Assembly: GCA_963924565.1 (NCBI GenBank)
Contig: OZ004608.1
Location: forward strand, 28,272,001-28,336,000
DNA: 64,000 bases
Direction of reading: 5' to 3'
Source of the DNA: Ascidiella aspersa
Lineage: Eukaryota
Shown here: piece after piece, positions 1 to 64,000 of the stretch
Layout of the letters: each line of letters begins with the position of its first letter
How positions within the stretch are numbered: the first letter of the stretch is position 1
The notes under the pieces: generated by a model
What the model saw: only the letters and a program-made list of their open reading frames with translations
What the model was told of the DNA's origin: nothing
Databases searched by the model: none
Position numbers and translations under genes: made by a program

Positions 1-1223
1 TGAGCAGGCATGTTTTATGCGAGTTGCGAGCAGAATTATGGCAAAACTGTGGGGCAGGTTGAGCGGTACTTATAGAAAGCCTTGTTTAAACGAATAAGAT
101 TGTGTGAGTGTTTCTTAAACTGTTATTGACCAAATGGGGAGAAAATTCATTAAGAATTAAATGTCCAGACACAAAAATTTGTATTAAGTTAATAGGATAA
201 AAACCAAAGAAAGACATAAACCAGAGACAGTAGGCCCGGGGTCCCAGGTCAACGAACTGGGTACCACCCTGGAACTCCATGAGCGCCGTTTTGACGATCA
301 ACCGCTCAGCTGCGTCACATGTCACATTGAAAAACCCAATAAACGCATTTTTTCGCGCTTTGCGCGAGACTATATTTCAGTTCTATTTTTTGCACGAGAT
401 CATTATAGAACAACAAGTATATGTTTACCAATGATCGTTTACGTTATGACTTAACTTTCCGACGTCATTTTCAAAAAAATTACTGGCGGCCGTTAGGTCA
501 ATAAAGACAGTCAATGAGGCCGTCAACAGCTAAAAGGTTGGGCACCCCTGAGTTTGACTACAACTCAAACGCAACAACAATATGAAAAAATGACAGTTTT
601 GCCTACTGGTGGTAGCTACTTTCTATATAAGGCTGCGTTTTTGCTTAAACTCCCAAAACAACATTTAATGTTTTATTTTTTTCAATAACCTAAGAAATTT
701 AACTGAAATGTGAAAATTAGGACAGCGCAGCCCTCTTTCGTTCTATATATTTTTGATTTTATTAAAGTACATGAAATTGGATTTCCCGAGGAATCCAATT
801 ATTATAATGTTTAGCCAGGTTTGTGTTTTTTTATTTTTATTTTTCGTAAATTATTCTTTAATAATCCTTAGGCTACCGATTCCAAAACCAAAGAGATTTA
901 CCTACAACAAATTAAAAAGCTCCACGACCCCGTTCCCCAGTCCGCACACAACCATTTTGTGAGTGACCAGTGTTGCAGGGCTTTAAACGGTTTCAGCAGT
1001 ACGCATACGCAATCTTAGCTGCGTGAATAACGTTTGCCGCATGAATCAATTTCGCTACGTGAAGTGAGACAACGTAAAGTGACGCAGCAGAAAAACACCT
1101 AACGAGCGCGGTTTGGGCACTTGCATGCCACGGACGGTACATAGATAATTTTTTTTTTAACTGATGCGACTGCAACAAACCCTACTCCGCCTTAACAGCT
1201 TGGCAAGAGCAACCGAGCTTAGC

Positions 1224-4200
1224 ATGGCTTCTTCTGTGACTCTGAGAAACATTACGACGAACGAGGACATAGAACGAGCCGTAAAGTTTGCCTGGGAATC
1301 TTTGAACGACGAGCCGGTTGCGTCTATGATGAATATTCAGCGCGAGGAGTTTTTGGAAGAAGATGGCCTCACCATGAAAGTAAGTCAACGCTTAAGGCTT
1401 CGTTTTTTTGGGAGACCACGAAAGAACAGCGTTTTTTTACAGCGTTAACTTCGTAACAAAATTATGTTTCGTTGAATATTTTTAACCTAAAATTTAAAAT
1501 TCGCACAGATTAAAAATGTTATTACTTTTAGCAATTTCTAGTTTAGCGTGAAATCGGAAGCATGTTTTGCCAACACGATTTTCTAGGCTTTGTGATACTA
1601 ATAGCCAATTCTAATGCTTTTAAACCTGTATGTGTGGCGACCCAAGTTTGGGCTTCATTTCATTTGGTTAGCAGGCTGCGAAATTGCAGACGTAATACGA
1701 TGACCTGGCCTTAAGTATTTTAATTTAAAAAAATATTCCCGAGTCCAGAGTCCGGCCAAATGTAAGATTTTGTCGAGTCCCGAGTCCAGCCCTGACTCTA
1801 AAGTATAGGCCTACCATACGTCCTCTTTTAGGAGGATTTGTCCTCTTTTCTTAAGAAAACTGAATGGTCCTCTGAGGACGCTCAAAGATGTCCAAATGTC
1901 CTCTTTTTTTCGCATTTCGAGTTAGTTGCTCATACTTTTTTTTGCGCTAGCTCTAAGTTATTATTTAATTTTTGCAATGATTCCAATGGTTTAGCTGTGT
2001 TGCACACCACTCCTACAGCGCTGTACAAACTCTGTTTTTGCCAACTTTAACATTAAAACGGCAAAAAAAATTTTCGCGAATCTTTTCTACCTATATGTTA
2101 ACTTTTTTTAGCACAAAGTCTCTTTAAGTGCCATTGCATGTTTTCGTATCATTAAAGGTATAACGACCCTATTTCAAGTTTTGCTAACTTATAGATAAAC
2201 GATAAAATTCATCCACCGTTCGAACTATTTTTTATCCATGTTTTATTTAATTGGATAACAGGCTAGCAACAGGGGACTCAAACTTTTTCGCGCGAATCGA
2301 TAATGTTTTTGCAATATTGCTGCTGTTGTTGTGTGTTATCACATCTTTTGAAACACGATAACGCAAAGTTTAATTTGTGCGTTTACATTTTTATTTGAGC
2401 TGACATCGCAGCCTTACAACAACTGTGGAGTGAATGCCCTCACAACACGTTTGTCAAAATCAACTCGTGCACGAGCAATTTGTTGTGTGCCCAATGCTAA
2501 AAGCCTCCTGAATTTACAGTTTAGCACCAATTAAACCTAATTTTTTCGCGCTTTGCGCGACCGACGACAAACTTCACTATTATCGAGTTGTCTCAGTGAT
2601 ATTTAATTAAAAATGCCGAAGTGCTTTTCGTAGAGAGGGGGGCGCAAGGCATGGGAAAATTACCAAGGGGGACACGGCTGTTAAATTTAGACAATATAAG
2701 CTATACATTATAATGCTGAAAAGGAAAACTCTGTTTACTGATGAGTACGCCAGAAGTATCCGTGTTTCAGAAAAGGACGTGTTAATTTCGAAGCTGAATG
2801 CAATACTTGGATATGGCACGTTTTTCTCAAACGTAACAATTCTACTTTCGTTTTACTTGCAGGCAAGAAAATGTCCTTTTTTAAGGTGCTGAAAATATGG
2901 TAGCCCTACTCTACAGTCTGTATTTTAACCATTTACGCAACTAAATTAAGGTGGATTTTTCGCAATCCACTCATTTTGATGTCATAATTGATCCACCCGC
3001 GCGCATTACATGATTTAAAAATATTTCACCATTTTCTATTACACTTTTACAACTTACATTTTGCCGCCTTAACAGTTTTAAAATTTGATACTGCGCATGC
3101 GCACGTCGGACTCGGGAATCGGGTAGTTTTACGTGGTCTTACCCGAGTCCTGAGTCCCGAGTCCGACTCCGGCAAAACAAACCGACTCCGTCGAGTCCCG
3201 AGTCCCGAGTCCGACTCCGACTCCGCAGCCCTGGTTAGAAATACTGGCCTGTACCTTACTGGCGTCCGCTAACACCATGTTTTTATGCATTTAGAGTTGG
3301 AAATATTGTTTTGTGATTGATGTTACGCTAAACAGTTAGAAAATCGGTTAGAAAAGTTAAGCATAGTTAGAAAAGCTTTTTTTCTCAAATTGTAAAACAA
3401 ACATTAAGTGGTAGGCTATACGTTGTCAGCAAACCTATTTTACCCACCAAAGTAGTCAAAATATTTTTTTACAGCAATGTGTATTTCGCTATTGTACACT
3501 TTATTCATTGTGCAAAACATTAAATCGTGTATATAATTACTAATTTCAAAAATACGTGACAAAAATAGCTTGACCGTTGCGCGAGGATGACACCGCAAAA
3601 TCACAATTTGCAAGAAAGTTAGAACTATAAAAAATTGAAAGAATTTGAACCCCGCGGTAAATATCGAAACGTCACGACTTGCACGCGTCATTCACCAGCA
3701 AAAAAAGCACGAACAGATTGACGCACCGCGGTAACGTTGCGGAAGTTACGTTTTTGGGTTCGCTTTGGTAGCAGGTTATTACGTTGATTGGATGACGTAT
3801 TAGCTAACGACGTTAATGCAAACGGACTGATGACACGGCGATAACGCGTAGATTTACAAAACCTAATTATTTCTTTCGACACGGCTTTCAGGAAATTAAT
3901 TCGCGCAACCAAAATCATGATAGTTACATTATCTTCTTGAAGTTTGGCTTCAAAGGCGTATAACAAAAATAACCAGAACCATCAGTATCACTATAAGAAA
4001 TGAATCCAATCACGTTAATCGCTTTACCTTAATTTGTCTTAGCTAAACTTCTAAATTCCCTTTTAAAATTACAGAGTTAAATATTTGTAGAATAAGGAAT
4101 GTTTTTTTACGTCAGTTTATTTGAACTGACAAAATAACTTGAATTAGAGACGCATCGTGCCTTTAGAAACAAAACTATCTACTTGACATGTCATTTAACA

Positions 4201-6557
4201 TCTACTACATGGTCCTTCAATTAAACTAAACGTTTTTTTTTGAAGTAAAATATGAAAGATGGCTTGTCTCTTCTGGCAGTCGACTCAGAAACCGATGTCA
4301 TTTGCGGCATGGCGGTTGTTAACTATCCCTCCCTGCAGGCATATTGCGTACGAAGACCCAGCACTGACACAAAAACTGGAATCTGGGCAAGAGTGGGTAT
4401 TTGAAGATATCGTTTTTGAAAAAAGTTGTGACCCGGAAATCCCGGTTACAATTTAAAGTTCTTTAGGCGATACCAATCCGGCGAGCTATAGTTTTAGACC
4501 AGGGATAGCCAACCTTTTAGCAGAACGGGCCGCATTTCATCCTAAAAGAATTCGATGAGCCGAAAAACTCATTAAATTAAAGGGGGTGACGTTAAAAGTT
4601 ACATATCGTGAGTTCATAAAACAACTAAATTATATACACCCGCTCTTCGAGAGTGAACTAGTGTGTAAATATTCAAGTGAAATCTCGGCCTTGAATCTTG
4701 GCGAAAAATTGAGTTTCCATGCCGTACCATGTTATGTTGCGACACCTTTGGGCTAGTATTTCCTTAAAACGGACCGCAAAAATACACATTTAGAAAAAAC
4801 ACATCTTGCTTAACAATGATGGGTGCACAAGCGTCCGATGGATGTTGAAATGCCACATTTGACTCGTGTATAGTCTCAGAAAAAATAGGACATTAGGCCT
4901 ACGTCAAATACTGCGCGTTCTACACGTTTTTATGATAGTCGAAACAATTGTTTGAAATAAAGGCTGCTGAAAGTGAGAATAAGTGTTGGGCCCCACGCAA
5001 GCATCAGGCGGGCCGCAATGCGGCCAGTGGTCCGCGGGTTGGACATAGCCTACCTGGTTTCGGCAAAAAAACAGTTAAATAAGTTAAAACAAAATAATCT
5101 ATTACAATTCATCATTTGTTTAATTTTAAACTATTTGCTTTACAAATTTCGATTGACCATTATAGATCCCGGGGATTATAGAAACTTGCTGATTTGGAAT
5201 TCATTAATTTGCTTACTCTAAGATTGTCATTGTTACAGTTTGCAAACTCAGTGATAAGTGAGTTTTCCAAAGCACTGAATGAAAACCAAACCATCATGTT
5301 TATTGACCAAGTATACGTTCACCCAAACTATCGCAGAAGAGGAATTTGTAAGCGCTTACTGATGAGGTAGGTTATAAAAATATCTCTTGTAAATGTCGAA
5401 AGTTTGTGAACGTCAAATAATGTCTTTACTAATTCGCATTAGGTTAATCGTTCCGATTTTAATCGGGGTAGGTTTAATAGGCAGATTCTAAATCATGGTT
5501 AAGAAGTTAACCCTCCCTGTCGTTTCTTATAATATATACAGCATTTCCTGTATTGATTGTTTTTTTAATTTATATTTAAAATAAAACGCTACATTTTTTT
5601 AATAAATTAAAGTAGAGGACATTTTTCACAGAAGAGAAAATTAAGGTAATTATAAATTGTTGCTTAGACAATAATTTCTTCATATGACGATTTACACAAT
5701 CTTGCAGTACAGGTACCAGATAAAAATCACAATAACGTAAACAGGAGGTCAATTCATTTACACGTAATCTGTAAGATTTCCGCGGGTTTTGGCCATGAAA
5801 ACAATCAAATTACGGCAATACAAAACTGCAGTTTATTGATATTTGTAGTGGTAGTGTATAGATTTGTCTGTTTGCGAAATACTTCCATGTTCTTTTTAAC
5901 TTGTTTAACATTTGTGTGTTGCGGGTAACACTAATTTACGGAATGATGAATGGTCGGAATGGTTGGAACGCTCACAGTATTATTATTAAATATAATAACA
6001 CTTGACCCACCTTCACCCAAACGCTAACCCTCACCCTAACTCAAATATTGTGCGTTGGTTTAACAATTGTTTTAACCGGGTAACACTTAAATTCGTGAGC
6101 GTTCCGACCATTCCGACCATTCATCATTCCGTAAATTAGTATTACCCGTGTGTTGCTTTATTTCTGCATTTCAACTTCTACAGTTTTTATCATTGTTTAA
6201 AATTGCCACAAACCTAATGCATCTTAAATGCAGCTTGACTTAATGACCGAAAAATAGTTTGGCTATCCATTTTTTATTTTATTGTAGTTTTCTTTTTTGT
6301 TTACCCAATCGTACAAAGACATTAATTAATCTATTGGTTTCAGAGTGGAAAATCAAGCCAGAGAATTAAGGTGCGAAACAATCGCTGCGCTGGCAACGTC
6401 AAAATATACCAGAACGTTGTTTTTAAATAGCGGATATCAAATAGCCAAGGAGGTTCTTTACAAAGATTACGTTGACTCGCTTCTGAAGACAAAACCTTTC
6501 TGCAATCCACCGATGCCACACACATCAACTAGTTTGTGCGTCAAACACCTCTACTAA
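1224..6557 (+). CDS. GNAT acetyltransferase, insect-type arylalkylamine N-acetyltransferase (iAANAT/Dat)-like; 4 exons
   Basis: Exons ~1224-1379 (MASSVTLRNI...LNDEPVA...), ~4259-4392 (DGLSLLAVDSETDVICGMAVVN), 5239-5366 (IDQVYVHPNYRRRGICKRLL, GNAT acetyl-CoA motif A) and 6344-6557 (ATSKYTRTLFLNSGY...FCNPPMPH). Introns 2 and 3 are GT-AG and phase-compatible. The exon1/exon2 junction is unresolved (see findings). Confidence 0.8.
4500..5051. mobile_element. Degenerate hAT-type MITE in GNAT intron 2
   Basis: Left end CAGGGATAGCCAACC, right end GGTTGGACATAGCCT, with GCGGCCC-type subterminal motifs like the other hAT MITEs here. TSD not clear. Confidence 0.5.
5923..6147. mobile_element. MULE/Mutator-like MITE (~225 bp)
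   Basis: About 50-bp TIRs (GGGTAACACTAATTTACGGAATGATGAATGGTCGGAA...) flanked by an exact 9-bp TSD GTGTGTTGC (5914-5922 and 6148-6156). Confidence 0.8.
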
Positions 6558-7539
6558 CGAAGTTTGGCCGATAATCGCCATGATCAGTGGCGTAGTCAGC
6601 CGAATATTTTTTTTTGGGGGGGACAAAAAGTTGGAAATTTTGTTTAGCTTCTGTCATTGTATTAACTGCCGTAACCAATATTAATGGAACATCCTAACAT
6701 TCTTTTTCCTGTTAGTGTTTTTTAATTTTTTGGACCAGTGTTTGGGGTCCCTAAAGGTCTACTTAAAGGCTTAAAACTTTCATTAAAAAATGGAATAAAT
6801 GTTGAAAAATAAAATATAATAGTTAGAAAAACGTTTTTGCCGCCGTATCCTTGAGTGACTTTCGACTATTTTAGTTCAGTCTACTTGTTTTATGGCGTCA
6901 ATATATATCGTCTCTAAAGAAATCATCCACGAAAACCAAATATATTTTTAGTGTCCGTGTTAGAAAAACTTTAAGAACCCCTACCCTACATAGATCTAGA
7001 CTATAACTATTCTATCTTAAATGTCCAATGTCCTCCACACGTACATTTAAACGAGCATCAAATGTATATTTTTGTACTTTTGTAAGCGTGATATTTTCTG
7101 AGCGTTTGACAGTGTTATGTTTTTGTCTATTTTTAACGCTTTTTCAAAAAAACAAATGACATTCTCCAAATGTGACGTGATTTTATTTATTTTAAGACAA
7201 AAAAAATACCTATAAAGACAATTTTAAAGTCATTATCCGAATTGCTGGCGACAAACTTCGCAATTTAGTGTTCAAATAAGGTTTCTCCGGTTGCAATGAG
7301 AACAATAACATTCATAAGGCGAGAACCAGTAAATTAAAAGTCAAGAGGTGCGACAATTGATGTTTCATTAAGATATTGTTTTATAATATAGAGTGGTTCT
7401 TAACTTTTGACATTGTCGGGCAGGTAATTGAATTGTAAAAATCATTTTACGGACCAGTAACCGGAGTCATTAAGGCGGGATTCTGTGGCAATCACGGCTA
7501 GTCATTAACAAATAACACTTTTAAAGGAACACGGTACAG

Positions 7540-8036
7540 CAGTGGTTCTCAGCCGCCGGTCCGTGTCAACTTTGCTACCGGTCCGCCAAATGTCTTATAA
7601 TTTATATCTTAATTGCACAATGCAAGTCGTTAAAGGCTGCTTGTGCATCAAATTTAGAACTTCGTTGGTTCTGTAATTTGCAGCATTAGGACGTAACATT
7701 AATGGTCTACTTTGAACTTTATCATACGTCACAATGCTACAAGTGTTGTGCTTGTGCCCAACTGTTTAAAAGAGGGCTACAACTCTCGTTTAAGTATTAA
7801 ACCTTAAGACCAGTTGTACGTGAAAAACGTCAATAAAACCACGTAAAACACGTATGATATCAAAAAGACAGCAGCAAATTGCTCGTTACGTTAACGTTTT
7901 CGTTATTTGTGCTTAAGTTGCATACTTTTGTCGTAATTACATTTTGGGTTGATTTTAATTTTTGAAGGTCCACTGGTTCGCAAAATTTGTTTTGTAATTT
8001 TACCGGTCCATAAGCTAAAAAAGTTGAGAACCACTG
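7540..8036. mobile_element. hAT (Charlie/Buster-type) MITE
   Basis: TIRs CAGTGGTTCTCA / TGAGAACCACTG; 8-bp TSD CGGTACAG / CGGTATAG. Confidence 0.85.
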
Positions 8037-8493
8037 CGGTATAGCATTAGCCTAAATAGGGTTATCATGTAATCTAGGTTAAAGAAGTTATTGGTATAAA
8101 TTCAGACATATATTTGTGCATAAAATAATAATTATTTTAGTATTATATCCTAGTGCGAGACACCATAACAAAGATAACTTTTTCTGATGGGCGGTTAAAA
8201 TTCCTTAAAGGTTTGCTAAATTCTATGGATTAATATTTTAAACTAAATGGTGCACAGAAAAAGCTTTCTGCATGAGGTTTAGAAACAGACAAACACTAGA
8301 ATCGCTTCTGCTTTCTGCCTGAGATTAAAAAATGCCAACTTGTAGCCGTAATCAAGAAGCAGAATAAAAATTATTACACTGCAAGTAATTCGTGCTTTCC
8401 TGTCTTAAAAGACAACGCTCTCTTCTATTGTATTATCTAAATTTTCCGGACGTAAATTTAAAACCTCAATCCTGAAAATTTATGACAAAAAGT

Positions 8494-9411
8494 CAGGGGT
8501 CGGCAACCTTCCGATGTAATTCATCCGGCCCGCCGCCTCTTTGACAAATTAGATTACACTTTCCATTACTAGTATATTACACTTTTCATTACTAGTATGG
8601 GTGACGACGTGTAAACTCGAATATTAAACCAAACAAACGCTTTTTTCGCGCTTCGGTTCAATGCTTTACTGCCTCTGTAAATGTAATAAAACACATTTTT
8701 AAGTGCAAAAAATATCCGAGGCCCGCCTGATTAACAGTTGTTCCAACAGTTTAATAACACAATTCTTAGTTAGAATTTTGTGCGGCCCGCAGAGACCTTT
8801 CTAATTTGGATTTGGCCCGCGACTAGAAAAAGGTTGCTGACCCCTTACTGTATAGGCCAGGGGTGTTCAATTGATTTCGGCCATGATCCACCACAGCCAA
8901 ACCTGACAACATGATGATCCACCAAATATACGAATAGTAAACATATTGGACACGCTTTTATTCTTCTGGTGCTTTATTTATGTAAACGCGACAAGTTTAA
9001 TAGTTAATCTTGTTTAGTGTTTGTTAACGTTTGTAAGTCAGAGCGCACGTGGCGAGCAAAGCGTGCCCGATTTTTTTAGGTATACCGGCATTTCTTTTAA
9101 ATTTCTTGCAAGTTTTTATTACATTACCGACACAACAAAATGGTATAAATATATGTCCAACATTTTTTAATGCGTTTTCCATTGACGGTAACGAAGCGCT
9201 GATCTAGTTCAAAAGACCGCATCAAAACGTAAACAAGCCGGACGCAGAACGACGATTCGCGCGAAGCGGGAAATTTTTTGCACTTACGAGTTAAAATAGT
9301 CAAAAAGTATTTGAAATGGACTCGTATCTAGTTTGTCAAAGAGGCGGCGGGCCGAATGAATTACATTGGCGGGGCGCATCCGGCCCGCGGGCCGTAGGTT
9401 GCCGACCCCTG
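8494..9411. mobile_element. Two adjacent hAT MITEs (8494-8845 and 8858-9411), related to the element at 22504-23207
   Basis: CAGGGGTCGGCAACCT / AGGTTGCCGACCCCTG-type ends. The first is an inverted, internally deleted relative of 22504-23207. The second shares that element's right half (e.g. GCGCTGATCTAGTTCAAAAGAC, GTCAAAGAGGCGGCGGGCCG). Confidence 0.8.
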
Positions 9412-9917
9412 TTTTAGACTTTAGGTCTTACAATAGCATCGAATTGGGGCTTTCTGTCGCTAACTGATATCCTCAAACGCTCACAAAGATTAGCATTTGG
9501 GAGTCTCGTTCTATGCTTGATTTTTTACAAAATTCATTAACACTGACAATTGGTATTCACATGAAAACACTACAGAAAGTTTATTTTAAAAAAAATTTTT
9601 TTTATAAGACTATTAAAAGATCCGCACAAAACGCTGAAAAGATCCGGATCCGGATCGCGATCCGCCATTTGAACATGACCGGTATAGGCTATAGGCCTAC
9701 TCTATGTACCGACCTGTATTGTAAGCTTGGCACGAATGTCATTGTATATTCGCCAAAAATTCAATTTGGACTAGTGCCATAAACTGCCCACGAAGCTTTT
9801 GTGATGATAAAAGCGGGGTTTAACATGCCACGAGACATTTTTTTTTCATTTACATTGTTTAAACATGATTTTAAGTCCACATAAAATAAGTTTTTTTGAC
9901 ACACTTGCAAAAAATAC

Positions 9918-10427
9918 CAGGGAGTCGAACCGTTTGACTTTTCCGGTTCAGGTTCGGTTCGGGTTCAAGGATTTTTTTGGAGTCGGTTGAGTTTCGGTTT
10001 CGGTTTCGAGCCGGTTCGGATACAATATTGGTTGCGCTAAATCTAAAAATGTGGCTCAATAAATGTAAATAATAATATTAAATTGCAACTTGTGTTAAAT
10101 TTAGTAACGTGACGTAGGCCTATTAAAAAAATCAGCAGCTGATAATTGAAATATCTGAAGAACAAAAAATCAACGTTTTATTTAATCAATATTCCATTTT
10201 TGTAAACATTTCGAAACATGGCATAACTTTACTCTGCAAAATACAAGTTGTGACGTAATGCTGGAGTGAACCGCTTTTTTGATAAGTTCTGGTTCGGTTA
10301 AGGTTATTTCAAAATATTTGGTTCAGTTCCGGCTCCTTAAAATCTTACAGAAAGCGGTTCAGGTTCGGAAAAATTTAGCCCAAAACCGGTTTATAAAGTT
10401 CCGGTTCGGTTACGGTTCGACTCCCTG
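9918..10427. mobile_element. hAT-like MITE with GGTTC subterminal repeats
   Basis: Perfect TIR CAGGGAGTCGAACCG / CGGTTCGACTCCCTG; exact 8-bp TSD AAAAATAC. Confidence 0.85.
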
Positions 10428-10652
10428 AAAAATACCCATTGTTCCAGTAAATAAATTACAATGCTGACTCATCAGTAAATAAAAAGTGGGTTATTTCGCT
10501 AATAAGCAAGCATATTTGAAGATTTTTGTCAAATTGCAGAATTTTTTATAGACTTTTTTTATGCTATTTTGAGAAAAGTACAGGGTCTTCACAAAACACT
10601 AACTTAATTGTTGTCGTATTTGTAGCCTAATTTGCATTTCTACTTAAAAATT

Positions 10653-11756
10653 ATGCTGTTGCGTTTGTTCAATAGAACCTTGAAAACAAGGATTCCCAGC
10701 AAAGATAAACCTTGTTTTAAAAGTACAATCTCGTATGTTCAAGGACAATCGCCCAAGCCAAGCACACGGGAGTATTTTTACTACATTGATCACCAAGGCC
10801 AACTGTTTCTGGATGATGCAAAAGTTAAAAATTTTATATCGTGTTTTCAGGATAAAGAGTTTCTTGCGTTTTTCTTCAGTAGAGTTCGTTTGAATCAAAC
10901 CGGACAATATCAGGACCAGTTTCCATATTTTTCACCTTGTGGAAGGGAGCGAAATTATATTCGGTAGGTTTTGGTATATAAATTTTATTTAAATATAGTT
11001 GCTTTGAGAATTTCAAGCACTTGTCTGGAATCCTACCACATTTTTGTACAGGGTTCTAACATTATTTGGATTTATACTTTGACCTGATGAAGCACGGTTG
11101 TGCGAAAGCTTGTCGAGAATCAAATACAATTTGTCTTTATACAGTGCCACCTGATTTCTCTATTTAACATTATTTGGGTGGGCCAAGTAGTAGTATAATC
11201 TTTTTCAACTTCCTTTTCATTTTTTCCTTGCAATTTCAATTCAGACGACCCGTTTCGTTACTGTAAAACATGTAGTACGATTTTAGACCAGCACCGGAAT
11301 TCATAACTTTCTTATTGCAAAGCAACTTTGCTGTATGATACATAATATGTTCTATTCAATTTTAGAGCTTAAGACGAATATTTATTTTCCCATTTTAGAT
11401 GTGATGACCTGCCAATTGTGTACACCCATATTGTAACAAAGGCTTTGGGAGATACAGAGGAGTACTATTTGTCTTACGGAAACACAGGAGACAAGCTTAC
11501 AGTAAAGTTTACACCAGAAAAGCTTTGCATGCTCCCAGACAGCGGACGAGTTTATCATCCAGCTCATACCAAGTGTGGTGCCATTGGTCTGGTGAAATCT
11601 AAGCTTGCAATTGAACTAAGTCAATATTTCGGCTATCCAGGTGACGTAGATGGGACAAACGCCACAACTTTGCCGTCAAAATTTACTTGGAACGGTGTCA
11701 CATACACCCTGACCAACGAACTTGTTGACTTGGCAAGAAGAAAGTTAGACAGATAA
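10653..11756 (+). CDS. C8orf82: UPF0598 / C8orf82 homologue; 2 exons
   Basis: Exons 10653-10963 and 11399-11756, phase-2 GT-AG intron. Joined product reads YVQGQSP...REYFYYIDHQGQLFLDD...CGRERNYIR|CDDLPIVYTH...GRVYHPA...GLVKSKLAIELS, recognisable as the C8orf82 family. The basic N-terminus may be a mitochondrial presequence (inference). Confidence 0.9.
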
Positions 11757-11758
11757 AC

Positions 11759-13039
11759 ATGTTACCAATATCACAGTTTAAAGCGATCATTTCACTGTGC
11801 ATTTTGTATTTTCTGCAAGGTATCCCATATGGTGTTCAAGTTAAGGCTTTGCCCATGTTTCTGTATAGTTCCATGGGCTTATCAATGGATACATCTACGA
11901 GAACTGCGTTACTTATGATGCCATGGGTATTTTGTAAACCACTTTTAGCCATTGTTAAAAATACAAAAAACGAGCATTATTATCTATTACATGGCGGTAT
12001 ACTAATAAGTGCTTTTCTAAATCTGTGTATGTTTATTCTTGCTAATCAATGGGAATATTTAAGTCAATACTTATTGTTTAGTATTTCTGTAATAGTTTTA
12101 TTTATGATAAATGTTGCCTCTGTTTGTATTGACATCACAACTGACAATTTGGCAATATCATCAGCACTGTCTGAAATCGATCTTAAATTTTTGGGCATAA
12201 GTAATAGCATACAAGTTGTAGCTTACAAAGTTGGTGCAATGTTCGGGGGAGTTTTTTTAAGCCAGGTTTTTGAAATTCAAAGGGGGTTTCTGGCTGTTGT
12301 AGCTCTAAATTTAATTAGTTTATTGGTTTTACCCAAACTTCTTTCTAACTCAGCTGATCCACAGGATAAGAGTGGCAAACATGAACCAGGAGCTACATTG
12401 AGTGGGCCAAAAGTACAACTTACATTTGAAATATTTTGCCTAGTTTTATATATAGTGTTGTATAAGTTAGGTGAAAATGGAGCTAGCACCATATTCCCAT
12501 TATTGGCAATCAACAAAGGAATTCAGCAAGATAGCATTGCCCTGTTTTCTTCTCTAGTTTTTGAACCACTTTCATTGTTTGGCTCCATACTTGGTGGTGT
12601 TGTGTGGTCAATGTTTACTCCTAAAAATCCCATGCAAACTTTATGTGTTTTTTTGTTTGTGATTGGTCTCCTGAGAATAATTCCCCTAGTGATAGAATAT
12701 CAATGTTTGATTACCACAAACTGGGTAAATTTATGGCCCCTGGGCCCAGCCTTACTTTCACTATTAGGAGGTGCTATGAGCACATTGACATTTACTTTAA
12801 TGATGACCATGACTCACAGAGTAGACAGTTCACAAAGGTCCTCACTATATGCAGTTTTATCCTCAATTGAGGTATGTGGCAAATTGCTGTTTTCTTCTTA
12901 TGTAGGCGCTTTATCAAGTTATTTGGGATTGCATGTATTTGTTGTGTTTTGTGGCCTTGTTGTATTGCCAACTTTTGTGCTATTGCCTATATACAGATGT
13001 TTGGTGATATCACCTCAAAATAAATTGAAACTTAACTGA
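11759..13039 (+). CDS. MFSD3: MFS transporter, MFSD3/AmpG-like; single exon
   Basis: 426-aa hydrophobic ORF with LYFLQGIPYG, QVVAYKVG, YKLGENGASTIFPL and IEVCGKL, matching MFSD3-type motifs. Confidence 0.88.
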   Translation: MLPISQFKAIISLCILYFLQGIPYGVQVKALPMFLYSSMGLSMDTSTRTALLMMPWVFCKPLLAIVKNTKNEHYYLLHGGILISAFLNLCMFILANQWEYLSQYLLFSISVIVLFMINVASVCIDITTDNLAISSALSEIDLKFLGISNSIQVVAYKVGAMFGGVFLSQVFEIQRGFLAVVALNLISLLVLPKLLSNSADPQDKSGKHEPGATLSGPKVQLTFEIFCLVLYIVLYKLGENGASTIFPLLAINKGIQQDSIALFSSLVFEPLSLFGSILGGVVWSMFTPKNPMQTLCVFLFVIGLLRIIPLVIEYQCLITTNWVNLWPLGPALLSLLGGAMSTLTFTLMMTMTHRVDSSQRSSLYAVLSSIEVCGKLLFSSYVGALSSYLGLHVFVVFCGLVVLPTFVLLPIYRCLVISPQNKLKLN

Positions 13040-13139
13040 AACATAGCAAATGCTTTTTTTATCATAAAATGAAAAAATTATACAGACATTATGGCACCTC
13101 TGCTGCTTATTAAAAAAATAAATTAGTGCAACATTAACA

Positions 13140-14594
13140 TTACAAATACTGAAGTAAATCTTCACCACCTTCCAAATCATCCTCATTGGGATCTTCTTTT
13201 GGTGCAATAAGAAGGAAAGACTCATCTTCTTTAAAAACAATAGTACTTAAGGCCATTTTTGGGTTGTCTGCCACTAATCCCTTCATCCAACTTTGTAATG
13301 CTGTTGGTGATTTGTAGTCTGTACAAGCAATAGCATAGACAGAACCTTCAACCTTTTCCGTATCTCCGATTATTTGTGATATGTCTTCCTCCAATCTGCT
13401 TATTGAGGCTAGGTTCTTTTCTAAGTTTATTGTTGGAAAATATTGTTCTTGGGAATACAGTTTACCACCTTCGTTTATGGGTTTGTCAGTTTTCCAATCA
13501 GTCTTGTACATTTCCGACCACCACTGTTTTGCTGAAAGTATCTTCACTTTATCAGACTTTATTTCTAAAGCTTTGGGATCAGAACGCATTACAAAGTACT
13601 GGACAGTCTTTGTCTTGTAGTAAACCATGTGTGGTCCCTCAATGAAAATAGGTAACTTTGTATCATGCTTAGCCAAAGCAGTCTTCTGATCAGGTGTTTG
13701 GACACTTATCACGCAATCAACTTGGTCTGCATTTAATACCTCATCACATTGACTCTTATCAACTGCGAAGTATTTGTAATCTCCATCAATGCCTGGATTC
13801 ATTTGTCGCAGGCCATTGAAAGCAATCTCCACTGGAGATAATGCATTCAGCTTAGACAGGGCAATAGGGTGTTTACTAAATTGTAAAACTCTTGGATACC
13901 AAAACAAAGCAGACCGGACAGACCACGTTACCGGACTGTAAGTACCAAACAAGTCTGTTGCTTTAATAAAAAGTTTCTCATTTGGAATTGCACCTCCTTC
14001 GGATATCAGTCGTACCAGTTTTTCACCTAGGTTGTGGTCTGCCATTTTGTCACCATAGGCAGCAAGGAACCATTGGCTTCTTTTAATTCCAGTGTGTGGA
14101 CTGTCTGGAAAGCAATCCAACAGTTTTAGGTAGGCAGATATTTCATGCTCCACTTTAAATCTTGTCATTGCATTCATGGCAGCAGTTATAAATTCCCGGT
14201 GGCCTCGCTTTGTTTCACCGGCTTCTTTTAGCCAGACGTCAACTAATTTGTAAAACACTCTCTTGTTCTGATCGAGCACATCAAAGTACTCGGCCTCATC
14301 AACAAGATCTAATTCTTGTTCTGCTTTGTTAATATAGTAATCCAACAACCCATAGTCTTCTTCTTCTGGGCTACTTTCTTTATCTTGTCTTGTATCAAGA
14401 TCCAACTCATGCTCTGCTATAAGTTGTTTTTTATTGTTTATTTGTTTACAATGTGAAGCAGAGTGTAAACCAACCAGTGCTGTTCGACCGCTGGACAGAC
14501 TGTAGCATGGTACATTGTTTGTTATGCAAGCAACTGTCCAATTACCTCTGCATGCACATTTTCTCAGCAATCTTTGACAAAATTGTGATGTCAT
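13140..14594 (-). CDS. ECSIT: ECSIT (Toll-pathway intermediate / complex I assembly factor); single coding exon
   Basis: 484-aa ORF with RGHREFITAAM...AYLKLLDCFP, Q..ALAKHDTKLPIFIEGP and EGSVYAIACT...LQSWMKGL...NPKM, characteristic of ECSIT. Confidence 0.88.
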   Translation of the reverse strand: MTSQFCQRLLRKCACRGNWTVACITNNVPCYSLSSGRTALVGLHSASHCKQINNKKQLIAEHELDLDTRQDKESSPEEEDYGLLDYYINKAEQELDLVDEAEYFDVLDQNKRVFYKLVDVWLKEAGETKRGHREFITAAMNAMTRFKVEHEISAYLKLLDCFPDSPHTGIKRSQWFLAAYGDKMADHNLGEKLVRLISEGGAIPNEKLFIKATDLFGTYSPVTWSVRSALFWYPRVLQFSKHPIALSKLNALSPVEIAFNGLRQMNPGIDGDYKYFAVDKSQCDEVLNADQVDCVISVQTPDQKTALAKHDTKLPIFIEGPHMVYYKTKTVQYFVMRSDPKALEIKSDKVKILSAKQWWSEMYKTDWKTDKPINEGGKLYSQEQYFPTINLEKNLASISRLEEDISQIIGDTEKVEGSVYAIACTDYKSPTALQSWMKGLVADNPKMALSTIVFKEDESFLLIAPKEDPNEDDLEGGEDLLQYL

Positions 14595-15350
14595 TGCAAA
14601 GGCTTATAGATTAAATTATAGTTCTACATGAACTCAGAGTTTTGCTCTGGAATATATTTGGACTGATTAAAGGGAATGTTTGACAGTTTTTTTCTAAATT
14701 TACATCTTCCATGATGTTCAGTGGGTCATCAGTTATAAAGTTGATTATCTTACCCAATGCTAATTATAAAGTTAGTGTAATGATTATAAAGTTAATATGT
14801 TAACCCTTTAATAAACATTTTCATTAGGGTTATATCTTAGTAATACTAGCTTAGGATGTGCGCCAGTAAAAGCTGGCAACAAACTTTAGTTTTTGGTTGT
14901 AGGCAGTGGTGGGATTCAATTTTTTTGTCAGCCAGTTCTATCACAAAAGTCATATTTGACAACTGGTTCTGTTACAAAAAAATCGGCTGAATCCAACCAC
15001 TGGTTGTAGGCCAGTCTGCATTGTATTTTCTGGTAAAATAGGGTGTGTAGTGCCAATGTTTGAGTTATTTCTCAGTCAAGTAATTGATAAATTAAAAAAA
15101 AATAGGAAGTCAAGTCATTATTAGAGCAAATCAAGTCATTACTATGAAAATAAAATTTTAAACAGTTATTAAAAGTGGTATATAATTGAACTTCAAAAAT
15201 GGGCAATTACTCAACTTAAAAATAACAAAACCCAACAAGTAACAAGCTAGATGTTTTATGTGCAAAAGTTAATATAAAAACCCTAGTGTTATAAAGAAAG
15301 TTTAATGAAAACTTCGCAAAGTCACTTTACCTAAATACAAATCTCAGGAG

Positions 15351-15534
15351 TGAATGGTCGGAACGCTCACTAATTTAAGTGTTACCCCGTTAAAACAATT
15401 ATTAAACCAACGCACAATATTTGGGTAAGGGTGGGGGTTAGCGTTTGGGTGAAGGTGGGTCAAGTGTTTTTTATATTTAATAATAATAATGTGAGCGTTC
15501 CGACCATTTATCATTCCGTAAATTAGTGTTACCC
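15351..15534. mobile_element. Truncated inverted copy of the 5923-6147 MITE
   Basis: Near-identical reverse complement of 5923-6130; one TIR is clipped. Confidence 0.8.
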
Positions 15535-17097
15535 CCAATTTATAAATTAGCTTGAACAATCTTCACGCATGACTGAAAGTAGTAGGAAAGTTATAAACTA
15601 CTTATATTTATTAGATTTTTTGCCAGCCTAAACTAGATCATAACACGAGTTTACACGCTTTTAGGACTTAGTATATTTGAAAATAAATGTTCTATGTGAC
15701 TAACGGTTGATGTCCGTGGCTTTTTAGAATATTATGCAATTTCTTTCAAGTTAATCCACAGTTAATGCATTTTTTCGCGCTTCGAATCTTTAACGTCTCT
15801 ATATCGCTAATGGTCCTACATAAAGCATTTCCAGTGACGTGAAAGTTCAACTTTACCTTATTTTAGGCTTTGGGAATAAATTATCTTGATCAAATCTAAC
15901 CCATAATATCAAGTAGCCTATGTTGGAATAAAATGACCCCCCTAAACAAACAGATTTGCCAAGTTGTGCATCTATTTTGCACTTGCCCAAATTTATAGCG
16001 TCTTTGAAATATGGGAATCGTATCGTATTGGTTATAACGCTTCACCTTTTCAATACTTGAACGTACAAAATATTTCGCTTTGTTCTAAGGGCTGTCCAGT
16101 CATAGAAGACTCGGTACCCGAAGGAGTCGGTTTATTTGGCCAGGGTCGGACTTGGTAGCCTATTATTTTAAAGTGCCCTTGTGCAGTTGTTGCAGGTCTG
16201 GGAATGGTGATGGTCGCACACTGTAAATCGTTAAAGCGAAATTTAAGGTAGGCCCTAATATTTTCCCCCTATAGGTGAATTGCTGCTAATCAACTCTTAC
16301 TTGAACGATGACTGTAAAGTCGGAGCTAGACTCGGGTTCGACATAGTGGATTTGTTTGGCTGGGTATTTTGTAGTCCAATGCACCTCGACTAAATGGTTA
16401 ATAGGCCCTGATCTAACCCACAATCTAATGCCTAAAATAACGCATAACTCATTCCCAATACAAGCCATAATTACAATACCTATAAACTTGCCCCCAAAAT
16501 GGATTCTCAACCTTACTTTACAATTTAATGTACTTTTATTTTCTGTGTGAGATTCCTATAGGCCAATATAGTTGTATTCGTTCTACTTACAAGACCTATT
16601 AAAACAAACTTACAGCAAATAAAACGACCCGGGAGTGAATTTACGATCCATGTTTTAAAAAAAGAAGTTATTTTAAAAAACAATTTGGAGAGGTAAACAT
16701 TCAATAAAAGTAAAATACTCGCGTGAAAAAATTATGACCAAGATTCTGGCGTGCATGAGCGCAAAACAAGATGGAAAGAGATACAATTAAGACAAAAGCC
16801 GGCCAAGGTTTTTTTTTATAGGAAACAAAAAAATGCAAACTTATTTTAAATTCATTTTTGCCCTTGCCCGTGTCTCATCCGTTGTATATCTGTTGCTGGA
16901 GTGGTCACTATACTTTTGACGTAATCAGTGACATTGATGTATGTGGCATATCGACCTCCAATCATCGTTAATGAAACTTTTTTTGCACCAACAGACAGGC
17001 TTCTTTTTACTGTGTTTTACAGGTTCAAGCATATGACCCTTTCGGTGAATGCCGACCTCAGTTTTTTTATACTGACACTGACACGCACCGTACGTAC

Positions 17098-20064
17098 TTA
17101 AACATAGTGTTCTTGGTACTCAAAACGCAATCTCCAATAACTTGGCGGAGGCTCTTCGTCGTCTTGAAAGTTGATCGCTTCAAGCTCTAAAAATATGTTT
17201 CACATGATTTTAGAAATGGTATGGTTTACGAGTTTACAGTTTTAGTTTTACGAAGTTTTCTCAAGTAAAACTGCAAGGGTTATATGTCTTGATAAATAAG
17301 ATTAGTGGAAAATGTGACATTTATTGAATTAATACTTGTATGCTCAAAACGACAAATATATAAAGAATATAGTAGACTATTAGCATGTGCGGGCGTCGTC
17401 AGTCTACGTTTCAGGGGTTGACCCCCCTTAAAAATGTATTTTCCCTCTCAATGCATCTTTTTAAAACAAACGCACCTTTTTATTTTTACCTTACAACCAT
17501 TTGCAAAGCGAAAATTACAATAATAATATTAAACAAAGTTTTCTAATTAAAATTTGTGGAACTCAGAAACTGTTTCATCGAGTGTTTTATTAATATTGTT
17601 GGCATACTAAAAGACAAACAGCTACAAAAATGCTGTTTTAGGAATAAAAGACATCTGTTTTTCCTTTAAATTACTAAAAAAACACAATCACATCACGGAA
17701 CGTTACATACGAGAGGTCTATATGAGGCCATATTAAAAACAAAACTTAAGTTTATAATTTGCGATTAAGTTAAATATGACATGGGTTGTTTGATACGAAC
17801 TATAGTGAATATCTCTGCTTGTGATTCCAAGAAGGCCAAATGCACCTTTTGGGAAACCTTTGTTTTTTTTTAACATTTCCACACAAAAAAGACTTTGAAC
17901 GAAAACTTACCTTGCTCTTCTGGCAGCGAGTCCTCCGCACAGTCCGCATCTAAGATCATGCTCCTTGCAAGTTCGTCTTCTTCAACTGGAACGTTCGACC
18001 TTTGCGTCATGACGTCATAAAAGAACCTGTGACGTTTTTATGTTAATAAACAACGAAAGAAGATGTTCCGCTTATAGTGAACAAGCTATAGTGCAGGCCA
18101 ACGAGTCAGAGACCAACATTTCTTGCTCGGTTAACAGCAAACAGCCACTTCTTGTAAATACATGAACAGAAATTAATATGACTTTGTTTCTTACAAAATT
18201 TTTGGTGGTTCGGATATAGGTTAATTATATTCTGCACACTTACAATATTGCGTGGGTTACATTTAGCGAATTTAAATTCACACTAAAAGCCTTATATAAG
18301 CAAACAGCCATGAGAGGAAAAGTTATAAAAAACAACATGGTATACATGGTATTTTATTCTGGCAAGATTATTGAAAACACCGGAAGACAAGTTGGACACT
18401 TAAAGAAGTACACTGAGAAACTATGAAATTCGAAGTACTCGCACTTTGAGTGATAAATTACTAAGGAACGTGTTATTGTTTAAATTATTTTCGCATACAC
18501 CTGGTTAACTGTATTTTGCTTTTTTATACTCAATAGCTTATTAATCGTTGCCTTATACTGAGGTTGGGAAAGCAAAACTTACGTGTTACGTGCTCGTCGC
18601 TTTTGGAACTTTACAACCGCTAGTGTGGCCACAAAAATTAGAGCAAAGATGATTACAGTTGCCAGGACAACAACGACGATGAGCAGATACGTCCTTGACA
18701 AAGTATACGAAACGGTGTGGGTGGTTGTTTCTACGCAAGAAAACGATTCGCAAATTTGTTAAAAAAAATTTAATTTTTTCAATTCGTTACCATAACGCCG
18801 ACAAGTAGCCTCATCGCTCAACGTTTGATTACAGATATCTAAATGGTCTTTAAGCTTTAAGGACGAGATTTTACACACAAACTACATGGTGTCACAAATT
18901 TTACGGGATCTACAAGATGGCAGACCTGTTTAGCATTTTTATGGTGATGGGTCTGTTGGCAAGTATTACTTTAAGTTTAAAAATTAAAATAGGGTCTATA
19001 AGATCGGGCGTAAGTATTTACACAAGTATCATAACTAACTCTTTAAAAAAGTGGTTCCCAATTTTGTTGTCGCGCCCCCTTTCCAGTTTTAGAAAACCTA
19101 CGCGACCTAAGTTGTGTACAATTGTTGTTACTTAGAGCTTATCGAGTTTCGCAAAAGGGTTCCTCAGTGGTCGAAGGGGCATTTTAACCATTCCTGTTAG
19201 AAAAGGCCAATACACTACTGGTTCCCTGAAGCAAATGTCATTAACGCAATTGTTAGACTGAGCGCCCTCCACTGCTCTAAAATATGAAACGATGAAAGGC
19301 GAGGCAATAAAAACAATAACGTTTATATCCTGATTTCCGGATAACGATTCGTTTCCAAATACTTATGTTATTTTTGGTTTTAAAGCAGTGCCCTGATTAT
19401 TATTACCTTGATCAAATAGCAGGGCTATATTACTTTTTATGTTGTTTTGTTGTTAAGGGCTTTACATTGATTGTTTGTACGTTTAAAAACCTGACGGTCT
19501 AACTGGAAGTATAGGCTTTTTCATTGACAACTGCTACCCACCTTTTTCATATGCAGTGATTTCCTGTGGTGAATGCGATGTAGCGTCTTCCGTTGAAAAT
19601 GCGTTTTCCATTCTATTTTCCAAGCGCATACAGTAAGATCGCGCGACGACTTGTAAGTCCCTTTGACATTTGTTACTCTCGCCTAAACATTCATGATTAT
19701 AAAACAGTCATGTCACTGGCATTATACTACTGTGTTCGGCTAAATTTTTGTCTGCGTTTCCAAAGAATAGTTTTAATTCACAACCGAATTATAAACCTAT
19801 ACACAAAATTTCAGCAACATACAGGACTTTCAAACGAAGCAGAACAGGACTTCGAATCAGTCGTGCAGAATCTCGTGATTTTATTGGCGTGATAACATAC
19901 TAAAACCAGCAGACAAAAGGCACGCGACTACAGAACACATCACGTTTCGTAGAAGCCAGTATTTCGAGAATAATTATCGTTATAAGAAATTAACACGTAC
20001 ATGGCGATCCTGACTTTCTGCCTATCGATGTGGTCTTATATACAGTATCTGAGTAAAGTGGCAT
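17098..20064 (-). CDS. Uncharacterised ~154-aa single-pass membrane protein with acidic tail and PPxY motif; 5 coding exons
   Basis: Exons 20064-20001, 18838-18791, 18730-18583, 18026-17911 and 17186-17098; all introns GT-AG, phases 1/1/2/1 compatible. Product: MPLYSDTVYKTTSIGRKSGSPYICNQTLSDEATCRRYETTTHTVSYTLSRTYLLIVVVVLATVIIFALIFVATLAVVKFQKRRARNTFFYDVMTQRSNVPVEEDELARSMILDADCAEDSLPEEQELEAINFQDDEEPPPSYWRLRFEYQEHYV. The first exon is the least certain. Confidence 0.78.
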
Positions 20065-21538
20065 AGCTTAACAGTTAGTGACTGCGAAGAATTCCAATGC
20101 CTGTTATGTGACGTACTATATAGTCCATAGTGTTAGTCATTGTCCGTTATTCCTATTGCCTCCATGTATTTAGACAGGCAACGCGTCACGGGTAATTCGG
20201 CCCACGTTTTACCGCTTTGGTAAAAGCAATAGGATTTATCGGGCGGCACACCGAGAAAAGTTGGATTTAAAACAAGCGATTCTCCAAAATGGCACAACTA
20301 AAGCTATACAGCGGAAAATACGCCCACGCCTTATAATTGTTTTTACAAAATGTTTCTATAGGCCATGGATCATCTTAAACCAATTAAACCTAAGTACTAC
20401 ACACAGCACCAACTGGACAACATAAGCTCAAAAATTGCGGAGTTAGAATAATGTTCTTACAGAAACGCATGTAAGTTTACAGAGATGACGTCACAAAGTT
20501 ATGTCATAACGTGACTTCGTAAAGCAGGCAACAGAAAGACATATGCTGTTGTCAGTCGATCTCGTGCGCAAATATGCAACTAAAATCTTGGGAAAATACC
20601 TTCAAACAGATGGCAACACATAGCCTATGCGCATTTATTTATTACAGGTCGTGTTAACTGTATGGGGAACTGCGGACTGGATATGGACCTTTGACGTGTT
20701 GAACGTGGACCTTAAAAGTGACTTTGGTGAAATCATTACAAGGTTAAGATTTATTCACCGAGGTTTTTGACAAGACTAGACGATAAAAGGCCATCTAAAA
20801 CATAAGGAACGAAAAAGATTGTGCGATATTCGTGTATTTTCGCTATTGTAGAAAATTACAATGTGTATAAATATTTTGGTTCATAACAAAAAAAGCTTTA
20901 TTTATATAGCGGTTTTGCGCACAATCAAGTTTGAAAAACACGATTCTTTCGGCTTGTAGTAAATGGAGTTGACGGCAACACCTAATGGGACACTAAACGT
21001 AATCTCTACAATTTAAAATATATATCCACTTAATGCTCTTTTCGCAAATTACTTCGGTTTAGTTACAACAAAGCGAACATACCTTATGAGACCATTAAAT
21101 CAATCATATCAACAGCGGAATATTGTGTAGTATTAAAACCAACGTTGTATAACCAAATGCATAATAATAGAATAAGTCCTAAACCAGTCAAAATAAGTTC
21201 TAAATTGCCTCAATACCGCAAAGATAGGGTATGTTATGACCGGTTAACGACTACCGTTTTGTCGCTGGACTGTTTGGCCTTATTTGAAGTTACGCCTGGT
21301 GTTAGCTAATAGGTTGTTTTGACTATTCTGGATGTTTAGGTCCATTAATCTGACGGGTATAAGTTATTATGATAGAGGACTTTTTGCGGCTTTTAGTTGT
21401 TACTCCTTTTTTGGCCTTATCTTCAAATTGGTTATTTTCCCGAGCTAATGTTATTTCAAATTCGGTATCATTATTGGAGTTCCAGCGATAGTATAGTACA
21501 GTCGAGTCCGAAAATGATAATTTTAGTTTCACTTCATG

Positions 21539-24500
21539 TCAAATTTGCGAAGCGCTATCAACGGAGTCCATAATGCTACATTCAGCTGTTCCAACTCCAT
21601 TATAATTTGGTGTTAGGTCTTTGTTTCCACCGATTTCGGGCCCAATGGACACGTCGTCAGTCAACGTATGCTGGCGCAGAATGTCTTCCTTTCGCCTGCA
21701 AAGAAAAACAAACAAAGAAATTATTAGAGATTATCTTTATTTCCCAAAAAACTTGATGGTCTCAACCAGGGATTACAAACATCACTTCTGTTACCTGTAG
21801 AAACGTCTTGCCATAATTCCAACAAAAAAGGCTTGCAGCACGATGGAGTAGTTCATAATTACTGAAAGATATGATTGGATTATCTTGTCAGTACAAAATG
21901 CTCACAGTATTCATTCATCATAGTAAACAAGTAGGCTATACTATATATATATATGGAAGGGTAAATGGAAAGGCTATACATTTAGCTAAGCTCGTTACCT
22001 ATACGACGACTGTTGAAGTTTAAGGGGGGAACGCAAGGGAACAGTCCCAGTTGCGCTAGTACGTTGAAGAAGACCGATTCAAGCCCAGTAATGAGCATGA
22101 TCAGTTGAAAGCAAGACGTCTTGCCTTTTATGGCGTGACTTGCGTTCATGCCTGAAAAACAGAAAACATATAATCTATTTTGAAACCAAACTGTCGTATT
22201 GTGAGAGTTAAGTATTACAAACGACATATATAAAGAGGGAGACTTTTCTAACTTGCGTAATAATCAATGTTCAACTAAAACGCACCTGAAATACCAGTTT
22301 AAACAGCGAAACTTAATGGTGGCCTAATCATCTTTACTTAACTTTTAGTAGGCTAACAATACATAAGACATTGGCATTAATAGGTCGAATTTAATTCATA
22401 TGATCAGTGTCGTTGTCTTGCTTTTCAGTTGTCAAGAACATCTTGCTCAGCTTTTTGGGTGGAATCCAATGGGTTGAGAAAAACTATGTTTAAAACTCTA
22501 AAGCAGGGGTCGGCAACCTTTTTCTAGTCGCGGGCCAAAACCAAACTCAGAAAGGTCTCTGCGGGCCGCACAAAATGTTAACTTATAATTGTTTTATTAA
22601 CATGTTAGAGCTGTGAATCAGGCGGGGCTCGGATCGTTTTTCACTTGAAAATTACATTAAAGGAGGCAGTAAAGTGTTAACGCAAAGCGAAAAAAAGCGT
22701 TTGTATGTTTTAAAATTCGAGTTCACACGTCGTCATCTATATACTACCCACGAAAAGTGTAATAAAACTACTTTCAGGGAACGCGATAAAATTGAAAGGT
22801 AACCTAGCTCAGTGTTTGTTAACCTTTTGTAGTGAAGGCAGACCTGGCGAGCGAAGCGAGCGCGATTTTTTTTTCGTTTACGAACATTTCTTGCAAGTTT
22901 TCATTACATTGCCAAAAACAAAAAATAAATAAAATGATAAAAAATATATGTCCAATATTTTAGAATACGCTTTTTTTCGCGACGCAACGGTAAAGAAGCG
23001 CTGATCTAGTTCAAAAGACAGCATCAAAACGTAAACAAAGCGGACGTAGAAAGATCATTCGCGCAAAGCGCGAAAAATTTTTCGCACTTACGTAGTTAAA
23101 ATAGTCAAAAAGTATGTGAAATGGACTCGTGTCTAAGTTGTCAAAGAGGCGGCGGGCCGGATGAATTACATCGATCCGGCCCGCGGGCCGTAGGTTGCCG
23201 ACCCCTGCTCTAAAGCGTATCCGACGTAATACATTAACTACCCATCACCCTATATACCAGTGGTTCTCAAACTTTTATGAGCGCGACCAAAATCTGAGTT
23301 TTATGAACAACTCACGACCAAACCCTTGAACATCAAAAAAAAAAAATTTTATGCATGTCTTCAGTTCGTTTATCTTCAGAGATTCGGTCAACAATACTGC
23401 ATAACACAGCACACATTGTGGCTTTTGAGAACCATGATCATTGATAGAAGTGAATTCCAAATCTATTTTTAAATACTTACTTAAACGCTAACTTTTAACA
23501 AATACTAACCGCAACTAATGACCTACTTTAAAGGAACAAACCCATAGCTCGCATCGAAAAAAAAACAAACTTATCGCTCGAACTGAAACGGACGAGCTTC
23601 TGCTCAGGGCCACTATAGTAGGGAATGTTATTACACAATATTCTCAAAATTTTGAGGTATATGTGTGCGATACGAGCAAGCAGAATAATCTTCTAAGTAA
23701 TAAATTTACCTTGCGGCTACCACTTACGCCAGTGTTCGCAGCTATACTGTTATTGGCAATGGCTATACTGTAGTTGGCTGCCATCAAAACGTTCAGAAAA
23801 CTATTATGATGCAATAATCTAGGTTACAGAGTTAAAGCCACATGAAATATTTATGATGTAATAATTTAGTCATGAATGAATTAGAAATACTTAAAAAATA
23901 TAATGAAAAACGTTCGTTTGCGCAGGATTGAATCACTATAGAGCGACCCAATTTTTGACCCTCCGCGACCCATGTTTGGGTCGCGACCCATACTTTGAGA
24001 ACCACTGCTATATACAGTACAATATACCTTGTATCGAGAAAAAAAAAGAGAAAACACACAGGCGTCGCAAAAAATAGAAGCTAATGCAAGTTATGAATCG
24101 CGATAGAATTGCCAGTTTAAATTACTTAAAAAATCGTGGTTTTAACGTTGAGCTATCACCTTCAATACTTTTTGTCATTCGCTGAATCAGGTTGAAACCG
24201 TATATGCAAACTATTGTGGATAACCCGTTTAGAGCGGAGATGTACACCGATGGGCTGATTCCCTGGAAATAAATTGTTTCATTACTCCATCGTATACAAA
24301 ACTGTTTACCAATCATAATTGAAAAAATCTTACGTCCGTTGAAATCAGCTTCCAGTCAGTTTTTAGCAAAGTCGCCACACCACCATAAAACGGTGTGAGA
24401 ATAACGTTTTGAAAGATCATCCACTTGGCCACTTCTGTAGTTCTACTGTTGAAAAAGCACATTCGGCTGACAATACGCGTCTATGAATTATATAGCGATG

Positions 24501-26853
24501 TTTTTGTTTTAAATGTGTCCGAGAAATTAAAAAGGAAAAATATTTTTTTCCCCGATGAACAATGTTTGAGAAATCGTGATTGTTTAAAATGGCCCGGGGA
24601 TTTGTTTTGAAACAAGTTTGGGTTATTCGGCTTCCATGTTCATTTAAAGATTAACTTAACTTTTCTTATCATCGTAGGTTACATATTACGTCAACCGTGA
24701 AATATCCGTAAACAAGATCTCACCACAAGTTACCCATTACGTCATGTCATTGTGACCTAAGGCCGAGTGAGAAATGCCACTGTGGAGGTTTGCAGAGGGT
24801 CGTTAAGGTAGCCATTAAATAGGCCTTCCATAACGGTGCTCGTCAACTATTTTTGGAACCGTACACACTTTTACGTTTACTGAAGAACTTGTACACACCA
24901 GGTCTTGCAATTTGTCAAACAACTAAGTAAAAACTCCAACCTGTAATTCAAGTTGCACTTATTCATATTGCACTATATTTATCCTCATTAAAGACAGAAA
25001 TCACGAGCGAAACAAGTGTTTACTGTAAAACTTAAACGCTGTGACAAGAACTAGTTATTACATCACAATAACGATTATTATCACTAGAAATATTTGTGTA
25101 TGATGTCACAAATAAATTAGAGTATCTTACAAAAAAACATGTTGTGCCGTGGGTTCTACACTCCAATCAGTCTAGCCATCAACCTGTTTATTTATTGTGA
25201 TGCCTGATCTTAGGCTTATTGTATTGCGGTATCTTGTGCACCCCATCAATGTGGTACACCCTTTAAAAAACGGTACACCTTGGGGTGTACAATACACTCG
25301 GTTGAAAGCACGGTTCTGTAACCTTTTAGCTTCACGCAATCATCGCGTGGCGCAAAATCAACAAGAACGATCGCGCTGACGTTGGAGCAAGCGCGCTCAA
25401 ACAAAACCTACACGGTGTTATGGATCTTTGGCAAACAGCAGATACAGCAGCAGGGCACCACGTTGAGCGCCACTTCCTTGTGGCGCGTCTTTTCCACGAA
25501 GGGGATCGTGCCACCGGAGAAGACCATCACCAGGTAGTAGTACTTGTAGGTCGCGAAGGCCACGTAGACTTGGTACATAAACGACAGGTAGGCCACCGAC
25601 CTCGGCACGAAGATTCCAATCAGGCCGAAAAACATGATGGCCTAAAGAGAAATAGTTACAACACGCGAAATGTGAGCGAACAAACGGATACGCTTTTCGA
25701 GGGTAGAATGCAGATTAGGATTTGTTTGGCAAGAACAAAATACTGACAAGTGATAAACTTATTTTTAGTGTTTATTTTATCCCGTTTAGTTTATTTGGTT
25801 ATAGTATAGCGTTTTAAATTTCATAAAAAATATCAAGACATAAGCTTAGTTTGTGGTTCCACAACAGAATCTTGTCCTCCTACAGAACACATAATGCCGA
25901 CGATAAAAGTTCTACACTGTTAGCAAAATTGGGTATTCAATACCCAAAATCATTGGATACTTTTTTGTCAAACAGGGTACGCTCGTGGGGATTCTCAATC
26001 AATATTTTTGGGTATTTAATACCCAAAATACCTTGGGTACCACTGATATCTACCTAATCTAAACTATTGGGTATTACATCATTTTACCTAAATTATATAT
26101 TGGGTAACATTAGCCTGTACCTAATTAAATTTCTATCCTACTACCCAAAAATTTATTTTCCTTTAATTGTGTAGCATGTTTTTTTACCCAAGAAAAAAAT
26201 CAAAATTATTTTAAGTAAACCCACTGCCCAGTTCTACTTGGGTTGTTTTTGAAGGTACCCAAATTATTTTGCCGTTTTTGGGGGTAAACTCAAGCACTAC
26301 CCAAAAGTTTCTGAATGAAGTACCAAATATTTTTAACATTATAGAAGTTTTTAATAGCTTAAGAAAACTTAAGCGCACCGATTCGATCAACAATCAGTCA
26401 GCGAGGTCTAAAACTTTTTGAGATATTTGGTTTAACGACTTGAAATATTATACCTCGAAACACAGATGATATTTTGAGATTTAATTCGTTTGCACAATGG
26501 CCAAATTCTTTGTTTTTAGCAAACACCGTGAGATTTATTTTGAAGAATTCCAGTGTCATCAGTCAGAGATACAAAATGTAGGCATAAAGTGAACATTTTA
26601 TCAACTCAATATAAAAGAAGGTTATGTTTTTTTTTTCCTACCGGATAGGTGCCGAGAATCCACAGGAGAGAATTTCTTAAATCCTTCGAATTCGACTTCA
26701 GCATTATGTAGTGAACTTCTTCGGCGAATATGAACAGCATCACGGCCGTCAGAACGCAGGGAATGGTCAAAAAGCAGATTCCTCCGACACCCCATGATTC
26801 ATAAACAACTGATGAAACATTTTTTGGAATTGTTTTAAGTGCAAACTTTAAAA
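21539..26853 (-). CDS. SLC51A: Organic solute transporter alpha-like (OST-alpha / SLC51A family); at least 7 exons, start codon not located
   Basis: Exons 26853-26642, 25641-25412, 24445-24334, 24262-24160, 22151-21999, 21861-21795 and 21695-21539, all phase-compatible. Motifs LLWILGTYP, GIFVPRS, cysteine cluster PCCCICCLP, GLFPCVPP and MARRFYR, with about 7 hydrophobic segments. Confidence 0.88.
22504..23207. mobile_element. hAT MITE in an OST-alpha intron
   Basis: Perfect TIR CAGGGGTCGGCAACCT; exact 8-bp TSD CTCTAAAG. Confidence 0.9.
23258..24007 (-). mobile_element. Internally deleted Buster/Charlie hAT transposon with transposase N-terminal remnant
   Basis: TIR CAGTGGTTCTCAAA; exact TSD CTATATAC. 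The minus-strand remnant EFTSINDHGSQKPQCVLCYAVLLTESLKINELK (23275-23460) resembles the PQCVxC..L.NESMKPSKLKRH start of Buster/Charlie transposases. Confidence 0.88.
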
Positions 26854-29810
26854 CTGAACATATGACAATATATTATTCAAGATGAACGTGTATAACCTGT
26901 GGGTATATTGAATATAATATCGAATGACGCTTATATTTACTTCGAGGTAATAATCAGAATGTTACATTTTGTAAGAAAGGCACTATGGGCTATTAAAACC
27001 GAATTTTGTCGACTTTTTGTATTTTTTTTTTCAAGTTTCATTTAAACCTTGAGGTGTTTACTCAATTCAGTAGGTCTTACCACAGCAAATATGTGCTAAT
27101 ATTGATAGATCTTCTGTTGGAATAGGTCTAGAAACTCAAGCTAAATAGTTCAGACGTCAATCCTGGTGTTATGTTTTATGGATTGCTATAAGATGGCGCA
27201 TTATCAACACTAAACCAAGTGTCACGCACGAAAACTCCACTAACCTCGCGAAAAGTTGTCGGATGTGTGGGCCAAGTACATGCACCGGTTTGCCGGTAAC
27301 AAATTGTCTACCAGTCTTCCTCCTTCCATTGTAGTAATCCTCAAGCAAGCCTTGATAACTTTGCTGCAGTTAAAGCACCATCGGCAGGTCTCCGCACTGA
27401 CAAGCGTCTGAGACGTAACTTTTCACCGTTGGGCACTCGCGGGAAACCGGGTTAATGATTGCCATGCGCGTCGAAAATATTGTCACATGTCGGTTCCATT
27501 CGGATCCACCACTAGGATAATATTTGACCAGGTTATGATTTCACTTTCTCATTTACACTATAGCCAACGTGTAGGTCAAAATAGTCAGGAAAGTTTCTTT
27601 TAGGCATTTGATTCGACCGAGTAACAAGCTTGGCGCAATTACTCACCACTTTCTGTTTAACAATTTATTAGCTTTATTGAGTGGTTCTTAACCTTTTCTG
27701 GTCTCTTGCCACTTTGCTGGTTTTTACCGTCGCTGCGTACACCACCTACCACTTGGTTTCAAAATAAACTCTTTTAATTAAATTACTTATATTCGTTGTT
27801 GGCCAAAAACATAATCGAAAGGATTTTCTCCAAGCGCCAGTCTATACTTTTTGGAAAATACTGTTGGTCGATTTAACGCGTACATACGAGAATTTAACTT
27901 CTCAATTACATTTGCACTACTTTGCCTAAACTTCGCATAAGAACCGAAATCTGCTCGCGTACCTTAGCGTAGCGCAAGTGGTACACGTAACATAGGTTGA
28001 ACCATGGTTTATTTGATCTAAATACATTAATTTTAGAGAAAATCCTATTTGCATTTTATGTCCACGTTTAGTTAATTAAAATGTTTAAGTTAATAAAGCA
28101 ATTTTTACGAAGGCTTAGAAATATTGACAGGTATGGCGCGCAGGACTATGAAACGTGTCACAATCAATGTGAAGATTTTTTATCCAGCGAAGTATAAAAT
28201 CAGAGTTTCTGGTAGTAAACGGTAGATTGAGTTGGCAACTAATAAGCCAGTAACTTTATAATGACCTTTGCTCATCCACCGTTTTGCGTTAGCGCCATTT
28301 TGCTGTGAAGCACATGACCCTGGATCACATTCTATTTTGTGATCACGCATTTTTATTGAAGTCGCCGCTTTTTTTGCAAAGATTGCAGAAAAACAAGTTT
28401 AGGTGCAAAGTCTGCTGGAGAAAGTACCCTTCACGTGATTTCTTTGTTTCCCGAACGTGGGAATTTAAATTCGAAAAGGCACCCGGAAGCGATTGGACGG
28501 CAATAGAGAGTCGCCAGTCAGCTTGTTAAGAACGCTCGCTCGATTTGAAGAAAGAGCGCTGTGCGGGAGTTTGTATGACCTAGTTGTTGTTGTACCTCGC
28601 ACGCTGACAAGCAAAAAAATAAGCCGCTGGTAAACAAGATCTCTTTTAAAGAACTTCTCTTCATATGGTATAATCCGATGTTTTAAATCGACATAAGCAG
28701 CTGTTTATTATAGTTAGTGCAAAACGTGAATCTTGCAAACGGCGTTGAGCTTGAGAGGATATAGTGGCTGATCTACTGTTGTGTATAAATTTTGCCCCAT
28801 TTACATAACATTGTTATAAATGTGGCTAGGATATGTTCGCCTTTTATAACACGCCGAAAGATTCAAAACAAAAATATTAGTAACATTTTGAAAAGGTCAA
28901 GGTGTTGTAGAGCATTTACAACGTGTCGTAAATGAGTGAGGAACTTAATTAAGACTCTGGTGAATGGTTGATTAAAATCAGTCGTTAATGGTTGATTAAA
29001 ATTAGTCGTAAGTTGTATATCCGTAACGTCCACAACATATCCTTGCGCTAATTCTATGTATAGGTACTATTAGTCCATCGGTTCAGACCGCCAAAGTACT
29101 ATTGCATTCGGTTTGGTGTCGAATGTCGGGCCAAGTTAAATTGCTTGTAAACAACACGTCACGAGAACGTTTATGACGAGAATTTGTTGCCTTTGTTGCG
29201 GAAGATAAATTTAGCTCGCAGGTTGTGTTGCATTATATGAAAGACGAACCTAAAAAAGACAAAGCACTGTACGCGTTCAGAACGAACAAAGCGTTTAACT
29301 GAGCTTAGTTATTGCTGTTTTGGAGGGTATGTGTGAATTTAGTCATAAATATGCGACAATTGTTGTACAATTATTTGATTTATTTGTGCTAATAATATAT
29401 ATGTCATCGGATCTGAGACGATACCAGCTGCCAATTATTAGTGGTAAAGATATCGTAACTCGTCTATGTAACCTGCTTTACTTTAATCACTACAGGAGTC
29501 TAGGAATTTACCCGTACTCCAGCGTTTGATGTGTTTGTACGCAATATAGTAGCATATTTAATTTGTGAGATTCGTTCTTGTATTAAATGACCTTTCTAAA
29601 AAAAAAAAAATTTTTCTGAGAAAAACCAAATTAAACAAATAAATTAAGAAATACATGCATTTAAACACACAAGACTTTTGAGGTCAATTTTGCCTTTAAC
29701 ATTGCCGAAAGTTCAAGCTGGCCATACACGAATATTTCCTATTTTGTAATCCAGCAATATCTTATATTTTCTCCAGGAATGTTTTAACTGACGTTAAACA
29801 ACAAACCGAG

Positions 29811-32800
29811 ATGAAAAACTTTTTAGCAGCATTAACGGTGCTGTCTGCTCTAACAACCACTTTTGCAGGAGGTAACTTTATTTAATTACATCAGATAATA
29901 TTGACATTTATTTTCTTATGAGAAAAATACCTCAACAACTACCTATTTGTGTTGTGCACAACTATATTGAAAAAGTAACAGATTTCGACCCATTAAATCA
30001 GCCTTTCTAACCTGTTAATTAAACTCCCCCAAAAGGCATTTTTTTGTTATTTAATAGAAGTATAAATTTGGACAGTGGTATGACAGTATCTTTGTCAATT
30101 AAAAAGTAAAAAGTAGTATTTAGCCAAAGAAACGAAATTCTAGGATTAGTTGTTTAAGAATTACAATTAATTTATAGAAATTTACGGTTTTCAATAGTGT
30201 GTAAAAAACGACACTAAAAAGCTTAAAAAATCCTCTCTCCCTGTCCAGACACAAGGCAAATTGTGCGAAATACAGTTGCAACATCTAAAAGCGTTCAACT
30301 CCAGAGCTAAATATTTTTTATATGAAATACTTTCAGTTGTCCACGTTGACGGAGATGGACGGTATAGGCTGACGTTTTGGCAAGCGTACCAGAAGTGTTT
30401 CGAAAGAGGAGCTTCTCTTGCGACTGTAGCAGACCTTCACGAGATGAGAAAAAGCGGGTAGGTGAACTAACTATTAAAAATATTTAAAGGTAATTTTGCA
30501 GGAAAATTAAACAGATTTCATTCGGGAGTCGGTTAACAACCCGAGTTTGCCCCCGACCGAAATCTAAAGTCGACGCCGAATCCCATTCCCGATTCCAACC
30601 AATTTTGCTGATTCCGATTCCAACTCTGACTCTACATTCTGCATTCCACTTATTCACGTCACTAAACTAGATAATATAGAATAGAGCAAATCTATCAATA
30701 GAGGTGTCAAGCAACCTCTTCCCACAAAAGGTGGTTAGAAAATATTACACCATATACTATTCCACCTTTATAATTAACAGTTTGTGGCCTTAAATAAATT
30801 TGGCACTGAGCATGCGTAGTCGGGCTCGGACCTCGGTTATGATTTCCCAAGTCCGATTCCAGCGTAATAAATCCGACTCCGACCGGTTTGGTCGAGCTAA
30901 AGGCCCGTTTACACTACAGCTGCACTGAGCTGAGCAAAGCGTAATTTGCATTTCAATTCTACCGTTTTGAACTTTTCACGCTTTGCTAAACTCAATCCCA
31001 GTGCAGCTATGGGAAAACGTTACGATTTGGAGCGATTTTCACGCCCATCTCAGCTTAGCGCAGCTGTAGTGAAAACAATTTCACGACAAGCTCAGCTCAG
31101 CGCAGCTGTAGTGTAAACGGGCCAAAGCTACTGTTTGTTGGGGATATTTTTCAAATAGTGCAATGCCAATTTGCTTCTACATTTTAACGAATTTACTGAT
31201 TTTTCTTTTTCCACATTTTGACGCCCTATTTACAGAAGAGACCATTGCTCGTGCGGCTGGCTAGCTGACCGCACTGCGAGGTATCCGATGAATTCGACAG
31301 AAGGCGGATGCGGTGGAAGACCTGGCGTTCATGTTTGCTACTGGCGCGACCATTGGAATGCCTACTGCTTCCAAGGTAAATTAGCTGTAAATTAACTTAA
31401 CTTACCCAACATTTTTGTCCGTCGTATACACTAATACAAACGTCTTCCGTTTCTTCTTCAATCGAATATTTTACAGTAGCTCGATTTATCAAATTATTAA
31501 ATTACCCAAAAAAATTCTAGCCGTTCAGACTACAGTATTTACATCAGTAGAGAATGCACACTGCACATCAGCCTATATATTGTACTATTGATAAAACGTG
31601 TTATTAAAGCGCAAATTTACTACCGCGAAAAATATTGGCAACCTCTAATAAATCTAAGCCTAGAATTTACAAATTTAATCGAGTCATATGTTATCAAGAA
31701 ACTTTATGTTTACCCCCATACCGATAACGCCGCAATGTCATACACATGTAAATTGCTATGGTGTAAGATAAGAACAACATGGAACGACGGACAAGACACG
31801 ATCGTTTTATATTACAACATTGAGGATTTATCGAGAAACATAGGCTGACTTTATGTAAGATAGAACTATGGACATGTTGATGCAATGTTTTGTGCAATGT
31901 AAGATACAATCGTGGTTTGTTTAAAATGTCACAGCACAATGTTTAAGGGCGCCAGATTGGAAAACAATTCCTTATTAAAACTGTAAAAACCTAAAGCATT
32001 TTAACTTTGCGTCAATACTATAATAATATAGAGATGTAGGCTACTTTTAGATTACTACTTATAACCAGACCAAAGTATTCTAGTTTTAATGTTAATAAAT
32101 ACTTTTCAGAAATTCGCATATTTGGTATATAATAAGAACACTCATTTACATGTTAAAATTATTATCATATATGTTTTTCTTATTTTCGTTATTTAAATTT
32201 TTTTATAAGAAATCTTGGTCACCAATATTTAAAGCCAGCAAATTGGCCCATCGGGTAAAAATGTTTAAGATTCACTAAACCATGCTTTGTATTGTTTTAA
32301 GTATTTTTATAATTATAGATAAGTATCCATCACGTCTACTACTACATGACAATTTGCTCGCATTTCTTACCAGAGGTTTTGTCACGTTTATGTACGTTTC
32401 TGGCAGGAAAATACGAAAGGTGCAACAAGCCGCTTGGCATGGAGTTGGGCTCAATTCCGAACAATCGCTTGAGCGCCCCTTCGGCCCACCACAACTTTTT
32501 CAACGACCGCTGGGAGCCCCGCCTAGCGCGTTTGAACCAGAAGGGTGTAATTAACGCTTGGATGCCGCACCACGATGACCCAGAACAGTACTTGCAGGTA
32601 GGGATGTCCAAACATATCGGATGGGAGCTAGTACCCATTTTGGGGTGGTAATATCGTTACATGCATGACACTATAGAGCAGCGCTTCTCAACCGGTGCAC
32701 TAGTGCGCCAAGGAAAGCTTTTAGGTGCGCCGCGAGCAAAAGGAAAAAATATTGAATATATAAAACATCCATTTTTTTAATTTCCTGTTAAGCTTAGCTC

Positions 32801-35340
32801 ATTGGTGCCACAGTACTTTCAAGTAGAACACACAATAAGACTTACAAAGCAACAATATCTTAATCAGAAAAACCTATAATACCATAGTACAAATGAAGGC
32901 CTTTTCTGGCTATTAACTTCTTATTCCGATTTCATCATTATTACGACTGTTAGGTATTAGTCCTATGTATACGCCTTATTCCACGCTGTCTTTTATTCCG
33001 AAGTTGATGTTGTTCTAATTTCTGTCTTGAAGATGGAGTCTCTTTCAATATATACAACTATAAAGCCTGTGTAATAAAAAACTTGCAAGCAATTTAAGAG
33101 AAATACCGGTACGCCAACAAAAAAATTTCGCGCTCGCTTCGCTCGCCATACAGGTGCTTCGTCATGTTGTTAGATGTCCTTAGGTGCGCCCCCAAGTAAC
33201 AAACGTTTAAGAAACACTGCACTACAGTATGATATTTTATGGGTACCTCTATAACGTAATTTAAATGATTTAAGCCATGGATCAATCTGAGCGTTTTAGA
33301 GCCCGATAGGTATTTGTTTTGGCTTACAAACAATAAAACTAATTAAGTTGCCGAACTGTAATTGTTTTTGTCTAACAACACGGAACACCTTACCTTTGCA
33401 TGGGAATTTGATTTGGCCTATTTAATCATAGTAATAACGTTATTTGCTATATAAGATTGGAACCGCAATAGTTTTTCCCGAAATATCGCGTATTTTGGAT
33501 TCGAAATAAATCCCCACTTTAAGGTAATAGAATTAAACAACCAAAACCCAATGTGAAGTAGATTTTTATAATAAATAAGTTAAACGAGAGGTTTCTGAAA
33601 ACTATCTGTAATGGTCAGCTGTGTTCAGCCTTAAGTCAGTATAACTAACTGTAGAGTGAAAAAGAACATGGTGCCCATGTTGACGTATAGGTGTAAAAAC
33701 GCCTTCGGTCGTAAAGCAATCAAAAATTTCACTCGGTTAACCTTATATGCAAAGACTACACGTTCCGATTGTTTTTATCGACAAATAGTGGACAAGCGTG
33801 CATAAAATGGTTTTACAATAGCTTTAACATTTCAAATTGGATGTTGGATGTCAAAATGTGCCTCAAAGCAGTGTTTCGCCACCGGTAACCCTATATTGAT
33901 GCTCACAAAAAATTAAATAAATAAAAATGCTTTCTATGATTAGGTTGCTTAGTTGACTGTTCTACTTTTTTTCTAAAGATCAGTTTTCATTGTATTTTCC
34001 AATGCTTGTTATTTTGTTGGATTTGCGCATGTGCCATAGGCAGTTCATGAACCATTTTATCAAAGCGGGATGCCGGGGACACTTTTCATACGTGAAAAAC
34101 GTGAAATATCTGTATAAAATCATTTTAATCCTTGTTAAGATTGTCTCAGTTTCAATAAAATCACGCAATGCCCCGTCACCTTAAAACTAACCGAGGCAAG
34201 TCCCACGCGTTAAAGTTGTTGTAAACGTTTAGGCAAGATACCGTATTAGAACGATAAGAGAAGGTTTTCCGCATTTTTTGTGATATTGAAACACCGCTTT
34301 GCTAAGGCTTCCTCGAATACTTGTTAATGTACCTTATAGTTCGTTTAATGCCAATTTGTTGGAGGCGAGTTGCCAAAATTGTAGATCCCTATTGGTACGC
34401 CGCAATTAAAAATAGTTGGCGAAGCAACGCCTTAAATTGTTATAGATTACTAAATTTGGCGACTACAACAGCGGCAAATATACAAAGGTACGTATATCGG
34501 TAAACGTATGTTTTCACAGATAAACCTAGGAGAAGCGCGTGCGGTGACAGGAATTATGACCCAGGGCGTGCGCAGATATTTTCGAAATCAGTACGTGAAA
34601 CAATTCAAGATCCGCTATAGCAAAGATGCCTCTCTCTGGATCTACCAATACGAAGGAAACTCTATCAAGGTGAAATATGCGCTTTGGAATTTAAAACAAA
34701 TAACCATGTGTTTTTGCAAGCGATTCTTCCGGATGTCTTATGTTGTTTTAAAAAAAATGAAATATTTTAATGTTTGTGTAGCATAATGACTCAAGGTTTT
34801 AGTTAGAAGAGATATTAAAGTCCATAATATAAAATAGGCGGTTAAAGAGCTATTCCAAATGTACAAAAATGTTACGCACTTTTATATGGTCTTTGATATT
34901 CCTACTATTGGTTCGAAAAGGGTTATACGTGAACACAGAATGTGTATAAAAGCGAAAAAAAAATCAAAATTTCCAACTTTTTTTATGTAACTGTAGCATT
35001 TCAGATCATTTCAGGTGTTTGTCGAGTTGTGGGTATTGTCAAATGTGTTGTAGTTTCACGCCTTTTCAAATGTGTTGTAATTTCACGCCTTTTCACTGCA
35101 CTCAATAATGTTAGCGGATTTGTTTGTGCCCAGATCTACGAAGGGAATACTGACAACGATTCCGTGGTGAGGAACATGTTCAGCGAACCCTTCCTCGCCC
35201 AATACGTCCGTATCTACCCCGTTCTCTGGAGCCAACACATTTCGCTCAGGGTCGAGCTACTTGGGTGCACAGTGGAAGAATTCGATGAAATTGAGAACCG
35301 AAAAGTTGAAACGGGAGTCTTTTTGTTAAACGGAAGTTAA
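29811..35340 (+). CDS. Secreted Link (Xlink) module + F5/8 type C (discoidin) protein, paralogue A; 6 exons
   Basis: Exons 29811-29871 (signal peptide), 30337-30457, 31236-31375 (RYRLTFWQAYQKC...LAT...[14 protein letters not shown]...CGG...NAYCF = Link module), 32407-32597, 34520-34669 and 35134-35340 (CNKPLGME...ARLN...TQG...[18 protein letters not shown] = FA58C). Confidence 0.92.
30902..31123. mobile_element. PIF/Harbinger-like MITE
   Basis: About 34-bp TIR GGCCCGTTTACACTACAGCTGC.CTGAGCTGAGC; flanked on both sides by AAA (possible 3-bp TSD). Confidence 0.65.
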
Positions 35341-36688
35341 ACGTTCAGTCAGTCAAATTGTTGAGGTTGTTGCTTACTGGGAACTCCGAATTAACTTTTT
35401 TACACTGCCGTGTTATTAAGCTATATATATGTGCCCATGTTTTTTTTAATATGAACAATTCATTAATGAAGGTAATTTATGCGTTTTGCATGTTCCCAAT
35501 GCCTACCTAATGTGTTAACCCTTAAATGTATAGTGTTTGTTTAATTGAACTTGCTCTGCGTGATTGCAGTAAATCTTGCTACAGCAGGTTGATATATCAA
35601 CAGCAAAGTAATACTTGTAATATGTAATTTGAAGTGTATTATGTAATCTACATGTGATCTTATCACCAATGACTATGTAAAATAAACGATTTCTCACTAC
35701 TTGACAAACAGTAGCAATGTAATTAGTTAAGCCAGTTGTCTTATATTACATTCAACCCTCTTATATTACATTCAACCTGTTACTCCTTTAGGTATTGTTG
35801 CTTTTTAAGTCTCATTGTGTGTTCCCCTTGACGTTCTTATAAAAAATTAAAGATAAATACACACACGTGTTTAACAACTGTGATCTGTTACAAAAATAAA
35901 GAGTGTTAAGTATACACTGTTGGTAAACTATCATGTACGACTCTGTGTTGAGTTTAGTGCAGAATTTAATTAAGATAACGTTCCAAGATATCAACTTGTT
36001 TTGGTTTATTTTGTTGTGCTGTGTATAAAATCTTTACGTAGGCGTTAGCAGTTGGCATTGCCCATGTCAATAAAAATGTTAAAACGTATCACCATGAGCC
36101 AGGACTTCGTAGTCGGACTTGGGTCAGGACTGGGCGGAGTCTGTTTATTTCGCAAGAGTCGGACAAGGACTTGGGAGTCGGACTCGACATTATTTTTTAT
36201 CAAAGTCGGATTTGACATGTGTTTAACCGACTCCGTATCCTGTCATTGGCCTTAAGAAGATGAAATGTTTAAATCTCCTCGCACTTAACGTTAAGGCGTC
36301 AGCAATGGTTGTAAACAAGTCTTACGTCAGCGCAATGGTGTTATGACCAACTTGTTGTCTATGCTTTTCTTTTAAAGAACTACTGTGTAGCCTTTAGTTG
36401 TAAAGCGGCCTTTTCATTGCTATCAAGAGACAGAGGTCTGTGAAAACCTACATAATATAAGATTAAGGCAGAGCACGTTTAATATGTCAAAATTACTCAA
36501 CAATGTAGAGATTGTTAAACTGGCACCGTAGTTCAGTACTGAGTTACAGCCGTAGTAGACGCAGATATAGATATACCGGTAATAGAAGGGCTATTGGAAT
36601 ATATCTTAATTGACTATTTACGTTTTAACAGAGTAAGACTGTTTGTGAAACTTTAACTAAGTTAGAACAAGTATTTGCGAACAACACA

Positions 36689-39600
36689 ATGAAAAGACGT
36701 CTTGCTGAAATAATCCTTTTGGTTTCTGCAACAATCATTTCTGCAAGAGGTAACCTAATTGATTGCATTAAGTAAAAAAAATATTCTGATGCATTTATGT
36801 TTATACCAAAACATATTTACGTACGAAAGCAAGTTTCTAACGTTTACTTCACCTGCTTTTCACGTCGTGTTTTGTTATTTGAAAGACATGTCTAAAACGA
36901 AGCTGTGAACATAAATTTAAAATTTTGGCTGGAAGGACCGAAAAATCATAATTATCTCTTTTGCCATCATACATAATATTGTCGCGGGCTTTGCCTTGGG
37001 TTATTGCAATAGTTTTTTTTAAGATGCACTTTTTTTACTCTTTTTTGTCCATCTAGCAACAAATTATTTCAATTTTAAGAATTTGTTTGTTGGGAAATTT
37101 TATGAGTAGCGTAAGAATCTTTCTAGTTCTATGTGGCAGGTAGAATTGCAATGTTGGATAAAAGTTAGAGAAACATGTTTTGTATAGTATTCCAATGTTT
37201 AACGTAATTTTGTTGTGTTTTTCTTTTGCTTTTTGCTCAAACTTATATCTGAACATTCTAATCGCTTCTCTAAAGTGGTCGATATTACCGGAGATGAAAG
37301 GTATTCCCTGACGTTTTTTCAAGCATATCAGAAATGCGTCGAAAGGGGAGCTTCACTCGCTACAATAGAGGACCTTCACGATATCGCAAGAAGCGGGTTT
37401 GTAAAAAAAAACAAAAACACACTGGAGTTTGGGGAATAGTGCTTTGTTACAAAAAAATATCTCTCATTGATTTCTTTTTAAATTATCTAAATTAGGAAAA
37501 ATTAAATCTAGTTCGTACTGAAGATAGTTTATGAACGCTTATTCATTATAGTGGGATATAGTGATTAGTGACCAACTTCTCCAATATTTGCAGATGCTTA
37601 AACACGGTACAATCTATTGTTATATTATATAGCTGCAAACCAAACACAGCTGGTGGTTGATGGAAATATTTCATATACTAGACATAACATAAGTCCTATA
37701 GTAGGCTAACCACCAGTATAGTGGAATTAACAGTGGAAAACCTTTGTTTCTGGTTATCTAGGTATGTACAGTATCCAGGTATAAAAACTTAATATGCATG
37801 CGTACTGCTTATAAACAAATTACCTAAAATTACTGAATTAGGAAGGATCACTGCGCATGTGGCTGGATAGCCGACAGAACGGCAAGATATCCAATGAACT
37901 CAACTGATCCTGCTTGCGGAGGACGACCTGGTGTTCATAAATGCAATTGGGGTGATCGATATGACGCATACTGTTTTGAAGGTAAAATAACAAGTCGATT
38001 GATGTGTTTCGTAAAGCACAGTTAAGATGGATCAGGATTTTCGTAGTAGTTTAACGAATTTATAGGAGGTATATTCCATGCGAATTATTGGATCTTGATA
38101 TATGAGCTAACAGTGTAAAACCCAAATTGAAAAGAATTTTCGTACTACGGGAAAAAATGATGAGCATTATTTTAGCATAGTTAATCACGTAAAACATCAT
38201 TGCAAGTTTCTCGCGTTGATAAAATCATACGTCATATCTTCATGGCAAAATATTGTCGAGGTATATACCGGTACTAACACAACTCGATGCCGAGTTAGAG
38301 ATAGGCTTTTCTATATGCTAAATGACTTGATGTAAAACCATCTCGTTAGATAAGGTTGACATGAAAACAATCAGATACTATCAGATACTATACATTTAAC
38401 GGATCAATTGCGATGCGTCTACTTATGTAAGAGAATTGTGCAACACAAACTCCTGGGGTGCAGTGCAAAACATGTTTGCATTTCGTGTGTGAAATTTCCA
38501 TCAACAAATTGTTGCGGCAGTCTCATTACCTGATCCACACAGCTTTTATACTGTGATCCACGCAGGTTATATGCTCGGATTCATTTTAGTTGCTGGTTGA
38601 TTTCGGTATGCTAATCTAGATTTTTACAAGAATTTAGGTAGAAACTAATGGTTCCAAGATAATTTATCACTACTGGCTATTGGTCCACTATGACCAAATA
38701 TTTTCAACAATCTCGGGTGCCAATCTTTCACTTGCATTACACATTTTATACGATGTTCGAATAATACATAAACTTTACATGACTATATTTCTATAGGCGT
38801 TCGACTGTAAACTTATTTTAACACGATAACCCAACGCCTTACGGTAAAACTTTTTTTTTGCATAGTTGAAATATTCCAGCGTCGTGGTGTCATGTAGCTG
38901 CCTGTGTTAGTAAGTTAAGCCATCGCGCCAACGCAATACTCATTTCAAATCTACCCAGGAAAATACACCAGATGCAATAGGCCGCTAGGTATGGAGTCGG
39001 GTCAGATCGACGACAAACAACTGAGCGCCTCATCGGCCCATCACCAGTTTCCTTTCGGTCGCTGGGAACCGCATCTCGCTCGTTTAAACAGAAAGGGCTT
39101 GATCAACGGCTGGATGTCGCACCACGACGACACTGAACAATATTTGCAGGTGTTGAGATATTGTATAAAACATGTAATAAAACAGGTCTAAAAATGAAAG
39201 TGGATACTTAAGTTGGTGTAAGTCTTTGTCATGTTACCTCCTTGGAACTTTGGATATGTGGAGTTTGGGAAGGGGTTATCAGGGTAAAATTGGGGAGATA
39301 ACCGCTAAAGTTTCTAGCTTGGAACTTTTGGATGTCAGTTGATCGAATTGTCGCAAAAAAGAATAAAAATGGAAGAGGGGTAAACGTAATTTTTGTTGAA
39401 GACTTTTCTATATACTAAAAGACAGAATCGTTTACGTTAAAATATTAACAACTGTTTATTTAACAGATCAAGTTGAACACGCCGCATGCAATTACTGGTA
39501 TAATGACACAGGGCGTGCGAAGATTTTTGAAAAATCAATACGTGGAAATATATAAGATTCGCTTTAGCAAGGATGGTGACAATTGGTTCGATCAATACGA

Positions 39601-40666
39601 AGGAAGCATCATCAAGGTGATACATAAAATAACAGGGTAGGCCTAAGTGTATCCTATAGGTTTCAGGGTAAGGCATATTCAGGATTCAACAGTTTTACAT
39701 TATTTAGCCCTCTAACAAATATGGTACTTTATGCGTAACATTATTGCTGCAATGTCGCAAATATGGATGTCCAATACTTGACATTTTATTCCGATTTCGG
39801 TACTCGGTATCGGGTACCAAATTACGTTATTTCTAGCGGTGGGATTCAGCCGGTTCGCACCGGTTCTATAAAACCGTCTCACAAAATTTTATGTGAGTGT
39901 TGGACAAATATACCGACACTACCACTACCACATAGAATCGGGTATAGGCTCCGATCCGATATTATCGGGCATACCTATTAGACAAAATTATTTTGTAAAT
40001 CATCGGCTGTAACACGAGGCTTGAGCAAACCGACTCAGGGGGATCTACATAATATGTAATAGTGATTAATAGGCTACAAATGAATAGCTTCTTGGTTTAA
40101 CCACGAAAATATTCCGCTAATTGAAACAATAATTACGTAGATCTACTCATTTGTTTGTAAATCCAAATTTAAGGCGACATAAAGTATTGCACTGGTACAC
40201 CCTATTAAACCTGGGCTACGCTGGTTATTTCGCCTAAAATCTAGAAAAGGTCGCTTTATATGTGTTCACACGTCAAGATTAGAACGTACAAAAAAACAAA
40301 TTTTAACCGGCGGTGTTCCATCACAAAAATGCATATCCGAGATAAGCCCCTGCGCGAAAAACTAGACTTGTTTTTTCGGACTTGAATATACTGATCTTCG
40401 TGCAATACAGCTCCAAACAATTAGTCCATGTTGCCAAAGCCGAGTCAATCTATTCCCAGGTCTACAAAGGAAATACTGACGACGACACAGTGGTAAGAAA
40501 TATGTTCAGCACACCAATACGCGCCAAATACATCAGAATCCATCCACTTTCCTGGAGTGGACATATTTCACTCCGGGTTGAGCTGCTCGGTTGTACGCTG
40601 GAAGAGTTAGACGAAGCACAGAATTCAAAACTTGAAACGAGCGTATTTTCGTTGAACGACATCTAG
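36689..40666 (+). CDS. Secreted Link module + F5/8 type C protein, paralogue B; 6 exons
   Basis: Exons 36689-36749, 37276-37396, 37842-37981, 38959-39149, 39467-39616 and 40460-40666. Exon lengths and phases are identical to paralogue A, with the same motifs ([14 protein letters not shown]; [11 protein letters not shown]). Confidence 0.92.
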
Positions 40667-40675
40667 ACGTTAACC

Positions 40676-41009
40676 CAGGGGTTCTTAAACTTTTTTTACC
40701 GCGACTCCTAAAATTTTTGGGGGCTTACGTGGACCACTGTAGACAAGTTTTTGTTAAAACGTCACAAATTTACGTCACAATACAAATAGACTTCAAAAAT
40801 CTGCTGATTTCGGTCCAAAAATGTGAAAGTGACGTGGAGTCTTAACACAGTCAGTGTAAAACCGTTTTATTTTTAATTAAACTGTTTTCTTTGATAAATT
40901 AATTTACTTCGTAAATATACACTAATATTTCAATTAGGCGTGCATGGACCCCATAAAACTAGTTCACGGAACGCCAAGGGGTCCATTTACCCCAGTTTAA
41001 GAACCCCTG
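40676..41009. mobile_element. hAT MITE immediately 3' of the paralogue B stop codon
   Basis: TIR CAGGGGTTCTTAAAC; TSD CGTTAACC / CTTTAACC. Confidence 0.85.
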
Positions 41010-41530
41010 CTTTAACCAGTTGTGTGGATGCAGTCCAAAGACCGGAAATTATCGAATCTTGTTTTAATTGCTGTTGTTTTACATATAGGCCTAATCTCCA
41101 TTCTACATATATCTAAAAATGCCAAATGGAAATTTAAAAAATGTAGCCTAATTTTCGGAAACCAAAGTACGCTAGTAACGCTACATGGGTATAACTGTTT
41201 TAAAGGGCGCAGCTCGCTTTCGTTTATCTCATTTGCTTCGGCTCTATTTTCGTATATAATTTTCTCAAGTGTAATTGGTGTAGGTTAACTGCTTTCTGGT
41301 ACAAAATAAAATTTCGTGTAAATACTATTAAAAAACAAACCGGTCGTCATTTACTTGCCTTGTGAAGAAGAAATTTCGCGATGTTCACTGAGAGGTTGGC
41401 TTGTTCAGATTGTACAGCTAAAACGGGTCACGCATAACACCTTACGTTATTAAAACACTTTATTAGCATATTACGAAAAACATATAAATTAAGACCTTGC
41501 ATAAGTTAACAAGTAGTAAAAAAAGCTCCC

Positions 41531-41650
41531 GTGTACTGCGAATACTTAAGCGGAAGGTCAGTTAACAGGTAGATGTAGCTTGATAGAAACGTGTACTGCG
41601 AATACTTAAGCGGAAGGTTAGTTAACAGGTAGGTGTAGCTTGATAGAAAC
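41531..41650. repeat. 60-bp tandem duplication (2 copies)
   Basis: GTGTACTGCGAATACTTAAGCGGAAGG...TGATAGAAAC repeated with 2 mismatches. Confidence 0.95.
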
Positions 41651-42537
41651 GCATCAACATAGGATTGTAATCTTCGGCTTCTATACAAGCAGTAAAAGCG
41701 TTTTGAGAATAATAAACAGTGAAATGTTTTCAAGCGATCCGATTAAGTGTTTGTCAGTGTTATTAATACCATGCATGTACTGAAATCCATACGTGAAAAA
41801 TATTGTCGTGACAAAAGGATACAAAAAAGGAACTGCGGCCAATGGAGAAAAAAACAATAAATTATACGCGTATTATGTCAGAAGTGCTGTCACATAACTT
41901 CCGATTCTGCTTCTGCTAGATAGTTTTGCGCTTACAAGGTGGCGTGAGTAAAGTATTATCTTGTGTCATAAAAGGAGCCATAATTTAATATCCAAATTAG
42001 ATAATGTGACGCAAAAAATGTTGTGTAAGGCGAAGAAACGTAGAACAGCTGATCGAATTACGTTAAAACAATCCGTGTCTTAGTGATGATTTTAAACATT
42101 TGTTTATAAAAGTCCTCTTCTTTTCGATTAACAGAATATGTAGAATAGCTTTTAATAATAAATGTTTTATTTAAGATGAATATTGATGACACAATCTGCG
42201 CAGTGCTTTCTATAAAATAATTTTATCTCGATGCAAACAAATATTCAAGTGAATTCTAGCGGTCGGGATATAGGCTTGCATTGTGAAAAATCGAATTCCA
42301 TTATGCTCTGATTAAAAAAGGAATAAGTTGATGTGTAAAAGTGTTTTTAACATCAGCCCATATGTTTAAAGTCCGCAATACTTGCTTTAGTTTCAATATT
42401 TACATTTGAATTGCTTTCGTTTTTGCTCTTGCTATTATTTGTTTAAGTAAAGAAATATTGCGCTGGTCTAGAATCCTACCGTTTTGGCTGCGAGTTTGGG
42501 TTTGTGTGTCAGTCTGCATTCTGTGGTAGGTGCACAC

Positions 42538-43144
42538 TAGGGTTCCTCTTTTTCCCGGATTTTTTCACTCCCGGGAAACGGGATTGAAAAATGAAACTTC
42601 CCGGGAATCCCGGGATCCCGAAGAAAAAATTATACATAAAATTACGTCATTTTGAGGTTTGTATTTTTTTATTTTAGCTCCAAACTTTTAATTAAGCTCA
42701 TTTATGGGCGTTCTTTCACTTATGTACGTGTAAAGTTATGCAAAAAAACAAAAGAAAGAAATACCGCATACCACAACGCTTATTGTTTGGGTTAAGGTGC
42801 GGGTTAGCGTTTGGGTTAGGGTGGGTCAAGTATTATTATGTTTATTATTAATAATAACGCTTGACCCACCCTCACCCAAACGCTAACCCGCTTTCTATCA
42901 TGCGCATGCATGACGCATTTTTTGTTAGAATAAATTTAGTGTGGTTTTTCCGCTGGTAAGCTTAAATCAAACAACTCAGGCAATTTTTTTTTTCTTTATA
43001 TAGTCAAAACCGGCAATATTTTTAAAGTTTTGCTAGGTTGCCGAATACCCGGGATTACAAAAAAACATTCCCGGGATTCGGGATTGTTAATTCGCGGGAA
43101 ATCCTGGGAATTTCCCGTCGAAACATTCCCGGAGAGGAACCCTA
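42538..43144. mobile_element. hAT-like MITE with CCCGGGA subterminal repeats and a nested hairpin
   Basis: TIR TAGGGTTCCTCT / AGAGGAACCCTA; TSD GTGCACAC / GTGCACAG. Confidence 0.8.
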
Positions 43145-44085
43145 GTGCACAGTGCACACCCGATATTTTTTCTAAAGAAATTTGTGTGGACATCTGAATT
43201 GCAAAAATATATCTATTATAAGTTAAATAGCTTCATAGTTTTGCATGACCTCCCTGGCCTGTTTTAGAGCAAAGGTAATCACATATTTAGAGAAGTGGTA
43301 ATCACAGTACGGGTAAAAATCGTTTTAACAGAGCTCATTTGAATTTGCCAAAAAATGGACTGTTGTAAATTTATCTATACATATTTCCTTTTTTTAGAAT
43401 TGATCCTATACCAACACAGAGGTCTGTATTATGTGGCAGTTGCACACAAGATATTTTTTTGAAATCAATTTGTGTGCACACTTGGATTAGAAAATGTTAA
43501 ATGCTAGAACTTTAGGTGTGCACGAAACCTTATTGCACAGCTTTGTGCACATTCTAGATCTTGGTGTTAACTGCCATTAAATGCAGATTGGCAAACATTA
43601 ATTATGAAAAATTGTGGCATCATACACATTTATTTGTCTTCGTTTTATGAAACTGAATTATTGCTTCATAATCAGTTTTTCTGTTATTAGAGCAGAATAG
43701 TTTAGTATAGGTCACAGAGTATAATGCCATCGAATCATATTACTGTTTGCTTATAATTGAACTTACTAAAAACTAAAACATATCACATACTAGTTATCGG
43801 AGTCTGGGTTTGCGATATCTTTACAACACTAATTTTTAGGTTGCCATTATAAAAGTCTGTGAACCACTGATTTAAAGTGATGTAAAGTGCAATATGCTTG
43901 TTTTCCTAGGTGTTAATGCTCCATTTATTTTGTGAATATTCTTATGCCATGCAGATTAATGTTAACTTATTTTAACTGTAATAATTTTTTGTGCATTAAG
44001 TTTTTATTTAATATATAGTCTATTTTTACTTTTACAGTTATACACATCTTTACTATTTATAATCGCTTTTGCACATTTAGTTAAA

Positions 44086-47000
44086 ATGGCTTTGGTGTAT
44101 GATAATCTTCGGTTGCATATAACCAATGAATCCTTTTATATTGAGTCGCTTCATGCTGGCTCAAAAGATGTGCTCGTTTTGGATCGAATCAACTTCGATA
44201 TAAATCTTCGCTCAAACCGAGAAGACATTCCCCCTTCACTTGCTGAAAGCAAGGTAAGTTTTGCGCATCAAGTTGTATAACATGTGTACAAATAGTAGGA
44301 TTTTAACCAAACAGAAAAACCATTAGATATGTGATTTAGTCAAATTTTGCTGTGTTATTTTGAATCCAACTACACTGAAATTCATATATCTTTTCAGTTG
44401 ATCTATGGTATTTTTGGTATTATACGATTGGTTGGCGGACCCTATTTAATTGTTATTACCGGGCGTGAGCGTGTTGGTGACATTTTGGGCCACACAATTT
44501 GGAAAGTGACACAAACTGAAGTTATCCCTTACAGAAAGTCACTTCTCAACTTGAATGAAGCCCAGGTATGTGAAATGTACAGTGAAATTTTTTGGCAAAC
44601 CAAACTGTTTGTTAACATAATGTTATTAATGCTTATTGTTTCTGCCTAAATTTAGACTGCAGACAACAACACCTATTTGTCTATGTTGGAATTTTCTCTT
44701 GCGACTGATAGTTACTACTTTTCGTCAAGTTTTGACATCACCCATTCAATGCAGCGCCTGGGTTCTGCTGAACCTGGCTTTCTCTCAGAACCACTTTGCA
44801 CTAGGGCTGACCAAAGGTAAAAATATTGTTTTTAAAAGGGTAATATAAATAGAAAGTAATTCTAATACACATGTGTTGTCTATTATGTTCCCATGGTAGT
44901 ATAATTAGCTGCCAGTGTAATAACATGAACCATATTTATTTTATTAATGGCTTATAATAAAAGATTTACACCGAAACAACCAGCATAATAGCATTTTAAA
45001 ATTCAATTCTGTACATTTGTGTTACAGTTGGTATATATTATAATACCATGTTGAATAGTAGGAAGGAAACTGTAGGCTGCCAAGGGTTACCATTGCAATA
45101 GAATATTTGAATGCCTTTACTAGTCTTTGAATTGATTTGCACATTAGAAAGTCTTTGCAAAACCCTTTGTTTTTTTTCCAAAATTTTTCCCATTGATTTG
45201 ATCTGCAGCTTTAGTGATGTGTCAGTTCAGTTATACGTTTAGTAAAACAGTTTTTTTAAACTATGCTAAAAATGATTAAAGAGTTATTCAAAACGTTCAA
45301 AATAATACCTACTTCTCTATGGGCTTTGATATTCCTAAATTACGACCTACTACAACATCAAATTATTATATGCAAGTTTTTTGAAACTATTCATTATTGT
45401 GTTAATCTTGTCCTAAATACTCTTACTTTTCTTTTTCTTCCAAAGGTTCGTGTGGAACCGGCACGCGCTGCGCGAGTTCATCGACCGGCCCGAGCTCGAG
45501 CGCTTCACGCTGCCCGTCATGCTCGGCTTCATCTCGGTGACGTCATGCTTCGTCCAAGGTCGAACATTCGACCTTGCCCTCGTGTCGCGACGCAGCGCGC
45601 TGCGCGCCGGCACGCGTTACTTCGTACGGGGCCTGGACCGTGGCGGCGAGGCGGCCAACTTCGTGGAGACCGAGCAGGTGGCGATCTACGCTCGGCACAT
45701 TTGCGCCCTTGTGCAGACGCGTGGCTCCATCCCGCTCATCTGGTCGCAGCGGCCAAATTTGAGGTGAGCAGGGTGTTGGGTTGGGGAAGGGGTCACCAAA
45801 CTACGGCCCGCGGAACAAGTCCGTCCCGCCGGTTCAATTAATGCGATCCGCGCCATATTTCCTTATGAAGATGAAGTACAGTTGAAATGCTGTGGCATGC
45901 GGTTTAAACTAATTAAGTTCGGAAAAAAACTTTGTTTATTAGTCGCCTTATTGACCCCTTATGCATTTTTATTGTGTTAAATTTTCTTAAATTCCCAATT
46001 CAGCAAAGTACCAGTCTAGCATACAAATAATACTTTTACGTAATTTGGGTTACTTATACGAACGTTTACAGTTATATCATACAGACCACAGTTCGTTAAA
46101 ACGAAACCTATTGTACCATTAGAATTGCGAGTCGCAACTTTTTTTTCACATGTTGCCTAAAAGCAACAAAAGTATTGAATACCAAAAGTTAACTCTTTAC
46201 TCCACTCATAAATTCACCATTTCATCGGGCATTTAGTGACGCCATATTTAACGGAAAAACACCACTATCCATGTAATATCAATGTGCGCGCTAACTTTAG
46301 TATTTTTTGTTGATATGTAGAACTGGTGTTTAAATGATCGTAGGCGACTTTTGTGTATTGGTTTTTAGATATAAGCCTCAGCTTGTTCTAAACGACGACT
46401 CCTCGCAAACGCTGAAATCCTACAATCAGCACTTCGATTCTCAAATCGTGATGTACGGAAAACAGGTATGGAACTATTCAAGTTAAAAAATATTACATGA
46501 TATGCAAATTCAAAGGCTTTGTTAGAGGTTGTTAAACTCGGAGAGGGTGGCATCCACATGCTTTGGGGTAGCGTTTATCAACTTTAAACATTTATCATAT
46601 TTTCTTTTTTTATTATCATGGCTAGGGATCGACCAATATCATTTTTTTGACTGTACAGATAACCTAATTGTTTTTTCCAATCGATACCGGATACTGACAA
46701 ACGATTTTTATATACCTGTAATATATAGTATTAATTGTAACTAATTGAACCCATAAATACAAATTACCTTCACTGTGAACACCAGAAACCAAACACTATG
46801 GTAAATCATACAAAAATTCAAAACAAACGACAAATTCAAATGTTTGAATATTAGGAAATTTGGTATAGTAAAATGTCGGCCCAAATTTACCTATTCATAT
46901 ATATATCGCCAAAAGTGGAAAGTCGACGTATGCTCTATCAACCTACCTCAATCACATGTCTCTAATCTATGAAAAGATTTTAGGGTGCAAATAAACGTCT

Positions 47001-50000
47001 TGGTCACTTAACAGGTCGCCATCAACCTGGTCAACCACAAGGGTAGCGAGCTGACCCTAGCCAGCGCCTTCCTGGACAAGGTCAACCAAGCCAAGAACCA
47101 GGACGTGACTTACGAGGCGTTCGACTTCCACCACGAGTGCGGAATGTCGCGCTGGGACCGACTTAGTATCCTCATGGATCGCATTGCACTCGATCAGGAC
47201 CAGTTTGGCTATTTCATGCAGGTGTGTCTCATTGGAAATCAGTTTGCTCGCAAAGATTACAAGTCGCGCAATTAAAATCAATAAGGGCAGTGCTGTAAAT
47301 TTTGAAATGACTTACGTCGCAGCAAGTCTTTTCCAGCAGTCTAAGTCATCAGTTACCGATTTCAAGTCCCAGTCTAGTCATTGTTAGACCAAGTCAGCTC
47401 CAAGTTAAATTACTTATATCTCAATAAAACGACAAACCTTTAAAATTAGTAAACTCGTCCGATTTGAACCAATAAAAAAAACATAAAAGCGTGGTTAATC
47501 GTCCCCAAAAGGAGGTAACCTGGCGCTTTTCAAGTAAATAATTTAGTTTTGAGATGATCTCGTTGACCGCAAAATAACAAAAAACGCTACCAGCCTTTTA
47601 ATTTATTTAAATGTTTAAACTGGTATCGTAATTTGTATTTCATGAGTTATTTTATAATTACTTGATTGTGCTCTGTTGCAATTTGTTACGTTAAAAAATA
47701 TTAGTGAAATTTAGTGAGTTTTTTTTAGAGGAATGCCTATGCTAAAGTGTTTTAAAGGCACCTTTTTAAGTAAAATATTAGCATTTCGAAAGATACATGT
47801 CGGATCAGGCATTTTTAACGCCTTATACTCTTATAATAGTCAAATACTTTCGAAAAATAGCAATTTTATCTTACTTTATGTTGTGAGGAAAACATAGCAA
47901 GGTTTTGATGTTTGACTAAAATTTAATTTGATTTAGGACCGCGACGGCACCGTGTTCATGAAACAATCTGGCGTCTTCCGTACGAATTGCCTGGACTGTT
48001 TGGATCGCACCAACGTGGTCCAGTCTCTCATCGCCCGCAAAACGCTCACCAAGCAACTTACGCAAATGGGCATTTTCCCTCCTGGCCACACCATTGAACA
48101 AGAGGTACGTGCTTGTATGTTGATTACAGCCATATTTTTGTTCGTGTTTTCAAACGCGGTGTTTTCAATTCATGGGTCGCGCCTTCAAAAAGGGGTCGCC
48201 GACTGCAGTGTTTTTTTATATATTATGTTTGGCCTGTTTGAGTTTATATTATGTTTGGCCTGTTTGAATTTGATTTTCTTCAACGCAAAATGCTGAAGCA
48301 ATACGTAAAAATGGCTTATATGAAATAAATTGAAACTTATTTCTGCCATCCTTTCGAAAATGATTACAATAATATTTTAAGATACACATAACGTAATATG
48401 TTGTTTTTCTTACTATTTTGTCTGCTCGACTACAATATGACCGGTATCGGGTCTAATCACTACTTCTAAGTTATTTCTAAGTTTTATTTCTAAGTATTCC
48501 TTCTAAGTTATTTCTAAGTTTTATTTCTAAGTTTTATTTCTAAGTATTCCTTCTAAGTTATTCTGTATGATTGAAATGTTGCTAGTGTTAAAAATATTTA
48601 ATGTTATGATCACAAATAGGGTGGAAACTAAACAAAATTTTAAGAATTACTGAAGTTGGTATAGATTAAATACAACAAATTATCGTCTAGGTTTCTGATC
48701 TTAAAATTAACCAATCGTCAGGTTTTTTATAGTCAATCCTAAAGATATAAACGCTCACAGTTGAATTAATGCCCCGAAACAGCCGATATGCCATGGGAGA
48801 ATTTTGAAGTAAATTATTTAAAAAGGTTAAAATAATGCTAACTTACTGCAAAAAACGTTTTTTTAACGTCACAATAAAACTGCTAAGTAAAACAAGGCAG
48901 CAAAGAAAAAAAAAGTTGGATGAAAGTGTCCTGCAAGCCTGACGACGTTTTTGTCGCTGGTACCCAACCCGCTTGCCTTTTTTTCAGGCCGACTTGGACT
49001 TCCTGCTGAAGCAGATATGGGCCGATAATGCCGACTACTGCTCGCGACAATACGCCGGCACCGGTGCGCTCAAGACCGACTTTACCAGGACTGGAAAACG
49101 CACCAAGATGGGACTGCTCCGTGACGGAGTCAACTCGGCCGTTCGCTATTACAAGAACAACTTCGCCGACGGGTTTCGCCAGGTATACTTGCTACCCCAC
49201 CGCCGTCAGTGCTTTTGTCTTGTAAAGGCTGTACCATCCCATGTTTGTGACTGTAATTGCTGATTGTTTTGTAACGAACGATGCTTCGTTCGTGTCCAGA
49301 CACAACGATATGTACTGTGAAAAAATAAGCTAATATCTAAAACTATTTCTAAAGAAGTGTAATTATGGCGCGTAAGACCAGGCTAAAAAATGTCTTTGTT
49401 GTTGGTAAAATTTTATCACTTTTATCACTTTCCACACTTAAACCAATATTTTTCGGAAAATAAATAAATCAGTTTCTTCCAGAATCCAATCTTTTTACGT
49501 TATACTAACTACAACTAATATGCATTACATATTTCCGTTTTGTACACCTTAACTCTATTTCAAGAAAGAAAAGTATTGTTTCTCTGACGAAAGTAACGCG
49601 ATAACTTTTAAACCGTCTATTTGAAAAGGCGAATAGAAAGCTTCTTAACTACTGTTTTTAATATTTTCCAGCATTTATGCTGGAGTCTATAGTTAGACGT
49701 AGAATAAATGTCGAAGCCCATACATAAGTGGGTAGATTTTGTAAACGTCTCAATTATAGCTATTCTGAAAACGAATGTAGAGCTATTTGAAAGTGCTACC
49801 TACCCTATATAAAGGCTGTGATATATCATTCTACGTCTTTAACTGTCGATATTCGCATTGCAAACATTTTCACGTCATTCAGGACTCCATCGACCTGTTG
49901 CTTGGCAACTACGTTGTGAGCGGGGACGGCGCCCAATCGTCTCCCTTCCCATCGCGAGAGCAGCGTCGCCGTCCGATGATCCTCTTCCTCACCTACCTCG

Positions 50001-50176
50001 CGTTCTCGCTCTTCGTCATATTTGCCCTGATCCCTGCATCCGGATTCGGGGAGCAGATGAGCTACGTGCTCCTCTGGGCAGGCGCCACCTTCATCATGTG
50101 CCTCTACCTTCTGCGTAACGGAATCGACTTCGTCAACTACCCGAGTCTCGTGCACGTCAAAGAGAAGGAGGAGTGA
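44086..50176 (+). CDS. SACM1L: Phosphatidylinositol-4-phosphate phosphatase SAC1; 9 exons
   Basis: Exons 44086-44253, 44398-44565, 44656-44816, 45446-45763, 46369-46465, 47015-47221, 47937-48104, 48988-49182 and 49883-50176. Motifs [32 protein letters not shown], catalytic [15 protein letters not shown] (CX5R), [19 protein letters not shown], two C-terminal TM helices and a di-lysine-type KEKEE end. Confidence 0.96.
48463..48561. repeat. Low-complexity TTCTAAGT-based minisatellite in a SAC1 intron
   Basis: Repeated TTCTAAGTT(TT)ATT / TTCTAAGTATTCC units. Confidence 0.85.
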
Positions 50177-52787
50177 TTTGATTTTGTGTGCCGCTTTCCT
50201 GAGGTTAGACTCTTAGTGATATGTTATAATTATAATTTGATAGGCATAAAGCATGTGGTAGGAATATCACATATTCAGTGGAAAAAACTTGCAATTTTTA
50301 TAATGTGAAAGATTTACCTTTCAAGGTTCAATCGCTGCCGTAAAAGGTAAACCGTAACTGAAATTAACCAAAGTGTTTTGACTTTTTGAGGCATTTTCTT
50401 AACTAAAAAGCACAGGGTATGTGATTGGGATATCACATGCGCTTATAGCAAACTTATAGAGATTTCAAACATTTACCTTTTAAGGAAGAAATCGCTGCTT
50501 AGAATGGTAAACCATAACTGAAATGTAAGCAAAATATGTTGTCAATTTTTTTTGAAAAAAACATGTTATATAACAACCAATCTGGAACGATATACATAAC
50601 CTCCTTTGAAATTATATTTTAAATAAATTTTATTTCTTTAAACATGTTTGATTACACCCGAATTTTCGGAGTCAATGCTTTTGTAGTTTGGTGCGAAAGA
50701 AGATAATATATTAAAAGTTAAGGCGGTGAGTAACTCTTGTGGAGAGACTTGAATGCACAGCTATTTAACCTAACTGAAATATATCCCTTCATAATTGTAT
50801 AAATCAATTCAATCTGCATGGCTGTGCAGGATTTGCTTTATGCTGCACATTGGTAATCTTTTGACATCAATTTTTAACTTCTACTTTTATATCCAAACAA
50901 ACATCAATCTCGTCCTTAAATTTTGTTTATTGATTTTTTTTCGTTATAGCTCTGCTGCATCAGTGTTCCTGAATCGGTTTATTTACGAACGACTTCAGTA
51001 ATCGAAATGCCCTTTGTCTAATTAAACTTAAGAGGGCAATTGAAAGTTTGACCGCCCCGCTCCTGTAGAAGGACTCTGCGACCACCGATATTTTTCTACT
51101 CTTCTCCACCCAAAGTGCAATAGTCGCATGAGAACGTTTAAGTATTCCATTTCGCCGAGTCGCAACTGTTTGACCTGTTTTCGCCATTTTCTCTTCATTT
51201 ATGCGGAGTTTTCGTACAAAATTCAAAGTATAGTAGTTCTCTAAAAGACCGAACGGAAGCAACAGTTCAGCATTGACAATTTGAACTTGTTGTGTTTTAT
51301 CTATTCGATCACCTTTTTGTTAGTTGAACCGAATTTAAACGTGGTTAACAGATTTACTTGTTTTTGTTTCAGTCACATTAAGGCCGATTAACAGAAATGA
51401 GGCTTTGGGTATTTTAGCTTATATAAGGGTGACCACATGTCTTTTTAAGTCGGTGCTTATATGTTACTTGAAGCAATGTTATGTAACCAGGATGTCAACG
51501 TATGCTTCTGATAGATCCAGTGTCCCGTTTTCTCTGTGATGATGTATTTAATGAACATGACCTAATTTTCTTCTAACAAACAGTTTGTTTTTATATTCCT
51601 AAAACATTGTGTCCTGTTAAGCAAGCGGCCGCAATTTGTTAAAATAACCAGTACGATGTTGTTGTAGTTAATTTGTATTTTCCACGCAACTGTATCTTGC
51701 CAAATCTTCAAACTATCTGGTGAGAATCGTTTGGTTCCATAGACTTGTGTTGTATTTAATCGTGATTTAGTTTGCTAGAGACGTTTTGTGCCCGGTCGCT
51801 CGTCTACGTCTATAATTATAACATATTGAAACAGCCTAAAATGTAGACATATATGATAAAACTAATACAAGAGAAATAATACTGTGTTTTTATTGATTTT
51901 TAAATTGTTTTGGCTTGGAGGGTGCATGGCAAACTTGTAATAAATGAATGATTTTTATAAAGCCTCCAAGCAGTTGGCCGAAAAAACAAACAAACAATAC
52001 GTCTATTTCCAAATTCCACCTTGGTTTTTTTAAGTGTGGGGCATAACAATCAGACAGGAAGCATTAGATGGTCAGACAATGCGCAAGTACGATTTGAATT
52101 TTATGACAAACATTTACTTCTCCAGATTGATCCGTAGTTTTTTTTACAAATAGTTTAAATAAATGCTTATTAGGTTACGTGTTAAATCTTTTATCGCTTT
52201 GCAGCCGCTTATTAAATGCCAATTTAGAGACCAGTGAGGGCAAACTTTTCAGCTCGCTAGTTGCATCTCAAAATCAGTGGTTTTATAAAGAGCATAGTGC
52301 GCTTAATTTTTGGCAACCATACTTCAGAATAGGCCTACCCGGGGATAGATAGGTGGGCTAGAGCTAGATCTATATTTTATTTTTGAAACAACAACTAGAA
52401 CGCAGTAGAAAGGTAAAAAGTTGCTTGATCCAGGGTGCAGCGAAAAAACATAAGGCAGATTGAGTCAACTGCACCCTGTTTTTCATACAACAGAAAAACA
52501 TTTTCTATACAAGTAATAGGGATACATTAAAAAAACAAATATAAGATAAACAAATAAAAAATCGATAACAGCAACGCAATTTTTATAATTTATTTTATTG
52601 CCACAAATTAAGGTAATACAATGATACAATTAGGGCTGCCAGTTAATATAAAAACAATACACTTGCTCATACCAAAAGTGTAAAGAAATTAAAAAACAAT
52701 TTTTTTTCGCCGCAAATGACGGAAACGCAGTTGTAGCGCACGGCTATTTACGACTAAGAGATTTTGTGTTTATTGTGCAATTTACGC

Positions 52788-53953
52788 TGTAACGGCTTAT
52801 GCCCCAGATTTATTGTCTGCTCGCACCAAAGTGTAAATGCTAAATGTCTTGTTCCGCGATTATCTCGGCGGTCAGCAGTTTGATTGTCGGTAGCTATTTA
52901 AGACCGCTTTCCGCTTGTAAAGGGAACTTCTTCTCAATTATCGTCTTGCTGTTCGCAACTTTGATATTGCAAGTAGCATCTCCTATATGCTAACTTGTCC
53001 GCCTTCTATAGTTTCAACTGGGTGTTTCGCTTATCAGATAATACAATTAATAATCACCAGAGGTATTGTGGTTGGCTAACGAGTTTTACGCACGCAACCT
53101 TCAAGCAACCTTTAAAACGAGAGTCAGAAACTTACTCAATTAATCTCGTGCCCCACACAGTAATACAATTATAACTAAACACAAAAATTAATGTTAATAC
53201 TATATTAGCGTGTTTGGGGGGCGACAACACAACACAAGGTTACGAAGCCGAATCGCATCACAGAAAAAGATTTGGCGGACGCGCTTAAAATGTTGCCCCC
53301 GAAAAGAGCGGCTCCGATGCCTTTTACGACGCAATGTACAATTTTTTGTACTGAATAAATTAATTATATGGTATCCAATGATTATAAGAGTTGTTTTTGT
53401 CGGCACCTGTATTGGTTTTGGAATCGGCTCTGTATGTTTATTTGAATCAAGCAGTCGAGGGTACATGCTATATTGAAACGCTTAATTTGCAAAAGTAGTT
53501 ATAACCTCTTGAATTTGCGAAAAGTAGTTATAGCCTCTTTTTTAATATTTTAGGCCACTCTAATATTGATTTTTTAGTACAGTGGTTGCTGTAACGGCTT
53601 ATGCCCCAGATTTATTGTCTACTCGCACCAAAGTGTAAATGCTAAATGTCCGTTCCGCGATTATCTCGGCGGTCAGCAGTTTGATTGTCGGTAGCTATTT
53701 AAGACCGCTTTCCGCTTGTAAGAGAGACTTCTTCTCAGTTATTGTCTTGCTGTTCGCAGCTTTGATATTGCAAGTAGCATCTCCTATATGCTTACTTGTC
53801 CGCCTTCTATAGTTTCAACTGGGTTGTTTCGCTTATCTTATCAGATAATTAATAATCACCAGAGGTATTGTGGTTGGCTAACGAGTTATACGCACGCAAC
53901 CTTAAAACGAGAGTCAGAAGCTTCAACTCAACAATTAAACTTCGTGCCCCACA
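52788..53953. repeat. Pair of ~365-bp direct repeats (52788-53157 and 53590-53953) with TG...CA ends; LTR-like
   Basis: Both copies run TGTAACGGCTTATGCCCCAG...CGTGCCCCACA, are highly similar, and flank a unique spacer of about 430 bp. Confidence 0.85.
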
Positions 53954-54632
53954 CCCACCCATGAAAAGAGCTCTGTGCAAGTAAGCACTCAATGGTTTAT
54001 TGCAACGAGCGATGTTTGGTACAATGGAATGTAATTGATGCGTATTGTTATATGCTTTACGAAAGTTTTCATCGTTGGACGATTACAATGATTACTTGAT
54101 GAAAATCACTATCATGGTAATAGCTCAAAAACAAATTGATATCTTTTCTCAGCAGTGTTAGCTGATAGGGGAAATTAATTTGAAACGCCTAGAAACAGTT
54201 TCTTGGTGTCATTATGGACGATATTTAACCTGTTTTGTCTTTTCAATTCTCCACGTATATCGTTTTTAATGCGGTTTCACAGTTTTTTTATCAAAAATTC
54301 ACAGAAAAACACGAGCCTTCTTAGAATTAAATCGCCAATAACTACATGTAACACAGGTTTACGTCAAACAGTGTTCATAGAAAAAATGTAAAAAATAAGA
54401 AAATACATTGACTATTACTACAAGGTGTCAAGCATATTACAATACGGTTACAAAAAGAATAAGAATTGTACAGGAAACTTGATAATATACCGGGAGAGCT
54501 TGTAATTTAACTTGTTTTGCTACTTGTTTAGTTACTGGATAATAGCCAGGAAGACTTGTCAATATTAAAATACAATTTGTCAACATTTGAGCGGCTCAAT
54601 AAGACACCAAGGGCTACCGGCCAAAATACATT

Positions 54633-57600
54633 TCAAGTGTACGTGACGATGTAGGCGGGGTAGACGCTTTGATCGCGAAAAACGACGTATATTGTCGGGG
54701 TGTTCTCGTCGTTGACGACGCTGTCGTAAGGTGAGCAGTTGCTTTGCATTGGGGCTATGCGAAGCGACCGGTTTCCGCGGCAAAATGCGCCGGTCACAAC
54801 CTTGGCTATAAAAAGACGCTTCTTGCCAAATTCATCGGCCGGTGAGAAATCCAGAGCGTATTTGGCCGTGCCTGCAAAGTACACGCCGTGGCCGTACGCA
54901 GTTCCTATAAAGAGCATAGAGCAAAAAACGATAAGTTTTATCGAATTTTAAATTGGTTAATTTAACACATTAAGAAACGCTGGTGCCATTATTAAAGCGT
55001 TTTGGCAACCACCCATTGTGGCAATCTTTAAGATTCAATTAGCTGTACTCCTGCATTTTTTAAGTGTTCTAAGTGCTCATTCAATGCTACATCTTGATAT
55101 TGAGTTTTCGTTTGACAACACTGGTCAACAAATTTTCACTTTTTTTTCTAAACGAAATTGTGAGTATTACATCTTAAATGTATTTTTCGCGCTGATTTTG
55201 AATATACCTTTAGTTTTTCTCTAGCACATCACATTTAAAAAATATCGTCAAATTTAATTTTTTCGAAAAACGCATTGATAACAACGCACAGCTGTAATAA
55301 ATGGCCCTTTAGAACGTCTGACATAAAACTTTTTTATACACATAACTCAAGTCATAACCATAGAACTTCTATGATGGAATTTTTAACTGTTTCCCCCTTT
55401 TAAAAGATTAGCACGCAGTCACCAAATGCCAGCCAATCACGTAACTCCACATTTTGCAATGTGCATCCATTGATATTTCACTAATATTTTGTTCCATCAG
55501 GATTCCTTTCGTTTTGCTTAGCTTAGTAGTAAAAACTCTTTGTAGAGAAATGCTAAACATAGATCCATTTTTCTATTCTTCGAGCAAGAAAATTTTCTAA
55601 GAGGTGTAACGTTTTTGATATCAGCCACTTACGGTTCTCTTATAGGCTTATGGTCTCTTAGTAATGCAGTTGGTAGCACGTTTGTTGTAGCAAAAACGAC
55701 CACCTACTGTAGGTTGTCTAAGTTTTATTTCCGTTATGTATTTATATTACATCAATCTCAGGCAAGTGGTTTTATTTTAATCCCAACACAAGCAGTTCTG
55801 ACTTTTCGTTTGAAAAAAAAACATGCATCTACAGCAAGGCTGTTTAAATCTGTCTGGCTTTCGTTTTGTTCTTATCAACTCCATTTAATCTTCAACTTTA
55901 TCAGGGAGAATTCATGACTTTAATGAGGAGGAAGTGAAACATGCATTGGGGCATTATGTGGTATAGGTTTTCTAGCTTAGTCTAACAGCTTACGACAATT
56001 GTCCAACTTAATGATATCTGAAGTGATTCATTGCTTGTCGTTGGTCACTTAAATTTGAAAAGTATTTGTAACAACATTACTGATTAAAATCTGGCATTAC
56101 CTAATATTTGTTCATTTGATGTTTTTCTGTTGTATAGTGCCACGAGAAGCTGTTTAAACAACATGTAGCCTATACTTAGCTGGGATGCTGTTTTCACATC
56201 TAGAAATTAACTACTTTATTACAAAAATCGTTGATAAAAGATCTTTTCTATATTGTTTTTTTTGAGATATCAGAAAAAAAACAGATAAAATGGTTTGTGA
56301 AACACATTATAGTTGGATAATGTCACAGTGCGCAATTTGCCCATGTTAATAAAATAGCAATACATTGAAAAAAACAAAATGCGAATATTTTAAAAACCTG
56401 ATGTGCTAGAAAAAAAATGAGAGCATTTTCAGAATCAGTGTCGAAAACACTTTACGAATCAATTCATCACATCTCAGTTTAAAATGTGCTGTTGACCAGT
56501 GTAATTATTATAAACAACTGTACATATCTTTTTTTTTAAATACACGGTACTGTAAACTATATTTTGCCTTTTTAGTCTAACTTGCAACCCAATAAAATCC
56601 ACCTTATGTCAATTCACAGATAAATTAAAGTTTACTTTAACCAATGGGTAGAAAAGAAGTTGTAAATAAATCAGAAAAATAGTTTTTTTTAAATGATTTT
56701 TTTTCCGAAAAAATAATACACAGACATGAAAACAAAGAATATTCTCGGTTGTATCCCATTCCCAAAATCAAGTAGCGTAACTCCAAAGAATACGAATGTG
56801 CGAGTTTCACAACTTTGCGTCTTAACAGATGCCTTAATCTACATTACAAAACTGACCGTTGATGCCAGAATATCCCCTGTCGAAGTTATTGGCGCAAATG
56901 TTGTCGCAGCAAGCTGCCGAAGTTCCGTGAAAGAGGTCCATGGTTGCTGGCAAGTTGGACCCAGTTGTCTTTAGTCGCTCGGCAACGCACTGGGACTGCG
57001 TGAAAAAATGCTCGAACAATGTTGGATTCTGCACCCGTTCCACCTGCAAAGCATTGTGTTTGAGAGTTGCACATAGAATGTGCTAAGCAACTTGCTTGGT
57101 AATATTGACATCTTTAAAAAAGCAAATAAGTCTGTTATTATAATACAATTGCGAGTTTGTTACGTGAGTTAAGTTTAGTTATAAGAATAATGTGTGATGA
57201 ACTATAGTGATCACATCAATCGGGTCAAACTGATTAAGTTATGTAATTATCATGGTAGTTAATTAGCAGCTTTATTAAAAAGCATTTCTGCATCGACAGA
57301 GTTCATTTTAATTTGTAAAAATTGCGTTTTTTTATTTAATATCTTAAACAAGCGTAAATATTACATTCTTAATCAAGATGAGATACCCGTTTGACTCGCA
57401 CATACCTTTAATATTACATGGTCGGAAACGGAAGCATAAAACTGAGTTTCTACATCTTTATATTCTTTCGAAGTGGACCTCAGGGGAACCTTTTTCCAGG
57501 ACGCTTCACCCATGGGTGCCCAGCTTTTCGGAATGCAGGAGACTGTGTAAAAAAGCAGTGAAATAACATGTAGTTTTCGCAGTCAATTATTAGTACACCC

Positions 57601-60600
57601 ACGATTTGACATTTCAAAAAGTTTTTTTGGTTTTTTTTTACTGTGTTTAAGTTAGAAAGATTTAAATTAGAAACCTATACCACTGATCTACCACATACAG
57701 CTATGAAAGTTTCGCTTTAATTTCGCAGTTCACACAGCTTAGTTAGGCTTGTCGTAAACTTTTTTATTTTTTTTTATTGATTTAGTTTTGAAACACAATC
57801 CATGGAATTTCTTGGCAATTTCAATGGCAATATCAAAGCCATAACATTCAAGAATGTCGAATGTTTAGCTTTATTAATTTTATTACAATTCATTTAGTTT
57901 GCTGAAAAAAATCGGTCATCGAGTTTATAGGCTACCACTGCAGGACTCCAGCATAAAATATCATAATACGCATAAAATATGATATACTTACGGCAGACTT
58001 CGACCACTAAATTTATTTTAGCTTTTTAAAATTAAATTAGAATTAGATCATAGAGTTTTATCAAATTCGATTAGATTATGTGGAATTTGAACTAGAATTA
58101 CATGTGATTAATTCCTGACCATCAATTTCATTTAAATCGCGAATTCTTCTAATAAGAATGTGAATGGTAAATATGTGTGGGCTATGTTTATGCCTTTTTG
58201 TTTTTTAAGCGCGCATATGCTTTTCAGACTGTAAAAATTGCATACAAGTTGTTCCTACCAAAGAGTTTTAATTTTTTGATTTAAGAAAAGAGAAATAAAG
58301 CCGTGGGACAAAGTAGCATTTTTGGTAAAATCCGAATTAGATTAGAACTAGAATTAGAGCCCACAAGAAATTTACAAATTGGACTAGAATTAGAATTAGC
58401 CGCATTTTGCTCTAAATCACAGAATTAGAATACTAGAATTATCTAGTTGTCCAAGTTTGACTGACTGTCAAAGCTTTATTACCTCTCGTTCTCTTGATTC
58501 TAAGTGGCGTCTGGTTCCATCCTGTTTTGGCAAACGTCATTGATCGAAAGTCCACGTTGTGCTCAACCGTTTGATTATATTGCCGGAAACTGATTTGCAC
58601 CGAGCCGCATTTATTTGCCTTTATAAATATGTAGAGCATTGTAGAAGGACAGAAGAGAAAACTAACAATCGTAAGGAGGTCGATGACATTAAGTGAAAGT
58701 TTAAAATCCATCTTAGTTACTTTTAAATGTATAAAGTTAATTCACAAGGATTAGGAAACCAGTGCTTTGCGTGTTTTTTAAGCCATCTTTAAAACCACAC
58801 CAAAAATATTATTTAATATAATGTATTAAGTTAGGAATTCTGAACAAAACGTAAAACCAGTTTGGTTTTATCTAGCGCAAAGTACATTCAATCAAGGTTA
58901 ACTTGTACGCTAAAAAGAATAAGATTCAATGCTAAATCAAGCGATCTTATTTATTCCACGATTGGCGCTTACATTACCTGAAATTCGCGTTCCAGTTGAT
59001 GGTTGACTGAAACTGGGTAGTCCGCAAACAAAAGCTGTGGGTGAGGCTCGTATTTCCATTCAACGTACGTAGAGCAGATAAGTGCTTGGCTGTAATCGTT
59101 AACCAGCTTCTGAGCTTTAGCCAAACACCTCCGCACATCAGTGTCCAATCCCGATAGCCTGATTTGACTAGAAGTAAATCAAAATCAATCTATACCAGGG
59201 GTGTCCAACCCAAACATGCCGACGTGCCAAGTTTTATCTCATAACTTTTGCCAAAAGTTTAGCAACTATTTTTTTCTAATATTAATAGCGCTTTTATACA
59301 GAAAATAAAAATAATTGTTTGTTGTCGTAATTGCTGGAATTGTTTTGTATTATGAATAAACAATGACAATTGGCTGTATAACAAATTTAGCTTTTTTGAC
59401 AATTGGCTGTGTTTTGGGGGGGCTTGCGTGCCTTTTTTATTAGGTCGCGTGCCACATGTTGGACACCCTTGATCTATACCTTTAAATGCAGTATACAATC
59501 GAATAGTTAAAAATCAGATAGCACAGTTGACAAATTGTTATCAAACGATGACAAACACTTTAATCCGGCAATTGATAACCTATATTATCCCAGATAAAGT
59601 AATGAACCCTACAAGCGGCCTTTCTCTAGAATTGCTTGCAGGTATATACACATAGGCCCTATGGTTGTATTTTTACCTTATTTCGATGCCTATCAGAGAC
59701 AAGCGAAAAGAACAACAAAATAGTTCATAAGAAATAATGCCGTTATTATTGTAATAATTTTACATTATGAAAACAGGCAGCACAAACTTCATTTGCAAAA
59801 CAAAAAGGATATTAACTCGAAAAACAATAGACCGTCTGATAAACTACGACAAAAAAACTGAACAACCCAGTTAACAGAAACTAAGACAAAAAGCTGGACT
59901 AAAAAAATTAACTGCCTACCAAACAAAACGATCAAAATGGCTCAACTACCCAGCAAACAAAAACTAACAACAATCATTTTCCCTGTGGTGAATATGTCAA
60001 GAAATGTTGCCTTTACCTGATGAGGTACAAATATGCAAATCCTTCAAACATTATAATACAACTCGTCAACAGTGATGACCTGATTTTTAGCTTTTGTATA
60101 AGCAAATGCGGCCATCATGAAAAATAAAATAGGCAATTGGTCGCCGGTAATACTTCTCATGCGGTTGTTCAAGGATGACGTATGCAGATTTGGCTAGTTC
60201 AATTAGTTCTTCTTTCTCAATGTCTGATAGCTTCTCAACGACCTCTCCCGAAATAGATTCCGATGTGCTTAGCTGCTCGATTCGTTGAGTCAAAGCTCGC
60301 CATGCCTTTAAATGTTGGTTTCAATTTAACTTAGCTAAAACATAATATGTATTGTCAAAATGCAAATGGTTTACTATTGCGTGACTTTTATCAACTAGAT
60401 AATGTATTAATTTTTTTGTTCGGTTTTTAGGGGGCCCTTCTAAACAGAGGATAAACGATCGATTTTCAACGTTTTTTTTTTTATTATTATAATAAAAAGC
60501 GTGTAACCTCATTAACGCTGCGTTGATTTCTAGAGCAAATCAAGACATTCACTGCGTCGATCTCTGAGTGATTCTTTGGAATACTGGGACTCAAATAATC

Positions 60601-63600
60601 CTTTGGCTGCTGAACAGCAACTGGAAGTATTACATTTAACTGGTCGTCAATATAATATGGTCAAAGGCAACATGAAATCATTTATTTTTTTACAGCATAT
60701 AACAATATGCACATCAGTTATTTCGAAACTTACGTTTTGGCAATGAAAATTGTTTTGCAAAGGCTTTCATCACATCTGCCTTAAAGATGCACAGTTGAAT
60801 TTTCGCCAAATATTTCGGTTCGGTTACCTTAAAATGTTCGATTGCTTGGTAAATCTCTTTAGCAACAATCTCTTTCGGTAAACCTAATTTTCCTGAATAA
60901 AAGAAAACAAAACGACTACATGCGTCCGGTTTGTTGTTTTCCAATTGCCAAATGAGTAATTAGGAAAAATTGGGTATGCATTTGTTAATCACGGTACTAA
61001 GAATAATTGTGGTTAAAAATAGGTTTCCACCACTTTTTAAATCGAAAATGATGTGTTACAATGTTGAACAAGCTCACTGGAATGTTTATAAACTAACGAC
61101 TGGTTTCAAATAGGCGTTACTGCCAACTAATATTTTGAACAGCCTGTAATTCATTTTTTTTTAAATCGTAAAGTTCTGTTTATATAGGCCTACCATATTT
61201 TGATCGCCATATTTTGAAGAGGATAAAAACTAAGTTTTACTTCAAATGAAATTACACCTGTCTTTAGATAATTATACGCATATTCACCCCGAGTCATTTG
61301 ACCAAATTTAAGTCTCATGTCGAAAAGTCACATAAAATTTGATTCTCTTGAGTAAAACTCTAAGTTCAAAGAAGAGATAATTGGACGATTTTCAGTTTCG
61401 TTCCAGTAAAATTTTCAGTTTCGTCGAAGCACTATTCTTTTTATTTTGAAAAAGAGAACAAATCTCTATAATAGGACATATAGTAGGGTTTGTAAATAGA
61501 TTACCTGTTCCAACAGCTGGCAACGCAATGGAGGACACACCGTGATTTTCCGCTTCCTGAAAGAGTTCCAGCAAAATTGGTTGGAGCATGTCATGTTTTT
61601 TTGGAGTGACAACATGATAAACATATTTTGCCCTTAGATATCCCGCTTTGGTGACCCTAACGTTATTCGATTGATGAATCAAGTTTGCAAGATTGTCTGC
61701 CGAGGTGCCGGCACCCCCTTGATTGAGTATTTTTGCACCTACCTGGCCTGAAAAAAATAAAAAATAAAAACATGTTTTGATTTTTTTTAAATATAAAGCG
61801 AATTGTCTGCATTGCCAGTCAGTTTTAATTAAATCGCTTCGACTATTTAACCAAAGTATACACACAAATATTGTGCCAATATTTTGGGTGAATGAAAATC
61901 AATTAACAGAAATATATTCCAACTTTTTTTTATTGAAACCGCCGGGGTACATATTGTAGTAATCCTGCAGCCTGAATACCAAGCATTAATCGCAAAAAGG
62001 ACATTTGTAAACCCAAATGATTTGATTTTACCTCGTGGTGGTATGTAAAAAAATGTTGCGATGTAATTTGCAGTCATAGTAGAAACGAAACTATTTTTAA
62101 TAAAAATATGTAACAGGTAGGCCAACATTAGGTGTTGTCCTGTGTACTCGTAGAATATTGGAATATTTTTTTGGAAAATGAGAAATGTATTTACCAATCT
62201 CTATTTGTAAATGCGAAATATTTTGTTTTGAAAAAATCTTACCTCGCATGTCGTAATGCGAACTTGTCGAATTAACAATTGCCTCGCAGTCGCAAAAAGT
62301 GATGTCACCCTTTACCAGTTCAATTGAGGGATTGCCGGGAAGATACGTGTTTAGTGCAGTAAGTTTGTTTGCGCGAGCATGCCCCACCTAAAATATAAGT
62401 CTCAATCAAACTAACATTAAAGGGCTCGGTGACAATGTTGGTATACTGTATATCTGTAGTATTGCAATATGTATTATTTTTTTTGAAATTTTTTGGAACA
62501 CTTTTCATATATTACTCACTTGCAACAGTTTCTTGCAACTGAACCGGGCGCACGCAATAATCCCTCGCCATAACCAATAAACCAGCCAGGAGAGGCAAGA
62601 CAAGACGAGTTTTATTAATCTGTATGGCTGGCAAAAGAAAATGCAACAATGAAAAATTGATACTTTAGAAACTGGGTTTCATCATAATTATCATCCGAAT
62701 ACCATTTTGCATGGGCCAGTGACTGAACTGGAATTTTTGTTTGGGGCAGAGTAATGACCATTTTGAGATAACCTAACAAATTGACATCAAATTTGATGCA
62801 AGCATGCTAGTTGTAGATTAAACACGCACTATTCTACCCTCACCGCGCGGACATTATAGCCATTTTGTCTATGTGGATCATGCCCTTCCCAACTTCGTCT
62901 CAAAAGGTCGTCATTTAATTGTAAGTAACGCGGCACTGCCTAAATTGAGTTACGCCAAACTTGGAAAGGCCAGAAAGTTGGCGCACAGATTTTGGTTATT
63001 TTATGCTAACTAATTTTTAGCTTAACCCCCAAAGCAAAATGCCATTGTCTTACAGGTCTTCTTTGCAACAACTAACGTAATAAGACACGATTTTATTTGC
63101 TAATTCCAACACGAATTTATAATTTAGTTCCAAGCGGATTTAACCGGAGCCTTGAAGAAGCCAAAAATGTAACCTATCATTCAGACCTGTTTTAATACTT
63201 TAAAGTTGTTTACTTATTAAACGTTTTTTTATGCAAACATTTTTAAGTTTGTACCGATTACTATTCCTATACACATACGGTATGATACCGAATCACACCA
63301 AATGTGTACAGCTGTGATATTACATTTCTGAAGTCGTATATGTGCACAGAGTTGCAAAATAACGCAGTGAAATTCGACTTCATGGTCTCACTTCATGGTC
63401 TCAGCTGTATTGATGGTCAACTGGCATGGTGTAAAAAAACGCATGCGAAAAAATAAGTCTTTATACATACTGCTCCTGATTTTTTCGCATGATGTGGCGA
63501 GGAGTATTGCCATTCGGGTGGATCGATCAACCCAATACAGTGATGTTGTTTTGCTATTTCATTTACGACCGCTCTGCCTTTTGCTGAACGAAGGTATCTG

Positions 63601-63722
63601 TCCATTCCTGGTTTTACCACTTTTCGTTGCGAAACAGTTGCTAAGTTTATGGTGTTTTCGGCTGTGTGAGTAACAAAATATTTAGGTGAGTTGGTGAAGA
63701 AAAATATCAAGAAGTTTTTCAC
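54633..63722 (-). CDS. Macrodomain-WWE-PARP mono-ADP-ribosyltransferase, PARP14-like; multi-exon, probably 5'-truncated by the window edge
   Basis: Catalytic exons 54904-54633 (YGHGVYFA...YDSVV...TIYVVF...YPAYIVTY), 57043-56857 (VERVQNP...LFHGT) and 57542-57406. WWE-like exons ~59168-58978 (VEWKY...YP..VNHQLE) and ~58619-58483. Macrodomain exons ~62387-62243 (IELVKGDIT...AIVNST), ~61747-61505 (SIALPAVGTG) and ~60892-60733. Confidence 0.88.
59196..59471. mobile_element. hAT MITE in a PARP intron
   Basis: TIR CAGGGGTGTCCAAC / GTTGGACACCCTTG; exact TSD ATCTATAC. Confidence 0.88.
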
Positions 63723-64000
63723 TGAATATAAAAAATCTGACCTCGTGGCTTGTAAAAACAGAACAGTAAATTTGGAATGCCGTAAATGTTTTGAGGCATT
63801 ATACTAAATAAATATAGGATATACTTTTGAAATGGCGTCTTTTAAGTATTTTTAGAATAACTTGACACTTTACGCTGCTAAACATTACTCTGATTTATTC
63901 GAGTGCAATACGAAAAAATACCTCTTCCATTATTTTGTGTTATTGTAAATAATTGCAAATTCATGCTGTGCTGTATATCTAACCTGATTGGATGTTACCA

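What the first reader, a model, noticed from the sequence alone, without database searches (positions are those of the whole stretch)
10653..13039. C8orf82 and MFSD3 separated by only 2 nt (AGA-TAA-AC-ATG): candidate true dicistronic mRNA in an animal
Seen: the C8orf82 stop (11754-11756) is followed by AC and then the MFSD3 ATG (11759), on the same strand in a different frame. There is no room for a 3'UTR, poly(A) signal or promoter. The only nearby AG (11751-11752) lies inside the upstream CDS in purine-rich context, so it is a poor trans-splice acceptor. Stop readthrough would not fuse the frames. Known: ascidian operons are resolved by SL trans-splicing and often contain single-exon genes; from memory, human C8orf82 and MFSD3 also lie a few genes apart at 8q24.3. 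Inference: one unresolved transcript is translated by termination-reinitiation or leaky scanning, which would functionally link two orphan proteins through ancient chordate microsynteny.
Basis: partly seen in the sequence, partly recalled or inferred. Interest (0 to 1): 0.88.

Follow-up and report, generated by a model that had tools for sequence, protein, structure and literature searches.

The report
Sea-squirt two-gene mRNA without spacer
In this sea-squirt genome the stop codon of C8orf82 and the start codon of the transporter gene MFSD3 are 2 bases apart. Both genes lie on one spliced RNA, and a distant sea squirt has the same arrangement, so the pair is a real operon that cannot follow the usual Ciona processing rule. 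How MFSD3 gets translated is still open.

Summary
The stop TAA is at 11754-56, followed by AC, then ATG at 11759. The upstream gene is a two-exon DUF4505/C8orf82 gene. The downstream gene is a single-exon MFSD3 orthologue whose first Met aligns with the homologues' first Met. Both are single-copy in the genome.

New evidence:
- Stranded RNA reads cover the junction without a dip, and a spliced 2038-nt transcript contig runs from 10566 to 13035 across both ORFs.
- Four metagenome contigs from a second, deeply diverged tunicate show C8orf82 exon 2, TGA, 6 nt, then the MFSD3 ATG. ECSIT, the neighbour on the other side here, is absent there.
- The genome carries 573 copies of the Ciona-type spliced leader, so trans-splicing is available.
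- The canonical Ciona rule adds poly(A) to the G of the acceptor AG. It cannot apply here: no AG lies between stop and start, and using an upstream AG would delete the stop codon.

My best reading (about 0.5) is an SL-type operon. Its transcript mostly persists as a dicistronic mRNA that serves C8orf82, and MFSD3 comes from a trans-spliced minority. Termination-reinitiation remains a serious rival (about 0.3). Leaky scanning is very unlikely because 7 AUGs intervene.

No SL- or poly(A)-joined reads could be seen or excluded. An earlier scan note reports a 1-nt pair (FAM204A-WDR4) elsewhere in this genome.

The parts
10566..10652 (+). 5' end and 5'UTR of the transcription unit. The transcript contig starts at 10566. 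A possible but unproven SL acceptor lies at TTGTAG, ending at 10625.
   Evidence: X3 record 17 reaches 10566. X5 gene-strand depth is 0 in 10502-10602 and 2.9 in 10603-10703; the acceptor context at 10625 is 65% pyrimidine.
10653..10963 (+). C8orf82 (DUF4505/UPF0598) exon 1
   Evidence: PF14956, E 4.8e-41, profile positions 1-74; the splice joint 10962/11398 is seen in 10 reads.
10964..11398 (+). 435-nt GT..AG intron holding a high-copy repeat (about 11007-11208)
   Evidence: joint table and depth table. Gene-strand depth is 0 in the unique intron bin 11209-11309.
11399..11756 (+). C8orf82 exon 2, ending in TAA at 11754-56
11736..11761 (+). Junction. It holds purine-rich AGs (ending at 11737, 11740, 11744, 11748 and 11752), GATAAA at 11752-57 overlapping the stop, the spacer AC, and the ATG.
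   Evidence: RNA depth is continuous across it (bins 15, 13.4 and 8.3).
11759..13039 (+). Single-exon MFSD3 orthologue (426 aa). AATAAA at 13019-24 lies inside its CDS.
   Evidence: the transcript contig ends at 13035.
13140..14594 (-). Convergent ECSIT gene. It is not part of the unit, but its transcript contig ends at 13037 and so abuts the MFSD3 3' end.
   Evidence: ECSIT_N and ECSIT_C. (record 23).

Best explanation
This is a conserved ascidian two-gene operon, C8orf82 followed by MFSD3. It is transcribed from one start near 10566 and polyadenylated near 13035-13040.

After the single intron is removed, most molecules stay as a stable dicistronic mRNA. Ribosomes translate C8orf82 from that mRNA, and the MFSD3 ORF acts as its 3' region.

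I infer that MFSD3 is made from a minority of transcripts that receive the 16-nt spliced leader. The acceptor would be a weak AG in the last codons of C8orf82 (ending at 11748 or 11752, giving an SL plus 6-10 nt leader), or less likely the intron acceptor at 11398. Trans-splicing there destroys the upstream message.

Some C8orf82-only mRNAs may also end just after the stop. GATAAA at 11752-57 overlaps the stop, and the next AG lies at 11775-76.

What is shown:
- the gene models;
- the single spliced RNA across both ORFs;
- conservation of the pairing in a second tunicate;
- the presence of SL RNA genes.

What is inferred:
- the SL acceptor;
- the division of labour between the RNA forms.
For: - (coverage): X5 is a stranded RNA run. 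Its gene-strand depth is 13, 15, 13.4 and 8.3 in the four bins around the junction, with no dip, and no pile-up of molecule ends was flagged there.
- (shape): depth is highest at the MFSD3 5' end and falls downstream. That is the opposite of what an mRNA starting there would give.
- (intron): unique intron sequence has depth 0, so the spanning RNA is processed RNA and not raw precursor.
- (contig): X3 contig record 17 is 2038 nt with the intron removed, and covers 10566-10962 plus 11398-13035.
- the genome holds 573 copies of ATTCTATTTGAATAAG+GT in 584-bp tandem arrays, so the Ciona-type SL machinery is present.
- PMC1488885 and PMC2760879: about 20% of Ciona genes lie in operons without intercistronic DNA. 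Downstream genes are SL trans-spliced and enriched for single-exon genes. Unresolved dicistronic cDNAs are seen, and processing is thought to be either/or for each transcript.
- a second tunicate has the same pair with a 6-nt gap.
- 7 intervening AUGs argue against scanning to MFSD3 on the long RNA.
Against: - No SL-joined or poly(A)-joined read at the junction was listed.
- The candidate acceptors are poor: 25-30% pyrimidine in the window and 35-40% in the second species.
- A stop-to-start gap of 6 nt or less, retained between lineages whose MFSD3 proteins are only 37% identical, is not required by this model. It fits translational coupling better.
- The canonical Ciona geometry, with poly(A) on the acceptor G, cannot hold here. 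The locus is therefore atypical even under this reading.
Confidence: 0.5

Rival explanations
1. This is a true dicistronic mRNA. After terminating at UAA 11754-56, ribosomes or 40S subunits stay on the RNA and restart at AUG 11759. MFSD3 output would then be a fixed small fraction of C8orf82 output.
For: -: the spliced dicistronic RNA is the dominant form seen, and no separate MFSD3 5' end was flagged at the junction.
- the gap is 2 nt here and 6 nt in a deeply diverged tunicate, while the other neighbour, ECSIT, is not conserved. This looks like selection on spacing.
- the nearby AGs are weak acceptors.
- Both AUGs have A at -3.
- Restart after a full-length ORF at spacings of 0-1 nt has been shown in yeast (PMC11952965).
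- An earlier scan note, s1-788228, reports a 1-nt pair on one mRNA in this genome. I confirmed the string and the WD40-like ORF.
Against: - Restart after a 222-codon ORF is normally very inefficient without a dedicated element.
- The only TURBS-like UGGGA sits about 100 nt upstream and is not conserved in the second species.
- No significant local RNA structure was found (z -0.45 and -1.7), and there is no Rfam match.
- The organism has an abundant SL system that normally serves downstream cistrons (PMC2760879).
- The frame relation is not conserved: the offset is 5 here and 9 in L004.
Confidence: 0.3
2. The two mRNAs are separate and conventional. MFSD3 has its own capped start inside C8orf82 exon 2 or the intron, and C8orf82 mRNAs end at or just after their stop. 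The spanning RNA would be read-through.
For: -: gene-strand depth rises within exon 2 from 7.2 to 13-15. MFSD3 depth averages roughly half that of C8orf82.
- GATAAA overlaps the stop.
Against: -: 10 spliced reads account for the depth at the start of exon 2.
- The low first bin coincides with six SNPs within 70 nt, which costs reads at the 95% identity cut-off.
- There is no gene-strand depth in unique intron sequence, and no start pile-up inside exon 2.
- Coverage shows no dip at the junction.
- A start inside exon 2 would leave upstream AUGs (seen, for example near 11527 and 11649).
Confidence: 0.1
3. This is a canonical Ciona-type resolution, with the two mature mRNAs exactly abutting at one AG.
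For: This is the general rule in Ciona operons (PMC1488885).
Against: The sequence excludes it:
- There is no AG in the 2-nt spacer.
- Poly(A) on the G at 11748 or 11752 would remove the stop codon.
- The next AG, at 11775-76, would remove the MFSD3 AUG and codons 1-6. The next in-frame AUG is codon 33, beyond the invariant TM1 motif.
Confidence: 0.03

Closest known systems
Ciona operons without intercistronic DNA (Satou et al. 2006, PMC1488885; Satou et al. 2008, PMC2760879)
   Same: - The organism is an ascidian with the identical 16-nt spliced leader.
- The genes are adjacent on the same strand.
- The downstream gene has a single exon.
- Transcription runs across the boundary.
- No AATAAA lies upstream of the boundary.
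   Different: In Ciona the mature mRNAs abut but keep their UTRs, and poly(A) is added to the G of the acceptor AG. Here the coding sequences themselves are 2 nt apart, so that geometry is impossible. The acceptor, if there is one, must lie inside the upstream coding sequence. No SL junction has been seen here.
Termination-reinitiation on dicistronic RNAs (calicivirus TURBS and influenza B M1/BM2 from my own knowledge; yeast 80S reinitiation, PMC11952965)
   Same: - The stop and start lie within a few nucleotides.
- A long upstream ORF precedes the restart site.
- Both ORFs are on one RNA.
   Different: - No conserved TURBS-like motif or RNA structure was found.
- This is a cellular nuclear gene pair in a chordate.
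- Translation was not tested.
Animal dicistronic genes such as Drosophila stoned and Adh/Adhr, or mammalian SNURF-SNRPN and MOCS2 (from my own knowledge)
   Same: Two unrelated proteins are encoded on one mature mRNA.
   Different: Those organisms lack SL trans-splicing. Here an SL route exists and is the default expectation.
C. elegans SL1-type operons (cited in PMC1488885)
   Same: [quoted passage not shown]
   Different: Those operons keep a 3'UTR with AAUAAA, and the poly(A) site lies next to the trans-splice site.

Membership tests
Ascidian SL-resolved operon (Ciona type) | Same-strand neighbouring genes less than 100 nt apart | tested here: met
   There are 2 nt between the stop and the ATG.
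Ascidian SL-resolved operon (Ciona type) | Transcription across the boundary, giving a polycistronic RNA | tested here: met
   the spliced X3 contig covers 10566-13035, and stranded coverage in X5 is continuous.
Ascidian SL-resolved operon (Ciona type) | SL RNA genes present in the genome | tested here: met
   573 matches of SL+GT against 0-1 for the control pattern, in 584-bp tandem arrays; one copy reads SL, then GTAAGT, then an Sm-like site.
Ascidian SL-resolved operon (Ciona type) | Downstream cistron carries the SL at an AG at the boundary | tested here: inconclusive
   One search lists no loose end at 11740-11780. However, 174 rows were hidden, depth was about 13, and only one read-laying run is allowed.
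Ascidian SL-resolved operon (Ciona type) | Upstream poly(A) added on the G of that same AG, so that the mRNAs abut | tested here: not met
   no AG lies between the stop and the ATG. Using an upstream AG deletes the stop, and using the downstream AG deletes the ATG.
Dicistronic mRNA translated by termination-reinitiation | One mature mRNA holds both complete ORFs | tested here: met
   the transcript contig has the intron removed, and unique intron sequence has depth 0.
Dicistronic mRNA translated by termination-reinitiation | Stop and restart codons within a few nt, with the spacing conserved | tested here: met
   The gap is 2 nt here and 6 nt in L004-L007.
Dicistronic mRNA translated by termination-reinitiation | A cis element that holds the ribosome (TURBS-like motif or structure) | tested here: not met
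   UGGGA occurs only about 100 nt upstream and is absent in L004. The folds are not significant. There is no Rfam match.
Dicistronic mRNA translated by termination-reinitiation | ORF2 translation depends on ORF1 termination, with no monocistronic ORF2 mRNA | not testable with these tools
   This needs ribosome profiling, reporters and 5' end mapping.
DUF4505 / UPF0598 (C8orf82) | Full-length match to PF14956 above the gathering score | tested here: met
   140.9 and 109.6 bits against a cut-off of 27.3, covering profile positions 1-176 of 177 over the two exons.
MFSD3 (SLC33-like MFS transporter) | Orthology to named MFSD3 proteins over the full length | tested here: met
   hits to Phallusia, Clavelina, Ciona, Zootoca and Hyalella MFSD3, with 88-98% coverage for most; the tunicate clade has 100/100 support. 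The Pfam MFS_1 match alone is below the cut-off (27.2 against 33.4 bits).

The most novel reading that the evidence does not exclude
Ascidians may hold a class of nuclear gene pairs whose coding sequences are 0-6 nt apart, and whose second protein is made by translational coupling (termination-reinitiation) on a stable dicistronic mRNA. C8orf82-MFSD3 would be one example, conserved across ascidian orders. It would descend from a linkage that survives as a five-gene neighbourhood on human 8q24.3.
Probability: 0.27. Interest if true: 0.8.

Novelty: new variant of a known kind. Interest (0 to 1): 0.6.

Why it matters
How ascidian operons are resolved is still unknown. The 2006 description left open whether trans-splicing itself makes the upstream 3' end.

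A conserved pair with no spacer for either UTR breaks the abutment rule. It forces one of three outcomes:
- an acceptor inside the upstream coding sequence, so that each transcript serves only one gene;
- an upstream mRNA with essentially no 3'UTR;
- translational coupling in a chordate.

All three can be tested with this one small locus.

The pair also ties together two poorly understood proteins, DUF4505/C8orf82 and the SLC33-like transporter MFSD3. These two are still near neighbours in human, which hints at shared regulation or function.

Tried and rejected
I therefore could not fetch the genomic or transcript context of the Phallusia, Ciona, Clavelina or Logan homologues.
- Matching 'longest contig' lengths between MFSD3 and C8orf82 hits gave one coincidence only: Clavelina, where both lie on a 24,617,235-nt record. 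That shows the same chromosome, not adjacency.
- The listing of cluster members returned no accession numbers.
- The TURBS-like motif is present once but is not conserved, so I rejected it.
- RNA folding around the junction was not significant in either species.
- The Rfam scan of 10300-13300 found nothing.
- The bacterial promoter and terminator scan is irrelevant here and stayed at chance level.
- Stop-codon readthrough fusion is rejected. The frames differ in the window (offset 5), although they coincide in L004 (offset 9).
- Leaky scanning is rejected, because 7 AUGs intervene.
- Matsumoto et al. 2010 (PMC2860165) is not held in the library.
- The pile-up of 5 molecule starts at 11847 does not fit an SL joint at AG 11844-45. 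It may be duplicate fragments, and I left it unexplained.
- I did not search the joined (spliced) C8orf82 protein.

Full report
**Observation**

TAA lies at 11754-56, AC at 11757-58 and ATG at 11759-61.

The upstream gene has two exons, 10653-10963 and 11399-11756. Together they total 669 nt. The two exons match Pfam DUF4505 end to end: E 4.8e-41 for profile positions 1-74 and E 2e-31 for positions 76-176. RNA confirms the 435-nt GT..AG intron, with 10 reads and one contig.

The downstream 426-aa ORF is an MFSD3 orthologue:
- Its best hit is Phallusia mammillata MFSD3 at E 1e-106.
- Clavelina, Ciona, lizard, amphipod and sea-urchin MFSD3 follow.
- Its first Met aligns with the first Met of eight homologues, and the invariant LY.Q..PYG block begins at residue 16.

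ATG 11759 is therefore the real start. The C8orf82 C-terminus ends at about the same alignment position as ten homologues, most within a few residues. Both genes are single-copy in the 308.6-Mb genome.

I searched the spliced C8orf82 model exon by exon. The joined protein was not searched.

**The organism**

- In an MFSD3 tree the window's protein is sister to Phallusia (support 97/96), inside a 100/100 tunicate clade.
- The genome holds 573 copies of the Ciona spliced leader ATTCTATTTGAATAAG followed by GT. Most lie in 584-bp tandem arrays, and the control pattern gives 0-1 matches.
- One copy reads SL, then GTAAGT, then an Sm-like site.
- Earlier scan notes (s1-806516, s1-805345) had pointed to this leader, and I confirmed it here.

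**RNA**

Only one read-laying run is allowed. Run X5 is a stranded RNA-seq run of the same species label.

- Gene-strand depth is 12-13 at the end of exon 1.
- It is 7.2, 13 and 15 along exon 2.
- It is 13.4 in the bin that holds the junction (11714-11814).
- Along MFSD3 it is 8.3, 7.8, 4.7, 3.9 and 1.6, then 8-9 again, and it fades out by 13026.
- Unique intron sequence (11209-11309) has depth 0.

There is no dip at the junction, and no pile-up of molecule ends was flagged there. Coverage of MFSD3 is highest at its 5' end. An mRNA that began at the junction would show the reverse.

Run X3 holds a contig of 2038 nt. It lies on 10566-10962 and 11398-13035 with the intron removed, so it is one spliced transcript contig across both ORFs. 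The tool warns that a contig across two genes does not prove a single molecule. Taken with the read coverage, I conclude that a processed RNA spanning both ORFs is the main species in these samples.

No SL or poly(A) loose end was listed near the junction. However, 174 loose-end rows were hidden and depth was low, so a trans-spliced minority is neither shown nor excluded.

**Conservation**

A scan of metagenome contigs with an alignment of C8orf82 exon 2 returned 18 loci. Four of them, L004-L007, come from a single species. In it:
- C8orf82 exon 1 is 86% identical to ours and exon 2 is 64% identical.
- MFSD3 is 37% identical to ours and forms its own deep branch among tunicates.
- C8orf82 exon 2 ends in TGA (L004:6352-54).
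- Six bases (ATTACC) follow, and then the ATG of a 421-aa single-exon MFSD3.

ECSIT converges on MFSD3 in the window but is absent from those contigs. Fourteen C8orf82 loci that fall outside this close tunicate group have no MFSD3 in their flanks.

In Clavelina the two named proteins lie on records of the same length, 24,617,235 nt. That shows the same chromosome at least.

A published gene list for a human 8q24.3 deletion gives the order GPT, MFSD3, RECQL4, LRRC14, LRRC24, C8orf82, ARHGAP39 (PMC5485587). I examined no human sequence.

**Why the locus is unusual even for an ascidian**

In Ciona, operon genes abut with no intercistronic DNA. Poly(A) of the upstream mRNA is added to the G of the AG that serves as the trans-splice acceptor of the downstream gene (PMC1488885). 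Here that cannot work:
- There is no AG in the spacer.
- Poly(A) on the G at 11748 or 11752 would remove the stop codon.
- The next AG, at 11775-76, lies in MFSD3 codons 5-6. The next in-frame AUG is codon 33, past the invariant first transmembrane motif.
- All AGs just upstream sit in purine-rich sequence, with 25-50% pyrimidines against 75% at the gene's own intron acceptor. In L004 the figure is 35-40%.

**Mechanism**

I favour, at about 0.5, an SL-type operon in which each transcript serves one gene.
- The abundant spliced dicistronic RNA yields C8orf82.
- A minority is trans-spliced at a weak AG in the last C8orf82 codons, or at the intron acceptor, and yields MFSD3.
- Some transcripts may be cut just after the stop. 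GATAAA at 11752-57 overlaps the stop and an AG lies 20 nt downstream, so these would give a C8orf82-only mRNA. That would fit MFSD3 depth being about half that of C8orf82.

A near-zero 3'UTR is plausible in this species. MFSD3's own AATAAA lies inside its CDS at 13019-24. Its transcript contig ends at 13035, next to its stop codon at 13037-39, and the convergent ECSIT contig ends at 13037.

The serious rival, at about 0.3, is termination-reinitiation on the dicistronic RNA.
- In its favour: the dominance of that RNA, the weak acceptors, and above all a gap of 6 nt or less retained between lineages whose MFSD3 proteins share only 37% identity.
- Against it: the 222-codon upstream ORF, no conserved TURBS-like motif, no significant structure, no Rfam match, and an SL system that is available to serve the downstream cistron.

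Leaky scanning is very unlikely, because 7 AUGs intervene. Readthrough fusion is excluded in the window by the frame offset of 5. In L004 the frames happen to coincide, with an offset of 9. An internal promoter is not excluded, but the coverage does not support it.

**Context in this genome**

Earlier scan notes report other very tight pairs. I confirmed one string, ATGTAAAATG, ahead of a WD40-like ORF at L026:3170-3179(-). That is the site of note s1-788228 (FAM204A-WDR4). I did not test the RNA claim made in that note. Together these suggest a class of such loci rather than a single oddity.

My full-text searches found no paper describing stop-start coupling in tunicate operons. Absence from that library is weak evidence.

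**Limits**

- Each of the reads tools could be called only once.
- There are no ribosome data.

**Verdict**

It is a new variant of the known ascidian operon, and its mode of expression is unresolved.

Noticed in passing
window 13019-13039 and 13037-13140: MFSD3's AATAAA (13019-24) lies inside its coding sequence. Its transcript contig ends at 13035, 2 nt before the TGA stop at 13037-39, and the convergent ECSIT transcript contig ends at 13037. The two 3' ends meet, and MFSD3 has practically no 3'UTR. Whether the stop survives cleavage is unclear.
   Followed up: partly
window 11752-11776: GATAAA overlaps the C8orf82 stop codon, and the next AG (11775-76) lies 20 nt downstream inside MFSD3 codons 5-6. 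This could be the poly(A) site of a C8orf82-only mRNA that would destroy the MFSD3 start.
   Followed up: no
window 10300-10500 and 11007-11208: These are high-copy interspersed repeats, the second one inside the C8orf82 intron. Word depth is about 1e3-3e5 in the contig runs, and RNA reads lie on both strands with many loose ends.
   Followed up: no
window 11847: Five RNA molecules begin at exactly 11847 on the gene strand, where depth is 13. This is 8 nt before in-frame Met33 of MFSD3. It may be duplicate fragments, and it does not fit an SL joint at AG 11844-45.
   Followed up: no
L004:6352-6363: In the second tunicate the C8orf82 stop (TGA) and the MFSD3 ATG are in the same frame, 9 nt apart. 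Readthrough there would fuse the two proteins. In the window the frames differ.
   Followed up: partly
L026:3170-3179 (-) = G000:C2 about 12,016,170: The string ATG TAA A ATG sits in one exon ahead of a WD40-like ORF. I confirmed the string and the ORF but did not check RNA.
   Followed up: partly
G000:C3:5.22-5.45 Mb; L024:1460-1520 (-): These are large tandem arrays (584-bp unit) of SL RNA genes identical in their leader to the Ciona SL. Irregular spacings of about 7.7-8.4 kb within the arrays suggest insertions.
   Followed up: no
L004:2214-6000: The C8orf82 intron is about 3.8 kb in the second tunicate against 435 nt here, while the stop-to-start gap stays at 6 nt. Genome compaction alone therefore does not explain the tight junction.
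   Followed up: partly
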